Positions 1 to 61,280 of a stretch of DNA of 61,280 bases are shown here, one piece after another. The translations under genes and the position numbers were made by a program. Source of the DNA: an uncultured archaeon (GTDB lineage Archaea; Asgardarchaeota; Lokiarchaeia; Sigyniarchaeales; SOKP01); assembly GCA_964583985.1 (NCBI GenBank), contig CAZOYD010000014.1, positions 1 through 61,280 of the forward strand, given 5' to 3'. How positions within the stretch are numbered: the stretch's first letter is position 1; every line of letters begins with the position of its first letter. The notes under the pieces were generated by a model, which was not told the origin of the DNA, did no database searches, and saw only the letters and a program-made list of their open reading frames with translations.

Positions 1-142
1 GAACTTCTTTAAGATGAGCCTCTACGGGATCAGCAATAGCTATAATTTCTGAGAGAGGGGATTTTTGATAAGTTGGTAAATGCCCGATTTTTGCAGCATC
101 CCCACACCCCACCACACCAACCCTTAATTTTTTCTTCGACAT
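1..142 (-). CDS. Gfo/Idh/MocA family oxidoreductase, N-terminal part (runs off window start)
   Basis: Manual translation from ATG at 142: MSKKKLRVGVVGCGDAAKIGHLPTYQKSPLSEIIAIADPVEAHLKEV; Rossmann GxG start typical of Gfo/Idh/MocA; not in ORF track. Confidence 0.8.
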   Translation of the reverse strand, partial: MSKKKLRVGVVGCGDAAKIGHLPTYQKSPLSEIIAIADPVEAHLKEV

Positions 143-253
143 AATTAATATTTTTAAAGCAAGAAAATAAAAAAACTTTATTTAGATACTTAATCTAAAA
201 TAGTAAAGATCTTTAGAATTCATAATAAAACAAACTATTCATAAGAGATTGAT

Positions 254-943
254 ATGAAAGAAGATATGTTTAAAAATATGACCCTGATAGATTTATCTGT
301 TCCAATCTATAATGATGCTCCAATTTGGAGTGCTGAACCCCGGTGCATCGTTCATAACTGGTTTATTATCGGTCGAAATAGAGGACAAGAAGAAAGAATA
401 AATATGAAGTATTTTAGCATGTCCGGTCACCAAGGAACTCACATAGATGCTCCTTACCACCTCAATAATGAAGGAGTTAAGCTTGATGAAATTCCTTTAA
501 ATAGATTTATGGGTTGGTGCAAAGTTCTAGATTTTACTGATAAAAAACTAGGAGATCACTATAATCCTGATGATTTTATTAAAAAAAATGTCCAAAAAGG
601 TGATAATATTCTAATTCATACAGGATGGGATAAATTTTTTGATCCTTTTGATGAGAAATATTTTAATATGGATCATCCACATTTTTCAGAGGACGCAATA
701 AATTGGATTTTAGATAATAAAATTGGAATCCTGGGTATGGATACCCCCAGTACGGATCCTTCTCTAATAGACCATCCAAAAATATTCAAAAATAGGGAAG
801 ATTTTCCGATTGTTATAGAATTATTGACTAATCTCGACAAAATCGTTGATAAAGAAGTCTATCTAATCGCATTACCTATTAATGTTAAAGAGGGGGATGG
901 TTCATGGATACGTGCTGTGTGTTTTGTTCCAAACGATTCTTAA
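254..943 (+). CDS. Cyclase family metal hydrolase (kynurenine formamidase KynB-like)
   Basis: HQGTHIDAPYH (HxGTHxDxPxH), IHTGW, GMDTPS, C-terminal GDGSWIRA. Confidence 0.88.
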   Translation: MKEDMFKNMTLIDLSVPIYNDAPIWSAEPRCIVHNWFIIGRNRGQEERINMKYFSMSGHQGTHIDAPYHLNNEGVKLDEIPLNRFMGWCKVLDFTDKKLGDHYNPDDFIKKNVQKGDNILIHTGWDKFFDPFDEKYFNMDHPHFSEDAINWILDNKIGILGMDTPSTDPSLIDHPKIFKNREDFPIVIELLTNLDKIVDKEVYLIALPINVKEGDGSWIRAVCFVPNDS

Positions 944-1200
944 AAAAAAAGGGAAATCATTTATAAATTCGATTTAATAGATTTCTGACTTCTAAATCTT
1001 CGTGAACTTTTATTTTTTCCTTGTCATTATGGTTCTTTTTTAGGTTCTCTTATTTTAATAAATCCAATGGTGTCTTTGAATTTTAAATACTAAGAATAAT
1101 ATAGTTAATAAGGAAGGTCAAAGTTATTATGGAAAATTACTTTCTAAAAAAGTTGAAAGAAATAAAATACTAAAGACAAACAAAGATTAGTGTATGTATA

Positions 1201-4200
1201 ATGGGAAAAGGAAATTTTGATAAGCAAGTATTAACCAGATTCGTTCAAACAGAATGTAAAAGACAACTTTTTTTGGATTTATCTCAAACACGACCAAAAC
1301 TCTGGAGAGATCCAAATAGATTGCTAATGGATCCTAAAGTTATTCGACGAAGTTCAGATAATCTAATAAAATTAGGTCAGCGATATGAACAATTAGTATA
1401 TAGCCATTTGATTAATTTTAAAGAAGCAATTTATCAATTAAATTCAAATAAAAATGTAAAAAAATCTTACCTTAAACCAATTATATTATTAAACTTGTAT
1501 AATCAAAAAGACCAACAATCCTGGGTATTATTGGAGCATCAATATCGAATTCCTCCAAGTTTTTTTTTCAATCATTTTTTCTTTCGATCCAAAACTAACA
1601 CAATTCCTTTTTTTTGGGCTAAACAAAGACCTGATATAATAATTATTCGTCGTGAAAAGGATTTAACAATTCAACTGAATGAACTTTTGACAGATGGCAC
1701 CATCCGTGCTGTTCCAAAAGAAGAACTCAAAACAAGATGTAGCATATCAATCATTGATATTAAGAATATCAGAGATGAAAACATTGGTAAGAAGCAATTT
1801 ATTGAAATTTTATATTATATGTTCACATTATCCCACTTCTTAAAAGAATATGATTTATCGTCCAAGTTTTTTGTAAGTATTGAATTTAATGGTATTCTTG
1901 CTCGTTTAAACGAAGGGGAGATTCTCAAGATAAAAACCATTGAGAATCTCATCGCTGAAATCATACTTGTAGATTGGGAAGAATCTAATATAATAATTAA
2001 GGATTTAATCTCTCAAATAAAGAATTTATGGAAATTAGCACCATGTTCGATTGAGGAAATACCTGTTAACATACAACCTAATTGCGGATACTGTTATTTT
2101 ATTGAAGATTGCAAAGATTCACTCGGGAAGGATGGAAAAAAATCTCCTAATGAATGGGATCTAGCGTTAATTCCTTATACCACTATGTCTATTGCTCAAC
2201 AATTAAGAAATGAATATGATTTTTCTACAATAGAAGACGTTGCAACGAGGGTTAGGTCTATTAAAACTGGAGATACTCCTAATCCAATCTATTCAGAACT
2301 ACCCCTTTTGGAACTTAAAGCTAGAGCATTGATTGAGGGTAAAATCATACAACCAAAACCTGGAGATATTCATGCATATTTTATACCAAAATATTCAGCA
2401 ATCGGAATAAGTCTTGCTATAGAGACTGACCCTGCAAATCAACGAGTTTATGCTGCTGGATTATTTCTATTTATGTCAGTTTTTTCTAAAGCACCATACA
2501 GTCGTATATATGACAATTGGTGGAGAATATGGAAAGAAGGGATCGATAATTTAAAATCAAATGAAGAAATTCAATTGAAGTTAAATGAACATCTGATTCA
2601 TGAAATACCTCTTCATGTAGTAACCGAGTTTCGGGAATATCTAGAAAAATTAAAACTTAGCAGAACAATTTATCTTGCTGGGGATAAAAAATCAGATGGT
2701 GCAATAAGAAAAAAAACTGTTGTACTATATCAATTTGCAAATATCAATGAAGGAGATTCTGATGAAACTGAGGGAAGATTCGCAGAAATTATTATTTTAC
2801 GATTATATTATTTATTGGAAATGTGTAATATCATCGAAAATTATGTAGTAATTGATGCAAAAGAAGCGGGTAAATATTATGGACCCGCAACAAGTTTATT
2901 TTATTGGTCTAAAAGACAATTGAATAATTTCCAGGATATGCTTGAAAGAAATTTAAATTATATAATCAATAACAAAGAAGTAGCAATTGCTTTTGATTCA
3001 ATATTATCGTTATTTACACCGTCAGACTCTGAAGTAGCTCATCCTTATCAACATAAGAAATTATTTAATGTACAAGAATTTGCAGAATCAGTTTTCGGCT
3101 TTCCCAGTATTATCTCATATACTTGGCATAAAATAGCTAAAAAAGAATTTGGAACTTATGTCAATAAGAAATATTGGATTCCTCATTTTAATTACATGGA
3201 CTTTAATAATTGGTATGATTACATTTTAGAGGATGAGGATGAAAAGAAAAAAAAGGATATAAAAGATGAAATTAAAAGGCAAGTTATGTTTAAAGTTCGA
3301 GCGATAAACTCCTTGAGAAGCAAATTTCAAGATGAATTTAGTAATATTATATCCAAGAATGTAAGAGTTATTAACAAAACTCAATTTGATAGTATTTTTC
3401 TTAGTCCTGAATACCACCCAATTAGCCAGGTGTGGTATTTATTCTCCAAATATACTGGCGCTATGGAAGAAATGGATACAGAATATTTTAGGACTACTTT
3501 TCCTGAATTTAGTATTGGAAAACTTGCTGCGGCTCAAGTGGAAGATTTGAAAATATGGAGTGCAACAGGAAAGAAAAATATATGTGATTTTAAAATTACT
3601 TCTCTATCCAGTAATATGAATATTAATCCAGGAGATCGTGTGTATTTACTCCCCGATAATGAGAGGGATGCAAACACAATATCAAAACTCGAACAATGGA
3701 AAATAATCATCAGAGAGATGATCTGGGATCCCAAAATTAATGGATATCTTGTTTTTTCACAAGAAACAAATAGTAAAAAATTAGAAGAATATAAAGGAAT
3801 TGAAGATCATTTTTCTTGGTTTTTATATCATACATCATTAGATGTTTGGTCAAATAAATTATATAAAAAAAATGGATTATTAGAGCGATGTGATTTAGGT
3901 AAATCTTGGTTGGGATTTAGACTTTCCTACTTGTGGAAAATAAGATCAAAGCAAGAATTATATTGGCCATATACTTGGGAGTTTTCAACACCCTCTATTT
4001 ATTTATATTTACCCGAAGTAATCTCTTCTCTTAAAACGGATCTTAGCAAAGATCTCAATTCAAAATTAATAACACCAATAAATCCCATTCCAGATGAGTC
4101 TCAAGTTATAGCGATTAATAATTCTCTAAATAATGTTATCTCTGGAATTCAAGGTCCTCCTGGAACGGGAAAATCTCAAACGATTGCTGCGTTAATTGAT

Positions 4201-5673
4201 GAATATTATGAGAGATGTCTTCGTAAGGGGAAGAAAAACGTTAGAATCTTAGTTACTTGCTTTTCTTATGCGGCTTTAAAAGTTGTTTTAGATAAAATTC
4301 GAATAGGAAAAGATAAATCAAATAATCCAACTAAATCATCCCATTTACAGCTGATTTATTTAAGATCAGAATACCAGAAACAAATTGAACGAAAAAAAGG
4401 ATGTCGAAATGTTGATGATTTGCTTAGAAAAGGAGTCTCTTGGAAATTAAATGGAAAAACACGAACAGTAACCAATAAAATCCATCTGGAAGAATCCCTT
4501 GAAAAAAGTTTTATTCTTTTTGCTAATGCTCACCAATTATATCACTTAGTAGAAAGAGTTGACCCAGAATTCGCATTTGATTTAATAATTGTTGATGAAG
4601 CTAGTCAAGTTCCTATTCATTACTTCCTATCAAGCTTACAATTCATAATAAAACAAAATATCAAATTAAAAACAAAGGGCTCTCCAGGGGAACTTGGTAC
4701 TTTAATCAAAGATGAGAGCCTTATTAAAGAAATTGAACTTGAAGATAAGCTCGATCCCGAAACATTAACGAAGATTATAATTGTTGGAGATTTTAATCAA
4801 TTACCTCCTGTACAACCAGTTAAGCCACCTAAGAACTTAGAAATTATCCTTGGTAGTCTATTTACTTATTATGTCAGACAACATAATATTTCTAATATTC
4901 AATTGAAAATAAATTACCGTTCACACCAAGATATTGTTGATTTTACATCTACTTTATGTTTATATGAAGATATTACCCCGTATAAGGAAAACGCGCAAAA
5001 ATTATTAGAAGGAATAATTAATAAAGAAGAAGTATCCTGGATTAAAAGTATATTAGATCCACAAAAAGTTGCATCTGTTATCGTGCACGATAGAAAATAT
5101 GAAATTGGAGTAAGTGCTCTAGAAGCAGAATTAGTATCTAAGCTTGTAATCAGTTACTTCAATATGAAGTGTCCAAAAACTAAAAAGGAAGAAATCAGAT
5201 TCTGGAAAGAAAATCTGGGAGTTGTTGCACCCCATAATGCTCAAGGTCGCTTGATTATAAGAAAGATATTTGATAGACTAACCGATGATATGGAACGATT
5301 AACAAATTTAGAAAATACTGAATTAATGAGGAGGTTGCGAAATACTGTATATTCTGTTGAAAAATTCCAAGGGTCTGATAGAGATATCATCATCGCATCC
5401 TTTGGTTTATCCGATAAAGACCAATTAGATGCTGAAAGTGAATTTATCTATAATTTAAATAGGTTTAATGTGCTGACTTCTCGGGCTAAATACAAGCTAA
5501 TATTAATAATGAGTAAAAAGTTTCTAGGGTTCATACCTAATGATAGAGATATCATGACTCAAGCATCTCATATTCGGAAATATGCATATTCCTTTTGTAA
5601 TGAGGAAATGATAATTACGATATTAAATGAAAAAAAGGAAAAAGAAACAATAGTATATAGATATAAAAAATAA
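1201..5673 (+). CDS. Fe-S PD-(D/E)XK nuclease fused to SF1B (Upf1/Dna2-like) helicase; TM0106/Dna2-like architecture
   Basis: N-terminal C19 plus CGYCYFIEDC (C295/C298/C304); RPD...IIDIKN...EILYY nuclease motifs; helicase motifs QGPPGTGKS, LVTCFS, IVDEASQ, VGDFNQLPPV, INYRSH, VEKFQGSDRD, NRFNVLTSRAK. Confidence 0.85.
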   Translation: MGKGNFDKQVLTRFVQTECKRQLFLDLSQTRPKLWRDPNRLLMDPKVIRRSSDNLIKLGQRYEQLVYSHLINFKEAIYQLNSNKNVKKSYLKPIILLNLYNQKDQQSWVLLEHQYRIPPSFFFNHFFFRSKTNTIPFFWAKQRPDIIIIRREKDLTIQLNELLTDGTIRAVPKEELKTRCSISIIDIKNIRDENIGKKQFIEILYYMFTLSHFLKEYDLSSKFFVSIEFNGILARLNEGEILKIKTIENLIAEIILVDWEESNIIIKDLISQIKNLWKLAPCSIEEIPVNIQPNCGYCYFIEDCKDSLGKDGKKSPNEWDLALIPYTTMSIAQQLRNEYDFSTIEDVATRVRSIKTGDTPNPIYSELPLLELKARALIEGKIIQPKPGDIHAYFIPKYSAIGISLAIETDPANQRVYAAGLFLFMSVFSKAPYSRIYDNWWRIWKEGIDNLKSNEEIQLKLNEHLIHEIPLHVVTEFREYLEKLKLSRTIYLAGDKKSDGAIRKKTVVLYQFANINEGDSDETEGRFAEIIILRLYYLLEMCNIIENYVVIDAKEAGKYYGPATSLFYWSKRQLNNFQDMLERNLNYIINNKEVAIAFDSILSLFTPSDSEVAHPYQHKKLFNVQEFAESVFGFPSIISYTWHKIAKKEFGTYVNKKYWIPHFNYMDFNNWYDYILEDEDEKKKKDIKDEIKRQVMFKVRAINSLRSKFQDEFSNIISKNVRVINKTQFDSIFLSPEYHPISQVWYLFSKYTGAMEEMDTEYFRTTFPEFSIGKLAAAQVEDLKIWSATGKKNICDFKITSLSSNMNINPGDRVYLLPDNERDANTISKLEQWKIIIREMIWDPKINGYLVFSQETNSKKLEEYKGIEDHFSWFLYHTSLDVWSNKLYKKNGLLERCDLGKSWLGFRLSYLWKIRSKQELYWPYTWEFSTPSIYLYLPEVISSLKTDLSKDLNSKLITPINPIPDESQVIAINNSLNNVISGIQGPPGTGKSQTIAALIDEYYERCLRKGKKNVRILVTCFSYAALKVVLDKIRIGKDKSNNPTKSSHLQLIYLRSEYQKQIERKKGCRNVDDLLRKGVSWKLNGKTRTVTNKIHLEESLEKSFILFANAHQLYHLVERVDPEFAFDLIIVDEASQVPIHYFLSSLQFIIKQNIKLKTKGSPGELGTLIKDESLIKEIELEDKLDPETLTKIIIVGDFNQLPPVQPVKPPKNLEIILGSLFTYYVRQHNISNIQLKINYRSHQDIVDFTSTLCLYEDITPYKENAQKLLEGIINKEEVSWIKSILDPQKVASVIVHDRKYEIGVSALEAELVSKLVISYFNMKCPKTKKEEIRFWKENLGVVAPHNAQGRLIIRKIFDRLTDDMERLTNLENTELMRRLRNTVYSVEKFQGSDRDIIIASFGLSDKDQLDAESEFIYNLNRFNVLTSRAKYKLILIMSKKFLGFIPNDRDIMTQASHIRKYAYSFCNEEMIITILNEKKEKETIVYRYKK

Positions 5674-5683
5674 AAATAATTAA

Positions 5684-7243
5684 ATGATTATAATGGAACC
5701 GATGAAATTCGTTCATGTGTCCGACCTTCATCTCGGTAAAAAGCAATATAATTTAAAAGAAAGATATAATGACTATTTCCGAGTTTTTCAATGGGTTTTG
5801 GATTTTGCTATTAGTGAAAAAGTGGATTTTGTATTAATATCAGGAGATCTATTTGATAATAAAAATATTAATCCCTCCGTTCTGAGTGACGTATTTTATT
5901 TAATTAAGGATTTTAAAGAAAGGAGTTCTTTAGAATTAAACATTGAAATTCCAATAATATGTATAGAAGGAAATCATGACAATCCCATTTATAAAACTAA
6001 TTCATGGATGAGTTTTTTGGCAGATTTAAATCTCATCATCTTGCTTGCTGGAAGTTACGATAAAGATAGTAAAGAATTAACTTTTCAACCATATTCTACT
6101 TCAAATCATAGAGGTGGAATGATCCAAATTAAAGACGCCATGATATATGGTCTTCCCTATTATGGAAGTTTTACTAAACATTTGTTTCCCGCAATTTATA
6201 AAGCAATTCCCAAAAAAAATAATAAATTCAACATTTTATTGATGCATTTCGGTATTGAAGGCCAAGATAAAACGAAGCCAGGAATTGAGTTAACTCCTAA
6301 TCTTAAAAAATTACATGATAAAATAGATTATTTAGCTTTGGGTCATTATCATAAGAATTATACATTAGAAGAACAAGATAAATGGATATTTAATCCAGGA
6401 AGTATAGAATTGAATGATCTTAGTGAACTTTCTTATAATAGAGGTGCCTTTTTAGCAGAAATATCTGGAAATGAATATTACCAAAAGAATTTAAAATTTA
6501 TCGAATGTGATAATGGGAATAAAGATCCTAACAAGATTCCAAACAGGGAATTTTTTCAAATTCGCCCAATAAATATTACAGGAATGAGCTCTTTTGAAAA
6601 CGCTATGGAGCACATATTTAAAAGATTGAAGCAATATGGATTGCCACTTCGAGATGAAAATAAAGAGATAAATAAGAGTGATTTAAATTGTCCAATTGCC
6701 ACATTTAAAATAGAAGGCGAAGTGGGATTCTCTCGATTAGAAATCAATTTAAACAAGCTGAAAGAAGAAATAATGCAAAGATACGCAATTTTAGATATTC
6801 GAATTTCTTCTAAAGAGTTATTTTCTGCTTTAGATTTAATAAAAATCGAAGAAGAAGAATTGACTATTGATGCAATCGAACGTATTGTGTTCAGCGCTTT
6901 GATAGATCAGAATGAAGAGTATAAATCCTTAAAACCAGAAATCCTTAGTTTAATAGACGATTTCAAGACCGAGTTGATATTAAAAAAGCCAAATTATATG
7001 AAATTAAAAGAAGAACTGATTCAATGGAGTGAATTAAATATTAATGATTTTAAAAAACTCGATATTAAAAAGAATAAACCTATCAGTGAGAGTCCTGAAT
7101 TATCTAATCTTGAGAAAATGAAAAATGAAGATTTTAAAAAAGAGATTGAAGGTGAAGAAGAACAAGATTTTGGTGATTATGATGATTTCGATGATCTTGA
7201 TAGTTTTATAGATGATGGTTTCGATGATTCTGGAGATGATTGA
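5684..7243 (+). CDS. mre11: Mre11/SbcD family DNA repair nuclease with acidic C-terminal tail
   Basis: Phosphoesterase motifs SDLHLG, GDLFD, GNHD, MHFG, LGHYH, NPGS; directly upstream of Rad50/SbcC. Confidence 0.92.
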   Translation: MIIMEPMKFVHVSDLHLGKKQYNLKERYNDYFRVFQWVLDFAISEKVDFVLISGDLFDNKNINPSVLSDVFYLIKDFKERSSLELNIEIPIICIEGNHDNPIYKTNSWMSFLADLNLIILLAGSYDKDSKELTFQPYSTSNHRGGMIQIKDAMIYGLPYYGSFTKHLFPAIYKAIPKKNNKFNILLMHFGIEGQDKTKPGIELTPNLKKLHDKIDYLALGHYHKNYTLEEQDKWIFNPGSIELNDLSELSYNRGAFLAEISGNEYYQKNLKFIECDNGNKDPNKIPNREFFQIRPINITGMSSFENAMEHIFKRLKQYGLPLRDENKEINKSDLNCPIATFKIEGEVGFSRLEINLNKLKEEIMQRYAILDIRISSKELFSALDLIKIEEEELTIDAIERIVFSALIDQNEEYKSLKPEILSLIDDFKTELILKKPNYMKLKEELIQWSELNINDFKKLDIKKNKPISESPELSNLEKMKNEDFKKEIEGEEEQDFGDYDDFDDLDSFIDDGFDDSGDD

Positions 7244-9903
7244 CAAATATGATAATAACAAAAGTAGAACTCGAAAATATAACGACACATAAATCCACCG
7301 TTATAAACTTTCAAGACGGATTAAATGTCTTGCTTGGTCAAAATGGTACTGGTAAATCTACAGTGCTAAATATGATTGGATTTAATTTATTTGATTTCTT
7401 GCAGGGAAATCAGAAAAGTTATATTCGTGAAGATGTTTTGAATCGCACTAATTATGGGAGTATAAAGGTCTGGATTGTAGGATTAAATGATGATCAATAT
7501 ATTATTAATAGGACAATTGGGAAACAAGCAAATATTATTGAAGTCTCTGATGCTAAAACAGGTACTTTATTAGCGGGTATTAATGACAAATCAAGCTTAA
7601 GGCAATGGTTAAAATCTCAAATTGGATTAAAGCGTGAATTCAATTTATCAAAAATATTTAACACGTCTGTAGGCGTCCCTCAAGGCACGTTTACTGAGCC
7701 ATTTCTAAGATCCCCTCAAGGTCGGAAAGATTTCTTTGATCCTATTTTGCAGGTCGAAGTATACAGGGCCATATGGACAAAAATTAAGGCACTCCAAAAT
7801 TCATTTATTGAGGATATTCATCAATTTGAAAAAGACGCTCAAAACATAAAAGGATTTATAGAAAACAAAGAAGATTTAATAAAGAAAGCTGATAATGCAA
7901 AAGCAAATTTGGAACATTTAGAAGAAAATGAAAAAAAATTACAAATTCAATTGAAAAAGGTGAATGAAAAACACGATACTCTATCGAAACTTAAATTGGA
8001 TTTAGAGGAAGTTATTCAATCTATTAAAGAGTTAGACGGAAAAAGAAAAGAACTAATTTCATGGATAAAAGAAAAAAAGGAAGATCTTAAAAAAGCAACA
8101 GAATCGAATGAGATATGTCGCAAAACTAAAAAGCATTATGATGAGTATGAGAATTTGAGTCAAAAATTGAACAAACTTAGTGATATTATTGAACTTGAAT
8201 CAAAAATTGAACACAAACTTCAAGATATTGATAAAATTGAATCTTCTGCAAAAGATTTAGATAAGTTCAAGCTTGATTATAAAAAAGATATTGAATTGCA
8301 AAGCAAAATCCAGGAAAAACAAGAGTTAATATCACAAATTAATAACTTTAGAAATCAAATGAACGAATATAGAGATAAATACACAGATCTTAGTAAAAAA
8401 ATCGACGATAAAGAAAAACTTGTAAGTAATTTTCCAGAAATTGAATCAATGGTAACTAATCTTGAGAAAATTCTTGAAAGTCAAGGGATTTTAGAAAATG
8501 AAATCATAGTGTTAGAAACAGAATTAAAGCAATTTGAGATTAATAAAGAACAGTCCAAAAATGGGAAATGTCCTATTTTAAATGAAAAATGTAAAAATAT
8601 TGAAGGAAAATCACTTGAGAAGATTTTTGAAAAGAAAATCGAAACATGGAAGAAAAACCTAAATCCAAAAAAGAAAGAATATTTGGAAAATGAAAAGAAA
8701 TTGATAAAATTTGAAGCTATAAAGAAAGAATACGAAACTCTTAAGGGGTCCAATTTAGAAATAGAGCTTCTTAAGAAACAAAAGCTAGAGATGGGGCGTG
8801 AGATCCAAAAAATCAGCAATAATCTAAAAGATGAAACTATTGAGAAAGAAATATTAACCAATCTGAAAGAAACTAAGAAATCTTTGGAGGAAAACATAAC
8901 ACAATATCATATCCTAAAAGAAAAAATCGAAAAAGATTTACCGAAATTATCTGATGAGGTAAAATTGTTACAAAAGGAAAAAAATATATTAATTAAAAAC
9001 TTAAGTTTAACGAATGAAGGTAAAGATTCTTCCGAAAATTTCTCTACAACATTTAATTCAATCACGGACAAAATGAATGAAATCCGAGAAAATCATGATG
9101 AATTTCAAAAAAATGAAAAACTTGCTATGGAATTGCCAGAACTTAAAATTGAGTTAAATGATTATGAGGAGAAATTAAAAATCAATGAGGATAAGCTAAA
9201 AATTCTGATGGAAAATAGGGAAAAAATCGAAAAAGAATTTGATATTGAGGAATATAACAGAATTACAACACAAAAAGAAGAAATTAATGAATCTTTTATT
9301 AGAGTTCATGAAAGCATTAAAAATGAGAGTAATAGGATCGAAGAATTATCACATCAAATAGATGTTATTTTTGAAAAAGAGAAGGAATTATTCGAAATTA
9401 ATGATAAATTAGATAGCTTAGAATTTTTAGAGAAATTCATCGATACCATCAGAACATGGTACAAAGAAGCATCTCCCATCATTACTGAATCACTCCTAAA
9501 AAGAATAAATTTAATCGCTTCAGATATTTATCGTGACTTATTAGACATAGAGAATGTTCAACTAAGGTGGGACAAGAATTATAATGTTAAAATCGAAACA
9601 AGCAATAGTGTAAGGGAATTTCGTCAATTATCTGGAGGAGAACAAATGGCTGCTGCTCTTGCGGTGCGCCTTTCTATTTTAAAAATCCTTACAAATGCAG
9701 ATTTTGCTTTTTTCGACGAACCAACAACGAATTTGGATAAAGATAAACGCAACAATTTAGCTAAATGCATACAAAATATCAAGGGTTTTCGTCAAATATT
9801 TGTGATTTCTCATGATGATACGTTTGAAGAGAATGCTGAAAACGTTATTAGGTTCACTAAGGATGATGATGAAATAACCCACGTGCAATTTCTAAGTAAT
9901 TAA
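7240..9903 (+). CDS. rad50: Rad50/SbcC SMC-family ATPase (alternative in-frame ATG start at 7249)
   Basis: Walker A GQNGTGKST, Q-loop GVPQG, long coiled coil with central CPILNEKC, LSGGE, Walker B FDEPTTNLD, ISHD. Confidence 0.92.
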   Translation: MTNMIITKVELENITTHKSTVINFQDGLNVLLGQNGTGKSTVLNMIGFNLFDFLQGNQKSYIREDVLNRTNYGSIKVWIVGLNDDQYIINRTIGKQANIIEVSDAKTGTLLAGINDKSSLRQWLKSQIGLKREFNLSKIFNTSVGVPQGTFTEPFLRSPQGRKDFFDPILQVEVYRAIWTKIKALQNSFIEDIHQFEKDAQNIKGFIENKEDLIKKADNAKANLEHLEENEKKLQIQLKKVNEKHDTLSKLKLDLEEVIQSIKELDGKRKELISWIKEKKEDLKKATESNEICRKTKKHYDEYENLSQKLNKLSDIIELESKIEHKLQDIDKIESSAKDLDKFKLDYKKDIELQSKIQEKQELISQINNFRNQMNEYRDKYTDLSKKIDDKEKLVSNFPEIESMVTNLEKILESQGILENEIIVLETELKQFEINKEQSKNGKCPILNEKCKNIEGKSLEKIFEKKIETWKKNLNPKKKEYLENEKKLIKFEAIKKEYETLKGSNLEIELLKKQKLEMGREIQKISNNLKDETIEKEILTNLKETKKSLEENITQYHILKEKIEKDLPKLSDEVKLLQKEKNILIKNLSLTNEGKDSSENFSTTFNSITDKMNEIRENHDEFQKNEKLAMELPELKIELNDYEEKLKINEDKLKILMENREKIEKEFDIEEYNRITTQKEEINESFIRVHESIKNESNRIEELSHQIDVIFEKEKELFEINDKLDSLEFLEKFIDTIRTWYKEASPIITESLLKRINLIASDIYRDLLDIENVQLRWDKNYNVKIETSNSVREFRQLSGGEQMAAALAVRLSILKILTNADFAFFDEPTTNLDKDKRNNLAKCIQNIKGFRQIFVISHDDTFEENAENVIRFTKDDDEITHVQFLSN

Positions 9904-10022
9904 GCTAAAAAAGTCTTTGCAAATAATTTCTCATTTTCTCAAAGAGACAGTAATGCTTATTTAAAAGGCGTTCTATTAATCCAAAAGAGTAAAAAAAAGT
10001 TTAATAGTTATTTTTATTTGGG

Positions 10023-10355
10023 TTATCCCAATTCGTATTTCTCCATTAATGGCTCAGTCTTCCTCATTTTTTTCATCCTGTATGCTTTAGTCATTTTGAA
10101 CTCTATAAGATATACCACTATGGAAATAACCAGAAGCACAAATACGCTGATTGTCATAGGATTTATAAAGACCCTCATATAATATTCCACCACCTGTGCT
10201 ATTTCTTGAGGACTATAACTCTGCATATATTGTTGCAACTGTTGGATGAATGAAACAATTGCTATAGTCAATTGTGCTATTACAAAACCCATAGCAAAAA
10301 GGATGTATTTATATAAATTAAAAGTCATTTTTTCCATTTTTATCACCCTCACCAA
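10023..10355 (-). CDS. Small membrane protein (2 TM), hypothetical
   Basis: Two hydrophobic helices; fills the intergenic gap. Confidence 0.6.
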   Translation of the reverse strand: MVRVIKMEKMTFNLYKYILFAMGFVIAQLTIAIVSFIQQLQQYMQSYSPQEIAQVVEYYMRVFINPMTISVFVLLVISIVVYLIEFKMTKAYRMKKMRKTEPLMEKYELG

Positions 10356-10642
10356 TGAGCTGTTGAAAGCTCTAATCGGCGTTAATAACTTCAGTCATTA
10401 AATATATCAAGATCAAGTCAATATTTAAACATAGAGCGTAATTTTAATGGTAAATCGTGGTAATTAGGGGGTAAATATCAAGATTTAGGTATAATTAGTA
10501 CTTTTTATTCTCCAAATACAGAATATAAAAAGCAGGAGATATTAGGATTCCGGTGAGAGACTAGTATAATTCTTAAACATTACATGCATATAGAGTCTCC
10601 ATAAATTTTTATATCAAATACACTCGTTGTTCCTTAGGGAAA

Positions 10643-11158
10643 ATGCAAGAAACCATTTCTTTAGTAATTGGATATTTAGGATTACTCATTATTATTTTTA
10701 TTACTTATTTAGTAATTAAGAAAAAAAGAGCGAATGGAAGCAAAAAAAAACCAAAAAACGAACAAAGTCAATCCATCCAAATTAAAAAATATACTTGTTT
10801 AGATGGTCATTTGGTCAAATCTAAAGGAGAGTTAATAATTGATAATTACTTGTATTTGCTGAAAATAGATCATAAATACGAAAAATCTATCTATATATTT
10901 GGTTCAAAAATTAAATATGATTGGTATCTGCCAAAATACGATATTTATATTGAATATTGGGGTTTTGGGGGTAAAAATTATGAAAAACGGAAAAAAGAAA
11001 AACTACGATTATACAAAAAGGCGAATCTCAAACTTATTTCCATAGAAAATTACATGTTTTATGACATTTACTTAGAAATGGATAATTTATTGAAAAAATT
11101 TATTGATATTAAAAGGTTAAAGAAAATTGTAAGTTTGAACAATTATATTTGTAATTAA
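10643..11158 (+). CDS. Membrane-anchored PD-(D/E)XK-like nuclease-fold protein
   Basis: N-terminal TM helix followed by a basic stretch, then GHLVKSKGELIIDNYL...YEK...YDWYL...IYIEYWG...YEKRKKEK. Confidence 0.65.
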   Translation: MQETISLVIGYLGLLIIIFITYLVIKKKRANGSKKKPKNEQSQSIQIKKYTCLDGHLVKSKGELIIDNYLYLLKIDHKYEKSIYIFGSKIKYDWYLPKYDIYIEYWGFGGKNYEKRKKEKLRLYKKANLKLISIENYMFYDIYLEMDNLLKKFIDIKRLKKIVSLNNYICN

Positions 11159-11194
11159 AGAATTCTGATAAACGTTATATTTTAATTTATCTCT

Positions 11195-12379
11195 TTATTT
11201 TAAGAAATTCTCAATTTGATCATAAACTTCAGTTAAAATATTGATATCTGGTAAAAATGTCAGCCTAATATGACCTTTTCCAAATTCTCCAAAACCAGAG
11301 CCATAAACCGAGCAAACGCCTGTTTCTTTTAATAAATCTATTGCAAAATCTTTGTCATTATCCCATCGATTAAACTCATTAAGCTCAACTTTAGGGAATA
11401 AATAAAATGCACCATTGGCATTAACACAACTAATTCCTTCAATTTTGCATATTCTATCATAGGAATAATCTCGTCTTTCTTTTAATTTTCTCACTAATTC
11501 CTTTGTATGGTCACTTTTTGTCCTGAAGATTTCAATTGCTGCATATTGTGCAATCGTACTAGCCGATAATCTTGCTCTCGCCATTTTTGCCATACCTTCT
11601 TTAAGTTCGGTTAATTTATGTTCTGGGTCATGATAGTATAAATATCCAAGTCGCCAACCTGTCATGAGATCGGATTTAGAAAAACCATTCATTCCAATTA
11701 TTGGAACATCTTTACTGAGCGATGCTGGACAGACGTATTCCTTTTCGTAGGTAATTTGGTCGTAGATTTCGTCTGAAAGAATTGGTAAATTATATTCTCC
11801 AGCTAGATCTATTATTTGTTTGACTTTATTTTGCGAATACAAGACACCAGTAGGATTATTTGGAGAACAAATAAGAATACCTTTAGTTTTTTTAGTGATC
11901 TTTTTACGCATATCCTCAATATTTGGATCCCATCCCTCTTTTTCATCTAATTCGTATTCGATGGGAATTCCATCATAAAATTTAGTATTATTAATATATA
12001 ACGGATAAGTTGGACCTGGAATGAGAAATTCATCTCCTCTTTCTATCAACGCTGCAAGAAGAAAATAAATTCCTTCAGTAACTCCCGTAGTGATTAAAAC
12101 ATCTTCACTATTTACATTTAAATTCTTTTTATTCTTCAAAAACTTGCTAATTTCTTCCCTTAATTCAATTACTCCTAAAGAATCTGCATAGAAATTCTTC
12201 CCATTATGACTAGCTTTTGCAAGAGCATCGGAAATAAATGGAGGTGTTATAAAATCATATTTTAACGGATCCCCAATATTTAATTTGTAGACTTTTTTCC
12301 CTTTTCGTTCTACTTGATCAGCTATCACTGCTATATCTCGTATAGCATATTCAATATCATTTACTCTTCTAGATATCAT
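11195..12379 (-). CDS. PLP-dependent aminotransferase class I/II (alanine aminotransferase-like)
   Basis: LNIGDP, SPNNPTG, SDEIY, NGFSKSDLMTGWRLGY, GAFY. Confidence 0.92.
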   Translation of the reverse strand: MISRRVNDIEYAIRDIAVIADQVERKGKKVYKLNIGDPLKYDFITPPFISDALAKASHNGKNFYADSLGVIELREEISKFLKNKKNLNVNSEDVLITTGVTEGIYFLLAALIERGDEFLIPGPTYPLYINNTKFYDGIPIEYELDEKEGWDPNIEDMRKKITKKTKGILICSPNNPTGVLYSQNKVKQIIDLAGEYNLPILSDEIYDQITYEKEYVCPASLSKDVPIIGMNGFSKSDLMTGWRLGYLYYHDPEHKLTELKEGMAKMARARLSASTIAQYAAIEIFRTKSDHTKELVRKLKERRDYSYDRICKIEGISCVNANGAFYLFPKVELNEFNRWDNDKDFAIDLLKETGVCSVYGSGFGEFGKGHIRLTFLPDINILTEVYDQIENFLK

Positions 12380-12503
12380 GTTTCTCGCAATCCAGATGGA
12401 ACTTTATTCAATTTTAATATAAAAAACAATAATAATTAGTATAATTTTGACTGTCATTTAAATTAGATTGAAACTAAAAGCAGTAAAAATAAGCGAGAAT
12501 AAA

Positions 12504-12872
12504 TTAAAGTTGAAATTCTCTATTTCTTAACTTTGAAACAAGATGCCCTCTCGAGAGCAGCTGAATTCCAAATTGAGAACTATAATCGCGAGAAAAGTCT
12601 GTACTGATGTTACACACCATTATACCTCCTTCTAATTCAGGAACATCAATACATGCTTTATGTAATTGTCTTAATTGAGTGATTGAGATTTCTCTTTTCC
12701 AATCTCTGATAAATATTCCAAATCTACCAAATTTTCCGCTTTTTACTACAGCATTGAACGTCCAAGTTTTCCCTGAATTCCCTTTTAGAGTAGTGGGACC
12801 TTTTTCAAAATTATATTTCTCAGAAAATACTTTTTCTGCTAGTTCTTCTAAAGAGGCATCTGAAAATTCCAT
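12504..12872 (-). CDS. Mrr-like restriction-endonuclease-fold protein, catalytic residues apparently lost
   Basis: LKGNSGKTWTFNAVV...GIFIRDWKREISITQL...GGIMV...FGIQLL follows the Mrr_cat layout, but D and ExK are replaced. Confidence 0.55.
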   Translation of the reverse strand: MEFSDASLEELAEKVFSEKYNFEKGPTTLKGNSGKTWTFNAVVKSGKFGRFGIFIRDWKREISITQLRQLHKACIDVPELEGGIMVCNISTDFSRDYSSQFGIQLLSRGHLVSKLRNREFQL

Positions 12873-13056
12873 AATATCACTTCATTTTTATTTAAATATA
12901 TTTAACTTGTTATATTTAAATGTTATTTTTAATATTATGCGTGTAAATCTTAAAAATATGTAATATGTAGATGATACATATAGAATATAGTTTAATAAAA
13001 ACACATATACACACCCCGACAAAATTCACCTTGCCCATATAAAGAATTAAAATTAT

Positions 13057-13896
13057 TCAAAATGACTCAAGCAATTTATAAAGAGGATATTCTCCATCGA
13101 CTTGTAATCCTTGCGATTTCAAAATTTTAACCAATTTTTCCTGTAAGAATCCTACTATTTCATGGGAGACCTTGACACATGTGTTTCTGCACTCAAAATA
13201 TCTATCGGGAAGGAAATTGCATTCTGGACTGACTTGAAGACAAATTTTTTTCATTTGAAACGATAATCCTTCAGCAGAGAGAATTTCAAAGTGATCCCAC
13301 CCATCTTTAAATCCTCCTATACTACTTGGAGGTACGGATTCAATTGTTTCTTTTAAATTATTAAATAGACTTTGATAATCTGTTCCATTTTTTATTCCGA
13401 TTCTTTTAGATATCTTAGCACATTCTTTCCTTGCTTCTAATTGACAAAGAAATACATATTTTTTAAAAAGATTTTCAGCTTCTAGGGTTTTTTCAGGGTC
13501 AATTATTTTCCAACCAGTTAATCTTTTACAATTAATACTCTCGTTTTTTGGATTTGAAAAATTTGTTGGATATATCCAACATTGTGGGGGCTTGATTCCA
13601 GAATTATGTATTCTGCAGCCATTTATTTGTTTATCAAAAAAAAAACATTTTCCAGTTTGTTCATTAAATCTTAAATGAAAACTAAAAATATTACTCCGGA
13701 CAAAATCACTTTCACTAGCTAATGATTTATTGATGTATTCTTTTGCTAAAACCTTTGGTACATCAATTTTAATTGAACAACAATCCCCTTTACATAAATC
13801 AGGATTTGTACAATTAGGGCCTTCAATTGCTTCCCTCATTAATGTGTTGAATCGCTTAATTATATACCAATATAATTGGTAACGAGGCTTTCTCAA
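13057..13896 (-). CDS. YkgJ-like cysteine-cluster (Zn/Fe-S) protein
   Basis: CxxxxxCxxxCC, CFFFD, CRIH, KPPQCWIYP. Confidence 0.75.
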   Translation of the reverse strand: MRKPRYQLYWYIIKRFNTLMREAIEGPNCTNPDLCKGDCCSIKIDVPKVLAKEYINKSLASESDFVRSNIFSFHLRFNEQTGKCFFFDKQINGCRIHNSGIKPPQCWIYPTNFSNPKNESINCKRLTGWKIIDPEKTLEAENLFKKYVFLCQLEARKECAKISKRIGIKNGTDYQSLFNNLKETIESVPPSSIGGFKDGWDHFEILSAEGLSFQMKKICLQVSPECNFLPDRYFECRNTCVKVSHEIVGFLQEKLVKILKSQGLQVDGEYPLYKLLESF

Positions 13897-14044
13897 GATA
13901 TTAATATTAGTATTAACTCGTGGAAATAAAAATATCTAGATTTCCTTAAGTTTAAATTTTCGAATTTTATTATTAATTAAAAACTTCTTTTTAACTAAAA
14001 TAATAGAATAACAGCATAAAATAAAAATTTTAAAGGTTTTATGA

Positions 14045-16150
14045 ATGTCTGATTTAATAATAATAGATATCACTGAGAATGAAAAAATTCTCTTAGATGG
14101 CTCTGTGAATTTAAAAGAAATCGCAGGAACAGGAAAACTAGTAATAAAGAATCCCTCCCAAAAAAGTAGACTCTGGAATTTGACTTGTGACTTAAAAGAA
14201 ATTGTAAACACAACCATTTCCGAAAGAGAGTTAAATGCTGGAATATTAAATCCTGCCCAAGAATATATAGAACAATATGAAATAAAGAATCTAAAAGGAT
14301 CAAAATTACAAGTAAAGGAAGAATTTGACACGGATGTTAGCACTCTAAATAAAATAAACAATACTTTTCTTTTTGATTACGATAATCAGTGTAAATTAAA
14401 ATTAACATTGAATAATCCTTTAGAACGAGCTATCTCTAATATCAAATTACAAAGAGAAATACCCGTATTTTTTCAAGAAATTGAGATTATTGCACCTAAA
14501 TTCGGTACCGCTGGACTAGTAGAGGATAGTGGATTACGTTTTTTAAATTGGGAGATAATATCTCTTGCAAGCCATCAAAGTGCAGATTTGGAAGTACTTT
14601 GTAAAGTAAATGTTTCCGATAAGGATCAGAAAGCTTTAGGTGCATTAAACGTGGCATATCTAGTTAATAACTATAAATTATCAATGCTAAATCCTGAAAT
14701 ACGTGGTTTAACGGATTCAATGAGTGGAATAGATCGTGATGAGGGGTCTCAACCTGGAATCTGGGATTGTACGATAGAATTTATCAATGAATCTGAGTTT
14801 CAAGTAAAATTAGAAGATGTTAAGGTCTCTCATAAAACTCTCACCGGATCAGAGATTATGGTTTCGCAAACACCTAACAGGATCTTAAATCCCGAACAAA
14901 AATGGGATTTTGATTTCAAAGCAGAATCAAAGGATGTTCCTGAGTTAAGTTCGATAATTGAATTTACTCCCTTGTTTGTAGTTATTACACGATTGGTAGG
15001 AGAGATTAATAAAGAATCTACTGTCTATAAAGTATTGAGTGCAACTATTGATAAATTTATTAATCCTGCTGAAGTTGACGCTTATGCAAATACCGATATG
15101 ACAATAACTAATACTATTCTAAATAATGGAACAAGTTCAATTGATAGTATTAGTATAATTGACGAAATACCTGTTGATTTTATCCCACCCATTCTTGATC
15201 AAATTAAAATTACCCTGGGTAGTATTGATATTAGTTCTAGAACTGAATTCACGCGTAAATTTGAAGTGCGTCCTGATGATCAAAGTCCGGATATAATACA
15301 TCATCTGAATATAGATTTACTAAATTTAGCAAATGAATTTAATTCAAATAAAAAATTAGAACTACATTATCCATTAAAAGCTCGTAATCCACGCCCTCCC
15401 CCAGAAACCCGATATATGTCACCCATTAAAATTGAGATTAATAGTTTAATTAAAGGAAAAAATTTTGTTAAAATGCCTGTAGTAGAACCCGAAATCAAGA
15501 TCAAATATGTCAAGAGAAAGCTTAAAACACTTAAAAGTATCAAACCCGGAGTCACCGAAGGAGAATTTTCAATTTCCGTACGAATTGAAAATAAAGGGAA
15601 TGTTGAATTAGAAAATATTTTAATAAAAGAAAAGATACCACAAGGTTTTGAGCTTGTTGAAATAAATTTATCTTCCTATGATTTAATTGAGAAAGTAGAT
15701 GGAAGCGAGCTTCAAATTAAACTGGATGTAGTTAAGGGAAATGATTCTACTGTTATTAGTTATATTTGTTCAGGTAAAGGTGAATATCCTCGAAACGAAC
15801 CTGAAGTTATTGTTATGGGGAGAGAACATTCAGAAGGATCATCTCAAATGGATGCAGGAGAGTTAAAGCCCATGCAAGATACTATTGGAAGAATTACTCA
15901 TGAGAAACAAGCCCAGCTAAATGACATTTTTGGAGAAATATTTAAAAAAATAGATAAAACAATAAAAGGAAGCGATCTTGGAAAATTTATCGAAAGCATG
16001 CGTGATGAATTTCCACCTGGTCCAATACTTCACAATTTAATGCAATTTGCAAAGGAAATTAAAACGTCAGCAGCAGAAAAAGTTATTGTTGGCACTTTTC
16101 GGGATGAAATAATCTCCAAATTGAATGCTTTTAAAGCCAAATATGTTTAA
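14045..16150 (+). CDS. Large cytoplasmic multi-beta-sandwich protein (DUF11/CARDB-like repeats; possible mu-homology-like N-terminus)
   Basis: 701-aa ORF with no signal peptide; repeated N-x-G...ni.i.d.IP..F units; helical C-terminus. Confidence 0.6.
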   Translation: MSDLIIIDITENEKILLDGSVNLKEIAGTGKLVIKNPSQKSRLWNLTCDLKEIVNTTISERELNAGILNPAQEYIEQYEIKNLKGSKLQVKEEFDTDVSTLNKINNTFLFDYDNQCKLKLTLNNPLERAISNIKLQREIPVFFQEIEIIAPKFGTAGLVEDSGLRFLNWEIISLASHQSADLEVLCKVNVSDKDQKALGALNVAYLVNNYKLSMLNPEIRGLTDSMSGIDRDEGSQPGIWDCTIEFINESEFQVKLEDVKVSHKTLTGSEIMVSQTPNRILNPEQKWDFDFKAESKDVPELSSIIEFTPLFVVITRLVGEINKESTVYKVLSATIDKFINPAEVDAYANTDMTITNTILNNGTSSIDSISIIDEIPVDFIPPILDQIKITLGSIDISSRTEFTRKFEVRPDDQSPDIIHHLNIDLLNLANEFNSNKKLELHYPLKARNPRPPPETRYMSPIKIEINSLIKGKNFVKMPVVEPEIKIKYVKRKLKTLKSIKPGVTEGEFSISVRIENKGNVELENILIKEKIPQGFELVEINLSSYDLIEKVDGSELQIKLDVVKGNDSTVISYICSGKGEYPRNEPEVIVMGREHSEGSSQMDAGELKPMQDTIGRITHEKQAQLNDIFGEIFKKIDKTIKGSDLGKFIESMRDEFPPGPILHNLMQFAKEIKTSAAEKVIVGTFRDEIISKLNAFKAKYV

Positions 16151-16219
16151 ATATTTTTTTATTCATCTTTTTAATTAAAGTAAAGTTAAATTTTTAAAAC
16201 TAATCGATCATTTTAATGA

Positions 16220-17305
16220 TTGTACAAATTGCATGCTCGCGAAAGATATCTTGCAATATATGATGATTATTTACGTTTAAAGGTTGATAAAGTACCTAAG
16301 TTCGTACAATACGTAAGAGATGAATTCATTAGAAAGAATCAAACTGAATTTTCACATACATCATTAATTAATCCTATAGCTAATGCTTATTTTGAAGTTC
16401 CATTTAGTCTCGGATTCGATGCGGTTTTTGCTCCATTTCCTTTAAGTGTGAAGATCAAAGCCACTCAAATTAAGATAGAAAATGGCAAAGAGGTGAGGAT
16501 TGGAGAGGATGGTCAAGGAAAAAAAAAGAAAACCACTTATTATGAAAGAGGATATATTCATTCCCTGGAAATACTCGATAAACTTCGAACAAATATGAAA
16601 ATCATTGATCGGAGAGATTTGATATTAAAAACTATCAGAAATTATGAAAAATTGGGTAAAATGATCTTTCCTGTTTTGATGGTGGATGGTATATTCGATA
16701 GAGTTTGGAAGAGCATGGGAATGGAAATTTTTAGCCGAAATTATAAAAAAAACACCAAGTTGTATCAAGAATTAATTCAATTCTATGCCAATATAACTCG
16801 CATAAATATCGAATGCTTGCTTAATGCAACCGGTAATCGTGGAGGTGTCTTAAATGTATTAGACGATGTGGCATTTAAAGGAAGGACAATAATTTCTCCA
16901 GAGCGGTGGAATCGAGATTTTTGCCCTTTTTATCGTGAAATAACGGCGATAATTAAAGATAGCGGTTTTATCCCCCAAATGCACTCGGATGGAGATGTTA
17001 CCGAATTAATTCCTTCCATCATAAAAGCGGGTTTCCAAGGACTGCAAGGATGGGAAGGAGGGAGCAATCCTTATTATATTAATGATAATTTTCCAAATTT
17101 TGTTGTCATCGGATTTGGCGATGTTAGTCATATTCTACCTTATGGAAATAGTGAACAAATAATCCATCACGTTAAAGATCTAATGAACGCTTTAAAAGAA
17201 AATCGTCATTTCATAATAGGTCCAAGCACGGTCATCCATGAAATGATTCCCTTAAAAAATGTAAAACTTTTCATCTCTTCTGCTGAAAAATTTGGGAAAT
17301 ATTAA
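16220..17305 (+). CDS. Uroporphyrinogen decarboxylase / MtaA-CmuA superfamily protein
   Basis: DDVAFKGRTIISPERW, MHSDG, LPYGN, FIIGPS; TTG start. Confidence 0.8.
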   Translation: MYKLHARERYLAIYDDYLRLKVDKVPKFVQYVRDEFIRKNQTEFSHTSLINPIANAYFEVPFSLGFDAVFAPFPLSVKIKATQIKIENGKEVRIGEDGQGKKKKTTYYERGYIHSLEILDKLRTNMKIIDRRDLILKTIRNYEKLGKMIFPVLMVDGIFDRVWKSMGMEIFSRNYKKNTKLYQELIQFYANITRINIECLLNATGNRGGVLNVLDDVAFKGRTIISPERWNRDFCPFYREITAIIKDSGFIPQMHSDGDVTELIPSIIKAGFQGLQGWEGGSNPYYINDNFPNFVVIGFGDVSHILPYGNSEQIIHHVKDLMNALKENRHFIIGPSTVIHEMIPLKNVKLFISSAEKFGKY

Positions 17306-17356
17306 TAATTTTTTTTAATCACCTCAGATTTATAACAACAACGTTCAAAAAAGTGA

Positions 17357-17998
17357 ATGATCATATTGTCAGCCATTACCGTTATAGTTATTATTTTGAT
17401 CTTCCTCTATCTACTTGAAGTTTCCTCATATATCGTGATCCTAACCAATTTCAAGAATAGATCATATGATAGAGTGGTAAGTAATGGTAAAAGATTTCAA
17501 TATTTATCACTAGTTAATATATTACTCATCATATTTTTCAGTTCTAATTTTTTACAATCCTTTTTTCCAGAGAATTTCAGCTATTTTCGAGATTTATGGG
17601 GTTGGTTTTCTCTCATTGGATTAGTATTCATCATTGGAGGGTCAAGAATCATGTATTTAGCAACAAGATTATTAAACCAGAAACAGGGTAAACTAATGAC
17701 AAAAGGGATTTATGGAACGATGAGACATCCTATATACCTTGCAATTATCTTAATTTCATATGGAAGTGCAATTATTCTTGATTCTGTTATTGGATTATTG
17801 TTAATCCTTATAAATATAGTAATTTTAGAATTTGTGTCTTCAATAGAAGAAAAACATGTATTATTAGTAAAATTTCAATCCCCGTATCAAGTGTATAAAG
17901 ATTCATTACACTACAGATTATTTCCCAATCCTTATAATTATATTTTGATTATTATATCAATTCTAATTGCATACGTAGGATTTTTAGATTTCATGTAA
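17357..17998 (+). CDS. ICMT/PEMT family integral membrane methyltransferase
   Basis: Multiple TM helices; LMTKGIYGTMRHPIY and EE...Y motifs. Confidence 0.82.
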   Translation: MIILSAITVIVIILIFLYLLEVSSYIVILTNFKNRSYDRVVSNGKRFQYLSLVNILLIIFFSSNFLQSFFPENFSYFRDLWGWFSLIGLVFIIGGSRIMYLATRLLNQKQGKLMTKGIYGTMRHPIYLAIILISYGSAIILDSVIGLLLILINIVILEFVSSIEEKHVLLVKFQSPYQVYKDSLHYRLFPNPYNYILIIISILIAYVGFLDFM

Positions 17999-18010
17999 GA
18001 AAAGTTAAAC

Positions 18011-19195
18011 TTAATTTAATTTCTTTAATTGCTTACCAACTAATTCTTGAAGATTTTCTAATTCAAACAAATGGTCATGAACAATATCATTTTTCTTAGA
18101 CTGAAAATTCTCTTCATTTTTCTTCTCCTTTTCTAAGTCTAACCAATTCTTATTCAAGAATTTAAGTTGGGTTAAAGATTTTTCCATGTCTCCAATGTTA
18201 ATTTTGACTTTATCTTTTGAGTTTTTAATTAATAAGAGAATTAGTTCAAAATTTTCGATAGAATTCAACCAGTTTTTCAATCCATTATCATTTTTTAATT
18301 TTTCAATTGAATGGTGTATAAATTCTAAAAATGCGATAAATATATCATTTGGTTTTATCACTCTCGTTTTATCAAGAAAATTAGGTGTTCCTTCTGCTCT
18401 ATCAGTAGGATTTGTTCTATATTTTAGTGAAATATTGATTTCGTCAGATTCTTTATCCTCAATGTCTATTTGTTCCAAGACTTCAGTATCAGTAATCAAC
18501 TGGAATTCATCTATTTCTAATTGTGTAATTAAGGGCGTGAATTTTACTTGTAATTGATCCTCAGCGATATATTGATCTGTTTCTCGTTGAATTTGTGTAT
18601 AAGTCTGGATTGTATCTTCACCAATAGGTGCAAAGAGAACACCATAATTTGAATCTAATTGTTTTAATAACGGATAAATTCTACGTGTCTTAATTGAACC
18701 AGTCACTAAAATTTTTTGCCATGGTTCAAATTCTGGCAATCCTTCTAATGGATTTTTAACAATAACTTCAATATCGTCTTGGAGGTTTAATTTTGAAATA
18801 TTTTTAGATGTAATTTTAGCGATCCGTGAATTCGCTTCAAGAATTTTTATTTTTCCTTTAGGTGCTAAATAATGAGCAAGTGCAGCTATATACCCGCTTT
18901 TTGCACCAAGAATAAGTAAATCATCATCATCTTTTAACATCAGATTTTGAATCATGATAGTTATCATGTGAGGTGCACTAATTGTTCGAATGCTTTCAGG
19001 ATCATCTTTATCAAAGTAGAAAAGAGATGGAGCATCTTCATAAATTTTAGAGTATTTTATACATCTTTTTGGGATAAATTCCTTTAGAGGCAATGATAGA
19101 AATGCCTTAAATAATCTAATATCATTTAAATACCCAGAATAAAGCAAATGATTTAATAATCGGATTTTATCTCGAAATAAATTATTATCTTCCAT
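18011..19195 (-). CDS. Protein-L-isoaspartate O-methyltransferase-like protein with C-terminal extension
   Basis: TISAPHM, LILGAKSGYIAAL (degenerate motif I), APIG, VKFTPL; about 170 extra C-terminal residues. Confidence 0.75.
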   Translation of the reverse strand: MEDNNLFRDKIRLLNHLLYSGYLNDIRLFKAFLSLPLKEFIPKRCIKYSKIYEDAPSLFYFDKDDPESIRTISAPHMITIMIQNLMLKDDDDLLILGAKSGYIAALAHYLAPKGKIKILEANSRIAKITSKNISKLNLQDDIEVIVKNPLEGLPEFEPWQKILVTGSIKTRRIYPLLKQLDSNYGVLFAPIGEDTIQTYTQIQRETDQYIAEDQLQVKFTPLITQLEIDEFQLITDTEVLEQIDIEDKESDEINISLKYRTNPTDRAEGTPNFLDKTRVIKPNDIFIAFLEFIHHSIEKLKNDNGLKNWLNSIENFELILLLIKNSKDKVKINIGDMEKSLTQLKFLNKNWLDLEKEKKNEENFQSKKNDIVHDHLFELENLQELVGKQLKKLN

Positions 19196-19308
19196 TTCAA
19201 TTATAAGATGATCAAATTGTAAATAAATGATGTATTGAATTTTTATATATATTTTTATAATAAAAAATTAACATTTATATTATAATTCTAATAAGGCTCT
19301 TTCTAGCT

Positions 19309-19896
19309 ATGATTATTCTTGATGTTAAAAATATACGACAAGTTAGAATAACCCTATCTCTGATCACTATAAATATCATTCTTTTTTTTACTTTAAATAA
19401 TCCGATTTACATAGATTATTTTTACAACTTGGTACAAATTAATTCAGCTGTTATATATCAAAATCAAATCTGGAGACTTTTCACTTCAATGTTTATGCAC
19501 GGTGATTTAAATCACTTGATATCAAATATGTTTGGCTTATTGCTATTTGGTAGCTATATTGAACAATATCTCAGTAAAACCAAATACATTTTTATTTATG
19601 TAATTTCGGGATTAATTGGAAATTTATTTACATTAATTCTTTATCCTAGTTATGTTGTTAGTTATGGAGCATCAGGAGCTATATTTGGAATTGTTGGGGT
19701 AGTGGCTGTTATGATTTATTTTGAAGGAGAGAGAATTTTTCTTATATTGGCAACTCTGTATTTATTATATTTTATTAGTTCATCATTTGGACCTGGAATA
19801 AATTTGTGGGCTCACTTATTTGGGTTAGTATCTGGTGGTATTTTTGAGTTAATTAATCAATTTATAGGTAAAGAACACATAAATCGTAAACAATAA
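19309..19896 (+). CDS. Rhomboid family intramembrane serine protease
   Basis: WRLFTSMFMH, HLISNM, GASG, AHLFG. Confidence 0.92.
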   Translation: MIILDVKNIRQVRITLSLITINIILFFTLNNPIYIDYFYNLVQINSAVIYQNQIWRLFTSMFMHGDLNHLISNMFGLLLFGSYIEQYLSKTKYIFIYVISGLIGNLFTLILYPSYVVSYGASGAIFGIVGVVAVMIYFEGERIFLILATLYLLYFISSSFGPGINLWAHLFGLVSGGIFELINQFIGKEHINRKQ

Positions 19897-19922
19897 TTTT
19901 GTAGAGGAAATGAAATTCAGAA

Positions 19923-20588
19923 CTACTTTTCTTTTTTCTTTTTTTTGTGAGCTAATTCCATTGAGAAATCTTTACGACAATAGGATGAAATTGGACAATA
20001 TTCGCATTTTGGACGACCTGGGAGGCAAGTTTGTTGACCAAACCTAACAAGAATTCGATTTATTCTAATCCATTGATCTTTTGGAATAATCAATTTTAGA
20101 GCTTCTTCTGTCTGTTCAGGTCTAATAGTTTTAACCCATCCTAACCTATTCGAAATCCGATGAACATGAATGTCAACGGGAATAGCAGCTTTTTTAAAAG
20201 CATATACAAGTGTACAGTTCGCCGTTTTTGAACCAACTCCAGGTAAAGAAATTAAATCTTCATAATCATCTGGAACGATTCCATTAAAATCTTTGTCAAT
20301 TATCTTTGCTACTTCTTTTATTCTCTGAGCTTTTACTTTATAAAAACCAGCTTTATAAATCAATCGTTCTAATTCATCGTTATTAGCGTTAGCTATCTGA
20401 TTAGGTGTCTTAAACCTTGAGAATAATGTAATAGTTGCTTGTCTTGTATTCTCATCTCTGGTTCTAGCTGATAAAATTGTTGAGATTAAAATTTTAAAAG
20501 GATCTTGTTTTTTAGATGCTAAATCATCTAAATGGGTTTCTCCTTCCAAACTTTCCTCGATTAAATCTAAGATTTCTGCAAAGTTCAT
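19923..20588 (-). CDS. nth: Endonuclease III (HhH-GPD, 4Fe-4S)
   Basis: LPGVGSKTAN, VDIHVHR, C-x6-C-x2-C-x5-C. Confidence 0.93.
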   Translation of the reverse strand: MNFAEILDLIEESLEGETHLDDLASKKQDPFKILISTILSARTRDENTRQATITLFSRFKTPNQIANANNDELERLIYKAGFYKVKAQRIKEVAKIIDKDFNGIVPDDYEDLISLPGVGSKTANCTLVYAFKKAAIPVDIHVHRISNRLGWVKTIRPEQTEEALKLIIPKDQWIRINRILVRFGQQTCLPGRPKCEYCPISSYCRKDFSMELAHKKKKKEK

Positions 20589-20594
20589 TATTAT

Positions 20595-22001
20595 TCATTT
20601 ATTCTTTTCAAAAACGAAAATCTTTCTTTTTATTACTTGTCCTTTTTTTGCATCGAGGAACGCTCTAACTTGAGATTTTTGGAATTGCAGTCTTTGATTC
20701 GACTTATTAACAATTCGCTCTAAATTCATCATTGGCACTACTTTAAAATTATTACTAACGGCAATTTTTTCAATATCCATGCTTACATCTCCACCATCAA
20801 TAGTACTAATAATTGGTGAGATTATAACTATTCTACCATTCGGTTTTAAAATTATTTCCGCTTCTCTTAATGTATATGAATACAGAGGAATCAATTTGTT
20901 TTGTATCAAATCCATCGCATCTTTATACAACGGGTTAGTTCTGAAAAATGGTCCTAAATCTGGTTCTGTACATATCCCATCGAAAGAATTCTTTTCGAAA
21001 TGCTTTGACAAGTTCACTATCTCAACTGTTTTAATTTGATTCATCAAATTATAAGGTATTTTGTCCTCTAACTCATTATACAACCAGTTCAAGTTTCGAT
21101 AAGTATTATCTACTTTTTTGGAATCCCCATCAGTTCCAAATACTTGAAAATCTTCAACCATGGCAAATAACAATATCGTTCCGTTTCCTACAAAAGGATC
21201 CAGGATTTTTTTAGATTCCCTTTCTTGAAATAGGTTTAAGAAATTAAGCATAATTATTGCTAATTTTGGAGAAATACTACTCTTGAAATCTTTAAATGGA
21301 CGCTCCTCATCAATCTTCTTTTTGAAACTTGGGTCATCACAAGTATAAGTTCTCCCAATATACATTCCTTCTTCAGTAATTCCAAGAAGTATCTCGGCTC
21401 GATCTTCATTAAATAATCCGTACTTTATGAGATTATGAGGGAAAAGCGGATTTAAATTTCCTTTTTGAATGTTTTCTTCAGGATATTGGTAATATAATGA
21501 TTTTTGGGCTCCCATTTTCTCTAGTATATTCATTATTTCTTTATTTAGAAATGGTAATAAATGTTTTACCAATACATTTTTATAATAATCGTCATCATAG
21601 AAATTAGGGTAGATAGAGACAGCAAAAAATAAACTTTCATTTTTAATTCTCTTAAAGATTTTCGGCAAACTATTGCCAATTAATGTCAGAATTTTACTCC
21701 TTGTTTTTTCTACGACTTTAAATTTCTCAATTTGAGAAGGAAACGCTTCCATTAACGTACTTATATCAATAAAATCAAAAACCTTCGATATCTTCTGACA
21801 TCCTCCCAGTAAATATTGTAATTCCATTAAATCATTAATATAATGTTTGTTTTTATGTAATTCGTCAAATTCAACAACAGCGATGTTCGCTGAATAATCA
21901 ACAATTTTACCTTTAAATCTTGAAAAATTTAGAACGTTATCCAACTCTGCTAAGGAAAGTTTAAAATTTGAACCTAAAACAAAAATAAATTTATCCATCA
22001 T
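20595..22001 (-). CDS. Trm11/TrmG10-like SAM-dependent RNA methyltransferase
   Basis: SPKLAIIMLN, ILDPFVGNGTIL, CTEPDLGP. Confidence 0.75.
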   Translation of the reverse strand: MMDKFIFVLGSNFKLSLAELDNVLNFSRFKGKIVDYSANIAVVEFDELHKNKHYINDLMELQYLLGGCQKISKVFDFIDISTLMEAFPSQIEKFKVVEKTRSKILTLIGNSLPKIFKRIKNESLFFAVSIYPNFYDDDYYKNVLVKHLLPFLNKEIMNILEKMGAQKSLYYQYPEENIQKGNLNPLFPHNLIKYGLFNEDRAEILLGITEEGMYIGRTYTCDDPSFKKKIDEERPFKDFKSSISPKLAIIMLNFLNLFQERESKKILDPFVGNGTILLFAMVEDFQVFGTDGDSKKVDNTYRNLNWLYNELEDKIPYNLMNQIKTVEIVNLSKHFEKNSFDGICTEPDLGPFFRTNPLYKDAMDLIQNKLIPLYSYTLREAEIILKPNGRIVIISPIISTIDGGDVSMDIEKIAVSNNFKVVPMMNLERIVNKSNQRLQFQKSQVRAFLDAKKGQVIKRKIFVFEKNK

Positions 22002-22065
22002 CCATCAAAACTAAAAAATTAGAATATTAATTTTAAAGGTACCATCTAATATCTTTTTTTCGACT

Positions 22066-23349
22066 TCATTCAGTACCTAATACAAATTTGATAATTTTTA
22101 TTATATCTGATTTTCGTGCATTATTCGGTAAATGAATATCCTGATCATCACAGAATTGTTTTAACTCTTTCACAGTCAAGTTTGAAAGGTCATCAGGAAG
22201 CTGGTTTATTATATCTTGAGATATGATATTTTCCTTATCTTTAATTTCTCCAACGTAGTCTTCTTCCATTAAAATTGAAGATTCGTATTTTTCTCCTGAT
22301 ATTTCCTCAATTGCACTAATGATATCTTGTAAGTCTTCTTTTTTTCTTTTTGATGAAAACTCTGGAACTTTTTCAGTGATTATTTCATCTGCAGATCCTG
22401 TTTTTGGCTCTATATTTTTGAGTTGGTCTTCTTTCATTTCTTTCATTGATTTTGCATAATTATCTCTTAGGATTTTTAAACTCAGATTTATTAGATTTGA
22501 AATACTTTCCCACCCATCTTTTTCTATAATTGATTTTGCCCAAAGATATAAATCTTGTTGTAAATCAACTGTAATTACATTACCTTCAATATCAATATCT
22601 AAAATTAACCATCGTAAGATATTAGCAATGATAATATCATTATCAAAAGCTTTAAATCCGTATTCTCTTCCAAGACTTGAAAATATTGAAAGGCTACCAA
22701 ATGCTAATACTTTTCCCTTAAAATATTCAACACATACCATAAGTGGAATTTTTGGAGAATCTTCTTCAATCCATATCTCACCATTAAAATAATTACGAAA
22801 GCAATAAAGTCCTCCTCTTATAACTACTTCAGTTCTCACATCTTTCTTATTTTCTTCTAGTTCAAGAATTTCAATTGAGCATGCGTTAGATAAAACGATT
22901 TTTTGAATTTGTTCAGTAATATAATGTGATTTGAACTTATCTAAAATCTGGCGCTTTTGTAAGCTCACATAATTTACGGAATCAGAAACTTCGTCTGCTA
23001 CAAATTTAAAGCCAAATTTTTTTGTAAGATCATTCAAATTAGTACGATTTACATGATCTCCTCCACGAGAACTTACAAGCAATAATGCCCCACCATTTTT
23101 CACGTATTGTTCTAGATTTTCAATTTCTTGAGGTGTAAGGTTTACATTTTTAGGAGATGATATGATAATTAGATCATATTCATTCAGTGTGAATTCTGAA
23201 CCAAAACCTGCTTCTATCTTTCCTAATTTGTAACCCGAAGCAAATAAAAACTGAGTAAACTCAGAATAAGATGATGCTTCTAATGTTAACATGTTATTAT
23301 GGCTATAATCAAGGGCAATTGAGTGTTTCTTTTTCATTTTAAGTACCAA
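22066..23349 (-). CDS. GIFT/DUF4350 (IFT52-like) domain protein with RHH-like and C-terminal SAP/HeH-like domains
   Basis: DYSHN...YDLIIISSP...YVKNGGALL...NLNDLTKKFG...DNDIIIANILRWL; C-terminal LSNLTVKELKQFC...KSDII. Confidence 0.7.
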   Translation of the reverse strand: MVLKMKKKHSIALDYSHNNMLTLEASSYSEFTQFLFASGYKLGKIEAGFGSEFTLNEYDLIIISSPKNVNLTPQEIENLEQYVKNGGALLLVSSRGGDHVNRTNLNDLTKKFGFKFVADEVSDSVNYVSLQKRQILDKFKSHYITEQIQKIVLSNACSIEILELEENKKDVRTEVVIRGGLYCFRNYFNGEIWIEEDSPKIPLMVCVEYFKGKVLAFGSLSIFSSLGREYGFKAFDNDIIIANILRWLILDIDIEGNVITVDLQQDLYLWAKSIIEKDGWESISNLINLSLKILRDNYAKSMKEMKEDQLKNIEPKTGSADEIITEKVPEFSSKRKKEDLQDIISAIEEISGEKYESSILMEEDYVGEIKDKENIISQDIINQLPDDLSNLTVKELKQFCDDQDIHLPNNARKSDIIKIIKFVLGTE

Positions 23350-23485
23350 ATTCTTTTTTTCCTATTCATAGTAACAATAGTCCTATTATTTAAATAACTT
23401 ACATCATGAGAATTTTGGATTTTTTGATTGGATTATTGAATTACAATCATTATCACATTATGTTATAGAAAAAAAAAGAAGTAAA

Positions 23486-24586
23486 TTAAATTTTAATTTT
23501 AATGTTGTATTTGGCTAAAAAAATCGCTATACCTGCTTCTATTAAAATAGGTAAAACTCCAAGAACTAGCATTGTTAAAATGGGAAGAGCCACTAGTACA
23601 TCTCTAAAACCATCTACTAAAAATTGAGCTAATAGACTAAAAACGAGCGCAAAAATGAATAATATTAGTAAATTTTTACCCATTTCACTTAAAACGGGAA
23701 TTTTAAAATTTAGCATCTCAAAACTGTAAAACACCGCAATCAAGAACCCAGAAACCGCAATGGCTAATAATGCTAAGGATGTAGTACAATCGTGATGCTC
23801 TGCAGGTTGAATCCAATCTATAACATAAAATGACATTATAGCAATGGTGGATACTGGTAAAATTCGTTTTTTAAAACCAATTTTTGTATCATTAGGATCC
23901 ATTTTGAACCATTGGGAGAAACAAGTAGCCGCAATAGCTATTGCTGCGTGATTAAATGCATTAAATGGAAATATAATACTACCTCCAGTGAGAGGTCCTT
24001 TATATTCAAATATTCCACTCGCATACAATAGAGAATGAATTACCATAATGGCTATGCTTAAAATCATCCTCTTATCAGCACTTTTTGGCATTAAATAAGT
24101 AGCTAAATAGGCCGCAAATGTGCCTATTGCAAGATTAGCAAATGTACCATACCATAATACCTCATCCCATGGGATAGTTCCATCTGAGATCAATCCTCCT
24201 AAAAGTCCATCATCGATAAAGGCTAAAGCATATAACACTGCTACCCTGATTAAGCCGTGCTTCCAAGCAGCTCCAATTCCTTTTTTTTCTCTTCGACTTG
24301 TGAATGCTAAATACGCGCCAAACCCCATTACAAACATAAATATTTGTTGTCCAATGTCTATTATCGTTATTATGGGAGGATATCCATTATAATATTTATA
24401 TCCATGATTTAATAGCGGTGGACCAATCGGAGGGATTCCTAACCCAAAATTCCCTGATAATTCCCATGTAACTACGGAAATGATCAAGATTACAATAATT
24501 AGTCCTCGAAATTGGTCAAACCATTCATAACGAACGTGTAATGGCTCTTTTCGCTCACTTTTTTGCTCTTTTACTTCTTCTGACAT
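23486..24586 (-). CDS. HGSNAT/DUF1624-like polytopic membrane acyltransferase-family protein
   Basis: N-terminal RYEWFDQFRG motif, FMFVMG, about 10 TM helices. Confidence 0.65.
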   Translation of the reverse strand: MSEEVKEQKSERKEPLHVRYEWFDQFRGLIIVILIISVVTWELSGNFGLGIPPIGPPLLNHGYKYYNGYPPIITIIDIGQQIFMFVMGFGAYLAFTSRREKKGIGAAWKHGLIRVAVLYALAFIDDGLLGGLISDGTIPWDEVLWYGTFANLAIGTFAAYLATYLMPKSADKRMILSIAIMVIHSLLYASGIFEYKGPLTGGSIIFPFNAFNHAAIAIAATCFSQWFKMDPNDTKIGFKKRILPVSTIAIMSFYVIDWIQPAEHHDCTTSLALLAIAVSGFLIAVFYSFEMLNFKIPVLSEMGKNLLILFIFALVFSLLAQFLVDGFRDVLVALPILTMLVLGVLPILIEAGIAIFLAKYNIKIKI

Positions 24587-24746
24587 TTGTTCTCATATGA
24601 ATTTTTTTTAAAGAAAAAAATAGTAAATGAAGATTTATTGTTAATTTATTTAAAAATTACGGTCTTATATCAAGGATAAAAAAAACTTAATATAACAACA
24701 AGACCATTACAGCTTAATCTTACTTTAAAAAAGTCAGTGAAATGAA

Positions 24747-26195
24747 TTGAAGAAACGAGAAATGTTTTCTTTAGTTATTTTTTTGATGCTTATTTTAGTT
24801 ATTATCATGGATAGTGCTATATTACTCCCGAATCAAGTTTTAATAGCTGCAGAATTAAACGTTTATTTCGATTCAATTGGTATTCTTATTGGAACTTATA
24901 CAATCATATATGGTGTATCCATTATCATTTTTGGATATTTAACAGATAAATATCTTCGCAAAAATTTACTCATTCTTTCGGGATTTTTATGGTCAACCTC
25001 GGCATTACTTTACATATTCGTTGAACAATTTTGGCAATTGATGATATTAAGAATTATTGCTGCAATAGCAACTGGAATAACGGCTCCCCTTTCAATCTCA
25101 TATATGGCTGATCTGATATCATCATCATCTCGTTCAAAGTCTTTTGCATTTTGGGGTTTAATCACGACGATTACGAGTTTATTTGCTAGTGGTATTGCAT
25201 TAGCTTTTAATTTAATCGATTTTGATGCGATAACTCAACCCACAATAACTGAAAAGATAAATTTTATTAGAATTAATTTTCCTAATTCCCTATACACTTG
25301 GAAGGTACCATATTTTTACTTGGGTATCACGGCTGTCATTTTGACCATTTTGAACCTCTTTTTAACAATCGAGCCTAAGAGGGGAGTCAAAGAGAAATAT
25401 TTTGAAGATCTCTTATCAGATGAGAATATTCAATATACTTATAGAATAAAATTATCAGATTTAAAATATATTTATAAGAGAAAATCAAATTTTTTTTTAA
25501 CAATGAATTTTTTCGATGTGGTAGCTTCTGGACTCTTGCTCGCATATATTTTCCCCTATATTGAGCTTGACATCGGTATAAATATTATTGATTTGAAAGT
25601 TATTGTTCTTATATTAGTAGCGGTGGTTTTTGGCTTATTAATCGGACAATTTGGATTGGCTCATTGGGGTGATAAAAAAGTTCAAAAAGGAGAACCCAAC
25701 GGAAGAGTAAAAGTTGCAACCATTTGCTCAATCTTAACTCTACCTTTCTTGCTTGTTGCTTTTAGCATGGCTCCTAACGTTCCCTCTCAAACATTTTTCT
25801 TTGGTGCCTTGCATGTCGTTGATGAGATAGGGTTTTGGGTTCTATGGATCATCTTTTCCTCATTTTTAGGAACGGGTCTCGCACTAACAATGGGAATAGG
25901 GCCAAACTGGTACGCCTCTTTATTGGATGTTAATTTTCCAGAAAATCGTGGAACCATGGTAGCAGTCGGATCTTTTATTGACACGATCGGTCGCGCTTTG
26001 GGTGCTTTAATTGGTGGGTTTATAGTTTCTTATACTGAGAGCTTCTCCGCTACAATTTTTTGGTCAACTCTCATATTTGGTATTTTATCGGTTTTTCTTT
26101 GGATACCCCTTTTCTTTACATCTAAAAAAGATTTCACTACCCTCAATGAAGAAATGAAGCAACGCTCAATTCAAATTAAAGAAAAAATAAGATGA
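24747..26195 (+). CDS. MFS transporter
   Basis: GYLTDKYLRK motif A, about 12 TM, PENRG. Confidence 0.9.
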   Translation: MKKREMFSLVIFLMLILVIIMDSAILLPNQVLIAAELNVYFDSIGILIGTYTIIYGVSIIIFGYLTDKYLRKNLLILSGFLWSTSALLYIFVEQFWQLMILRIIAAIATGITAPLSISYMADLISSSSRSKSFAFWGLITTITSLFASGIALAFNLIDFDAITQPTITEKINFIRINFPNSLYTWKVPYFYLGITAVILTILNLFLTIEPKRGVKEKYFEDLLSDENIQYTYRIKLSDLKYIYKRKSNFFLTMNFFDVVASGLLLAYIFPYIELDIGINIIDLKVIVLILVAVVFGLLIGQFGLAHWGDKKVQKGEPNGRVKVATICSILTLPFLLVAFSMAPNVPSQTFFFGALHVVDEIGFWVLWIIFSSFLGTGLALTMGIGPNWYASLLDVNFPENRGTMVAVGSFIDTIGRALGALIGGFIVSYTESFSATIFWSTLIFGILSVFLWIPLFFTSKKDFTTLNEEMKQRSIQIKEKIR

Positions 26196-26248
26196 CTCTT
26201 TTTTTTTTAAAAAAAAGCAATTAAGATTCTTAGCTAGCTCAATTACCA

Positions 26249-27025
26249 TTAAAATTCTTTAATAGAAAGAACTTTCTTTATCCATTTTGGTAAAATAAAG
26301 CCCAAATAAAAAAAGAACATTGATAATGCTAATATTATTCGAATAATTACCAATGTGATTGCATTCATATCTATTAATGCATCAAATATTGCAGATATTC
26401 CAAACAGGAGGAACGCTATAAATAAAAAGTATCCTTTCCAAATTAAAGCTTGATTTTCTTTTAATTTTATAGAAGAAAGGGCGAAATGAATCCCTGTGAC
26501 ACATGCCGTTACAATACTCAAACCTAAAAATACTAATATAAAACCTTTATATTCAATATCCGTAGGATTGCTCACATCATTAATTATCCCTAATAAAAAG
26601 TCAACTGGTGCTCCTGGAGCAAAATATAGAAAATAAAATAAATACAATTCAAAAAACAATGAAATAATTGCATAACTAATAAGAACCAGCTTTTTTCTTT
26701 GTGGTTTTAATGTTGTCATATAGACATTTAACCACGCAATAATTGCGATAGGAATGGTTACATTTCCTAAAAGGACGTAAGTTTGATAGGGCAATACTAC
26801 TCCAGTAATTAACCAATATATAAACCCTAATCCACTTGGATACCACGGAGTTGATGTAAAAACAATACAGATGAAAAAATAAAAAATCAAATTATCTTTG
26901 GTTTTCAAGTATTTCGTTAAAACAATTAAACCAAGGAAAACACTAATAAAGACTGCTATAGCAGCAGTAAGTCCGGATATTATTGCTAATTCACTTATTG
27001 CTTGATAAATCATTTCATTTCTCAC
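26249..27025 (-). CDS. 7-TM membrane protein, hypothetical
   Basis: Seven hydrophobic helices; similar layout to the ORFs at 39344 and 40187. Confidence 0.7.
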   Translation of the reverse strand: MRNEMIYQAISELAIISGLTAAIAVFISVFLGLIVLTKYLKTKDNLIFYFFICIVFTSTPWYPSGLGFIYWLITGVVLPYQTYVLLGNVTIPIAIIAWLNVYMTTLKPQRKKLVLISYAIISLFFELYLFYFLYFAPGAPVDFLLGIINDVSNPTDIEYKGFILVFLGLSIVTACVTGIHFALSSIKLKENQALIWKGYFLFIAFLLFGISAIFDALIDMNAITLVIIRIILALSMFFFYLGFILPKWIKKVLSIKEF

Positions 27026-27118
27026 AATTTCATACCGAATTAATTATAGAGTTATTGATAAAGTTAATAAATCTTCAGTTTTCAGTTATGAAAATACTAA
27101 TAATAATGATTTATGATT

Positions 27119-27991
27119 TTAGATTTTAAAAACGAGAATATCAAGAACGGTATGATAGAGATGTGGTCCGTAACTTTTCACAAACCTTTTTTCTAGCAAT
27201 CGGCATCCAAAGCCTTGCGTTTTCGCAATTGAATCAAAGTCATTGAATAAGTCTATGTACTTATTTTTTTCTGACACTCCTTCATAATGATAAATTGATC
27301 CCTCATCCCGAGCAATTGATAATGCTTCTTTTATAAAATCTTTTGGAGCGGGAAAAATACCCATTATCACTCTATGGGCTCTTAATCCTGAAATACTGAG
27401 TTTTACTACCTCTTCTTTACTATTACCATTAATTGGAATAATTAGATTTTCGAGATGATTGAGTTTAATATTCTTAACTAAATAATTAAATGCGTCTGGA
27501 TTTAATTCAATACTGTAAATTCGACTCGGTTTTGAATGCTTTCCGATCGAAAGGGAGAAATAACCAATTCCCGCAAACATGTCCACAATTATTTCACCTT
27601 CCTTGACTAATGATGCTAAATATCTTCGCTCGGATAAGTTACCTTGGCTAAACATTATCTTAGTGAAATCAAAGCTATAAATGACCTCATGTTCTTTATG
27701 CATAACCATGGAATTGTTTTCCCCCGCTATATATTCCATGCTATTTGGTGTTCTAAACGTTCCTTCTATTTTACCATTATTTAAATAAACAGATTTTATA
27801 CTAGGTAATATCTCCATGCATTTTTGAGCAATTACCTCTTTATTCTTCAAAAGAGCTGGATTTAGCTTAAGGATCATGATTTTTCCTATGGTCTGAAAAC
27901 CTCTTGGAAGTAGATCAAGTTCAACGTCAGTCAATTTCTCCTTTAGACTATCCTTTAGTTTTGCTTTAAAACCCATTATATTGATATCCAA
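27119..27991 (-). CDS. Met-10+ family tRNA modification enzyme (Taw2/TYW2-like; Trm5 not excluded)
   Basis: FSQGNLSER, VDMFAGIGYF, ELNP, HRVIMG, YHY, VKSYGP; the IMG motif fits Taw2 better than the Trm5 MNLP. Confidence 0.8.
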   Translation of the reverse strand: MDINIMGFKAKLKDSLKEKLTDVELDLLPRGFQTIGKIMILKLNPALLKNKEVIAQKCMEILPSIKSVYLNNGKIEGTFRTPNSMEYIAGENNSMVMHKEHEVIYSFDFTKIMFSQGNLSERRYLASLVKEGEIIVDMFAGIGYFSLSIGKHSKPSRIYSIELNPDAFNYLVKNIKLNHLENLIIPINGNSKEEVVKLSISGLRAHRVIMGIFPAPKDFIKEALSIARDEGSIYHYEGVSEKNKYIDLFNDFDSIAKTQGFGCRLLEKRFVKSYGPHLYHTVLDILVFKI

Positions 27992-28118
27992 AAATGTAAG
28001 AAATATTAATAATAATATCTCACTTAGAATCGAGTTAAATTATTATATTATAGTTAATCAATGATAATATATTAAATGAAATTTTTGTAATTAAGAAAAA
28101 GTTAATTACGAAAGGAGT

Positions 28119-29984
28119 ATGAATAAAATGACAAGTTTAGAAGATAAGCAATTCATCGTTAATGAACAAAAAGTATGGTTCACTGGAGGCTATTGGCCGG
28201 AAGGGGTTCCAAAGCAATTGAAAGATGTTGAAGGATTAGAAATCACCCCCATGTGGGAAGGATTCATTAAATCTGCTAATGACTATGGAATCTGGGATAA
28301 TGATATTTGCATCTTTGTATATGGACCTTACATAGAAAAAGTTAAATTAAAAACCTTGTTTGAGTATGCAAAGAAATTCGGCACTTTTTTACACGATCAC
28401 GGCATTAAAAAGGGAGACGTTGTAGCCATAGATCTTCCAAATTCTATTAATTTTGTAGTGGCGTATATGGGATGCATGTATATTGGTGCTATTGCACAAG
28501 GAATCAACCCTACATATAAACCAATGGAATTATTGCATTCTCTAACCATGACCAATGCAAAAGTCCTAGTTCTCATGGATATGCTGTATATAGCTGGTCC
28601 TAGTACCATTCTTCCAAAAACAAGTGTTGAATTATTAATTCCTTCTAACTTTACTGACTTCTTTACTGCTAATGAAGAAACAATTACGGCACTAGGAATT
28701 CCTAATGCAAGAGAAAAAATTCCTAATGAAACGGAAGATTACAAAATATATTGGATGAATGACATAATAAAAAATACGGAACCAAAGGAGATTTCAGTAG
28801 AAATTGATCCTTGGACTGATTCCGCTGTATATTTAATGACGGGAGGCACTACTGGTTTACCTAAAGTTGCAATGCTCAGTCACGCTAATTTAATTTCAAA
28901 CCTTTTTATGATTAAACCTTGGACGAATTTAGAACCTGGAATGATAACTATTGGAAGCATCCCTTTTTTCCATAGTTTTGGGATGACTTGCGTGATGAAT
29001 GGAGCTTTATCCTTAGGTATGGTAATGCTACTCTTTCCAAAACCACCAACTGATGATGTACTTTCTGAAACGATCAATAAATTAGACGCCCCACAAGGAA
29101 TTATGTATACTGGCGTTGAAATGCTCTTTAAAAGGTTGACTGATTATGTTAATGAAGTCGGAGTTGAAGAGTATAAGAAAAAGTATGATTTTTGGAAGAA
29201 ACTGAGGTACGCAACATCCGGTGCTGGACCACTACACGATTATGTGAGGATCCCATTTGAAGAAATTTTTTGCCCTATTCGCGTTGGGTATGGGTTAACT
29301 GAAACATCTCCAGTAACTAGCGTTGCTCCATTTTGGGGCCCAAACAAGACAGGAAAATTAGGATTACCTATAACTGGAGTGGATTGGGCAATATTTGACT
29401 CCGAGAATTTTGATAAGGGGCCAATATCTGATGGTACACCAGAACGAAATAATTTTGGAGTTGAACATACTGGTGAAATTTGTGTCGCAGGACCTCACAT
29501 TATGCTTGGCTATTTAGGAGTTCAAAAGGAACAAGAAGATAATCTTAAGATGTGGGGTGGAAAGCGCTGGCTATTAACGGGAGATATTGGGTTTATGGAT
29601 GAGCATGGATTCTGTGAGATTAGAGATAGAAAGAAATCTTTAATCAAGGTATCTGGTCACTCGGTCTTTCCTAAAGAAGTAGAAGATTACCTAGGACAAC
29701 ATCCTGCCATTGATGAAGCTGCCGTAGCGGGTTTACCTGATGAAAATACTGGTGAGAAAGTAAAGGCCTGGATCACATTAAAACCGGGATTAAAGATTGA
29801 TAGAGACGTTACAATAGATGAGATTAAACAATGGTGCTTAGAAAATATGGCAAAATGGAAAAGTCCTGTTTTAATTGAAGTAGTGCGGAATCTTCCAGTT
29901 AGCATGACAGGTAAAGTTCAACGCCGAGAACTTCAAGAAAAAGATATTTCAAAACTAGAAAGTGGAAAATCAATTAAAGGTTAA
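28119..29984 (+). CDS. Long-chain fatty acid--CoA ligase
   Basis: MTGGTTGLPK, GYGLTETSP, TGDIG, DRKK, TGKV; AGGAG upstream. Confidence 0.92.
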   Translation: MNKMTSLEDKQFIVNEQKVWFTGGYWPEGVPKQLKDVEGLEITPMWEGFIKSANDYGIWDNDICIFVYGPYIEKVKLKTLFEYAKKFGTFLHDHGIKKGDVVAIDLPNSINFVVAYMGCMYIGAIAQGINPTYKPMELLHSLTMTNAKVLVLMDMLYIAGPSTILPKTSVELLIPSNFTDFFTANEETITALGIPNAREKIPNETEDYKIYWMNDIIKNTEPKEISVEIDPWTDSAVYLMTGGTTGLPKVAMLSHANLISNLFMIKPWTNLEPGMITIGSIPFFHSFGMTCVMNGALSLGMVMLLFPKPPTDDVLSETINKLDAPQGIMYTGVEMLFKRLTDYVNEVGVEEYKKKYDFWKKLRYATSGAGPLHDYVRIPFEEIFCPIRVGYGLTETSPVTSVAPFWGPNKTGKLGLPITGVDWAIFDSENFDKGPISDGTPERNNFGVEHTGEICVAGPHIMLGYLGVQKEQEDNLKMWGGKRWLLTGDIGFMDEHGFCEIRDRKKSLIKVSGHSVFPKEVEDYLGQHPAIDEAAVAGLPDENTGEKVKAWITLKPGLKIDRDVTIDEIKQWCLENMAKWKSPVLIEVVRNLPVSMTGKVQRRELQEKDISKLESGKSIKG

Positions 29985-30120
29985 TTTTTCATTTTTTGTG
30001 ATACTTTTTTTCTATTATTTTTTTTTACTAATATTATAATACACGTTTTCATACATCTATGGATAAGAGTTAATTTAAATATGTTCAATCTATTTTATTT
30101 GTAAAAGAATCGGAACTATT

Positions 30121-30990
30121 ATGATTTCTGAAAAAGCGGAAACCAAAATATTAAGACCAGCATGTCCAAAATGTGGTGTCTCTAAAGTTATACCGATACC
30201 AGCTTACGTATTTACTCAAAAAACCTTTGGTTTTATTAAAATCCAAGTTCCTCAGGGTGCTTGTTGTGAAGAACACCAATTCATCGTAATTGCAGATATT
30301 GAAGGTAGGATCATAGGATATGAAGCAATTGATATGTCTGTATCTAAAGAAGAAGAGGAAGAATTACCAGAAATGCAAATGGGATCTGAAATCAAATTTA
30401 CATTGCTGTATTTGATTAATAAACTGGGTTTTAATACTGTTGCTGGATTAATACATGCAAAATTATTTAAATATGATTCTTATCTTATAAAAAGTGGAGA
30501 AGTTGACATAAATTTAACCGATTTGAATGAGTATTTTGATTTATTGATTCCTAACTCTTATAAGAATTCAATCAAAATTGATGTGATTGATTATGATAAA
30601 GATATTTTTCCAAATCCAGGATATTTTTATTCGTTAGTTGCAAATCAGAAAACAAGAGCATTTCTATTTAATCCAAGCAAGCACATTGTCCAAATGCCTT
30701 GGCGCACTAGTGTTTTCTATGAAACAAATATTATTAACTATGCTTTAGAGCGAACAGATCGAGAGGAACAAGTTAAGATAATTCTTGATTCTATTCTAAG
30801 ATTCATTAGTGATTCTGAATTTGCAAAAACAGTTTTAGAAAATGTTAAAAAAATTTCGGAAAAAGATTTTATGAAAACCTTAGATGAGAAATTAGCACTT
30901 ACTACGATAAATAAATATCGGATGACTTTAATTATGGAATTCTTAAGGAGAAGAGTGTCTGCTGATTTACTTAAAAAGATAAAAAAATAA
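30121..30990 (+). CDS. Hypothetical protein with N-terminal Zn-binding motif
   Basis: CPKC...CCEEHQF. Confidence 0.65.
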   Translation: MISEKAETKILRPACPKCGVSKVIPIPAYVFTQKTFGFIKIQVPQGACCEEHQFIVIADIEGRIIGYEAIDMSVSKEEEEELPEMQMGSEIKFTLLYLINKLGFNTVAGLIHAKLFKYDSYLIKSGEVDINLTDLNEYFDLLIPNSYKNSIKIDVIDYDKDIFPNPGYFYSLVANQKTRAFLFNPSKHIVQMPWRTSVFYETNIINYALERTDREEQVKIILDSILRFISDSEFAKTVLENVKKISEKDFMKTLDEKLALTTINKYRMTLIMEFLRRRVSADLLKKIKK

Positions 30991-30996
30991 GATATT

Positions 30997-32631
30997 TTAA
31001 TGCATTTTGTTTAAAGTTTTATAAGTCTTTCCCATTACTTTATAGATATTAAGAAATTCATTGAACAATCCATCATATATCTCTTTATTCTCTAAGTTTG
31101 GTTCAAAGATATTGGAGTATTCAGTATATTTTGGAATATCTTCCCACTTGATATGTCCTAATCCTACAGAAGCAATGAATGCCGCTCCCCGGGCATTTGC
31201 TTGAATGGGATTCTTTACCTGCTTAATCGTTCTGTCAAGCACATCGGCAAAAATTTGACACCAAACATTACTATTAGCTCCACCACCAATGATGTTAAGC
31301 TCCGGGATGATCTTCCCATCTTTAATTAATTCGGGTTTGTTCTTCTTGACCCATTTCTCGATAAACTTTTCAACGTATATTAATAACCATCTTAAGTTGT
31401 ATGCAACTCCCTCAAAAATAGCTCTAATTAAATGTTCTCTGGTTGTATCAAGTGATATATTATAAATACCACCTCGAACTGTATGATCATCTACTGGTGC
31501 TCTTTCTCCAAAGAGCCAAGGAGTGAAAATCAAATTGTGAGCTCCCACTGGCGTATTTTCAACGATTTTATCGAAAATTTTATAGACATCAGGCACGTGT
31601 TCTTCTCTTAATAACTCATCCTTGTGATATAAAATGTTATCTCTTAGAAAACTCAAAGCTCCACCCGCTATTTCTTGTTCGTTAAGAAGCATGTATTTTC
31701 CCGGTATGCCTGAAGGGGCGGTACCCATATTATGGAAAATATCGACTTTTTTAAATGGGAAGTGACAAAGCATCCAATCTGATGTTCCTATTGTAAAGTG
31801 TGCTTTATAATCTTCAACCGCTCCAGAACCAATTGTAGCAGTATGTAAATCAGGTGCACCTAAGATAACTTTCACATCACTATTAATCCCAACCTTTTCA
31901 GCAAATTCTTTTGTTACAGGCCCTAATACATCAGTAGTTTTTTTGATTTCTGGGAATTTATCAGCATCCAGCTTTAATTTCTTTATAAGTTTCTTGGAGT
32001 ATTTTATATTATTAATATCTCGAATATCTGTAATCCAATGCATATGAATTGTCGCTTCAGAAGTAGCAATTTGTCCCGTTAATTTGTAATTCACCCAATC
32101 TTGAGGTTCTAAAAATTTATAGGTCTTTTCATAAATATCCGAATAATTATCTCTAATCCAAAGAACATGTGCTATAGAGTCCTTACCTGATAATGTAGGT
32201 CCACCTCCAGTAATTTTAATCCATTTAAGCATTTTTATCATGTTGTACCCACTTATCTTGATAAGACCTTTATGTAACTTTTTCATTTGTTCTGCCCCCC
32301 TTGTATCCATCCAAATTATGCAATTCATGAGTTCTTTTCCGTCTTTATCAATTGGGATTGTCCCGCTCCATTGACTCGTATTAGAAACAGCAATTATATT
32401 TTTAGGATCGATCCTTTTTTTCTCGATAAGTTCTTTAGAACCATTTATTATAGCTTTCCACCAATCTTGAGGATCTTGTTCTGCAGCTCCTGGCTCGGGT
32501 AGATATAATGGGACTTCTTTAAGCACCCAGTCAATTACTTCTCCATAAATAGATACTATAGCTGGTTTTGGTCCAGATGTACCATGATCGATTGCTAAAA
32601 TATACTTTGATTCATTTTTTGAATTTGACAT
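30997..32631 (-). CDS. FGGY family carbohydrate kinase
   Basis: AIDHGTSGPK, IWMDTR, GERAP, RAIFEGV, GGGANS. Confidence 0.92.
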   Translation of the reverse strand: MSNSKNESKYILAIDHGTSGPKPAIVSIYGEVIDWVLKEVPLYLPEPGAAEQDPQDWWKAIINGSKELIEKKRIDPKNIIAVSNTSQWSGTIPIDKDGKELMNCIIWMDTRGAEQMKKLHKGLIKISGYNMIKMLKWIKITGGGPTLSGKDSIAHVLWIRDNYSDIYEKTYKFLEPQDWVNYKLTGQIATSEATIHMHWITDIRDINNIKYSKKLIKKLKLDADKFPEIKKTTDVLGPVTKEFAEKVGINSDVKVILGAPDLHTATIGSGAVEDYKAHFTIGTSDWMLCHFPFKKVDIFHNMGTAPSGIPGKYMLLNEQEIAGGALSFLRDNILYHKDELLREEHVPDVYKIFDKIVENTPVGAHNLIFTPWLFGERAPVDDHTVRGGIYNISLDTTREHLIRAIFEGVAYNLRWLLIYVEKFIEKWVKKNKPELIKDGKIIPELNIIGGGANSNVWCQIFADVLDRTIKQVKNPIQANARGAAFIASVGLGHIKWEDIPKYTEYSNIFEPNLENKEIYDGLFNEFLNIYKVMGKTYKTLNKMH

Positions 32632-32917
32632 ATTAATTATAAATGTTAAAAAGCTAATTAAAGATTTATTGAATCTAAAAAACTATCTCAAAAAATGATT
32701 ATTAAATTTAAGCTATCAAGTATTTACAGATTGAATTTCCACTACACTGTCCTTAAATTTGGAATATAAGGATATGATGACTCTTTTTATCTAGTATATC
32801 GTGATGATCTTGGGTTCAAAAACCACGAATTTATGATAAAAAAATAAGCTTAATTTTGGATGTATTTCTTATTGTATGTAATTAAACAAAAAATAATTCT
32901 AATTAGGATGATATTTA

Positions 32918-34321
32918 ATGGAATATGAGGAAAAGGTAGCAAAAATTAAAAATATAGTCGATTCGCCCATCAGCAAATTTAAATCCGAAGAGTTGAAAGC
33001 TATCCTCGATAGATATGAAAAAAACCATGTTAAGTCTAAAGAGGCTTTTGAAAGAGCAAGAAAGATCATTCCAGGAGGTGTAGAGCATAATCTCGCTTTT
33101 AATTATCCATTTCCTTTAGCTAGCAAACGCGTGTATGACTGTTACATGGAAACTGTCGACGGCGTAATACTGACCGATTTTTTAATGGATGGAGGGCCCA
33201 TAATTCTAGGTCATAACCATCCCGTCTTAACGGAAAAGGTTATAGAAGTCATTCGTGAAATTGGTCCATGTCATGGAATAACTAATGAATATGAATATCT
33301 TGCTGCCGAAGAACTTCAGAAATATTTTCCATCTTGTGAAATTATAAGATGGCTCCAAACGGGAACAGAAGCCGATATGCTTGCAATTAGGATTGCTCGA
33401 GTTGCCACGAATCGTAAATGGGTTATTAAAATGGGTGGTAGTTATCATGGATGGTCAGATCAGTTGGTTTATGATATGCACGTGCCGGGATCAAAATTAT
33501 TAGAATCGCATGGAATACCAAAAGATATTTTCAAGTTCATTGATTCTTGCCCCCCAAACGATATTGAAACATTACGAGAAATGTTTGCAGAAAAGCGAAA
33601 AGTGGCAGCCGTTTTAATTGAGCCTATGGGAGGTGAATCTGGAGCTATTCCTGTAAAACCAGGATTTAACAAAGAAGTTGAAGAACTTTGTCATGAAAAT
33701 AATACTCTTTTAATATCTGATGAGGTTGTATGTGCTTTTAGATTACATATGGGTGGTGGTCAAGCATATTATGGATATGAACCAGATTTATCCATCTTTG
33801 GTAAAATCGTTGGTCATGGATATCCATCCGCTGCAGCTATTGGTGGTAAAGAAGAATACATGAAATATTGCGCAGCAGGAGTGGGTGGTGGAAAAAGAGC
33901 ATATAGTGGAGGAACCTTAGCAGCAAATCCATTAACATGTGCTGCTGCTTATCATGCCATTAAATTAGTCGAGGAAACGGGAGCAACAGAAATAGCCACA
34001 AAAGCTGCAACTCGTTTAGCTGATGGATTGAATCAAGTTTTTGAAAAATATGAATTGCCCTGGTTTTCATACAATTTAGGTGGAACGGTTCATTTCCATA
34101 CCTCATGTCTTTTTGGGTTAAGTTTTGACATACCCGATCAAGTAGGGCAATTACCATTAAGGAAACAATTTATGGAACATATGGGAGCGGCTTTAGTAGA
34201 CGAGGAAATTATTTCAGTTGCAGGGAGCAGATTCTATACATGCATGCTCCATACTGATGAAATAATTGACGAAACTATTCATAAAATTGACGAGATTTGT
34301 CAAAAAATAGATAGAAATTAA
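32918..34321 (+). CDS. Class III PLP aminotransferase (GSA aminomutase-like)
   Basis: IPGGV, GPIILGH, TGTEA, SYHG, SDEV, FGKIVGHG, GTLAANP. Confidence 0.88.
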   Translation: MEYEEKVAKIKNIVDSPISKFKSEELKAILDRYEKNHVKSKEAFERARKIIPGGVEHNLAFNYPFPLASKRVYDCYMETVDGVILTDFLMDGGPIILGHNHPVLTEKVIEVIREIGPCHGITNEYEYLAAEELQKYFPSCEIIRWLQTGTEADMLAIRIARVATNRKWVIKMGGSYHGWSDQLVYDMHVPGSKLLESHGIPKDIFKFIDSCPPNDIETLREMFAEKRKVAAVLIEPMGGESGAIPVKPGFNKEVEELCHENNTLLISDEVVCAFRLHMGGGQAYYGYEPDLSIFGKIVGHGYPSAAAIGGKEEYMKYCAAGVGGGKRAYSGGTLAANPLTCAAAYHAIKLVEETGATEIATKAATRLADGLNQVFEKYELPWFSYNLGGTVHFHTSCLFGLSFDIPDQVGQLPLRKQFMEHMGAALVDEEIISVAGSRFYTCMLHTDEIIDETIHKIDEICQKIDRN

Positions 34322-34428
34322 ATTTTCATATTACTCCATTTTCTTTTAACATTTTCTTAATTCTCAAATTTAAAATATAAACCAAGAATCTAATAAATAA
34401 TTTAACCTAAATACGGGTCTATTTACTC

Positions 34429-35277
34429 ATGGGGATAAGTAAAAATTGGTTCATAGAAAAAATTAACACATTTTTGGAATTTGATGAAAGCAATAAGATG
34501 ATAATGGGTGATAATTCTAGAATGTTTGAACCAGACGTAATCGTCGGTATAGTTTCAGGGAACGATACGATATTCACCGATTATAAGAAGATTATTGGTG
34601 ACTTTTATCTTACACCAATAGAAGCTTATACATGGTACTGTAAAAAAAGAGGAATAGACTTATCAACACAAAATTTAAGCGTAGTAGCTTATATTCTCCC
34701 AATTAATAGGACTACTAAAAAGGAAAATTTCATATATTCAAGAGAGTATCCATCGAAAAGATGGGCGAATACCAGATTATATGGAGAACAAGCCAATATG
34801 AATATTCAAATGCATTTAATCAATGAATTAAACTCCTTAGGAATAAATGCAATGGCACCAACCAATGAAAGATCCTTATTTAAAATAAATCGTGAAATTT
34901 GGGCTTCAAATTGGTCTCATAGGCATTGTTGTTTCGCAGCAGGATTAGGATCTTTTGGTTTATCAGATGGATTTATCAATTCTCGAGGAAAGGCGATGAG
35001 GTGTGGAAGTATAATTGTTGATTACAGCTTACCATCGGATGCATCAAAGAGACCTTCAGATCCTTACGAGTATTGCATCAAATGTGGAGATTGTATTAAA
35101 CGGTGCCCTGTCAATGCTATATCTTTTAAAAATCGACATGATAAAATTGCTTGTTCAAAACACGTAATGAGTACCATCCCTTATATTAAAAAGAATTATG
35201 GAATCAATATCTATGGATGTGGATTATGTCAGGTTGGAGTTTCGTGCCAGAATGGGATTCCAAAAAAGATTTCCTAA
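34429..35277 (+). CDS. Epoxyqueuosine reductase/reductive dehalogenase-like 4Fe-4S protein
   Basis: WSHRH...AAGLGSFG, CIKCGDCIKRCP, C...GCGLCQVGVSC. Confidence 0.8.
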   Translation: MGISKNWFIEKINTFLEFDESNKMIMGDNSRMFEPDVIVGIVSGNDTIFTDYKKIIGDFYLTPIEAYTWYCKKRGIDLSTQNLSVVAYILPINRTTKKENFIYSREYPSKRWANTRLYGEQANMNIQMHLINELNSLGINAMAPTNERSLFKINREIWASNWSHRHCCFAAGLGSFGLSDGFINSRGKAMRCGSIIVDYSLPSDASKRPSDPYEYCIKCGDCIKRCPVNAISFKNRHDKIACSKHVMSTIPYIKKNYGINIYGCGLCQVGVSCQNGIPKKIS

Positions 35278-35398
35278 TTATTTAATTCATTATAATAAAT
35301 ATCCAAAAATTAAATTTCTATTCTTAATCAATTAATCTAACTAAATTTTATTTTTTATTCAGAATCCTATACAATTAGGAAAATATAGGTCGATTAAT

Positions 35399-36421
35399 TT
35401 GGGAAATCAAAATGAAATAACAGAACAATCAAACTTGTTTAATAAAGATGGGACGTTAGTCCAGAGAGGGTGGGCTCGCAAACCAATTTTAAAATATAAT
35501 AAAGAAGATATTGGAAAAAGTTGGATGCGAATTAAAGAATGGGATCATTATTCCGTGTTAAATAAAGACTTCGGATTTCAATTAACTATTGGAGATATTG
35601 GATACTTAACACAAATGAGTTATGTCTGGATTGATTTTAACAAGAAAGAAAGGAATGGGCAATCTATCATGAAGTTTTTTACTAAATCTAAATTACTACC
35701 ATTAAGTTCTTTAGAAGATAGTATTATAGACTTCCCAACAGACAAATTTAATGCTACAATTGAGAAAAAAGGAGATAAGCGAATTCTTACTATTGATGAT
35801 CCAACCTTATTAGAAAAAGGAATTAAAGGAACTATTACACTGGATGATCGGGAATCTTATGATAATACCGTTGTAGTTACAGGATATAAAAAACCAAAAT
35901 TATTTTACTACAATCATAAAATCAATTACATGCCGGCTAAAGGAGAAATTACAATTGGAGAAAGCCGCTATGCCTTTGAACCGGGATCCTCATTCGGACT
36001 TATGGACTGGGGAAGAGGAATATGGCCATATAAAACTCATTGGCTCTGGGGATCTGCTTGTGGATTGGTTGATGGAGTCCCCGTAGCATTTAACATTGGA
36101 TATGGGTTTGGAGATTTATCAACTCATACCGAAAATATAATTTTCTATGATGGGAAAGCCCATAAAATAGATGAAGTTACTTTCCATCATGAAGATCGAG
36201 ATCCTACAAAACCTTGGAAATTTTCGAGCAATGATGGTCGATTTAACATGACATTGATACCTATTATTCCACATAAAGAGAAGTTAAACTTTGGATTAAT
36301 TTATCTTAATTCTTCATTACTACATGGTTATTATTCCGGAGAAATAATCCTCAACAATGGAGAAAAAGTAATTGTCAAAGATTTGTTAGGTCACGCTGAG
36401 GATATCTATTGGAGATGGTAA
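35399..36421 (+). CDS. DUF2804 family protein
   Basis: GWARKP, RIKEWDHY, DWGRGIWPY, WLWG, FNIGYGFGD, TEN; TTG start. Confidence 0.8.
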   Translation: MGNQNEITEQSNLFNKDGTLVQRGWARKPILKYNKEDIGKSWMRIKEWDHYSVLNKDFGFQLTIGDIGYLTQMSYVWIDFNKKERNGQSIMKFFTKSKLLPLSSLEDSIIDFPTDKFNATIEKKGDKRILTIDDPTLLEKGIKGTITLDDRESYDNTVVVTGYKKPKLFYYNHKINYMPAKGEITIGESRYAFEPGSSFGLMDWGRGIWPYKTHWLWGSACGLVDGVPVAFNIGYGFGDLSTHTENIIFYDGKAHKIDEVTFHHEDRDPTKPWKFSSNDGRFNMTLIPIIPHKEKLNFGLIYLNSSLLHGYYSGEIILNNGEKVIVKDLLGHAEDIYWRW

Positions 36422-36522
36422 TTTAATCCAATATCACTTTTTTTTTCTCAAGTGAATTCTGATTTTATTTGATTATGTATTTTATGTAATTGTATATAAT
36501 AAAAGAAAAAAAAATAGAATAT

Positions 36523-37980
36523 TTATTTAAGACTTAATTCAGCAAGACCCATCTCAGCTAATTTTTCTTTATTTGCTGCGACTTTTTCTGGCGTTAATTG
36601 GTAATATTTCCAAAATAACAGTACAGTCACGATAACCAATATAGCGGGAACTATTGCTACGTGTATCCTAATTCCGAATAATGCCAGTGGTTGTTGTGTC
36701 GGTGCGCCTACAACGTACCCAGTAAATATATGGCTTAAAGAAATTGTTACTGCAATAAAAGTCTGTCCGAATTTAATGAAAAACGATTGGAACCCATAAT
36801 AAATTGCCTGTTGCCTTTTACCCGTTCTAACAGTTACGTCATCAAGAACATCGCCCATTGTCGGTGGGTCGACGTACCATTGACCCCCCACTCCGACACC
36901 AAAGAAAAGTAATGATATCATCCACGGAATAAGCCCGTTAATGAAGATCATAGGTAAAAATGTAATGAATAAAGCCATACCTGCATATATGCTCAATTTT
37001 CTATTATCATTTATTTTATGAGCAAAAAATGTCCATAGTGGAGTTGAAATGAGAGCTCCTAGAAGCATCGATCCTAATAGATATATTATGCCCTCATCAC
37101 CCATGTCTAAAAGATAAGTTGATATATATAAGGCAGACGTTTGAATCATTACTCCTCCTACTTGATAGCCAAAGAAGAATATTACCTTTAACATAAAGGT
37201 TCTATCTTTTAATACATTATAATTTGACTTTAAAAAAGATTCGACATGTTGAGCTTCTGGAACTCTTTTTCTTTGCTCGTAAAGTTTTCTCACCTTTTTA
37301 TCTTCAAATATTCCGGGAAGTACAAGCATGAACAGAAAAAATCCGACAACTACGCTAAATACGGAAGCATCTATATAGGTTTTCGCGTTAAAAGTACTAA
37401 TAAATAAGACCGAAGGAAGTATAAATGCCATGACGAGTCCTGTGATTCCTAAAATAGTCCCATACCCTTGAACAGCTCTTCTTTCCTTTAAACCACTAAA
37501 TTTATCCGGATAAAGGGAAATTACATTTACATCATACAAGGTCAAGGCAGTATCATAAATACACAATGAAATCACATACCATAAGAATATCTCTAATTGA
37601 TGGGCTTGTACGATACCCGCTGAACCATACCAATCAGTTGGTACCAAATATATAAACAAGTATGATAATAACCAAGGTATTACACCAATTAACATCCAAG
37701 GAAATCGTTTAAAATTTTTTTTTTCCCATGGCATGTGAATCTTTTCCATTAACCAACCTGTAAGAGGGTCGTTTATTGCATTCCAAACGGAATAGATAAT
37801 GTACGCCCACATTGCCAATATAGTAGGTAAACCAATAACATTTTCATAGAAGAAAAATACAGTAAAACCAAATGCAGCTGAAATCCATTGCCCAAAAAGT
37901 TCTCTTGAGCCATAGGAAGCCATTATGCGTTTAGGATATTCATACTTTCTTTTTTTTGTTGTTTCGACATTTTCAGTCAA
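36523..37980 (-). CDS. MFS transporter, GPH (glycoside-pentoside-hexuronide) type
   Basis: WNAINDPLTG, RFPW, DVLD...TGKRQQAIYYG. Confidence 0.88.
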   Translation of the reverse strand: MTENVETTKKRKYEYPKRIMASYGSRELFGQWISAAFGFTVFFFYENVIGLPTILAMWAYIIYSVWNAINDPLTGWLMEKIHMPWEKKNFKRFPWMLIGVIPWLLSYLFIYLVPTDWYGSAGIVQAHQLEIFLWYVISLCIYDTALTLYDVNVISLYPDKFSGLKERRAVQGYGTILGITGLVMAFILPSVLFISTFNAKTYIDASVFSVVVGFFLFMLVLPGIFEDKKVRKLYEQRKRVPEAQHVESFLKSNYNVLKDRTFMLKVIFFFGYQVGGVMIQTSALYISTYLLDMGDEGIIYLLGSMLLGALISTPLWTFFAHKINDNRKLSIYAGMALFITFLPMIFINGLIPWMISLLFFGVGVGGQWYVDPPTMGDVLDDVTVRTGKRQQAIYYGFQSFFIKFGQTFIAVTISLSHIFTGYVVGAPTQQPLALFGIRIHVAIVPAILVIVTVLLFWKYYQLTPEKVAANKEKLAEMGLAELSLK

Positions 37981-38065
37981 TTTAAATCCCTAATTTCCTA
38001 ATTTTTATAAAAATTTAATTTGTTATATCACTTTAGTTAAACCATTATAAAAAAGTTATTAATTA

Positions 38066-38758
38066 ATGAGAAAATTGAAAATAGTAATCTTTGAACCACA
38101 TCCTGATGATCTGTTATTCGGACCAGCTCCCATCCTTCTTGAATGGATTAGTGAAAAGAAGCATGACATCCATATTATAACGGTAACGGATGGCAGAGCC
38201 TGTTTTAGAGTCGGAGAACAAGCAGATGCAGAAAATGCTCCAGTTATGACTGAAGATGAAGTTGCGATAATGAGAACTAAAGAAGCAAGGGACGCTATCA
38301 AATTTTTAGGTATCCCCGCGGAGAATCATCATCTATTTAACTTTCACGATGCTGATGGGCAGAAGTACGTGAAAGAAGGGATTAAAAAAACGTTACCCAT
38401 AATAAAAGATGCTGACCGAATTTTCTTTCCAAGTAACAATAATCTTCATGTCGATCATCAAGCAACTCATGACATTGCGATTGGTGCAGCCAAATCATTA
38501 TCATTAAAAAATCTCGAGTATTATGTATATTTCATACCAACTTATGGAAAATTTCAAGAAGATTCCAAAGATCATCAATTTGAATATATCATTGATGAAA
38601 AAAAGGCGAAAATTTTGCAAGATTGGTTGGAGATTTACCAATCTCAATCTTATACTAAATATACGTGGATGATGTACAAACGTTTCCTTAAAAAGGTACG
38701 AAAGTGGACTTATGGGATTTACAAATATGAAGAAATTGACAAGTATTATAATTTTTAA
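38066..38758 (+). CDS. PIG-L/LmbE family deacetylase
   Basis: PHPDD, TDG, RxxEA, HVDH. Confidence 0.88.
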   Translation: MRKLKIVIFEPHPDDLLFGPAPILLEWISEKKHDIHIITVTDGRACFRVGEQADAENAPVMTEDEVAIMRTKEARDAIKFLGIPAENHHLFNFHDADGQKYVKEGIKKTLPIIKDADRIFFPSNNNLHVDHQATHDIAIGAAKSLSLKNLEYYVYFIPTYGKFQEDSKDHQFEYIIDEKKAKILQDWLEIYQSQSYTKYTWMMYKRFLKKVRKWTYGIYKYEEIDKYYNF

Positions 38759-38826
38759 ATTCCATTATATAACTGAAGATTTGACTATGTATTTCTTAAA
38801 ACCATTTTTTAAAATATAAGATTTTC

Positions 38827-39174
38827 TTATTCAGGCAAGTAAAATTTACATAGAATACATTGCTTAGCTTTTAATCGTCTATCCGGACCTAAAATGATGT
38901 ATTTACTTGCCATTTTTCCTCCACATTTTGGACAATTTTGTAAGAAATTATCTTTAATTGATTCTAAAACTAATTGAATGTTTTTTTCTAATTTTATTAA
39001 ATCCTTTGCGTTTTCAATTATTTTTTTGGCAGAAATTATTCCTATACCCTTGATCCAAGCTAAGTCTTCAGGTTTTGCGTTTGCTACGTCATCGATAGTC
39101 TTTATACCTGCTTTAAAAAGATTTTCTGAAGCTACAGGACCAATTCCTCTGACCCTCTCAAGCTCAAACGACAT
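38827..39174 (-). CDS. Tandem helix-hairpin-helix DNA-binding protein with C-terminal Zn ribbon
   Basis: RGIGP...AGIKTIDDVA...IKGIGIISAKKII; CPKC...CILC. Confidence 0.8.
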   Translation of the reverse strand: MSFELERVRGIGPVASENLFKAGIKTIDDVANAKPEDLAWIKGIGIISAKKIIENAKDLIKLEKNIQLVLESIKDNFLQNCPKCGGKMASKYIILGPDRRLKAKQCILCKFYLPE

Positions 39175-39343
39175 GTTCTTACAAGACCTTAACGTTAGAT
39201 AGAAATGAATCCAAGAATATAGATGTTAAATACATATTTGAATACAAAAATAATTTTTATATATCAAATATAAAATGGGATTCAATACTGATAAAATTTG
39301 AGATATGCTAAAAAAAGGAAAATAAATTAATTATTAATTTTTA

Positions 39344-40063
39344 TCATTTTTCTAATTGACGTCCGACTCCATTATACATTAAATATCCGCCTGTAACTGC
39401 CAAAATCAGTCCTATTATCCCCAACAACGTCCGAAAAAGATCGATATCAAGAGTATTTGAAACGAAAATGCCATACATGAAAATTATCAAGCAACAGAAT
39501 CCATAGATAAAGAATTTCCATTTCTTCTTTAGCAAGTCATCTTCAAATTTCTTATATATCTGAAATGAGAGGTATAAAAATGGAATGACAGCTCCTATTG
39601 ACACTACTAAGACCACATAAATGAAGAACGGTAATGCCCAAACAGGCGACCAATTAGCGTTAAGAGTTACTCCTGCTCCAGGTATGAATAAGAAGAAGAT
39701 CATGCAAAACATTGCAATACCGTATCCTACTAAAATGAGAATCTGTTTTGTGGAAGTGATTACTTTCTCAGATTTCAATAAGATCAAGTCAAAAACTACA
39801 AGGAATATTGCTGAGTAATAAATCCCGAAATTAGTTACAAAATTCAATATAAGCACTAGATTAACATCCGTCATTAGACCATATATGAAATTAACGAAAA
39901 AACCGATTACAGGTGAAATATAGAAACCAGAAAAGATTATATTAAGCCTCTTTCGATCTCTTTTCAAGATTTTGATTGCGAGAAATAGGAAAAAGACGAA
40001 AATAAATCCTTGGGCTATGTAAATCGTTATAAATCTCATGGTGGATAACTGCAACAGTACCAT
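39344..40063 (-). CDS. 7-TM membrane protein, paralog of 40187..40894
   Basis: Seven TM helices; shared LKS.K.IT..KQI, LKKKW.FF..G, SNTL and Y.GV.kQL motifs. Confidence 0.75.
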   Translation of the reverse strand: MVLLQLSTMRFITIYIAQGFIFVFFLFLAIKILKRDRKRLNIIFSGFYISPVIGFFVNFIYGLMTDVNLVLILNFVTNFGIYYSAIFLVVFDLILLKSEKVITSTKQILILVGYGIAMFCMIFFLFIPGAGVTLNANWSPVWALPFFIYVVLVVSIGAVIPFLYLSFQIYKKFEDDLLKKKWKFFIYGFCCLIIFMYGIFVSNTLDIDLFRTLLGIIGLILAVTGGYLMYNGVGRQLEK

Positions 40064-40186
40064 TATAAATCACGAAGTTTTTTTTAGTATTTTGTAATTA
40101 TTATTGTAGTACTATAATTTAAATACTCTTAAACGGAGATTATTGTCGGATAAGTCCAATTGAATTTTAGAGGAATGGAAAATAAA

Positions 40187-40894
40187 TTAGAGTTGTTTTG
40201 CAACACCGTAATAGATAAAGTATAAAGTAATTAATGTGGGTAATGATATTATTGACCAAATTAATCGAAAAGTCGGATCTGCAAGAGTATTTGAAAGAGA
40301 TGTCCCGTAATATAAATAATAATACCCAATTATCCCGATTAAGAAAAAAATCCATTTTTTTTTGAGTAGATTTTTCTGAAAAGTTCTATATATCTTAAAT
40401 GATATATAAATAGTTGGTCCTATGGCTATACTGCTACATATTATTATGCTATATATGAAAAATTCCCAACTCCATTCCGGTTTCCAAGAAACTTCATTTA
40501 ATCTAATGCCCCCTGGAATAAACCACAGACCAATCAGTAATAAGGCGAATATCGTAAAGATAGCAATTTGCTTATTAAAAGTTATTATAGATTGTGATTT
40601 AAACAGAATTAGAACGAATAACAACAAGAAGATGAGAGATAGGCAGAATAAATAATAAGTGATAAAATGCAATACCAAGGCTATAGTTTCATCAAATATA
40701 TTTACATAAATGATGTTTATTATAGCTCCTATAGCTACTAGGAAATAATAAGAGCTCAAAATGATGTTAATCCCTTTTCTTTCTCTTCTAATAATTTTAT
40801 ATCCAATGATTAAATAAAATAAACCAGCTAGTCCTTGTACAAGGAATACTTGTATAAAACGAGATAAATCGAGGCCTTGAGCTATAATGAACAA
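40187..40894 (-). CDS. 7-TM membrane protein, paralog of 39344..40063
   Basis: Seven TM helices; shares motifs with its neighbour. Confidence 0.75.
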   Translation of the reverse strand: MFIIAQGLDLSRFIQVFLVQGLAGLFYLIIGYKIIRRERKGINIILSSYYFLVAIGAIINIIYVNIFDETIALVLHFITYYLFCLSLIFLLLFVLILFKSQSIITFNKQIAIFTIFALLLIGLWFIPGGIRLNEVSWKPEWSWEFFIYSIIICSSIAIGPTIYISFKIYRTFQKNLLKKKWIFFLIGIIGYYYLYYGTSLSNTLADPTFRLIWSIISLPTLITLYFIYYGVAKQL

Positions 40895-41038
40895 TTATAT
40901 TACCTTAGACTTATTACTATATCATTTTTATTAAATTGTATTTGGTATTCATAATAAATTGTAAATCATTTTTATTTTTATTTCTAAAAGGAAAGCATAT
41001 TTAAATTCCCTCATCATATTCTTAATAACTATATAGCA

Positions 41039-42301
41039 TTGGTATCACTAAATACAATGATAGAATCTGAAACTCCATCCCCAAATTCTAAAAAATCAAA
41101 TATAATATCAGAAACGCTCAAAAAAGTAATGGATTCTGCTAATTATTGTTATGATTGTAATAGATGCGTAACTGTCTGTCCCGTTTCACAATTAGGAATT
41201 TTTTCACCCCGATCCTTGATAAATGATCTTTCCTACTTGACTGTTGAAGATGCGTTAAAAAATAACGATATTTGGACGTGTTTAACATGTGGACAATGTT
41301 CCATCTATTGTCCAATGACACAGGAAAACGCGGGGGTACGGATCCCTGAATTAATATTAGAATTAAGAAAATTATATGGAAAAGAACAAACTCAAACTGA
41401 GAATTTAGCGGAATGTGAAACTCATGATGGTATTTTCCCGTTAATTGCGAAAATAATGGCAGAAAATCCCGCACCACCAAATAAACTTGGATTTTTAGAA
41501 GGTACCGGATATAAGGTTGCAAGTACGGGAGAGATTGCTTATTTTATTGGTTGTATACCGCTAATGCAAGATATTATTTATTATACCGATGTAAATTACG
41601 GGAGCATTCCAAAATCGATTATTGGTCTATTAAATAGTGCCAATATAACACCAGTTGTTTTAAATGAAAAATGTTGTGGACATGATATACTATGGTCTAA
41701 AGGTGATGTTGATACATTTAAGAAGTTAGCAGAATATAACGTGAAATTATATAAAGATGCAGGAGTTAAAACCATAATAGTTAGCTGTGCTGAAGGATAT
41801 CGAACTTGGAAAATTGATTATCCTAAATATGTAGATGAGTTTGATTTTGAGGTATTACATTTTTCTGAATTCTTCTTACGTGAAAATATTCTTGAACACG
41901 TTAGATTCCCTCAGTCTCGCGATATTAAGGTGACCTATCACGATGCCTGCCGGTTGGGTCGCTTGGGTGGAAGATTATATGAAGCTCCCCGTGAATTAAT
42001 CCGATCAATTCCTGGGGTGAAGCTCATAGAAATGCAAAATAATAGAGATGATGCAAAATGTTGTGGAGTCTCTGCCTTTTCTTGTTGTAATGAATATACA
42101 CGTGTTTTAAGACATAATCGCATAAAGGAAGCAATAGAAACAGGAGCTGAATATTTAATTGTACCATGTGTAAAATGCTTGACGCATTTTAATTGTTACC
42201 TTTCAGAACCGGAAGTAGGAGTTAATAATGAATCATTGAAAGGTAAAATTCAAGTTATAGATATTGCAAGTTTTCTTGGAAAACTTCTTTTTCTCCTATA
42301 A
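41039..42301 (+). CDS. HdrD-like heterodisulfide reductase-related Fe-S oxidoreductase
   Basis: CYDCNRCVTVCP, CLTCGQCSIYCP, two CCG domains (EKCCG; YHDAC...KCCG...CVKC). Confidence 0.88.
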   Translation: MVSLNTMIESETPSPNSKKSNIISETLKKVMDSANYCYDCNRCVTVCPVSQLGIFSPRSLINDLSYLTVEDALKNNDIWTCLTCGQCSIYCPMTQENAGVRIPELILELRKLYGKEQTQTENLAECETHDGIFPLIAKIMAENPAPPNKLGFLEGTGYKVASTGEIAYFIGCIPLMQDIIYYTDVNYGSIPKSIIGLLNSANITPVVLNEKCCGHDILWSKGDVDTFKKLAEYNVKLYKDAGVKTIIVSCAEGYRTWKIDYPKYVDEFDFEVLHFSEFFLRENILEHVRFPQSRDIKVTYHDACRLGRLGGRLYEAPRELIRSIPGVKLIEMQNNRDDAKCCGVSAFSCCNEYTRVLRHNRIKEAIETGAEYLIVPCVKCLTHFNCYLSEPEVGVNNESLKGKIQVIDIASFLGKLLFLL

Positions 42302-42325
42302 CTTATAAAGAAAATAAAGATCGAA

Positions 42326-42532
42326 CTATTTCTCTCTCCAAATAGCTGAGCATTGTCCACAACGATATTTCTTTCCATAGATACGAGGATAGTCATTAAT
42401 TATGTTCGTTTTATCTTCTAATTCATGAATCATGGATTTGTTTTCCTCACCACATTTTGGACATTTTCTTCTACTATCTGACTTTTCGATTGTCATTATG
42501 TCATCGAATTTTTCTCCCATCTTAAGCATCAC
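42326..42532 (-). CDS. Small zinc-ribbon protein
   Basis: CPKCG...CGQC. Confidence 0.7.
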   Translation of the reverse strand: MMLKMGEKFDDIMTIEKSDSRRKCPKCGEENKSMIHELEDKTNIINDYPRIYGKKYRCGQCSAIWREK

Positions 42533-42649
42533 CCTATTTTTGATTATAACAAATTTAGTTGATTATATTATTAGTATAGGACTTATTAAATCTTGTCAAG
42601 TTTTTTGAAAAGTTATAAATAGAAATTTATTTTCCATATTAAAAAGCTA

Positions 42650-43273
42650 TCATAAATTTGAACCCTTTTTTTGAGTGTCATACGCTTTTTCACTAGCTAT
42701 TGTGCATCCATAGTTGAGAGCTTGTTCATATAATTCCGGGTTAGAATGTTTAAATTTAAGAATAACTTCATCAAATAAATTCTCAAACAATTCGGCAAAA
42801 TCACGTTGCTGGTTGGTTATTTCAAAACAATAAATGAAATTTAGCTCTTGTGTTTTTCTGATCAAATTCAACCTACTAATTCTTATAGCTTCTTCATTGA
42901 TTTTTCCATTAATTAAATCCATATCTAAGGCAACCAATATTTTGGAACCTTGGAAGTTGTACAAATTATAAAATTCGAGATAATTATCTAAGGGAATCTG
43001 ATTAATTGAATTAAGGTCATGTAAATCAAGGATTTGAATTATCCCATCGAAATGTTCGATTGAATTATATAATTCCACAAAATCGTAAATCTCCTCAGCT
43101 AGAAATATCTTAACCTTCAAGGGTATTGATTGATGAATTATCTGAAATTCATAATTTATGGAAGATGAAGAAGATGAAATCGCTAAATGAGAAAGAAATG
43201 CAAGGATCATATTTTTACCATTGTCTCCTTCTCCAATAATTCCTAAATTAAATTTATAATTGATTTTCTTCAC
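42650..43273 (-). CDS. Degenerate Ras-superfamily-fold protein (putative pseudo-GTPase)
   Basis: YKFNLGIIGEGDNGKN (G1-like), DGIIQILD, KILVA, YCFEIT, LFE at Rab-like spacing; no DxxG or NKxD. Confidence 0.5.
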   Translation of the reverse strand: MKKINYKFNLGIIGEGDNGKNMILAFLSHLAISSSSSSINYEFQIIHQSIPLKVKIFLAEEIYDFVELYNSIEHFDGIIQILDLHDLNSINQIPLDNYLEFYNLYNFQGSKILVALDMDLINGKINEEAIRISRLNLIRKTQELNFIYCFEITNQQRDFAELFENLFDEVILKFKHSNPELYEQALNYGCTIASEKAYDTQKKGSNL

Positions 43274-43378
43274 GTCCTCTCGTTCCTACAATAATAAATT
43301 TATTATAAATGCTAGGCTTAATCTTAATAATATAGATAAAGAACTAATGTATTAAGTATTTGATGGAAGAATAATATA

Positions 43379-44296
43379 ATGATTACCATTTATCTTTCCT
43401 TAGTCATAATGATAGGTGCGTGGAGTTTCTCATTTGTTCTTGTAGATATGACTTTTGAATTTATGCTTCCTTTATCCGTGGTTTTATATCGCTTTATCAT
43501 TGCATCCGTTACGTATCTCCTCATTGATATCTATTTTTTTGCAGAGAAAAAACTGAAACCTGAGATTTTACAAGACACCCCAAAATATTCAAGAAATGAT
43601 TGGTTAATGATAATCTTGTCTAGTTTTTTTGGGGTTTCTGTATTTTTCTTAACTCAATATGCATCTATTGCACTAATTGGTCCCTCATTACCCGCTTTAT
43701 TTGTCTGTTTATTGTCTCCAGTATTGATTTCTCTTTTTGCTTTAATTCTCTTTAAAGAGAAATTAAATAAAAAAAAAATATGTGGATTTGCTATTGCATC
43801 AATTGGAGCATTCTTATTGGTAACGGGAGGAAATATGCAGAATCTAACTCTTAATTCCCCCAATTTCTTAGGATACTTTTTAGCTTTACTCACTCCATTT
43901 CAATGGGCACTTTATTCAACATTAACTAAAAAAATATCCAATGGGCATTCCAAGATGAAATTAAATAAATATATAAGTTACTTAGGGTTATTTGAAGTAT
44001 TCATTATCATTCTATTGTCTAATCAGCTCGCTGACTTTGTCGAAAACATTATTAATCCTATAGCATTCCTAACAGCTATTTATCTTGGTATTGGATGCTA
44101 CGTGCTTGGATATTATATTTGGCAAAAATCCTTGAGCACATTAAAATCGTTTAAAGTAGCTTCTTTCCTATACATCGAACCATTTCTTACTTTAATCTTT
44201 TCAATCATCTTGCAAAGAACTGAAATTATTGTTTTATGGAATGTGATTGGAGGACTTGTTGTATTAGGTGCTGTAGTGCTTATCAATTATAAATAA
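43379..44296 (+). CDS. DMT/EamA family transporter
   Basis: About 10 TM; LSP...LFKEK, WALY, YIEP motifs. Confidence 0.88.
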   Translation: MITIYLSLVIMIGAWSFSFVLVDMTFEFMLPLSVVLYRFIIASVTYLLIDIYFFAEKKLKPEILQDTPKYSRNDWLMIILSSFFGVSVFFLTQYASIALIGPSLPALFVCLLSPVLISLFALILFKEKLNKKKICGFAIASIGAFLLVTGGNMQNLTLNSPNFLGYFLALLTPFQWALYSTLTKKISNGHSKMKLNKYISYLGLFEVFIIILLSNQLADFVENIINPIAFLTAIYLGIGCYVLGYYIWQKSLSTLKSFKVASFLYIEPFLTLIFSIILQRTEIIVLWNVIGGLVVLGAVVLINYK

Positions 44297-44322
44297 AAAC
44301 CAAGTAAAATGAATAAATTGAA

Positions 44323-45750
44323 TTATTTAAGATGGTTCTCAGTTATCTTTCTTAATTCTTTAAAAAGAATGTCATCAAGAGGCTTAACTGCTGGCTTAGT
44401 TTCCAACTTATTTGCTTCAATTTTGGCTCTCTTTCTTGCTGAATTCGCTCCAGCATCATTCCAAGCATCACGAGACATCCTATCAATAATTGGTCCTGTA
44501 ATAAACAATTCTTTTCTAAATAAACTTAATGTTGAAGGATGTGAAAGTAACTCTTCGGTTTCACTATAATCTTTCAGAATTTCTAAAGCAAAAGGAGTTC
44601 CTCGATCCTCAACTCCTCGCAAAAGCCGTTTTACCATTCCAACAATTTCATTATCAATCAATAATTTTTCCACGCTTTGAGTTGATTCAAAATCAAGCAT
44701 GCCTGGACCGGATACCATGTTAACACCAGCAAGTCCTGCTAAAAGAGCACCCATCCCTCCTTCAAATCCTGCTTGAGCATCTGGGACTTTAGAATCGCTC
44801 AAACCCATGTAAGCATGGGTAGGTATTTTTAATAATTTTCCCATTTCCACGTCCCCCAGATTTATCATCATCGTTTCAATTGCGCCCATTGGAGTAGTCC
44901 CATATTTCATGTCTAATATTGCAGGAGATCCGCCCCAAATCAAAGGAGCGCCTGATTTAGCTAATTGACCAATGACAACGCCAGCCAAGCATTCTGCACA
45001 ATGTTGAGTGATTGACCCAATTAGGGTTATGGGTGCACTCGCACCGGCGAGTGGCATTGAAACAAATTCAGAAGGAATCATGCTTTTAGCAGCATCGATG
45101 AGTGATTGGGTGGTTAAATCTGACCATTTTAATGGGGGACTTGGACAAGCATCAAAGATAGCAAGTGGTTTCCTTGCCAAATCATCTTCAGATAATCTAC
45201 AAGTCAACAAAAGTTCTCTCATTATTGAGAAACTCTCCTTTTTAAATGTGCCCGTAATGACTGGTTTATGGCAATTTGATAATGCAATAAAAAGCCTATG
45301 CCAATCTTGTGCATTTTTGGGTACATCTTGGTAGACAAAAGCCGTGCTTTGTGCTTCGATATATTTCAACTGATCCACAATTTTTGAAAAACGAATGAAA
45401 TCTTTCGAAGTCGCTTCTCTAGTTTTTCCTGAATTTTCATCTAAAATAAGAATTGCTGCAGAACCCGGATCAAAGTGAACGTTATCATCCTTAAGAGTTG
45501 AGTGCTCATTTCCCTCTCGATCATACAAGATAATTTCATCTGGAACCGTGCGTAAGCATTTTTCCACTAAATCTGGAGGAATAAAGAAAGATGACCCTTC
45601 ATTATTTACGCCTTGATTTTTCAACAATTCTCTTGCTTGTTCATTTTCCACGAATACTCCAAGAGTTTCCAATATCTGTTTTGCTTCCTTTAATATTGAA
45701 TTTTTATGTTCTTCATCTAAAACACTTATTTTTGGTCTTAAAATTGTCAT
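44323..45750 (-). CDS. Trimethylamine methyltransferase (MttB) superfamily, non-pyrrolysine member
   Basis: SPPLKW, GASAPITLIG, GLSDSKVPDAQAGFE, GPGMLDF; no in-frame stop. Confidence 0.9.
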   Translation of the reverse strand: MTILRPKISVLDEEHKNSILKEAKQILETLGVFVENEQARELLKNQGVNNEGSSFFIPPDLVEKCLRTVPDEIILYDREGNEHSTLKDDNVHFDPGSAAILILDENSGKTREATSKDFIRFSKIVDQLKYIEAQSTAFVYQDVPKNAQDWHRLFIALSNCHKPVITGTFKKESFSIMRELLLTCRLSEDDLARKPLAIFDACPSPPLKWSDLTTQSLIDAAKSMIPSEFVSMPLAGASAPITLIGSITQHCAECLAGVVIGQLAKSGAPLIWGGSPAILDMKYGTTPMGAIETMMINLGDVEMGKLLKIPTHAYMGLSDSKVPDAQAGFEGGMGALLAGLAGVNMVSGPGMLDFESTQSVEKLLIDNEIVGMVKRLLRGVEDRGTPFALEILKDYSETEELLSHPSTLSLFRKELFITGPIIDRMSRDAWNDAGANSARKRAKIEANKLETKPAVKPLDDILFKELRKITENHLK

Positions 45751-45763
45751 GTTATTACCTCCC
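45751..45763 (-). promoter_or_regulatory. Shine-Dalgarno site of the MttB-family gene
   Basis: Minus strand reads GGGAGGTAATAAC-ATG. Confidence 0.65.
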
Positions 45764-45767
45764 TAAA

Positions 45768-46640
45768 CTACGTCATTTTTTGTTTTATTTCTTGAATTGT
45801 TAGGGGACTCGTTCCACAACATCCTCCAACAATTTTTGCTCCCAAATTTATAATTTTAATGATATCTTGTGCAAATTCTAGTGCTGTTTGGTCATAAACA
45901 GTAATAGATCCTTCAAGTCTCGGCTTACCCGCATTTGGTTTTATGGATATGGGTGTATCTGTTATCTTCTTTAATTCTATCATTATATCAATCATGTCAT
46001 GTGAACCTAAAGTGCAATTTGAGCCCACAACATCTGCACCTTCAATAACTTGGATATCAACGCATTTTTCTAGAGAATCTCCCATGATCGTAAAGAATCC
46101 CCTTTTAGTTTTTTTATACGTCATTGAACTGATAATTGGTTTAGAAGAGACTTCTTTTATCGCCCGAATCGCAGCTCTCATTTCCTCAACATCAGAAATT
46201 GTCTCTACGTGCCAAAGATCAACTCCAAAATTCAATACTTCAACTTGCTTTTTAAAACTCGACTGCCACATATCAACCGTAGCTTTCCCCACTGGTGGTT
46301 TGAATACGCCGGAAGGACCGATATCGCCAACGATGAGGCGATCTTTTTGACGAACGGTATTAATTATCTCCAAAGCCTTTTGATTGATTTCAACTAAATG
46401 TTCCTCGAGATGATGGTTCTTCAGGTTTAGATAGCACGAACCAAAGGTATTCGTTTGAACCATGTCCGAACCTGCTTCATAATATGCTTTATGAATGCTA
46501 CTAATGACTTGGGGTTCTTCAATATTTAAAAGATCTGGTAGTTTTCCCGGTTTTATTCCTCGTTTAATAATTTCTGAACCCATTCCTCCATCAAATAATA
46601 TCGTCTTTGTATCATCCTTTAACCATTCATTAAATAGCAT
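45768..46640 (-). CDS. Homocysteine S-methyltransferase domain protein (stand-alone MetH Hcy domain)
   Basis: FDGGMGSE, TNTFG, GDIGPSG, ETISD, GSNC, KPNAG, GGCCGT. Confidence 0.92.
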   Translation of the reverse strand: MLFNEWLKDDTKTILFDGGMGSEIIKRGIKPGKLPDLLNIEEPQVISSIHKAYYEAGSDMVQTNTFGSCYLNLKNHHLEEHLVEINQKALEIINTVRQKDRLIVGDIGPSGVFKPPVGKATVDMWQSSFKKQVEVLNFGVDLWHVETISDVEEMRAAIRAIKEVSSKPIISSMTYKKTKRGFFTIMGDSLEKCVDIQVIEGADVVGSNCTLGSHDMIDIMIELKKITDTPISIKPNAGKPRLEGSITVYDQTALEFAQDIIKIINLGAKIVGGCCGTSPLTIQEIKQKMT

Positions 46641-46653
46641 CTTTTATCCCTCC
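46641..46653 (-). promoter_or_regulatory. Shine-Dalgarno site of the homocysteine methyltransferase gene
   Basis: Minus strand reads GGAGGGATAAAAG-ATG. Confidence 0.6.
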
Positions 46654-46658
46654 ATTTC

Positions 46659-47297
46659 TCATAAATTTTTTACTAATTTTACGGCATCAACAGCACTATC
46701 AGCATATCCATCAGCCTCACATTCCTCAACCCATTTCCGTGAAACTGGAGCTCCACCTAATATGACCTTAAATTTTGATCGAATTCCTTTTTCTTTTAAT
46801 ATCTCTACAACCTTCTTTTGCCCAGTCATGGTCGTTGTAAGCAACGCGGATACTCCAATTATATTTGCATTCACCTTAATTGCTTCATCAACTATTTTTT
46901 CTGCTGGAACATCTGCTCCCAGATCATGTACATCATACCCGTTTGCGCTTAGCATTGTTCCTACGATAGTTTTCCCTATAGAATGAATATCTCCTTCAAT
47001 CGTTGCGATGACTACAGTTCCTCGATTAAAGGTCTCAGATTGTTCTTTTAAATGAGGTAATATTAATTCCATGGCTTCCTGCATGATGTTTCCTCCTAAC
47101 ATCAATTCAGGCAGGAAAATTTCTCCTTCATCCCAAAGATCCCCAATTTTTCTTATACCAGATCCAAATCCGTGTTCAACCACTTCAAGCAAATTCAAAC
47201 CATCCTTTATCGCACGATTAGCTAACTCTAAGGCTCTTTCTTTATCTAAATTTACGATAGCCTCTGAAATTTCAACATTTAATTCTTCAACTGACAT
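46659..47297 (-). CDS. Methyltransferase cognate corrinoid (B12-binding) protein
   Basis: FLPEL cap domain, GDIHSIGK (DxHxxG), SALLTTTM, GGAP. Confidence 0.93.
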   Translation of the reverse strand: MSVEELNVEISEAIVNLDKERALELANRAIKDGLNLLEVVEHGFGSGIRKIGDLWDEGEIFLPELMLGGNIMQEAMELILPHLKEQSETFNRGTVVIATIEGDIHSIGKTIVGTMLSANGYDVHDLGADVPAEKIVDEAIKVNANIIGVSALLTTTMTGQKKVVEILKEKGIRSKFKVILGGAPVSRKWVEECEADGYADSAVDAVKLVKNL

Positions 47298-47484
47298 CAG
47301 TAATCCACTTTAAAACTCTCCGTTCAATACTTTTAATTTAATTTTGTTTTGTAATTAACATTTCGAAAATGCTTGAATCTGAATTATTATTCCATTATTA
47401 TTCAGATATTTAACCTAGCAAAAATAAATACCTTATAATTTTAAAAACCTATTTTTAAGAATTATAAGATAAAGTGTTTTAATA

Positions 47485-47973
47485 ATGAGCAGGCGTTATT
47501 ATGCTAAAGGAAAGAAAACGTATGCCAAAGATCAAAATTTCGAGCAAGATCAAGTTGGAAAGGAAAAAGAGCGTTATTTAATTAACATATCTTTGATGAG
47601 TTTAAAAACTCTTAAAGATTATGATATATTGGGGTGGCGAGGTGAGTTTTACTTTAAGTGTGACGGTGAGAAGATGTTCAAATCCCGTTGGCCGAATAAG
47701 GGAACCATCAAGCTGCAACGAAATCAAGAGTTTACTTCCAAAGCCGATATGTCTTTATGGAGTCAATTTAAAACTGTGCGTGCTGATCAAAGTATCATCG
47801 TTCCCATTAAAGTAATTCTGAGAGAAAAAGATCCAATGAAAAAGGATTCTACCATAGCTGAACAAGAATATGAAATTCGATTACCTCAAAAGACCGCATA
47901 TGTCATCCTACAAGATGATAAGGAGAAAACAAAGGCTAAGCTCAGAATTCAAGCGACCAGAACGAGATATTAA
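47485..47973 (+). CDS. Hypothetical protein, C2-domain-like beta sandwich
   Basis: DYDILGWRGEFYF and VILREKDPMKKDSTIA resemble C2 loops 1 and 3; basic N-terminus. Confidence 0.5.
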   Translation: MSRRYYAKGKKTYAKDQNFEQDQVGKEKERYLINISLMSLKTLKDYDILGWRGEFYFKCDGEKMFKSRWPNKGTIKLQRNQEFTSKADMSLWSQFKTVRADQSIIVPIKVILREKDPMKKDSTIAEQEYEIRLPQKTAYVILQDDKEKTKAKLRIQATRTRY

Positions 47974-48205
47974 AAAGTATTCTTACTTCCTACTATTTAT
48001 TTTTAAATTTTTTTTTATAAAAAACAATTTGTTGGTTTTCTACCAAATCAGCAATTAGTTTGAAGCTTAAATATTTAAGAATTGATTTAAAAGTTATTTG
48101 CAACAAAGAATTTAAACATTTAAATATTAGATCTCTCTCTATTGATTTTAAGAAAAATGAGATAGATGAGTGAAACAGAAATTTTAATGTGAAAAAATAA
48201 TCGAA

Positions 48206-48427
48206 TTATTGTTCTTCAGAAAATTCATTCGTTAAATTATTTGCGAGTTCGACGCCGAAATCAAAAAATGATTTCATTGACGTATAAAATAAATCCCCTA
48301 TTATTTCATTTTCTTTATTCTGTTCATTCGATTCATTATTTGAATCATTCAATTCATTTAATAATTCATTCTTTCTTCTTTTTAGTTCTTCATCCAATTC
48401 AGGTAATCGTACCGGATCTATTTGCAT
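48206..48427 (-). CDS. Small acidic hypothetical protein
   Basis: AGGAGG upstream on the minus strand; 24 nt downstream of the acyltransferase-like gene. Confidence 0.6.
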   Translation of the reverse strand: MQIDPVRLPELDEELKRRKNELLNELNDSNNESNEQNKENEIIGDLFYTSMKSFFDFGVELANNLTNEFSEEQ

Positions 48428-48451
48428 AATAATTTCCTCCTTTCTAACGGT

Positions 48452-49141
48452 TTAAAAATCGGGTTTTTCTTTCAAAGAATCGATAATATTGATAATATCT
48501 TCGGCCAATTCATATCGTTGATCTCGATATTTTTCTCGATTTAACCGTTTCTCCACTTTTAGTGGGGTTCCGATTTTCACTCGTATTCCTTGAGTGTCGA
48601 TCATATTCAATATTTTTGCTTTTTCCGTGTAAATCGCAAGCGGAATAATGGGAGATTCAGCAGCAACCGCAAACTTTATAATGCCTGCCATAGCTTTTAC
48701 TTGAATGTCTCGCTCTAATTTTGATTCTGGGGTCATTGCGACCAGATCTCCTTTTTCATTGAGATAATGGAATACCTTGTCAATCGGCTCAGTATCATCC
48801 TTGTCTAATGTACTACGAAACATCCCTAAGGATTTTAAGATTGGTCCATATAGTTGGTTCTTCATCATTTTATGGTGAACCATAAAATGGATACGCCTGC
48901 CGCTTACTTGACTGATAATCATTAAGTCTCGCAAAGTATTATCACTTATAGTCGTTATTATTGCTTTTCCTCGTGTTGGAATATTTTTTTTGCCTTCAAT
49001 TTTAAGATCGGTAAACGTTTCGAGACCAAATCCGCTCAATCCTTTGATTCCAGCGTATAGAAAGTCCAACATTAAATCCTTATTCGAAGTTCCTTTTTTA
49101 TCTTCGGCACTCGGTTCAACTGGTGGCGTTGTTTCAGTCAT
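48452..49141 (-). CDS. PlsC/LPLAT-family acyltransferase-like protein with degenerate active site
   Basis: IEGKKNIPTRG, RRIHFM, PIIPLAI, VKIGTP; NHxxxxD replaced by ISDNTLRD and FPEG by TPES. Confidence 0.75.
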   Translation of the reverse strand: MTETTPPVEPSAEDKKGTSNKDLMLDFLYAGIKGLSGFGLETFTDLKIEGKKNIPTRGKAIITTISDNTLRDLMIISQVSGRRIHFMVHHKMMKNQLYGPILKSLGMFRSTLDKDDTEPIDKVFHYLNEKGDLVAMTPESKLERDIQVKAMAGIIKFAVAAESPIIPLAIYTEKAKILNMIDTQGIRVKIGTPLKVEKRLNREKYRDQRYELAEDIINIIDSLKEKPDF

Positions 49142-49309
49142 GAGTTATAATATCACGGTATTTATTTAATTAAATATTCTTTTAATTAAAGTCTTATTCA
49201 TATTAAAATGTATTCATACGAATCAGATTCTTCAAAACGTTAATAAAAAAGCGACTGATTTTTAATAAAGTCTCAAATAACTTCTCTGAAATAAGAAGTC
49301 GAATCTGGT

Positions 49310-49918
49310 TTAGGTATCCTTGATGTTTTCACGGACTTTAAAATCTTTAATATTAGGATATCGATTTTTGAATTCTGAAATTAAATTTTTACATGAGCTA
49401 CAAATAGGTCCTTCTGAAACAAGCAAGACCTTTCCTTCTTTTAATTTATTTAACTCCCATAATTTTGCCATTGTTACGATTAACTTGCGCTCACTGTGAT
49501 ACCAAGGTTCATCTTCTTCATTAGTTTCTTGCGCAGGAAATAATTTTGATATGGGTGCATAAGGATCAATGATTATTTCAGCTGGTCTATTTTTCGGTTC
49601 GACTAATGCTGTACCAGGTATGAATTGCGTTCCCCTCATGGCTAATATATAGCCTTTTTGAGTTAATCCTTTTGAGAATTTGTAATTAAACTTGACGTAA
49701 GCCACGTTGCGATTTTTATCATTCCAATTTTGGCTCTTTCTCACTTGGGTTATAATTGTCTTGTCAGTCAATTTCGCATTTTTGTCTAAATTTAATGCGT
49801 TACATAATGCATCTTCAATCTCCTTTTTGCTAATATCTTTAGAAGAAACGATCCAAGTCATTCTCTTTTGGTAAGATTCTAATTCTTCTGATAATTCGAC
49901 ATTCTTTTCTGTCGTCAT
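49310..49918 (-). CDS. Zn-dependent deaminase, toxin-deaminase (BURPS668_1122-like) type
   Basis: RNVAY, HSERK, SEGPICSSC, EFKNRYPNI. Confidence 0.72.
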   Translation of the reverse strand: MTTEKNVELSEELESYQKRMTWIVSSKDISKKEIEDALCNALNLDKNAKLTDKTIITQVRKSQNWNDKNRNVAYVKFNYKFSKGLTQKGYILAMRGTQFIPGTALVEPKNRPAEIIIDPYAPISKLFPAQETNEEDEPWYHSERKLIVTMAKLWELNKLKEGKVLLVSEGPICSSCKNLISEFKNRYPNIKDFKVRENIKDT

Positions 49919-50040
49919 GAGATTGCACTGAGATCGTGGCTTTTTAAACGATTACGCATTTCTAAAATTTATATTTCTTAATATATGAATGCTTTTAAAT
50001 ATTATATTAAAAATAGAAATAAAATTTAAAAAATGGTGGA

Positions 50041-51693
50041 TCACATTTCTGGATCGTTATACACCAAGAGATCCTTCAGTTGGGACATCATGTTATTCGT
50101 CAACCGCTTCAGTTCATCGACATCTGGGACTTCTTTCCCCCAATATTTTTGGTGTTCCATGAAAGGAGGACCTGCTTTTAAGACAGAACCTCTATAGAAG
50201 TTCAGCATCTTAGCGTGTTTTGGATAGGTATTTTCGGTTCCTGTGATAGCAACTAAAATAATAGGTACTTGTTTCTCAATCGCTAAGCGCATTGCTCCAG
50301 TATGACCCTCAAGGAGTTCTCCATTCCCAGGATTTGTGGTACCTTCGGGATACACGCACACCAAATGACCTTGATCCAAGAGATATTTAGCATAATTAAA
50401 GGAATCTACATCATGCATTCCCCTCTTGAGTGGAAAAGCGTGATGGTTGCGAATCCAAGCATTTACTATCGGAAATTTGAACAACGTCTGTTTAGACATT
50501 TGATATATTATCCTTCGTGGCTTATTATGGATAATACTCGTTGCTAATAAAATGACATCCCATTCAGAATTATGAGTTGCACAAAGTACTGCTGGTCCTT
50601 CTTTTGGAATGTATTTCTCAAAGTCAATAACTTTGTAAGGTATCATTAATTGTGACCAGTTATGAACTATTTCGCCTGAAATTGTGTAGACAAATTTTTG
50701 AAAGGGTTCGCGTAGATGAAATTCTTCTAAAGCTCTTAAAGAACCGTACCATATATCATCAAGCGTCCACAAAAATCCCATCCCGAAGTCTTTAAAGAAT
50801 CGCTTTATATTGAAAGATGATTCCTTTTCTTTTTCAATTGGTTTTTCAGCTAATTCTTCTGCTGTTTTGCCATATGTTCCTTCATGAAGTTCAGATATAA
50901 CCGCGCGTAATTCATTTGTAAGACGTTTTATATCTTCATAGGACATCTTATTAATGTCATATTTATCATAATATAAGGGATCTCCAACTCTTACTTTAAC
51001 TTGAGTTGGCTTCATTAATAATTGACCCTTTGCAAGTGCGTGTTCTGACCCTAAAACAGCCATCGGAACGATAGGAACTCCCGTTTCTATAGCTAATCTA
51101 ACGGCACCAGTTTTAAATTCTCCTAATTTACCCTCTTTGGAACGAGTGCCTTCTGGGAATATGCCAACCCATTCACCACCATTAATTATTTCCTTAGCTT
51201 GCATCCATCCAAACGCAGGATTCTCTCTATCTAATTTAAACGCCCCGAGATTTGTAAAGAGTGTTTTGACAATGGGTGTCTTAAAATTTTCTAATTTGCT
51301 CATGTAGCGAATACGTCTGTGGCAAGCAGCACCGAGGAAAAAAGGATCAAGGTGAGAAAGATGATTAGAAACTACAATGCCTGGACCATATTCAGGAAAC
51401 ATGTTTTTGTTTGGATATTCTGCTTTAAAATTCCATAAAAGCCGGCAGACAAGTTTCACGTAAAAATAAGCGGCCCACCATTGTAATCTACCCTCTTCTT
51501 TTTCAAAATCAATAGCCTTTATGAATTCCCGGTATTTATCGTTTATAGGATCAATGGGGTTAAGTTTTGTCAATTTATAAAGAAATGTCTCATGCCCCTT
51601 TTCATATTCGAGGTCGGTTTTCATTTTCTCTTCTAAAAGCTTCTCGTGATCGATTTCCTCGTAAGCATCATAATTTCTTTTTTCTAAATCCAT
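50041..51693 (-). CDS. Acyltransferase with two tandem PlsC/LPLAT domains
   Basis: Domain 1 NHLSHLD...FPEGTRS; domain 2 THNSEWD...YPEGT. Confidence 0.9.
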   Translation of the reverse strand: MDLEKRNYDAYEEIDHEKLLEEKMKTDLEYEKGHETFLYKLTKLNPIDPINDKYREFIKAIDFEKEEGRLQWWAAYFYVKLVCRLLWNFKAEYPNKNMFPEYGPGIVVSNHLSHLDPFFLGAACHRRIRYMSKLENFKTPIVKTLFTNLGAFKLDRENPAFGWMQAKEIINGGEWVGIFPEGTRSKEGKLGEFKTGAVRLAIETGVPIVPMAVLGSEHALAKGQLLMKPTQVKVRVGDPLYYDKYDINKMSYEDIKRLTNELRAVISELHEGTYGKTAEELAEKPIEKEKESSFNIKRFFKDFGMGFLWTLDDIWYGSLRALEEFHLREPFQKFVYTISGEIVHNWSQLMIPYKVIDFEKYIPKEGPAVLCATHNSEWDVILLATSIIHNKPRRIIYQMSKQTLFKFPIVNAWIRNHHAFPLKRGMHDVDSFNYAKYLLDQGHLVCVYPEGTTNPGNGELLEGHTGAMRLAIEKQVPIILVAITGTENTYPKHAKMLNFYRGSVLKAGPPFMEHQKYWGKEVPDVDELKRLTNNMMSQLKDLLVYNDPEM

Positions 51694-51923
51694 ATTTATG
51701 CACGTTTCTTTTCTAATTATTAAAAAAAGCCTAAATAATTAATAAAATCGTAATTTAACGGTTAAATTGCTTTACTAAAATATCCTTTTATATAAAAAGA
51801 TATTGATCAAATTAATACTTATGTAAGTATGATAAACAAGTCAACTTAAGGACTAAGAAGGGTCTAATTGCTAAAATATTCAAAATTCAGAGTGAGATGA
51901 ATTTGTAATATATTAATTTTGAA

Positions 51924-52658
51924 CTATTTCTTCTCTATAATTTTCATTAATTCAGAAAGAGAATCGATGACGAGTGAGGCACCTTGCTCAGTTAATACGT
52001 CTTTCTTACTTATGCCGGTTGTTATTGCGATTGTCCAGACACCTGCTTCTACTCCTGCGACGATATCTGATGGCATGTCTCCAATCATAACAAAGTCTTT
52101 TACTTTGCTTGACTTATAGTTATCAAATACTGGTTTTAATGAGCTTGGATCGGGTTTTAATGCTGGTAGTATATCTGCTCCATAAACACCTTTAAAAACG
52201 TTCATTAAATTATGCTTTTCTAAATGTTCTATAACGTTTTTAGTCTGATTATGAGAAACAATATAGAGATCGTGTGATTTGCTCAGCTTTTTAAGTATTT
52301 TATCCGCATCTGGAAATATTGGTGCTTCTTTTGCAAGAGTGAGATATCGAGAAAATATTTTTGCAGCAATTTCTATTTTTTTCATGAATGTGAGAGATTT
52401 TAACGAGCTGATGTATCTAAACATATCGTAAGATTGGAGGACTATTTTAGGCAAGGGGTATCCTTGTATTGTTTCCATTAGCGCTCCAATTTCTTGAATT
52501 GTTGTTTCCATATCCGAGGTCACTTTATACTCCTTGAAAACTTCTTCAATTGAGTTTTTAAGGGGTTCGGCAATATCTAAAAGGGTTCCATCAAAATCAA
52601 AAATTAGACCACGAATGGATCCATTTTGAAGATTTTGAATCAATTGTTCTGAATACAT
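51924..52658 (-). CDS. HAD-IA family phosphatase (phosphoglycolate phosphatase-like)
   Basis: FDFDGTL, KPDP, IGDMPSD. Confidence 0.9.
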   Translation of the reverse strand: MYSEQLIQNLQNGSIRGLIFDFDGTLLDIAEPLKNSIEEVFKEYKVTSDMETTIQEIGALMETIQGYPLPKIVLQSYDMFRYISSLKSLTFMKKIEIAAKIFSRYLTLAKEAPIFPDADKILKKLSKSHDLYIVSHNQTKNVIEHLEKHNLMNVFKGVYGADILPALKPDPSSLKPVFDNYKSSKVKDFVMIGDMPSDIVAGVEAGVWTIAITTGISKKDVLTEQGASLVIDSLSELMKIIEKK

Positions 52659-52823
52659 GAGATTTTAATATTAGTGATTATAGATTTATTTTAAGTTAAA
52701 TACTATATAAAAAGATAATCATACTAAAGAACATATTAATTAAATAATCTTCTCGATAAATTAAAATTCAATTTCTCATTTTTCACTACATATTTAGTTT
52801 TTTGATTATAGGCTATGAATTAA

Positions 52824-54241
52824 ATGATTGGGAATCAAATTGTAAAATACAATAAGATTCTCTGGCCGATATACTTCCTAAATGGTTTTCAAAGTATTTT
52901 ATGGGGAGACATTACTTTTCTAATAGTTCCAATCTCTAGAATCATGTGGCCAAGTGATCCTACTCATGCTTTGGAGATGGGGATAATTATTACAACGTTA
53001 TCCTGGTCAGCTTCAATTTCAGGATTGCTATTTGGTCACTATATCGATCGGTATTCTAGAAAAAACATTCTCATTCTACTATCTATTTTCAGGGGAATTT
53101 CAGCTTTAATGCTTGGATTCGGAAAAGAAGGAGGAGGCTCTATGACTTGGATATACTTCTTAATATTTGTAGCTATTTTTGGAGCATTTGGAGGGCTTAG
53201 TTGGCCTACTGTCATCTCGTTAACTAACGACATCGTTCCTAAAGCGAATCGCTCTCGTTTTTTTGGGATTTATGAACTCGTAAGATCTCTAACTATGACC
53301 TTTGGTTTTCTTATAGGGGCTTTATTTGTACAAACAGGATTTTGAGATTATTCTTTTGGAGTGCGGGTATAGGAATACTAGTATTTGGATTCATTTTGGT
53401 CCGGCACATCAATGAACCAAAAAGAGGGGCTCAACAAGAAGAATTAACTCACATCCTCCAAGAAGACATTCCCTATGAATTCAGGATCACTCGCGAAATG
53501 ATGAAAAAATCAATGTTGAGTAAGACTAACATTGTTGCTTTAGTAGAAGGGATTTTTACGTGGATACTTATGGGGTCTATTAATTTTTTAATTCTCAATC
53601 TAATACAAAATGAGCCCCATAATATTTCAGAATTCTCAACAAGCATCTTTATAGTCTGTTTTGGTCTAACAGGAGGTATTGTGGGACAATTGGGTTTAGC
53701 TCGATTGAGTGATAGATTTGCAAGAAAGCACGTGAAAGCGCGAGTTTACATGATAATTATTGCCATATCCGGAGGTATTATCAGTTTTGCTCTCTTCTTT
53801 TTTATCCCGTGGCCTCATTTATCTGTTGAACAAGGAAGAGATGTGGGATTCTTGATGACTTTACCAATTATATGGCTCATGGGATCATTGTTTTTTTTCT
53901 CGCGGTCGATATTTTCCTTGTATATAGTGAACCAATCTCCCATTTTACAGCAGATAAACTTACCCGAAGCACAAGGTCAGATTGTTTCATGGAATCAATT
54001 TTTAGAAAATTTAGGACGTGGCATAGGACCTTCTTTAAGTGGAATCCTCCTTGTAGTGTCTAATTACAATTATCAGTTTACAATTTTAATCTTAACCTTA
54101 TGTATTCTTCCTGGAATCATTTTATGGTCATTAGCTTTAAGATGGCTTATTTCAGATACTAATCAAATAAAGAATATTCTTAAAAAGCGAGCAGATGGTT
54201 TACAAGATGCTCAAGATCATAAAGAAGATACAAAAAGATAA
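52824..54241 (+). pseudogene. MFS transporter split by a single-base frameshift (ORFs 52824..53345 and 53342..54241); pseudogene or sequence error
   Basis: The halves overlap by 4 nt; GGA TTT TGA GAT TA plus one G gives GGA TTT TGG AGA TTA = G-F-W-R-L, restoring a full 12-TM MFS paralogous to 24747..26195 (shared EPKRG). Confidence 0.8.
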
Positions 54242-54419
54242 TTCAATTATGAAATAGGAAGAAATGATGCGTGTATATTATTATTTGAATTAATCGGAAA
54301 TTATGAGAATTAATAAAATAACATTTAGAATAATAAAAATTTAAATTGATTATCTAATATATTAATGCTACCACATTTGAATTGCAGATCAAATTAATGA
54401 AACCATTCCGGTCTTTATT

Positions 54420-54959
54420 ATGAATGAATACAGATATAAATTATGTATTTTTGGTGATGGAGGAGTCGGGAAGACTACTCTAATTCAAAGATATTTGGAG
54501 GGAATGTTCAAAGCTACTTTTCGGCAGACCGTCGGGATGGATTTTTATCTCAAAAAATTAGAGATTGATGGTAAAAAAATAGCTTTGCAAGTATGGGACT
54601 TTGGAGGGGAAGAAAAATTCCGTTTTTTATTGCCTGGTGCTGTATCTGGAGCAAATGGGTGTATTTTTTTGTATGATATTACACGATATTTAACGTTTAA
54701 AAATTTAGATAACTGGCTCCAAGTCTTTAATGAATCGATTAATGAACTAAGTCAAAAAGTCTCTACCATGATAGTAGGAAGTAAATTAGATTTAGCGGAG
54801 ACAAGAGCTATTGCTCAAGTAGATGCTAAAAACTTTTCGAAAGCGAATGGCTTTCAATACATAGAATGTTCATCAAAAAGCGGGGAAAACGTGGAAAACG
54901 TGTTTCTTACTATTGCAAGGTTGATGATGAAAAACACTACTTATTTGAAGGATCAATAA
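54420..54959 (+). CDS. Rab-like small GTPase
   Basis: GDGGVGKTT, TVGMDF, WDFGGEEKF, GSKLD, CSSK. Confidence 0.92.
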   Translation: MNEYRYKLCIFGDGGVGKTTLIQRYLEGMFKATFRQTVGMDFYLKKLEIDGKKIALQVWDFGGEEKFRFLLPGAVSGANGCIFLYDITRYLTFKNLDNWLQVFNESINELSQKVSTMIVGSKLDLAETRAIAQVDAKNFSKANGFQYIECSSKSGENVENVFLTIARLMMKNTTYLKDQ

Positions 54960-55089
54960 AATAAGGTATAACTATGACCTAAAAATTTCAGTTATTTACG
55001 AAAGTACAAACTTTAATATTTTTAGATATTAGATAAACCAATGAATTATTATTGTTCTCTTTATATCTCACTTTTTCGAGTTTAAGATC

Positions 55090-56700
55090 ATGAAATTAAT
55101 GCATGAATTAGGAATTCCAGTTCCATCTAAACGGTCATTAGTCGTGAGGAATACCAAAGAAGTTACCCTGAAACAAAGAGAAATTGCATTAAAAGAAACA
55201 GAATATAGTATGTTTTCATTTCCAGCAGATATGCTGGTTTTAGATTTTCTTTCCGATAGTGGAACAACTGCGATGACGGATTTGCAATGGGGGGCTTTAT
55301 TTCACGGAGATGAGTCATATGGAAGAAATAAAGGATATTATGTTTTGTTAGATGCAATTAGAGACATATTTGAAAGGGGGGATCATCCTAAGAAAGCAAT
55401 CCAACTAATTCTCTCAGGAGAAACGGATGTACAAAAACTAATGGATCAATTATATCTTGTCTCTTATAGCGGAGGTTTTGTAAATGGTGGCATCCATCAA
55501 TTAGAACGTCCCAATGCATTTATTGTCCCTCAAGGACGATGTGCGGAATATTTATTATTCTCAACGATCGCGCAACTTAAACGAGAACTAAATATTAGCG
55601 AATCTTGGTACGTCCCTAATAATGGACATTTTGACACAACTGAAGCAAATATTGCTGCAAACGGCATGCATCCTGTTAACCTATTTTCTGCAAATTTATT
55701 TGAAGATTTTAATCATCAGGAGATGGATAAGAGTAATCCTTTTAAAGGAAATATGGAAATTGAGCAATTAGAACAATTTATTGAAGAGAGAGGAGCAGAT
55801 AATATTCCAATTATTTATCTCACGATAACAAATAATACTGCTGCTGGGCAACCCGTATCAATGAAGAATATAAAAGCAGTTCAAAAGATTGCTAAAACAC
55901 ATAATATTCCACTATTCTTTGATGCTTGTAGATTTGCAGAAAATTCGATCTTTATTAAAGATTTTGAGGAAGGATACAAAAATAAATCAATTCCTGAAAT
56001 TGTAAAAGAAATGTTTTCTTATGCAGATGGATTTACCATTAGTTTTAAGAAAGATGGATTAGCAAATATAGGTGGCGGATTATTCTTTAGAGATAAAGGA
56101 ATATTTCATCAAAAATTCTCGCTGAATGGAGATATTGGAATTAGATTAAAAGAAAAACAAATTTTAACTTTTGGCAATGACAGCTATGGAGGATTATCTG
56201 GTAGAGATATTATTGCTTTAGCTGTAGGATTGTATGAAATAGTTAGAGAATCCTATTTGAATGAAAGAATTCGTCAAGTTAGAGATTTTGCCCGAAAATT
56301 GGCTATTAATGGTGTACCTGTAATCTTACCAGCAGGAGGACATGCTGTATATATAAATATGGATAAATTTTTTGAAAATACAAATATGAAAGTTGAAGAT
56401 TTCGGTGGAGTTGGTTTTACAATTGAATTAGTGAGACATTACGGCATAAGAGGAGCAGAACTAGGACCTTTTGCTTTTGAATGGGACAACAAAACTGAAG
56501 AAGAAAGAAAGGGGATTTTACATTTAGTACGCTTTGCCGTTCCTCGAAATGTCTATGATTCTTCCCATATCGATTATGCAGTTGCTGCTATAACAGAACT
56601 TTACAAAAATAAGCTTAAAATCCCCAAAGTAAGAATTTCTCGAGGAGCAAAGTTAAGATTACGACACTTTCAATCTGGACTCCAACCTATATATAAGTAA
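55090..56700 (+). CDS. Tryptophanase/tyrosine phenol-lyase family PLP beta-eliminating lyase
   Basis: DFLSDSGT, GDESYG, QGRCAE, HFDTT, TNNTAAGQPVS, DACRFAEN, SFKKDG, YGGLSGRD, LRHF. Confidence 0.9.
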   Translation: MKLMHELGIPVPSKRSLVVRNTKEVTLKQREIALKETEYSMFSFPADMLVLDFLSDSGTTAMTDLQWGALFHGDESYGRNKGYYVLLDAIRDIFERGDHPKKAIQLILSGETDVQKLMDQLYLVSYSGGFVNGGIHQLERPNAFIVPQGRCAEYLLFSTIAQLKRELNISESWYVPNNGHFDTTEANIAANGMHPVNLFSANLFEDFNHQEMDKSNPFKGNMEIEQLEQFIEERGADNIPIIYLTITNNTAAGQPVSMKNIKAVQKIAKTHNIPLFFDACRFAENSIFIKDFEEGYKNKSIPEIVKEMFSYADGFTISFKKDGLANIGGGLFFRDKGIFHQKFSLNGDIGIRLKEKQILTFGNDSYGGLSGRDIIALAVGLYEIVRESYLNERIRQVRDFARKLAINGVPVILPAGGHAVYINMDKFFENTNMKVEDFGGVGFTIELVRHYGIRGAELGPFAFEWDNKTEEERKGILHLVRFAVPRNVYDSSHIDYAVAAITELYKNKLKIPKVRISRGAKLRLRHFQSGLQPIYK

Positions 56701-56816
56701 TTTTTAAAATCGGATATTTTTTCATCTTTACCAGTTGATTTTGGCTTTAGAAATAATAGCAAATTTTAGTTTAGTAAGCATTCCACCCATGTCAAAATCA
56801 ATCCCTAAAAAAAGAA

Positions 56817-57035
56817 ATGGAAGTGAGCTCAGTAGTATATGTGGTCAAAAGAACTAAACCCGATATCGAATGGACAAAAAAAGCACGTACTAAATTATTC
56901 AGTGTTTCAAGAATCTTTTTGAAAGAAGCTTTTAAAAGATGTGTCGAAATTACAAGGGAACATAGTGGTGCAACAATAACTTATGAATTCTTGGATAGGA
57001 TACGAAATAAAGTGAATGAAGAAAAACAAAAATGA
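56817..57035 (+). CDS. Small protein with PCP_red-like helical domain (possibly a gene remnant)
   Basis: IEWTKKARTKLFSVSRIFLKEAFKRCVEITREHSGATITYEFL follows the W-T...L..V..F.....IT pattern. Confidence 0.45.
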   Translation: MEVSSVVYVVKRTKPDIEWTKKARTKLFSVSRIFLKEAFKRCVEITREHSGATITYEFLDRIRNKVNEEKQK

Positions 57036-57113
57036 AGCATTTTGAACTTGCCAATCATGTATCTAACTATATCTATAGCACTTTCAGGTAGAAATTTAAG
57101 CATTAATTTTATT

Positions 57114-57455
57114 TTAAATTTCCAAGTGCCTTAATTGGCTTGACACACTTTTCCTTCTCAAAATCTTCATAAAATCATTCTCGCTTTGCCTTAGACGACT
57201 TAGAAAGCTATCTAACTTATCGAAATTATTAAACCAATGCTCTTCACCATTCACTATGATCTTCACTCCTTTTTGTTCCGCGTTAATTATGGCATAAATT
57301 CCTCCTATTTCTGAATCATGTTTTATGAAGATTTTGTCATTTTCATGTGAATCACTTTTTTCATTTCCTTTCTTAGCCCAGAATTGATTTTTAAGAAGGT
57401 AACTTCTATACATGCTCATCTTTTCACACACACCTCTTTTTTTAAAAATATTCAC
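57114..57455 (-). CDS. Hypothetical protein (probable start at internal Met after GAGGTG)
   Basis: ORF track; SD-like GAGGTG precedes MSMYR. Confidence 0.5.
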   Translation of the reverse strand: MNIFKKRGVCEKMSMYRSYLLKNQFWAKKGNEKSDSHENDKIFIKHDSEIGGIYAIINAEQKGVKIIVNGEEHWFNNFDKLDSFLSRLRQSENDFMKILRRKSVSSQLRHLEI

Positions 57456-57779
57456 GAGTTATCGTGATATATACAAAAACAACCCATGAAATAGTATCCA
57501 AGTATTATAAGCTATGAATGTTTTATAGAACCGTGTGTTATCGGGAATATACCCACGTATTATCTAATTTTTAATTCTTAAACTCAAATATGACCTATAT
57601 ACTTTGATACTCTATAATCAACAAAACAATCATTTGGTATTTAAGTAACAAAGTAAAATCCTCAGCACTATTTGCCTAATGCAAATTTCTTGGGGGCTGC
57701 TAAAAAAAATTTCGATTGGAAATGTGTGTTATAATAACGACTAACTGATGAAATACGTTTACTTTTTAGTCACAATAAA

Positions 57780-58109
57780 TTGGTTAAAATAAGGAAAAAA
57801 ATTAATGAGTTGGTGACAAGCATGATGATAACAGAAAATCAATTTTATATATCGCTTTTTGATGATTATAAGAAAAATTATGATGATCCGGAGAAAAAAA
57901 TCATGTGGAAGCTAAATTCAATCATTCAATTGATGAATATGACTGTCGATTATGAAAGTGATTTCTGTGAAAATGCTCTCCGAATGATACTAGTGTTATT
58001 TAATGAAATTGAGTTTGAATCATGGGAACTAGAGTTAGATAACTCCATGGATCTTTCTGAGAATGATAAAAATTCATTCGTTCAAATTCTATTCGATGAA
58101 GTATGTTAA
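57780..58109 (+). CDS. Hypothetical acidic protein
   Basis: ORF fills the gap, convergent with the PUA gene. Confidence 0.55.
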   Translation: MVKIRKKINELVTSMMITENQFYISLFDDYKKNYDDPEKKIMWKLNSIIQLMNMTVDYESDFCENALRMILVLFNEIEFESWELELDNSMDLSENDKNSFVQILFDEVC

Positions 58110-58127
58110 ATTTGAGTAGATAAAAGT

Positions 58128-58652
58128 TTATTTAAATTCTTTCGCAAATTTCCAAATATAATCGCTTTTATTCATGGTATGGAGATTCTTGATTACTTTT
58201 CCAGATTTTAAAGCTTCCATTTCTTTTCCATTATATAATGTTTTACCTACGACAAGAGGCCTGTCATGAGTCTCATCAACGACCTGAATTATTTCACCTT
58301 TTTGTATCATTGGATCTATTTTTATTATTCCTGGTCTCATGATATCCGCACCACTCAATGTTATATATTTAATTGCTCCCATATCGACGACTACTTTTCT
58401 TAATTCGATCTTTTTATCAATTAATTGAGTGAGAACCGGGATAAAACCATGCTCCTGGGATTTCCATATTTTTAGTTCGTTGTTAATCGCATACAAAATA
58501 TCGCCGTGTTCAGTGAGAATCACTTCAATGCGCGATTTTGGTGGAAATAAACTATCCACGAATTTCTGATCATAATGTTCTAAAATCTCATTCTTCAGCT
58601 CTTTAATTTCTGAGGATTTTATAAAATGACGCTGTCTTATATTCATGCTCAT
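58128..58652 (-). CDS. PUA-domain RNA-binding protein (DUF1947+PUA; MCT-1/Tma20-like)
   Basis: RHFIKSSEIK, VVVDMGAIKY...GADIMRPGI, GKVIKNLH. Confidence 0.9.
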   Translation of the reverse strand: MSMNIRQRHFIKSSEIKELKNEILEHYDQKFVDSLFPPKSRIEVILTEHGDILYAINNELKIWKSQEHGFIPVLTQLIDKKIELRKVVVDMGAIKYITLSGADIMRPGIIKIDPMIQKGEIIQVVDETHDRPLVVGKTLYNGKEMEALKSGKVIKNLHTMNKSDYIWKFAKEFK

Positions 58653-58916
58653 TATGAAAAAACAATTAATTGAATAAAAGGTTTACACATGCTTTCTATA
58701 AGAACATTTTTATGAGAATTATTGAGAATTATCACACATTTCATTTTAAACTATTATAAGGTCTTTGAGTAATTTTTTCTGATAAATTGAAATTATGGAA
58801 TAATATATAAGAAAACGAGTTGCTTATAAATTATAAATAGGGTGTCTTGTAAAAATAAAACAATTCATTTAAAAAATGGTAATCTATAATATAAATAATC
58901 GATTTCAAAATAAATA

Positions 58917-59486
58917 TTGATCAAAATGAGTAAAGATTCAAGTGATATTGTTTTTCAAGGTCGGACTGAAGCAATATACAAGGTTATTGTAATTGGGGAT
59001 CCCGCTGTGGGCAAAACCAGCCTTCTCACTAAATTTGCAAAGAATAAATTCGAGGAACGATATGTTGCAACCGTCGGGGTTAATATTGTTAAGGAACCTA
59101 TATCTTTGGAAGCAGAGGGTGCCACAGTGAACCTGATGTTCTGGGATATTGCTGGTCAACCTCAATTCTATATGCTACACCGCCCTTATTTCAATGGAGC
59201 TGATGGAATGATTTTGGTATTTGATGTGACACGTTCAAGCACATTTAGCAACATTAACAATTGGTATAATACAGCAGTCAAGTATGGTTTGAGTCATATT
59301 CCCCGATTACTAATAGGGAACAAAGTTGATTTAAAAGACGATCGAAAGATAATTTTACCAATGGCAGAGCATTTAAGTGAAAAGCTTGATGCTCCGTATT
59401 TTGAAACATCTGCGTTAACAGGTGAAAGAGTTAAGGTAGTATTTGAAAAAATAGCGCATTTGGTTTATGAATCAAAATCAAAGTAA
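58917..59486 (+). CDS. Rab-like small GTPase
   Basis: GDPAVGKTS, TVG, WDIAGQ, GNKVD, ETSA. Confidence 0.93.
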   Translation: MIKMSKDSSDIVFQGRTEAIYKVIVIGDPAVGKTSLLTKFAKNKFEERYVATVGVNIVKEPISLEAEGATVNLMFWDIAGQPQFYMLHRPYFNGADGMILVFDVTRSSTFSNINNWYNTAVKYGLSHIPRLLIGNKVDLKDDRKIILPMAEHLSEKLDAPYFETSALTGERVKVVFEKIAHLVYESKSK

Positions 59487-59520
59487 GTTTCTATTTAACT
59501 ATTTTTTTAACTAAAAATCT

Positions 59521-60159
59521 CTAGTGCTTCAATTCTAATTTGTTCATCCAAAAAGTGATTTTTTCACGTAGATATTCCTTTAAGTCTAATGAATCAGGGT
59601 TTTTCGTCTCAAGATTTTCTGATAATGATTCAAGAGTGGCCAATCGATTATTTATTTGGGAAATCTCATATAATATTCGATGCCCTCCTGTATATTCAAA
59701 AATTTGTTCTTTAATCGTTTCAAGAGCATTGATAACATCTTTGGGGCTATCCAAGTCCGATATTTCAGCTTGTAATTGTAATAAATTCGACTGAATTGAC
59801 GTTTTCATGTCCGTGGCGTCTTTTTTCCTTTCAATTTTTTGAACCTCAAGACGTTCTTTTTTAATTGCACTATTTGCACTAGTTATCAGCGTTTTGAGCA
59901 ATTCAATTTCGTCTGTTAAAGTTTTTTGACCTTGAATTATCCCCGAAAATTGTGGGGATAAGCTTTTCACATGCAGAGTAGCAGAATGTAATTCTTCAAT
60001 CTTATCGGTCAATTTATTTAACTTCAAATTTGTTTGGCCTAATTTGGTTATGAGATCCAGACCAAATTTTTCTAATATCGAGGAGAAGAGCGTAATTTTC
60101 TCATTTAACTCTTTATACATTTCTTGCATGGAAAGCTCTTTCGTGTTATTTTCATCCAT
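59521..60159 (-). CDS. Hypothetical coiled-coil/helical protein
   Basis: 212-aa helical ORF with heptad pattern. Confidence 0.65.
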   Translation of the reverse strand: MDENNTKELSMQEMYKELNEKITLFSSILEKFGLDLITKLGQTNLKLNKLTDKIEELHSATLHVKSLSPQFSGIIQGQKTLTDEIELLKTLITSANSAIKKERLEVQKIERKKDATDMKTSIQSNLLQLQAEISDLDSPKDVINALETIKEQIFEYTGGHRILYEISQINNRLATLESLSENLETKNPDSLDLKEYLREKITFWMNKLELKH

Positions 60160-60404
60160 AATTACAAGTTGTCCCTCTTGATTAATAAATGAATTAATGA
60201 TGTGAGTTGCATGTTAAAAAGATCAATTTTTTATTATTCTTCTTTATTTATTAATATAGAATTTAAATTTAAATTCCTTTATCTTAGGAATGCAATTTAA
60301 TTTTATACAAGATAGACATTTTGTGTAATCCTTTATGTCTCAATCCAGCATGAAACCATTCCAGACTTAGTTTATATTCAAATTAAGCTAACAATTTGAT
60401 TACG

Positions 60405-61280
60405 ATGATACAATATATTAATGTTTTAACTAGAGATGGGAAAAGTCTTTTGTTTCGCAATTATGGTAGTTCAGACGTTGATAGAGATTTACTTGCTGGG
60501 TTTTTAAGCGCCTTTTCTGGATTCATAAAAGAAATAAGTCAAAGTGATATAAGATCAACAGCAACAGACGAGTTTAAATATTATTATACCATCATTGAGG
60601 AGATAATTATTGTAGTCTGTACTGATTTAGAAGAAGACGATGCTTCAATTAATTCAAAAATAACCACAATTAAGATTAAATTTATCGAAAAATTCGGAGA
60701 AATCATAGCGAGTGGTTCATGGGCGGGCAATCGTACAATTTTTAATAGTTTTGAAAAGGATATTGACGAGATAGTGCTTGGCGCCATAAAAGTATCAATT
60801 ATAGGACTCGGAGGGGTTGGAAAGACTACATTATTACATTTGATATGCGGTAAAGATATTGATCTTGAATATATCCCAACGATCAACGTAGACATTACAT
60901 CTTTTAATGAATTTGAGGGGGTTCATAGATCCGTAATTTTTTGGGATTTTGCAGGGCAAAAGAATTTTCGTTCCTTGTGGAGAAGCTTGTTAGATAATAC
61001 AGATATAGCGTTACTCGTACTAGATTCGACTTTTGAAAACGTGAATTACAGTAAAGAAATTATTAAGGACATTCTTGATAAATATTACAAAGAAGTACTA
61101 GTAATTGGCATTGCAAATAAACAAGATCTCCCTAATCATCTCACTCCTGAATTTTGTGAGCGAATCTTGTCTAAAGCTGATAGGCATCCACCAATAAAAG
61201 TCTATGGAATGATTGCCATAAATGAAGTCTATCGTGAAAAAATACATGCGATAGTTAGAGATGCGATTAGTCAAATTTAT
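60405..61280 (+). CDS. Longin-domain + Arf-like small GTPase fusion (runs off window end)
   Basis: Manual translation: MIQYINVLTRDGKSLLFRNYG...LLAGFLSAFSGFIKE (longin-like), then GLGGVGKTT, PTI, WDFAGQKNFRSLW, ANKQD; not in ORF track. Confidence 0.88.
   Translation, partial: MIQYINVLTRDGKSLLFRNYGSSDVDRDLLAGFLSAFSGFIKEISQSDIRSTATDEFKYYYTIIEEIIIVVCTDLEEDDASINSKITTIKIKFIEKFGEIIASGSWAGNRTIFNSFEKDIDEIVLGAIKVSIIGLGGVGKTTLLHLICGKDIDLEYIPTINVDITSFNEFEGVHRSVIFWDFAGQKNFRSLWRSLLDNTDIALLVLDSTFENVNYSKEIIKDILDKYYKEVLVIGIANKQDLPNHLTPEFCERILSKADRHPPIKVYGMIAINEVYREKIHAIVRDAISQIY

Follow-up and report, generated by a model that had tools for sequence, protein, structure and literature searches.

A nuclease-helicase gene joined to mre11-rad50 in Lokiarchaeia: a probable alternative DNA end-processing machine with a Dna2-like layout

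In Sulfolobus, Pyrococcus and Thermococcus, mre11 and rad50 belong to the herA-nurA-mre11-rad50 end-resection operon. What, then, is the role of an mre11-rad50 pair that follows a gene for a large nuclease-helicase, as in the window studied here, a stretch of 61,280 nucleotides from an uncultured archaeon? The Asgard origin presumed in the earlier note agrees with the closest homologues, which are named as Promethearchaeota/Lokiarchaeota. As that note had described, the three genes are co-oriented and closely set (Table 1): the nuclease-helicase gene ends with TAA at 5671-5673, 10 nt before mre11, and mre11 and rad50 overlap by 4 nt if rad50 starts at TTG or are 5 nt apart if it starts at ATG. 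Neither herA nor nurA was found within the locus of the trio. However, the claim that the system is without HerA/NurA is true of the locus and not of the genome, since a HerA-like gene (C1) and a stand-alone NurA gene (C2) are present elsewhere in the window genome (G000). A literature search found no paper describing the trio. Our answer is that the trio probably provides an alternative way to trim the ends of broken DNA, and that its nuclease-helicase has a layout like that of Dna2 and is not a Dna2 orthologue.

Table 1. Features of the trio locus and positions in the window
Feature	Position	Strand	Basis
Nuclease-helicase gene (P0001), 1490 aa	1201..5673	+	ORF
Cas4-like PD-(D/E)XK nuclease with four-Cys Fe-S 'staple', residues 1-310	1201..2130	+	AF2 model and VIA
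DnaQ/DEDDh-like 3'-5' exonuclease fold, residues 398-770	2392..3510	+	VIA on 960-aa model
Beta-barrel like domain 1B of Upf1/Sen1/SETX helicases, residues 773-879	3517..3837	+	VIA
SF1B (Upf1-like) helicase core, residues 960-1450, all motifs	4078..5550	+	Pfam AAA_11 3.2e-13, AAA_12 1e-20
mre11, 519 aa	5684..7243	+	ORF
Acidic Mre11 C-terminal tail, motif D-[LF]-D-D-[YF]-I-D-D	7151..7240	+	In nearly all trio-type Mre11s
rad50, 887 aa from TTG 7240 or 884 aa from ATG 7249	7240..9903	+	ORF
Non-canonical Rad50 hook CPILNEKC (C-x6-C), coiled-coil apex	8569..8592	+	Sequence
Aminotransferase gene, synteny anchor of locus	11195..12379	-	68-78% identity to congener genes flanking nurA-herA-mre11-rad50

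The N-terminal nuclease of P0001 (domain model pLDDT 91) has no match among Pfam models. Its best structural matches by VIA were Cas4 7mi4_A (Z 10.7, 191 aligned, rmsd 4.7) and 8d3l_I (Z 9.3), followed by Dna2 5ean, AdnAB, Exo5 and MGME1 (Z about 7.2-7.4) and AddB (Z 6.4). The four cysteines pointed out in the earlier note, C19 and C295-x2-C298-x5-C304, as well as the catalytic set E112, D145, D186 and K188, are invariant among 24-29 archaeal and bacterial homologues. The exonuclease-like fold that follows resembles, by VIA, the exonuclease domains of family-B polymerases (Z 11.4-11.7) and MrfB, ExoI and TREX1 (Z about 9). E408, D410, E546 and H662-x4-D667 are conserved in this domain; motif I reads A-I-E-T-D in the window protein, and because its first Asp is replaced with Ala, the activity of the domain may be reduced. 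By the same method the barrel matched SETX 8ftm_B (Z 9.2), Sen1 8ram_O (Z 8.9) and Upf1 2gjk_A (Z 8.1). The SF1B helicase is intact, as had been stated, and its full set of motifs (GPPGTGKS, DEASQ, QLPPV, NYRS, SVEKFQGS and RFNVLTSRAK) is nearly invariant in homologues. It is the only Upf1-like helicase that phmmer found in the window genome, and full-length homologues of P0001 occur in Lokiarchaeia, Heimdall/Kari lineages and Myxococcota.

The window Mre11 matches NCBIfam Mre11_Pyroc (3.4e-28) and Pfam Metallophos and has all phosphoesterase motifs; D14, H16, D55, N97, H98, H188, H221 and H223 vary little or not at all across 19 trio Mre11s. The acidic tail is absent from the Mre11s linked to herA-nurA and from the stand-alone Mre11 paralogue, and also from Promethearchaeum, in which the operon is interrupted. 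The window Rad50 matches NF003034 at 1.1e-54 (positions 1-867 of 878) and Pfam SMC_N, AAA_23 and SbcC_Walker_B, and no other Rad50 of the window genome is full-length. A CP-x5-C hook is present in 21 of the 23 full-length trio Rad50s, the Harpocratesius pair having CPVC/CPLC, whereas the short Rad50s linked to herA-nurA have a CxxC hook.

The conservation of the trio, for which the earlier note had called for a gene-neighbourhood survey, was confirmed: the three genes are kept together in about 26 Lokiarchaeial loci, including those of Promethearchaeum syntrophicum and Lokiarchaeum ossiferum, and the unit persists down to 36% identity in the N-terminal 960 residues of the large protein. The flanks vary, each flanking gene being common to at most 4 of these loci. 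In the tree of the large protein, which largely tracks taxonomy, linkage to Mre11-Rad50 maps to one Lokiarchaeial clade, with 26 of 29 members linked and two of the three others on cut contigs; none of 500 label shuffles equalled this arrangement. The gene for the large protein was found in 6/40 congeners, 25/133 in the family and 50/399 in the phylum. Among congeners, identity is 42-81% in the N-terminal 960 residues of the large protein and 35-73% in Rad50.

Within the genus of the window, the trio has a patchy distribution (about 10 of 41 species), and nurA-herA-mre11-rad50 clusters are of two types, H1 (13 species) and H2 (16 species). Co-occurrence of the trio with a herA-nurA cluster is confined to G242, with a fragment in G253; the two are otherwise near-complementary, a pattern to which no formal statistic is attached because the genomes are related and thus not independent. 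Five genomes, at 70-92% completeness, have neither the trio nor H1 nor H2. A separate herA-nurA-mre11-rad50 locus was sought in the window genome, as the earlier note had advised, and no orthologue of H1 or H2 was found there; only the trio is present. Furthermore, all three modules adjoin the same conserved aminotransferase gene. Congener genes matching that of the window directly flank nurA-herA-mre11-rad50 in loci L078, L079 and L080 (genomes G262, G242 and G234). In L080 (G234) the next three genes of the window (12504-12872, 13057-13896 and 16220-17305) are also matched, with 52-78% identity, and in L079 (G242) the gene at 12504-12872 is matched with 76%.

Because the site is shared, the distribution is complementary and the trio holds the sole full-length Rad50, the operon can be read as a resection module standing in for HerA-NurA. 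We find it rather likely that the trio is a machine for processing the ends of double-strand breaks, in which the 1490-aa polypeptide fills the role of both the HerA translocase and the NurA nuclease. In the mechanism that we propose, where the biochemical activities, the polarity and the physical contact between the trio proteins are predictions, Mre11-Rad50 would recognise and open the DNA end. The SF1B motor would then load on the 5'-terminated strand and travel 5' to 3' into the duplex, and the moving motor would feed this strand to the Cas4-like Fe-S nuclease, leaving a 3' tail for RadA. The 3' strand itself may be trimmed or held by the DEDDh-like domain, and the acidic tail that sets the trio-type Mre11 apart could serve as a docking peptide. 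The function of HerA-NurA may not be fully replaced, because C1 and C2 are kept elsewhere in the genome.

Another explanation, which we consider unlikely, is that the trio is an accessory anti-plasmid/anti-virus system or a dual repair/defence system, in which Rad50/Mre11 would sense the ends of invaders and the nuclease-helicase would degrade them. In bacteria, RecBCD and AddAB have such a dual role. The species-level patchiness, the strong divergence inside one genus and the presence of two copies of the trio in G255 are also compatible with an accessory or defence module, as is the variable genomic context; the alternative modules resemble cassettes that can be exchanged, one of which carries an inserted OLD-family nuclease. 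The best PADLOC matches were MkoA and DpdJ for the helicase and LmuB for Rad50, and the bacterial Dna2-like enzyme Bad is encoded beside a methyltransferase gene (PMC7430649). However, the PADLOC and NCBIfam defence models were matched at single domains only (ProA 35 bits against a cut-off of 1500), and the window trio is flanked by metabolic genes for a cyclase and the aminotransferase, with no integrase, restriction-modification, cas, other defence or mobile-element genes in its flanks. The gene for the large protein is near-universal in some lineages (f3 9/14, g6 4/4, g7 2/2 and g13 5/7, with an Mre11 match in 12/14 of f3), which, like a tree that mostly parallels taxonomy, argues against defence. 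Thus, the anti-MGE alternative raised in the earlier note keeps the patchy species distribution in its favour and is weakened by the metabolic flanks, the sole Rad50 and the replacement of a repair operon.

A further reading, in our judgement quite improbable, is that the nuclease-helicase does a job of its own at stalled forks, flaps or gaps, and that adjacency to mre11-rad50 reflects co-regulation and no joint machine. The relatives in Heimdall/Kari, the second Loki paralogue clade and Myxococcota are without Mre11-Rad50 or any conserved neighbour; because the gene stands alone outside Lokiarchaeia, it needs no Mre11-Rad50. In Promethearchaeum the operon is interrupted, with two unrelated genes lying inside it. 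However, the operon structure is kept across a deep clade with genes overlapping or nearly so, the trio-type Mre11 and Rad50 carry lineage-specific features, and the exchange of position with herA-nurA speaks for the two being equivalent as modules.

As for Dna2, the order of domains is alike (Fe-S PD-(D/E)XK nuclease, barrel and SF1B helicase), and DNA2 is nominally the top PDB match of the family profile (61 bits, 2.4e-16), followed by IGHMBP2 (59) and Upf1 (54). However, Pfam Dna2 (PF08696) has no match to the trio family and matches proteins of about 970-1030 aa in other Asgard families (f13 31/31, f15 10/12, f16 11/22 and f1 0/133), one of which, an Asgard protein of about 1000 aa, matches mouse DNA2 at 1.4e-53 (185 bits). 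Both kinds of protein coexist in f15 and L. ossiferum, a phmmer search with P0001 misses the Dna2-type Asgard proteins at E 1e-3, and the nuclease domain is nearer to Cas4 than to Dna2 (Z 7.2). It is therefore very improbable that eukaryotic Dna2 has its Asgard orthologue or ancestor in the trio helicase and that the eukaryotic MRN-Dna2 pathway goes back directly to this operon. Of the MR-Dna2-like resection module proposed in the earlier note, the coupling of Mre11-Rad50 with a nuclease-helicase instead of HerA-NurA stands, on the grounds of conservation, site and exclusivity; the kinship to Dna2 beyond layout does not, given the lack of a Pfam Dna2 match, the additional DEDD-like domain and the separate Dna2-type proteins.

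The end-processing machine that we favour thus shares parts with several known systems. Cas4 (PDB 7mi4, 8d3l and 4ic1) has the same four-Cys arrangement and catalytic residues, whereas the window nuclease has no Cas_Cas4 Pfam match, lacks nearby cas genes and is fused to a helicase. Bad, which is prokaryotic and sporadically distributed, likewise joins an Fe-S nuclease to an SF1B helicase, but its neighbour is described as a methyltransferase gene, not mre11-rad50. The helicases AddAB, AdnAB and RecBCD carry nuclease domains of the RecB type, with an Fe-S staple in AddB, that are related in fold to the trio nuclease (AdnAB Z 7.4); these enzymes process double-strand break ends both in repair and in the degradation of foreign DNA; in Bacillus, addAB adjoins sbcCD. 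The trio enzyme differs from them in being one polypeptide with an SF1B, not SF1A, motor and in having a DnaQ fold, not another RecB-type domain, as its second nuclease-type domain; we know of no Chi-type regulation of it. Eukaryotic Dna2 (mouse DNA2, PDB 5ean/5eax) acts with MRN/MRX in long-range resection, and is thus functionally associated with Mre11-Rad50, and also has an Fe-S-stapled nuclease N-terminal to a barrel and SF1B helicase. Compared with Dna2, the trio protein has a DEDD-like insert of about 370 aa between nuclease and helicase, and its helicase similarity is weak and non-specific. The archaeal herA-nurA operon likewise combines Mre11-Rad50 with a motor and a nuclease, and congeners have it at the site of the trio. 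However, the trio has a monomer-type SF1B motor fused to two nuclease-type domains in place of a hexameric FtsK-like HerA and a separate NurA, a longer Rad50 (887 versus about 700 aa) with a C-x6-C hook, and an acidic-tailed Mre11.

The genome that holds the window (G000; the window is its contig C14) comprises 3.8 Mb in 138 contigs with ~30% G+C. As the earlier note had described, a gene for a large protein, P0001, is followed on the same strand by mre11 and rad50 (see the table), and the ORFs bear out the spacing given there: 10 nt lie between the first two genes, and rad50 either starts at a TTG, with a 4-nt overlap with mre11, or at the ATG at 7249, 5 nt beyond mre11. Pfam assigned Metallophos to the mre11 product and SMC_N/AAA_23/SbcC_Walker_B to the rad50 product, and found the AAA_11/AAA_12 helicase alone in P0001 (residues 965-1439). 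The closest homologues carry the names Promethearchaeota or Lokiarchaeota. A promoter and terminator scan, based on a bacterial consensus, gave results no better than shuffles. Two small ORFs without Pfam match are present between rad50 and the downstream aminotransferase gene, and in the closest relative rad50 is immediately followed by a homologue of the 171-aa ORF of this pair.

Positions of the features discussed (in the window unless a compared locus, L, or another contig of G000, C, is named)
Feature	Position	Strand	Remark
Nuclease-helicase gene (P0001)	1201-5673	+	ORF, 1490 aa
mre11	5684-7243	+	ORF, 519 aa
rad50	7240-9903	+	ORF, 887 aa
Rad50 hook	8569-8592		CPILNEKC
Small ORF	10023-10355	-	no Pfam match
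Small ORF	10643-11158	+	no Pfam match
Aminotransferase gene	11195-12379	-	68-78% identical to the gene directly beside the clusters in G262, G234 and G242
Homologue of the 171-aa ORF	L008:14053-14610		closest relative
Stand-alone mre11 paralogue	C8:37144-38328 (= L074:5145-6329)	-	~400 aa
Genes inserted in the trio, Promethearchaeum syntrophicum MK-D1	L030:14968-17581		oxidoreductase-like, CitMHS transporter
OLD-family ATPase/TOPRIM gene	L077:12849-14678	-	AAA_15, AAA_21, OLD-like_TOPRIM; congener G250
Second SMC/Rad50-like gene	L023:17459-19978		~850 aa, AAA_23
Second SMC/Rad50-like gene	L027:19110-21701		~850 aa, AAA_23
Second SMC/Rad50-like gene	L028:19129-21645		~850 aa, AAA_23
Second SMC/Rad50-like gene	L065:19092-21632		~850 aa, AAA_23
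Dna2-type protein with RING finger	L096:3890-6871	+	PDDEXK_1 also listed
Dna2-type protein with RING finger	L097:1990-4902	-
Dna2-type protein with RING finger	L098:4534-7521	-

Neither herA nor nurA is present in the trio locus. The statement that the system is without HerA/NurA thus holds for the locus, but not for the whole genome, in which a HerA-like gene and a NurA gene each stand alone on other contigs. A search with a Rad50 model across the genus separated a long class (887-912 aa) that matches the whole model, found in G000, G241, G242, G246, G251, G255 (twice), G267 and G270, from a short class (~700 aa) that is present in the majority of the remaining species. The genes for the short Rad50s belong to nurA-herA-mre11-rad50 clusters, which fall by sequence into two types, H1 and H2, with divergent NurA (Pfam E 6e-6 to 0.05); a separate cluster of this kind was looked for in G000, and no orthologue of either type was found. 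Counted by species within the genus, H1 is present in 13, H2 in 16 and the trio in ~10, where the counts are from related genomes, not independent samples, and are given without a p-value. G242 is the only genome in which the trio and a herA-nurA cluster occur together, apart from a fragment in G253; five genomes of the genus have none of the three modules, and their completeness is 70-92%. In congener G250, which holds several nurA-herA-mre11-rad50 clusters, an OLD-family ATPase/TOPRIM gene lies between nurA and herA.

The trio, H1 and H2 all adjoin the same aminotransferase gene, and the synteny extends beyond it, to the next three window genes in G234 and to one further gene in G242. This common neighbour indicates a single chromosomal site that is occupied by either herA-nurA-mre11-rad50 or nuclease-helicase-mre11-rad50. 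The shared site is the strongest argument that P0001 would do the job of HerA and NurA together. Since G000 keeps the stand-alone NurA and HerA-like genes, the replacement in this organism may be partial.

The Mre11 and Rad50 of the trio also carry features of their own. The phosphoesterase motifs I-V of Mre11 are present (D14, H16, D55, N97, H98, H188, H221 and H223 are conserved), and the NCBIfam archaeal Mre11 models match at 1e-25 to 1e-28, below their equivalog cut-offs. Similarly, Rad50 aligns end-to-end with the archaeal Rad50 model NF003034 (1.1e-54), at 186 bits, below the cut-off of 700. The hook of the trio Rad50 is C-x6-C, where a CxxC zinc hook is expected of archaeal Rad50; the H1 and H2 Rad50s do have CxxC. 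The CP-x5-C form is shared by 21 of the 23 trio Rad50s of full length, the exceptions being two Harpocratesius-type sequences. Furthermore, the trio Mre11s end in an acidic C-terminal tail with the motif D-[LF]-D-D-[YF]-I-D-D, which is missing from the Mre11s of H1 and H2, from the stand-alone 400-aa Mre11 paralogue and from the Mre11 of Promethearchaeum, whose operon is interrupted. The tail of single-stranded DNA-binding protein SSB, with ExoI, is a precedent for docking through a tail, and this prompted us to propose the acidic tail of Mre11 as a candidate docking peptide. A complex prediction of P0001 residues 1-870 with Mre11 residues 390-519 gave no verdict (score 0.00, no controls) and counts neither for nor against binding. 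The stand-alone paralogue of G000 is 37% identical to the operon Mre11, has no adjoining Rad50, and is represented by orthologues across most of the family's genomes. One Lokiarchaeial subclade carries a second SMC/Rad50-like gene immediately behind rad50; a similar gene (843 aa) is present on contig C110 of G000, where it occurs with a VWA protein (L081).

The first 960 residues of P0001 match no family in NCBIfam or PADLOC, and Pfam found none in this part of P0001 or of 28 homologues. We describe this part from an AlphaFold model of residues 1-960 (pLDDT 81, pTM 0.77), in which three domains were resolved by VIA-align against 48,161 PDB chains; Foldseek searches of the PDB with the 960-aa and a 330-aa model gave nothing at E 0.001, and the usable domain matches come from VIA-align only. 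In the 960-aa model, residues 1-309 resemble Cas4 (7mi4_A, Z 9.4). Modelled alone (pLDDT 91), the nuclease domain has its best structural matches in Cas4 (Z 10.7 and 9.3), followed by mouse Dna2, AdnAB, Exo5 and MGME1, level at Z ~7.2-7.4, and AddB (6.4). As a lead only, residues 1-330 hit PDDEXK_1/Cas4-type clusters exclusively in the ESM Atlas (0.92-0.94). Archaeal and bacterial members alike keep the residues E112, D145, D186 and K188 and the cysteines C19, C295, C298 and C304 without exception, and the helicase motifs are nearly invariant; with the AAA_11/AAA_12 match and the agreement of the folds, this confirms the earlier reading of a four-Cys PD-(D/E)XK nuclease fused to an intact SF1B helicase. 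Residues 773-879 resemble barrel 1B in SETX, Sen1 and Upf1 (Z 8.1-9.2, VIA-align).

Between the nuclease and the barrel, residues 398-770 resemble DnaQ-type exonuclease domains, with family-B polymerases at the top (Z 11.4-11.7, ~182-195 residues aligned) and MrfB, ExoI, TREX1 and RNase T next (Z ~8.5-10). In this DEDDh-like domain, E408, D410, E546 and the H-x4-D motif (H662 and D667) show almost no variation. At motif I, where D-x-E is expected, P0001 has Ala in place of the first Asp; this Asp is present in 5 of 26 members linked to Mre11-Rad50, against 7 of 15 archaeal members without the linkage and 7 of 11 bacterial ones. Because this Asp is variable while the other acidic residues and H-x4-D are kept, the predicted exonuclease domain may be called only non-canonical, not dead.

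Among species-representative genomes, a scan identified 66 loci with a P0001 homologue. In ~26 of them, all Lokiarchaeial and including those of P. syntrophicum MK-D1, Lokiarchaeum ossiferum and Harpocratesius, mre11 and rad50 come after the large gene, so that the trio is conserved in other genomes; in MK-D1, two genes are inserted before mre11-rad50. In the maximum-likelihood tree, the linkage to mre11-rad50 maps to a single clade of Lokiarchaeia, in which 26 of 29 members have it; of the three that do not, two are on cut contigs. No conserved flank was found across all trio loci, and thus the trio itself is the conserved unit. The large gene occurs alone in Heimdall and Kari lineages, in a second Lokiarchaeial paralogue clade, and on Myxococcota/Bradymonadales contigs (G+C 0.62-0.73), and no conserved neighbour of the stand-alone genes was found beyond close relatives. 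Among high-GC contigs of Myxococcota, Bradymonadales and Polyangiales, full-length homologues were seen at loci L041, L042, L044, L046, L053, L056-L058, L062, L070 and L072. The bacterial and Asgard sequences separate with a support of 99, and this placement of the bacterial homologues as a sister clade to all Asgard sequences would imply an old transfer of the nuclease-helicase between the domains, in either direction. Among 1.84 billion cluster representatives, the N-terminal half has 448 relatives, 320 of them at 1e-10; a second tier consists of bacterial proteins of ~1400-1570 aa, for example in Deinococcus yavapaiensis, whose common part is the first 420 positions and the helicase only. 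Within 399 Asgard genomes, the N-terminal half was found in 50, namely in 25 of 133 in the family of G000 (f1), 9 of 14 in f3 and 10 of 12 in f15, and in none of families f13, f16 or f19; among congeners, 6 of 40 have it.

We consider repair, as end resection, the probable role of the trio, whose activities are all predicted. The trio Rad50 is the sole full-length Rad50 of G000, a genome scored 100% complete, and this argues against a defence or dual role, as does the exchange of the trio with a canonical repair operon. A defence or dual role would agree with the behaviour of the module as a cassette, with its patchy presence at the species level, the two copies in G255, the strong divergence within the genus (42-81% identity in the N-terminal half and 35-73% in Rad50) and the OLD-family gene inside one herA-nurA cluster. 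However, the trio is near-universal in several lineages, its flanks are metabolic genes, and defence models gave no match beyond single domains, and we regard a part in defence as unlikely. One tentative reading goes further: Lokiarchaeia may have evolved, independently of Dna2, a resection enzyme that combines three activities in one polypeptide, namely an SF1B motor, a 5' nuclease of Cas4-like kind and a 3' exonuclease module of DEDDh type. This enzyme would dock on Mre11 by way of the acidic D-L-D-D-Y-I-D-D tail that is specific to the trio, giving one Mre11-Rad50-helicase-nuclease holoenzyme. The cassette would be exchanged at a fixed site with herA-nurA-mre11-rad50, and the enzyme family would be common to Asgard archaea and Myxococcota. 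We put this forward as possible, although doubtful as a whole.

A 2026 review of NurA raised the question of what took the place of HerA-NurA in the lineage leading to eukaryotes (PMC13748450). This locus shows Lokiarchaeia already exchanging HerA-NurA for a nuclease-helicase fusion next to Mre11-Rad50. With three modules interchangeable at a single site, it is a natural experiment, and two cultured carriers, P. syntrophicum and L. ossiferum, are available for biochemistry. The enzyme family is uncharacterised; ~320 cluster representatives belong to it at E 1e-10, and Pfam has no model that covers the first 960 residues. No description of the trio was found in the literature searched, which is not proof of novelty.

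Among known systems, Prometheus (ProA), which has been reported in Lokiarchaeia (PMC13700489), and Hhe were rejected as matches: their models NF058533 and NF042953 gave 35 bits (cut-off 1500) and 29 bits (cut-off 2000), respectively, only near helicase motif I, and the domain order of P0001 differs from their DUF4011-helicase-nuclease-DUF3320 layout (PMC13700489). The TM0106 family of RecB-like nucleases, suggested earlier for comparison, has a Cas4-like nuclease and an RNase H-like domain, and this two-domain layout resembles P0001 by fold alone; its model TIGR03491 was not listed for P0001 at E 0.01 (NCBIfam), and had no hit on C14:1201-5673 when G000 was searched in six frames at E 10. For Cas4, the likeness holds in the fold of the nuclease domain, but the Pfam model Cas_Cas4 (PF01930) is unmatched, and the trio is flanked by a cyclase and an aminotransferase gene, not by cas genes.

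The likeness to Dna2 that was first proposed stands for the layout, but not for orthology. Like Dna2, P0001 joins in a single chain an Fe-S-stapled PD-(D/E)XK nuclease, on the N-terminal side, and an SF1B helicase. However, the Dna2 nuclease model PF08696 has no match in P0001 or any of the 28 homologues, even at E 1, and six-frame searches found it neither in G000 nor in the 133 genomes of its family, but in 59 genomes elsewhere in the phylum. The Asgard PF08696 proteins (~970-1030 aa; Dna2 + PDDEXK_1 + AAA_11/AAA_12) are present in 31 of 31 genomes of f13, 10 of 12 of f15 and 11 of 22 of f16. Some Asgard Dna2-type proteins of ~970-1000 aa (Pfam Dna2 + AAA_11/AAA_12) have a C-terminal RING finger (zf-RING_2, E 4e-5 to 6e-4); we know of no such fusion in eukaryotic Dna2. 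Against the PDB, the profile of the P0001 family scored mouse DNA2, IGHMBP2 and Upf1 at 61.4, 58.9 and 53.7 bits, whereas one Asgard Dna2-type protein matched mouse DNA2 at 1.4e-53 and 185 bits, with 171 for IGHMBP2 and 128 for Upf1. Both kinds of gene coexist in L. ossiferum and in f15, where the P0001 family and PF08696 proteins are each in 10 of 12 genomes. A phmmer search with P0001 as query did not detect the Dna2-type Asgard proteins. As true Dna2-type genes exist elsewhere in Asgard genomes, the layout of P0001 should not be read as Dna2 ancestry. By its sequence, the P0001 family shares the layout of Dna2 and is not Dna2; from the profile, PF08696, coexistence and phmmer results, the ~1000-aa Asgard proteins are the likelier Dna2 candidates.

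Follow-up and report, generated by a model that had tools for sequence, protein, structure and literature searches.

A cassette with the same three core proteins as the locus reported here, a corrinoid protein (CorP), a homocysteine methyltransferase (HcyMT) and an MttB homologue, was found in Electryoneota and 'diverse bacteria' by Williams et al. (2022, Environ Microbiol; PMC9324843). Corrinoid-dependent methionine synthesis was proposed there as a hypothesis only, with the donor unspecified, and the MAGs concerned also had full-length MetH. The sequence-only reading of the present DNA put forward the same idea, which is not new; for bacteria it was already published in that paper. The literature searched contained no biochemical or genetic test of the cassette or of the hypothesis.

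The MtgBCDE system of Ruegeria pomeroyi and Phaeobacter inhibens (Mausz et al., 2025; PMC12478193; bioRxiv 10.64898/2025.12.19.695462) likewise joins demethylation to methionine synthesis, with an MttB-family MT1 and a PF02574 homocysteine module on one B12 carrier. The pterin module of R. pomeroyi, MtgD, has an unlinked gene, and both demethylation and methionine synthesis require it (PMC12478193). In most cases mtgE lies apart from mtgBCD, and its expression falls on glycine betaine (PMC12478193; bioRxiv 10.64898/2025.12.19.695462). Desulfitobacterium hafniense has a glycine betaine system, MtgB/MtgC/MtgA (Ticak, 2014; Picking, 2026, PMC13080624), in which a non-pyrrolysine MttB-family MT1 works with a cognate corrinoid protein; as here, Leu occupies the pyrrolysine position. 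The second methyltransferase of that system is MtgA (MtrH family, to THF) and not a homocysteine enzyme.

The split MetH of P. inhibens (Price et al., 2018, as cited in PMC12478193) and canonical MetH resemble the present locus in their separate homocysteine and B12 modules and in their dependence on a reductive activase. The core-MetE types MesA-D make methionine without a folate-binding domain, the methyl group probably coming from corrinoid proteins; neither MttB nor Asgard archaea are mentioned in that work (Price et al., 2021; PMC7857596). Their catalytic family, PF01717, is unrelated to the PF02574 family found here.

The present locus is a clean three-gene archaeal member of the described, uncharacterised kind. 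It shares the MttB clade and the proposed idea with the cassette of Williams et al., and differs in three respects: its host belongs to the Asgard archaea; the gene for the SAM-binding activation protein is absent from the cassette, the genome and 40 genomes of the genus; and the cassette is the sole recognisable methionine synthase, in contrast to the full-length MetH of the published MAGs. Compared with MtgBCDE, the MttB and HcyMT genes are close neighbours and the cassette has no pterin gene.

Genomes and loci compared

The source genome is a 138-contig assembly (estimated completeness 100%, estimated contamination 5%), and for this reason absences from it are not proof. The Asgard survey covered 399 genomes, with a source-genus subset of 40. 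For bacteria, the 80 best-matching GTDB loci of the MttB clade were compared, from at least 572 matches. Row L173 of the HcyMT tree is a stop-to-stop frame including untranslated sequence and is to be disregarded.

Organisation of the cassette

The window, i.e. the whole 61,280-nucleotide stretch of DNA that was analysed, carries three tightly packed minus-strand genes (Table 1), whose Pfam domain E-values (1e-19 to 1e-70) are far beyond chance. The gap between the corrinoid and HcyMT genes is GAAATGGAGGGATAAAAG and that between the HcyMT and MttB genes is TTTAGGGAGGTAATAAC, each with a GGAGG-type site inside, so that the layout, spacing and Shine-Dalgarno motifs of the first reading were borne out.

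Table 1. Features of the cassette and its flanks (ORF positions are exact)
Feature	Positions	Strand	Basis
Corrinoid (B12-binding) carrier protein, 212 aa	46659..47297	-	Pfam PF02607 + PF02310; NCBIfam TIGR02370
Intergenic spacer, 18 nt, GGAGGG ribosome-binding-like site	46641..46658	-	Sequence read directly
MetH-type homocysteine S-methyltransferase module (HcyMT), 290 aa	45768..46640	-	PF02574 + PDB match
Intergenic spacer, 17 nt, GGGAGG ribosome-binding-like site	45751..45767	-	Sequence read directly
Non-pyrrolysine MttB-superfamily methyltransferase, 475 aa, presumed methyl-donor:corrinoid MT1	44323..45750	-	PF06253
AT-rich region upstream of corrinoid gene, presumed promoter region	47298..47484	-	Sequence read
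EamA transporter gene	43379..44296	+	

The AT-rich region is common to the corrinoid gene and a divergent 162-aa ORF, and an Rfam scan returned no element in it. SAM or B12 riboswitches were found upstream of the cassette neither in the window nor in 11 bacterial loci (gathering thresholds).

Neither a pterin-binding nor an activation-domain gene was detected within the cluster with Pfam and NCBIfam, as the sequence-only reading had also stated, and the MetH activation domain (PF02965) had no match anywhere in the source genome. The EamA gene does converge on the MttB end of the cassette, as first noted. It was rejected as part of the system and treated as genus-level synteny, because the adjacency is conserved within the genus only: it was kept in 8 of 9 sampled source-genus genomes but not in the closest relative, nor in other genera or families, with EamA nearby in only two bacterial or metagenomic loci.

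Corrinoid protein and homocysteine methyltransferase

The corrinoid protein consists of a cap domain (B12-binding_2, PF02607, 69 bits) and a Rossmann B12 domain (B12-binding, PF02310, 97 bits). The latter has the DxHxxG motif, as in canonical MetH (DIHSIG, residues 103-108; His105 at 46983-46985). Unlike the carrier of canonical or split MetH, which also have the pterin-binding module missing from this cassette, this protein falls with the methylamine-methyltransferase cognate type and is not MetH-derived (226.5 bits to TIGR02370, 'methyltransferase cognate corrinoid protein'; cut-off 215). Seven other corrinoid proteins are encoded in the source genome.

HcyMT is the product of the sole PF02574 gene of the source genome (S-methyl_trans, 207 bits), and its assignment as a homocysteine methyltransferase was upheld, with a MetH-type affinity: the best PDB match was the homocysteine module of Thermotoga maritima MetH (1q7m, 167.6 bits), against 55.8 bits for BHMT and 43 for MmuM. 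As in canonical MetH, the zinc triad is kept (Cys209, 46014-46016; Cys274/Cys275, 45816-45821), together with the Glu146-Thr147 and N236-A-G-x-P240 motifs that are common to MetH. Across 87 operon-linked homologues, conservation of these residues is at least 95%, and the MetH sequences compared have them as well. In the HcyMT tree, the operon-linked enzymes were grouped apart from canonical MetH N-terminal modules, and all but two Asgard sequences fell in one group.

The adjacency of the genes might be meaningless, with HcyMT an MmuM/BHMT-like enzyme (S-methylmethionine/SAM or betaine) working independently of the corrinoid protein, and MttB and CorP an ordinary methylotrophy pair. The NCBIfam matches of HcyMT lean that way (bacterial BHMT model, 180 bits; YitJ N-terminal half, 233 bits), all of them under their cut-offs. 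Set against this are the PDB scores, the MetH-type N-A-G-x-P motif, the 17-18 nt spacers with ribosome-binding sites and the lack of an MT2 of another kind in the cassette, and chance adjacency is scarcely credible.

A second alternative concerns the acceptor. PF02574 enzymes share one zinc-thiolate chemistry, and the zinc enzyme could methylate a thiol or selenol other than homocysteine, or belong to a catabolic demethylase with a thiol sink, in which case the cassette would not be a methionine synthase. A different thiol acceptor was already raised at first reading, and mixed corrinoid methyltransferase systems are reported to be able to methylate non-native thiols (PMC13618148). The closest structural relatives of HcyMT, in contrast, are MetH homocysteine modules, and E146-T147, N236-A-G-x-P240 and the zinc triad are kept across the 87 homologues; such an acceptor is judged very unlikely.

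MttB homologue and its possible donor

The MttB homologue scored 238 bits against MTTB (PF06253) and 360 bits against TIGR02369, under the cut-off of 525. In a phmmer alignment, Leu317 (motif YMGLSDSK) falls on the X (pyrrolysine) of Methanosarcina barkeri MttB (7xcl), which bears out the Leu first read at this position; its codon is TTG (44800-44802), unlike the in-frame UAG of the pyrrolysine enzyme. An Rfam PYLIS_3 match within the gene was rejected as a signal and ascribed to coding-sequence homology, because it begins exactly at the Leu317 codon and spans the most conserved coding stretch.

The protein lies inside a 133-tip clade (support 0.98) alongside bacterial cassette members. This clade is set apart from paralogs, and its Asgard sequences form one group. 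Residues S97, D200, C202, H312, Y314, F354 and E355 are invariant in it. Glycine betaine is bound in MtgB by Y97, R312, H348 and F356, and R312 is reported to be conserved in all characterised acidic quaternary-amine members (PMC13080624). A hand reading of the phmmer alignment to MtgB (2qne) placed S97, H312, a gap and E355 at these positions, and the replacements are clade-invariant. The quaternary amine donor first suggested (betaine, carnitine or proline betaine) thus lost its footing: all four glycine-betaine residues are replaced, including the conserved Arg.

Tentatively, the clade may use a donor type new to the superfamily, not an acidic quaternary amine and perhaps an onium compound, either neutral or cationic, or a metabolite that is common inside cells. 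Lokiarchaeia-type Asgard archaea might then have in the cassette their housekeeping methionine synthase, independent of pterins, and many sediment bacteria an accessory one.

Methionine synthase, pterin and activation genes of the genome

No MetE or core-MetE (PF01717) was found in the source genome or in the 40 genomes of its genus. A MetH-type pterin module, the search for which had been suggested at first reading, is likewise missing from the source genome: the two Pterin_bind (PF00809) ORFs, C12 and C29, were rejected as hidden MetH pterin modules, being DHPS (TIGR01496, 196 bits, above 162.6) and DHPS-like (TIGR00284). By these profile searches, the cassette is the only recognisable methionine synthase of the source genome. 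SAH hydrolase is present, so homocysteine is formed.

Strong core-MetE matches occurred in Asgard families without HcyMT or the cassette (f8, f11, f21, f26 and f27). In sister genera, ORFs of about 350 aa matched the C-terminal half of PF01717 weakly (25-45 bits); no such match occurred in the source genome or genus. That the genome offers no candidate methionine synthase besides HcyMT, and that its distribution among Asgard families is complementary to that of core-MetE, both argue against an acceptor other than homocysteine.

For the RamA-like activator, sought on the suggestion of the sequence-only reading, one RACo homologue is the sole candidate activase of the source genome; it scores best as AcsV-like and is unlinked to the cassette.

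Two MtrH/MtgA-family methylcorrinoid:pterin methyltransferase homologues, C28 (MtrH family, 253 bits; MtgA, 211 bits) and C4, lie elsewhere in the genome, unlinked to the cassette, from which an MtgD-type pterin module is absent. Because they could act in trans, independence of H4MPT cannot be claimed, and the folate/H4MPT-independent route of the first reading was not sustained. CorP and HcyMT might in fact be a real methionine synthase core that is normally fed from methyl-H4MPT (or methyl-THF) by these enzymes, mirroring Ruegeria MtgC/MtgD/MtgE, with MttB as an extra input or a catabolic demethylation on the same corrinoid protein towards the Wood-Ljungdahl pathway. The presence of CODH/ACS CdhD homologues and of several other methyltransferase systems would fit this arrangement, as would the precedent of MtgD, unlinked yet needed for both functions. 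Against it, neither MtrH-family gene adjoins a corrinoid gene, and the seven other corrinoid proteins could serve catabolic routes.

Conservation across Asgard archaea and bacteria

The HcyMT gene was present in 160 of 399 Asgard genomes, including 34 of 40 in the source genus. The gene order CorP-HcyMT-MttB was kept in all close Asgard loci (29/29), and the three genes stood together in 17 of 20 distant ones, from four more Asgard families; CorP and HcyMT were always adjacent, and at one distant locus MttB lay upstream of CorP. The MttB at the distant loci is the ortholog (47-75% identity), other MttB paralogs of the genome reaching 25-29%. The synteny survey proposed at first reading therefore delimits one conserved unit.

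The cassette had at least 572 matches among GTDB species representatives, spread over many uncultured bacterial phyla, and the same MttB clade is present in many bacterial phyla. The 80 best GTDB loci for this clade were all bacterial, 37 of them linked to HcyMT. Among the 97 flanking ORFs scanned at HcyMT-linked loci, no transporter or catabolic family that might point to the donor was conserved (none in more than four). This linkage over Asgard families and many bacterial phyla, together with broadly similar MttB and HcyMT trees, also speaks against chance adjacency.

Many bacteria, and the Asgard families f13, f15 and f18, have within the cassette a gene of about 215 aa resembling the MetH activation domain (PF02965); it was found in 0 of 40 genomes of the source genus. 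At the 80 best bacterial loci, an activation-like gene occurred in 44 and RamA in 15, with both in one locus only. An activation gene of MetH type in the cassettes of relatives likewise counts against a non-homocysteine acceptor.

At first reading, a pterin methyltransferase in the operon of most relatives had been named as a refutation; this is not what the loci show, the gene being in the cluster at 0 of 48 Asgard loci and 3 of 88 others. The Asgard count goes against a supply of methyl groups from pterin in trans, and it is the MttB ortholog, not a pterin module, that is inherited together with HcyMT in Asgard families and bacterial phyla alike; such a supply is considered unlikely. Full-length MetH was present in three of five cassette-bearing bacteria and MetE in one of the five, and at two loci MttB shared a cluster with a pterin module. 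MttB and pterin modules are hence not redundant, and both observations argue for a non-pterin donor.

Proposed mechanism and biological meaning

From its sequence relationships, the cassette is probably a cobalamin-dependent methionine synthase made of separate proteins, with an MttB-family enzyme standing in for the folate-binding part. The MttB-family enzyme would move a methyl group from a small non-pterin donor to the Co(I) corrinoid protein, and the MetH-type zinc enzyme would transfer it from methyl-Co(III) to homocysteine, giving methionine. Oxidised cofactor would be repaired by a small protein like the MetH activation domain or by a RamA-type activase, encoded in the cassette in most lineages. 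In the source genus, which lacks the cassette activation gene, the unlinked RACo/AcsV-like activase would be the only genomic candidate. An odd consequence of this proposal is that a housekeeping methionine synthase would hang on a possibly external methyl donor.

Because the cassette is small, self-contained and widespread, one reconstitution would annotate thousands of genes, and it could extend the MttB superfamily to a new class of substrate. If the proposal is true, a large share of Asgard archaea would produce or recycle methionine through B12 while avoiding folate and H4MPT, and their one-carbon and SAM cycles would be tied to the cobamide supply and to one specific methyl compound from the environment or the cell.

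Gene organisation of the cassette

The window carries adjacent genes for a corrinoid protein (CorP), a PF02574 homocysteine methyltransferase (HcyMT) and a non-pyrrolysine MttB homologue (MttB), together referred to as the cassette. The gene positions, gene identities and spacers (18 and 17 nt) given in the sequence-only reading were reproduced in every detail by ORF and domain analysis, as was the convergent EamA gene. Both spacers contain a GGAGG-type site, a few bases 5' of the ATG.

Features of the window and of other loci (C, contigs of the source genome; L, compared loci; G185, another genome)
Feature	Location	Strand	Description
CorP gene	window 46659-47297	-	212 aa; ORF and domain search
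HcyMT gene	window 45768-46640	-	290 aa; ORF and domain search
MttB gene	window 44323-45750	-	475 aa; ORF and domain search
Leu317 codon	window 44800-44802		TTG
PYLIS_3 match	window 44703-44802	-	52.3 bits (gathering 38)
Divergent ORF	window 47485-47973	+	162 aa; no Pfam or NCBIfam match
Toxin-deaminase	window 49310-49918	-	202 aa; BURPS668_1122-type domain, 37.8 bits
Acyltransferase	window 50041-51693	-	550 aa; two PlsC-type domains
HdrD/TfrB/GlpC-like	window 41039-42301	+	420 aa; 4Fe-4S dicluster and two CCG domains
Second HcyMT copies	L065:5998-6891; L066:5980-6873; L071:5977-6870		
CorP-MttB-pterin-HcyMT clusters	L120:2411-6180; L122:5307-9173		sister bacterial loci
SAH hydrolase match	C51:23375-23992		two pieces, 345-aa open frame
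Weak PF01717 ORF (example)	G185:C2:31168-31737		~350-aa ORFs, 25-45 bits
Four further MttB paralogs; corrinoid and URO-D-family gene pairs	C98:5177-9004; C60:2755-5320; C31:18511-19938; C127; C25; C43; C24		

CorP contains B12-binding_2 and B12-binding domains, with DIHSIG as its DxHxxG motif, and scored 226.5 bits with the NCBIfam model of methyltransferase-cognate corrinoid proteins, above the cut-off of 215. HcyMT matched PF02574 (207 bits) and MttB the MTTB domain (238 bits); with the pyrrolysine MttB equivalog model, MttB scored 360 bits, below the cut-off of 525. Aligned with the structure of M. barkeri MttB (7xcl), the window protein has Leu317 opposite pyrrolysine; leucine also occupies this position in MtgB, the glycine betaine methyltransferase of D. 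hafniense (2qne). The Rfam model of the mttB pyrrolysine insertion sequence (PYLIS_3) matched from exactly the Leu317 codon, in a gene without UAG. The match appears to reflect homology between coding sequences and not a signal for recoding; it demonstrates that the model can fire on non-pyrrolysine MttB genes.

The source assembly (3.80 Mb, 138 contigs; the window is contig C14) has an estimated completeness of 100% and contamination of 5%. The nearest HcyMT homologues (83-85% identical) were labelled Promethearchaeota or Lokiarchaeota archaeon, which places the source among Asgard archaea of Lokiarchaeia type. As a cassette neighbour, EamA is confined to the genus of the source genome. The divergently transcribed 162-aa ORF stays adjacent to the operon in many genomes of that genus (76-88% identity) and was not seen at the compared operon loci of other genera. 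At least one genome of the genus also keeps the HdrD/TfrB/GlpC-like gene at a distance of two genes from the cassette; genes for proteins with a toxin-deaminase domain and with acyltransferase domains are also found in the window.

Conservation across Asgard genomes

Of 399 Asgard genomes, 160 encode HcyMT, usually in single copy, and the order corrinoid-HcyMT-MttB was retained in all 29 close loci. Among 20 loci from less closely related genera and from four further families, 17 kept the three genes together; CorP and HcyMT were neighbours in every case, and one locus had MttB 5' of CorP. The MttB proteins of these distant cassettes are 47-75% identical to that of the window; the four other MttB paralogs of the source genome reach only 25-29%. 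The remaining three loci are second HcyMT copies that branch within the Asgard clade. These copies are 50-53% identical and have no corrinoid or MttB neighbours, and one is close to an APH/choline-kinase-like gene.

Families f13, f15 and f18 have, between HcyMT and MttB, a gene of ~215 aa that matched the model of the MetH activation domain (PF02965; 28-40 bits, cut-off 25), and the cassette therefore holds three of the four MetH modules.

Bacterial relatives and phylogeny

GTDB species representatives were scanned with an alignment of the cassette MttB clade. At least 590 stretches matched, of which at least 572 encode relatives. The best 80 of these were all bacterial (Zixibacteria, Acidobacteriota/Aminicenantes, Myxococcota, Ignavibacteria, Krumholzibacteriota, KSB1, Gemmatimonadota, Planctomycetota, Latescibacterota and others), and in 37 of them HcyMT was encoded on the MttB strand, no more than 4 kb away. 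An activation-like gene was present in 44 of these 80 loci (L092-L171), a RamA-type activase in 15 and both in one; the two look like alternative, almost mutually exclusive solutions to cofactor repair. In two sister loci, one on a Gemmatimonadota chromosome, CorP, MttB, a pterin module and HcyMT form a single cluster, an all-in-one arrangement resembling MtgBCDE of Ruegeria.

The MttB tree (FastTree, 144 sequences) was rooted with the source-genome paralogs C98a and C60. The cassette clade (133 tips) was split from other paralogs with a support of 0.98, and comprised an Asgard group (0.976) beside a bacterial group (0.963), with HcyMT linkage scattered over both. In the HcyMT tree, where row L173 is an artefact of sequence cutting, operon-linked proteins were separated from the N-terminal modules of canonical MetH (that of E. 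coli and two further bacterial ones). Asgard sequences formed one supported group (0.942) except for two, placed alongside with negligible support.

HcyMT as a probable methionine synthase module

The best solved relative of HcyMT is the homocysteine module of T. maritima MetH (167.6 bits, versus 55.8 for BHMT and 43 for MmuM). In 87 operon-linked homologues, Cys209, Cys274/275, Glu146-Thr147 and an N-A-G-x-P motif each reach a conservation of at least 95%; they were also found in the MetH sequences compared.

The cassette HcyMT is the only PF02574 gene of the source genome, in which neither PF01717 (MetE or core-MetE) nor PF02965 was detected. Of its two Pterin_bind ORFs, one is a DHPS (above cut-off with TIGR01496) and the other a DHPS-like protein of archaeal type. 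Homocysteine is made, since an SAH hydrolase is encoded; this gene may be truncated or misassembled (relatives have frames of ~425 aa).

Strong core-MetE matches were found in Asgard families f8, f11, f21, f26 and f27, none of which has HcyMT. Conversely, PF01717 and HcyMT were present in 0 versus 34 of 40 genomes of the source genus, 0 versus 25 of 31 in f13 and 0 versus 12 of 12 in f18. This distribution is supportive only, because related genomes are non-independent and weak PF01717 matches occur in sister genera. The latter, in the same Asgard family, cover only the C-terminal half of ORFs present in many cassette-carrying genomes, which may encode core-MetE-like synthases or another URO-D-clan enzyme.

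Methyl donor and possible pterin input

A pterin methyltransferase in the operons of relatives, which would have spoken against the sequence-only reading, was found in or beside the cluster at none of the 48 Asgard loci, and at 3 of the 88 loci from elsewhere (the two sister clusters and one locus with a complete MetH adjoining). MtrH was absent from all of these cassette loci. Among five bacterial genomes with the cassette, three also encode full-length MetH and one MetE. In the two sister clusters, MttB occurs together with a pterin module. This coexistence implies that MttB and the MetH/pterin module are not redundant, and the cassette donor is probably not a pterin.

As a less likely alternative, methyl-H4MPT could feed the cassette in trans, by analogy with MtgD, the pterin module of Ruegeria. 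The source genome encodes CODH/ACS and two MtrH/MtgA-family proteins unlinked to the cassette (scores of the C28 copy: 253 bits with the model of the MtrH family, 211 bits with MtgA). Independence from H4MPT, as first proposed, is thus not established, because these proteins could act in trans.

The betaine-type quaternary amine put forward earlier is not supported by the aligned residues. In MtgB, mutagenesis and a structure with bound ligand identified Y97, R312, H348 and F356 as the residues that bind glycine betaine (PMC13080624); their counterparts in the window protein (read by hand) are S97, H312, a gap of one residue and E355. R312 is reported to be conserved in every characterised member, all acting on acidic quaternary amines (PMC13080624); in the window protein, His takes its place. 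Judging from these replacements, the donor is probably not glycine betaine bound in the MtgB manner. These positions, together with D200, C202, Y314 and F354, hardly vary over the 133 members of the clade, whereas paralogs have other residues there; one conserved methyl donor is thereby implied. Among 97 flanking ORFs of HcyMT-linked loci scanned for donor hints, no family recurred more than four times.

The methyltransferase repertoire of the source genome is large for a non-methanogen. Of the further MttB paralogs, two are encoded on either side of a corrinoid gene, a third is next to a URO-D/MtaA-like gene and the fourth has PIG-L and MFS genes as neighbours; at least four corrinoid and URO-D-family gene pairs were found. 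The only RACo homologue of the genome, a candidate reactivation partner, is not linked to the cassette and scored highest as AcsV-like.

Relation to described systems

The cassette was described in Electryoneota and "diverse bacteria", with the proposal that it carries out a novel corrinoid-dependent methionine synthesis from an unknown donor (Williams et al., 2022; PMC9324843). In Ruegeria, genetics showed that one corrinoid protein serves MttB-family and PF02574 enzymes (Mausz et al., 2025; PMC12478193); unlike in the window cassette, the genes are unlinked and the pterin module is essential. MttB and Asgard are unmentioned in a study of folate-independent synthases (Price et al., 2021; PMC7857596), and one Asgard metabolism paper noted non-pyrrolysine MttB with corrinoid protein and MtrH, without mention of methionine. 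A literature search for an experimental test of the cassette found none.

The three genes of the window are a genuine and conserved Asgard version of an already described cassette in which an MttB-family protein stands where MetH has its pterin module. The cassette is most likely a B12-dependent methionine synthase that receives its methyl group, via the MttB-family enzyme, from a non-pterin donor.
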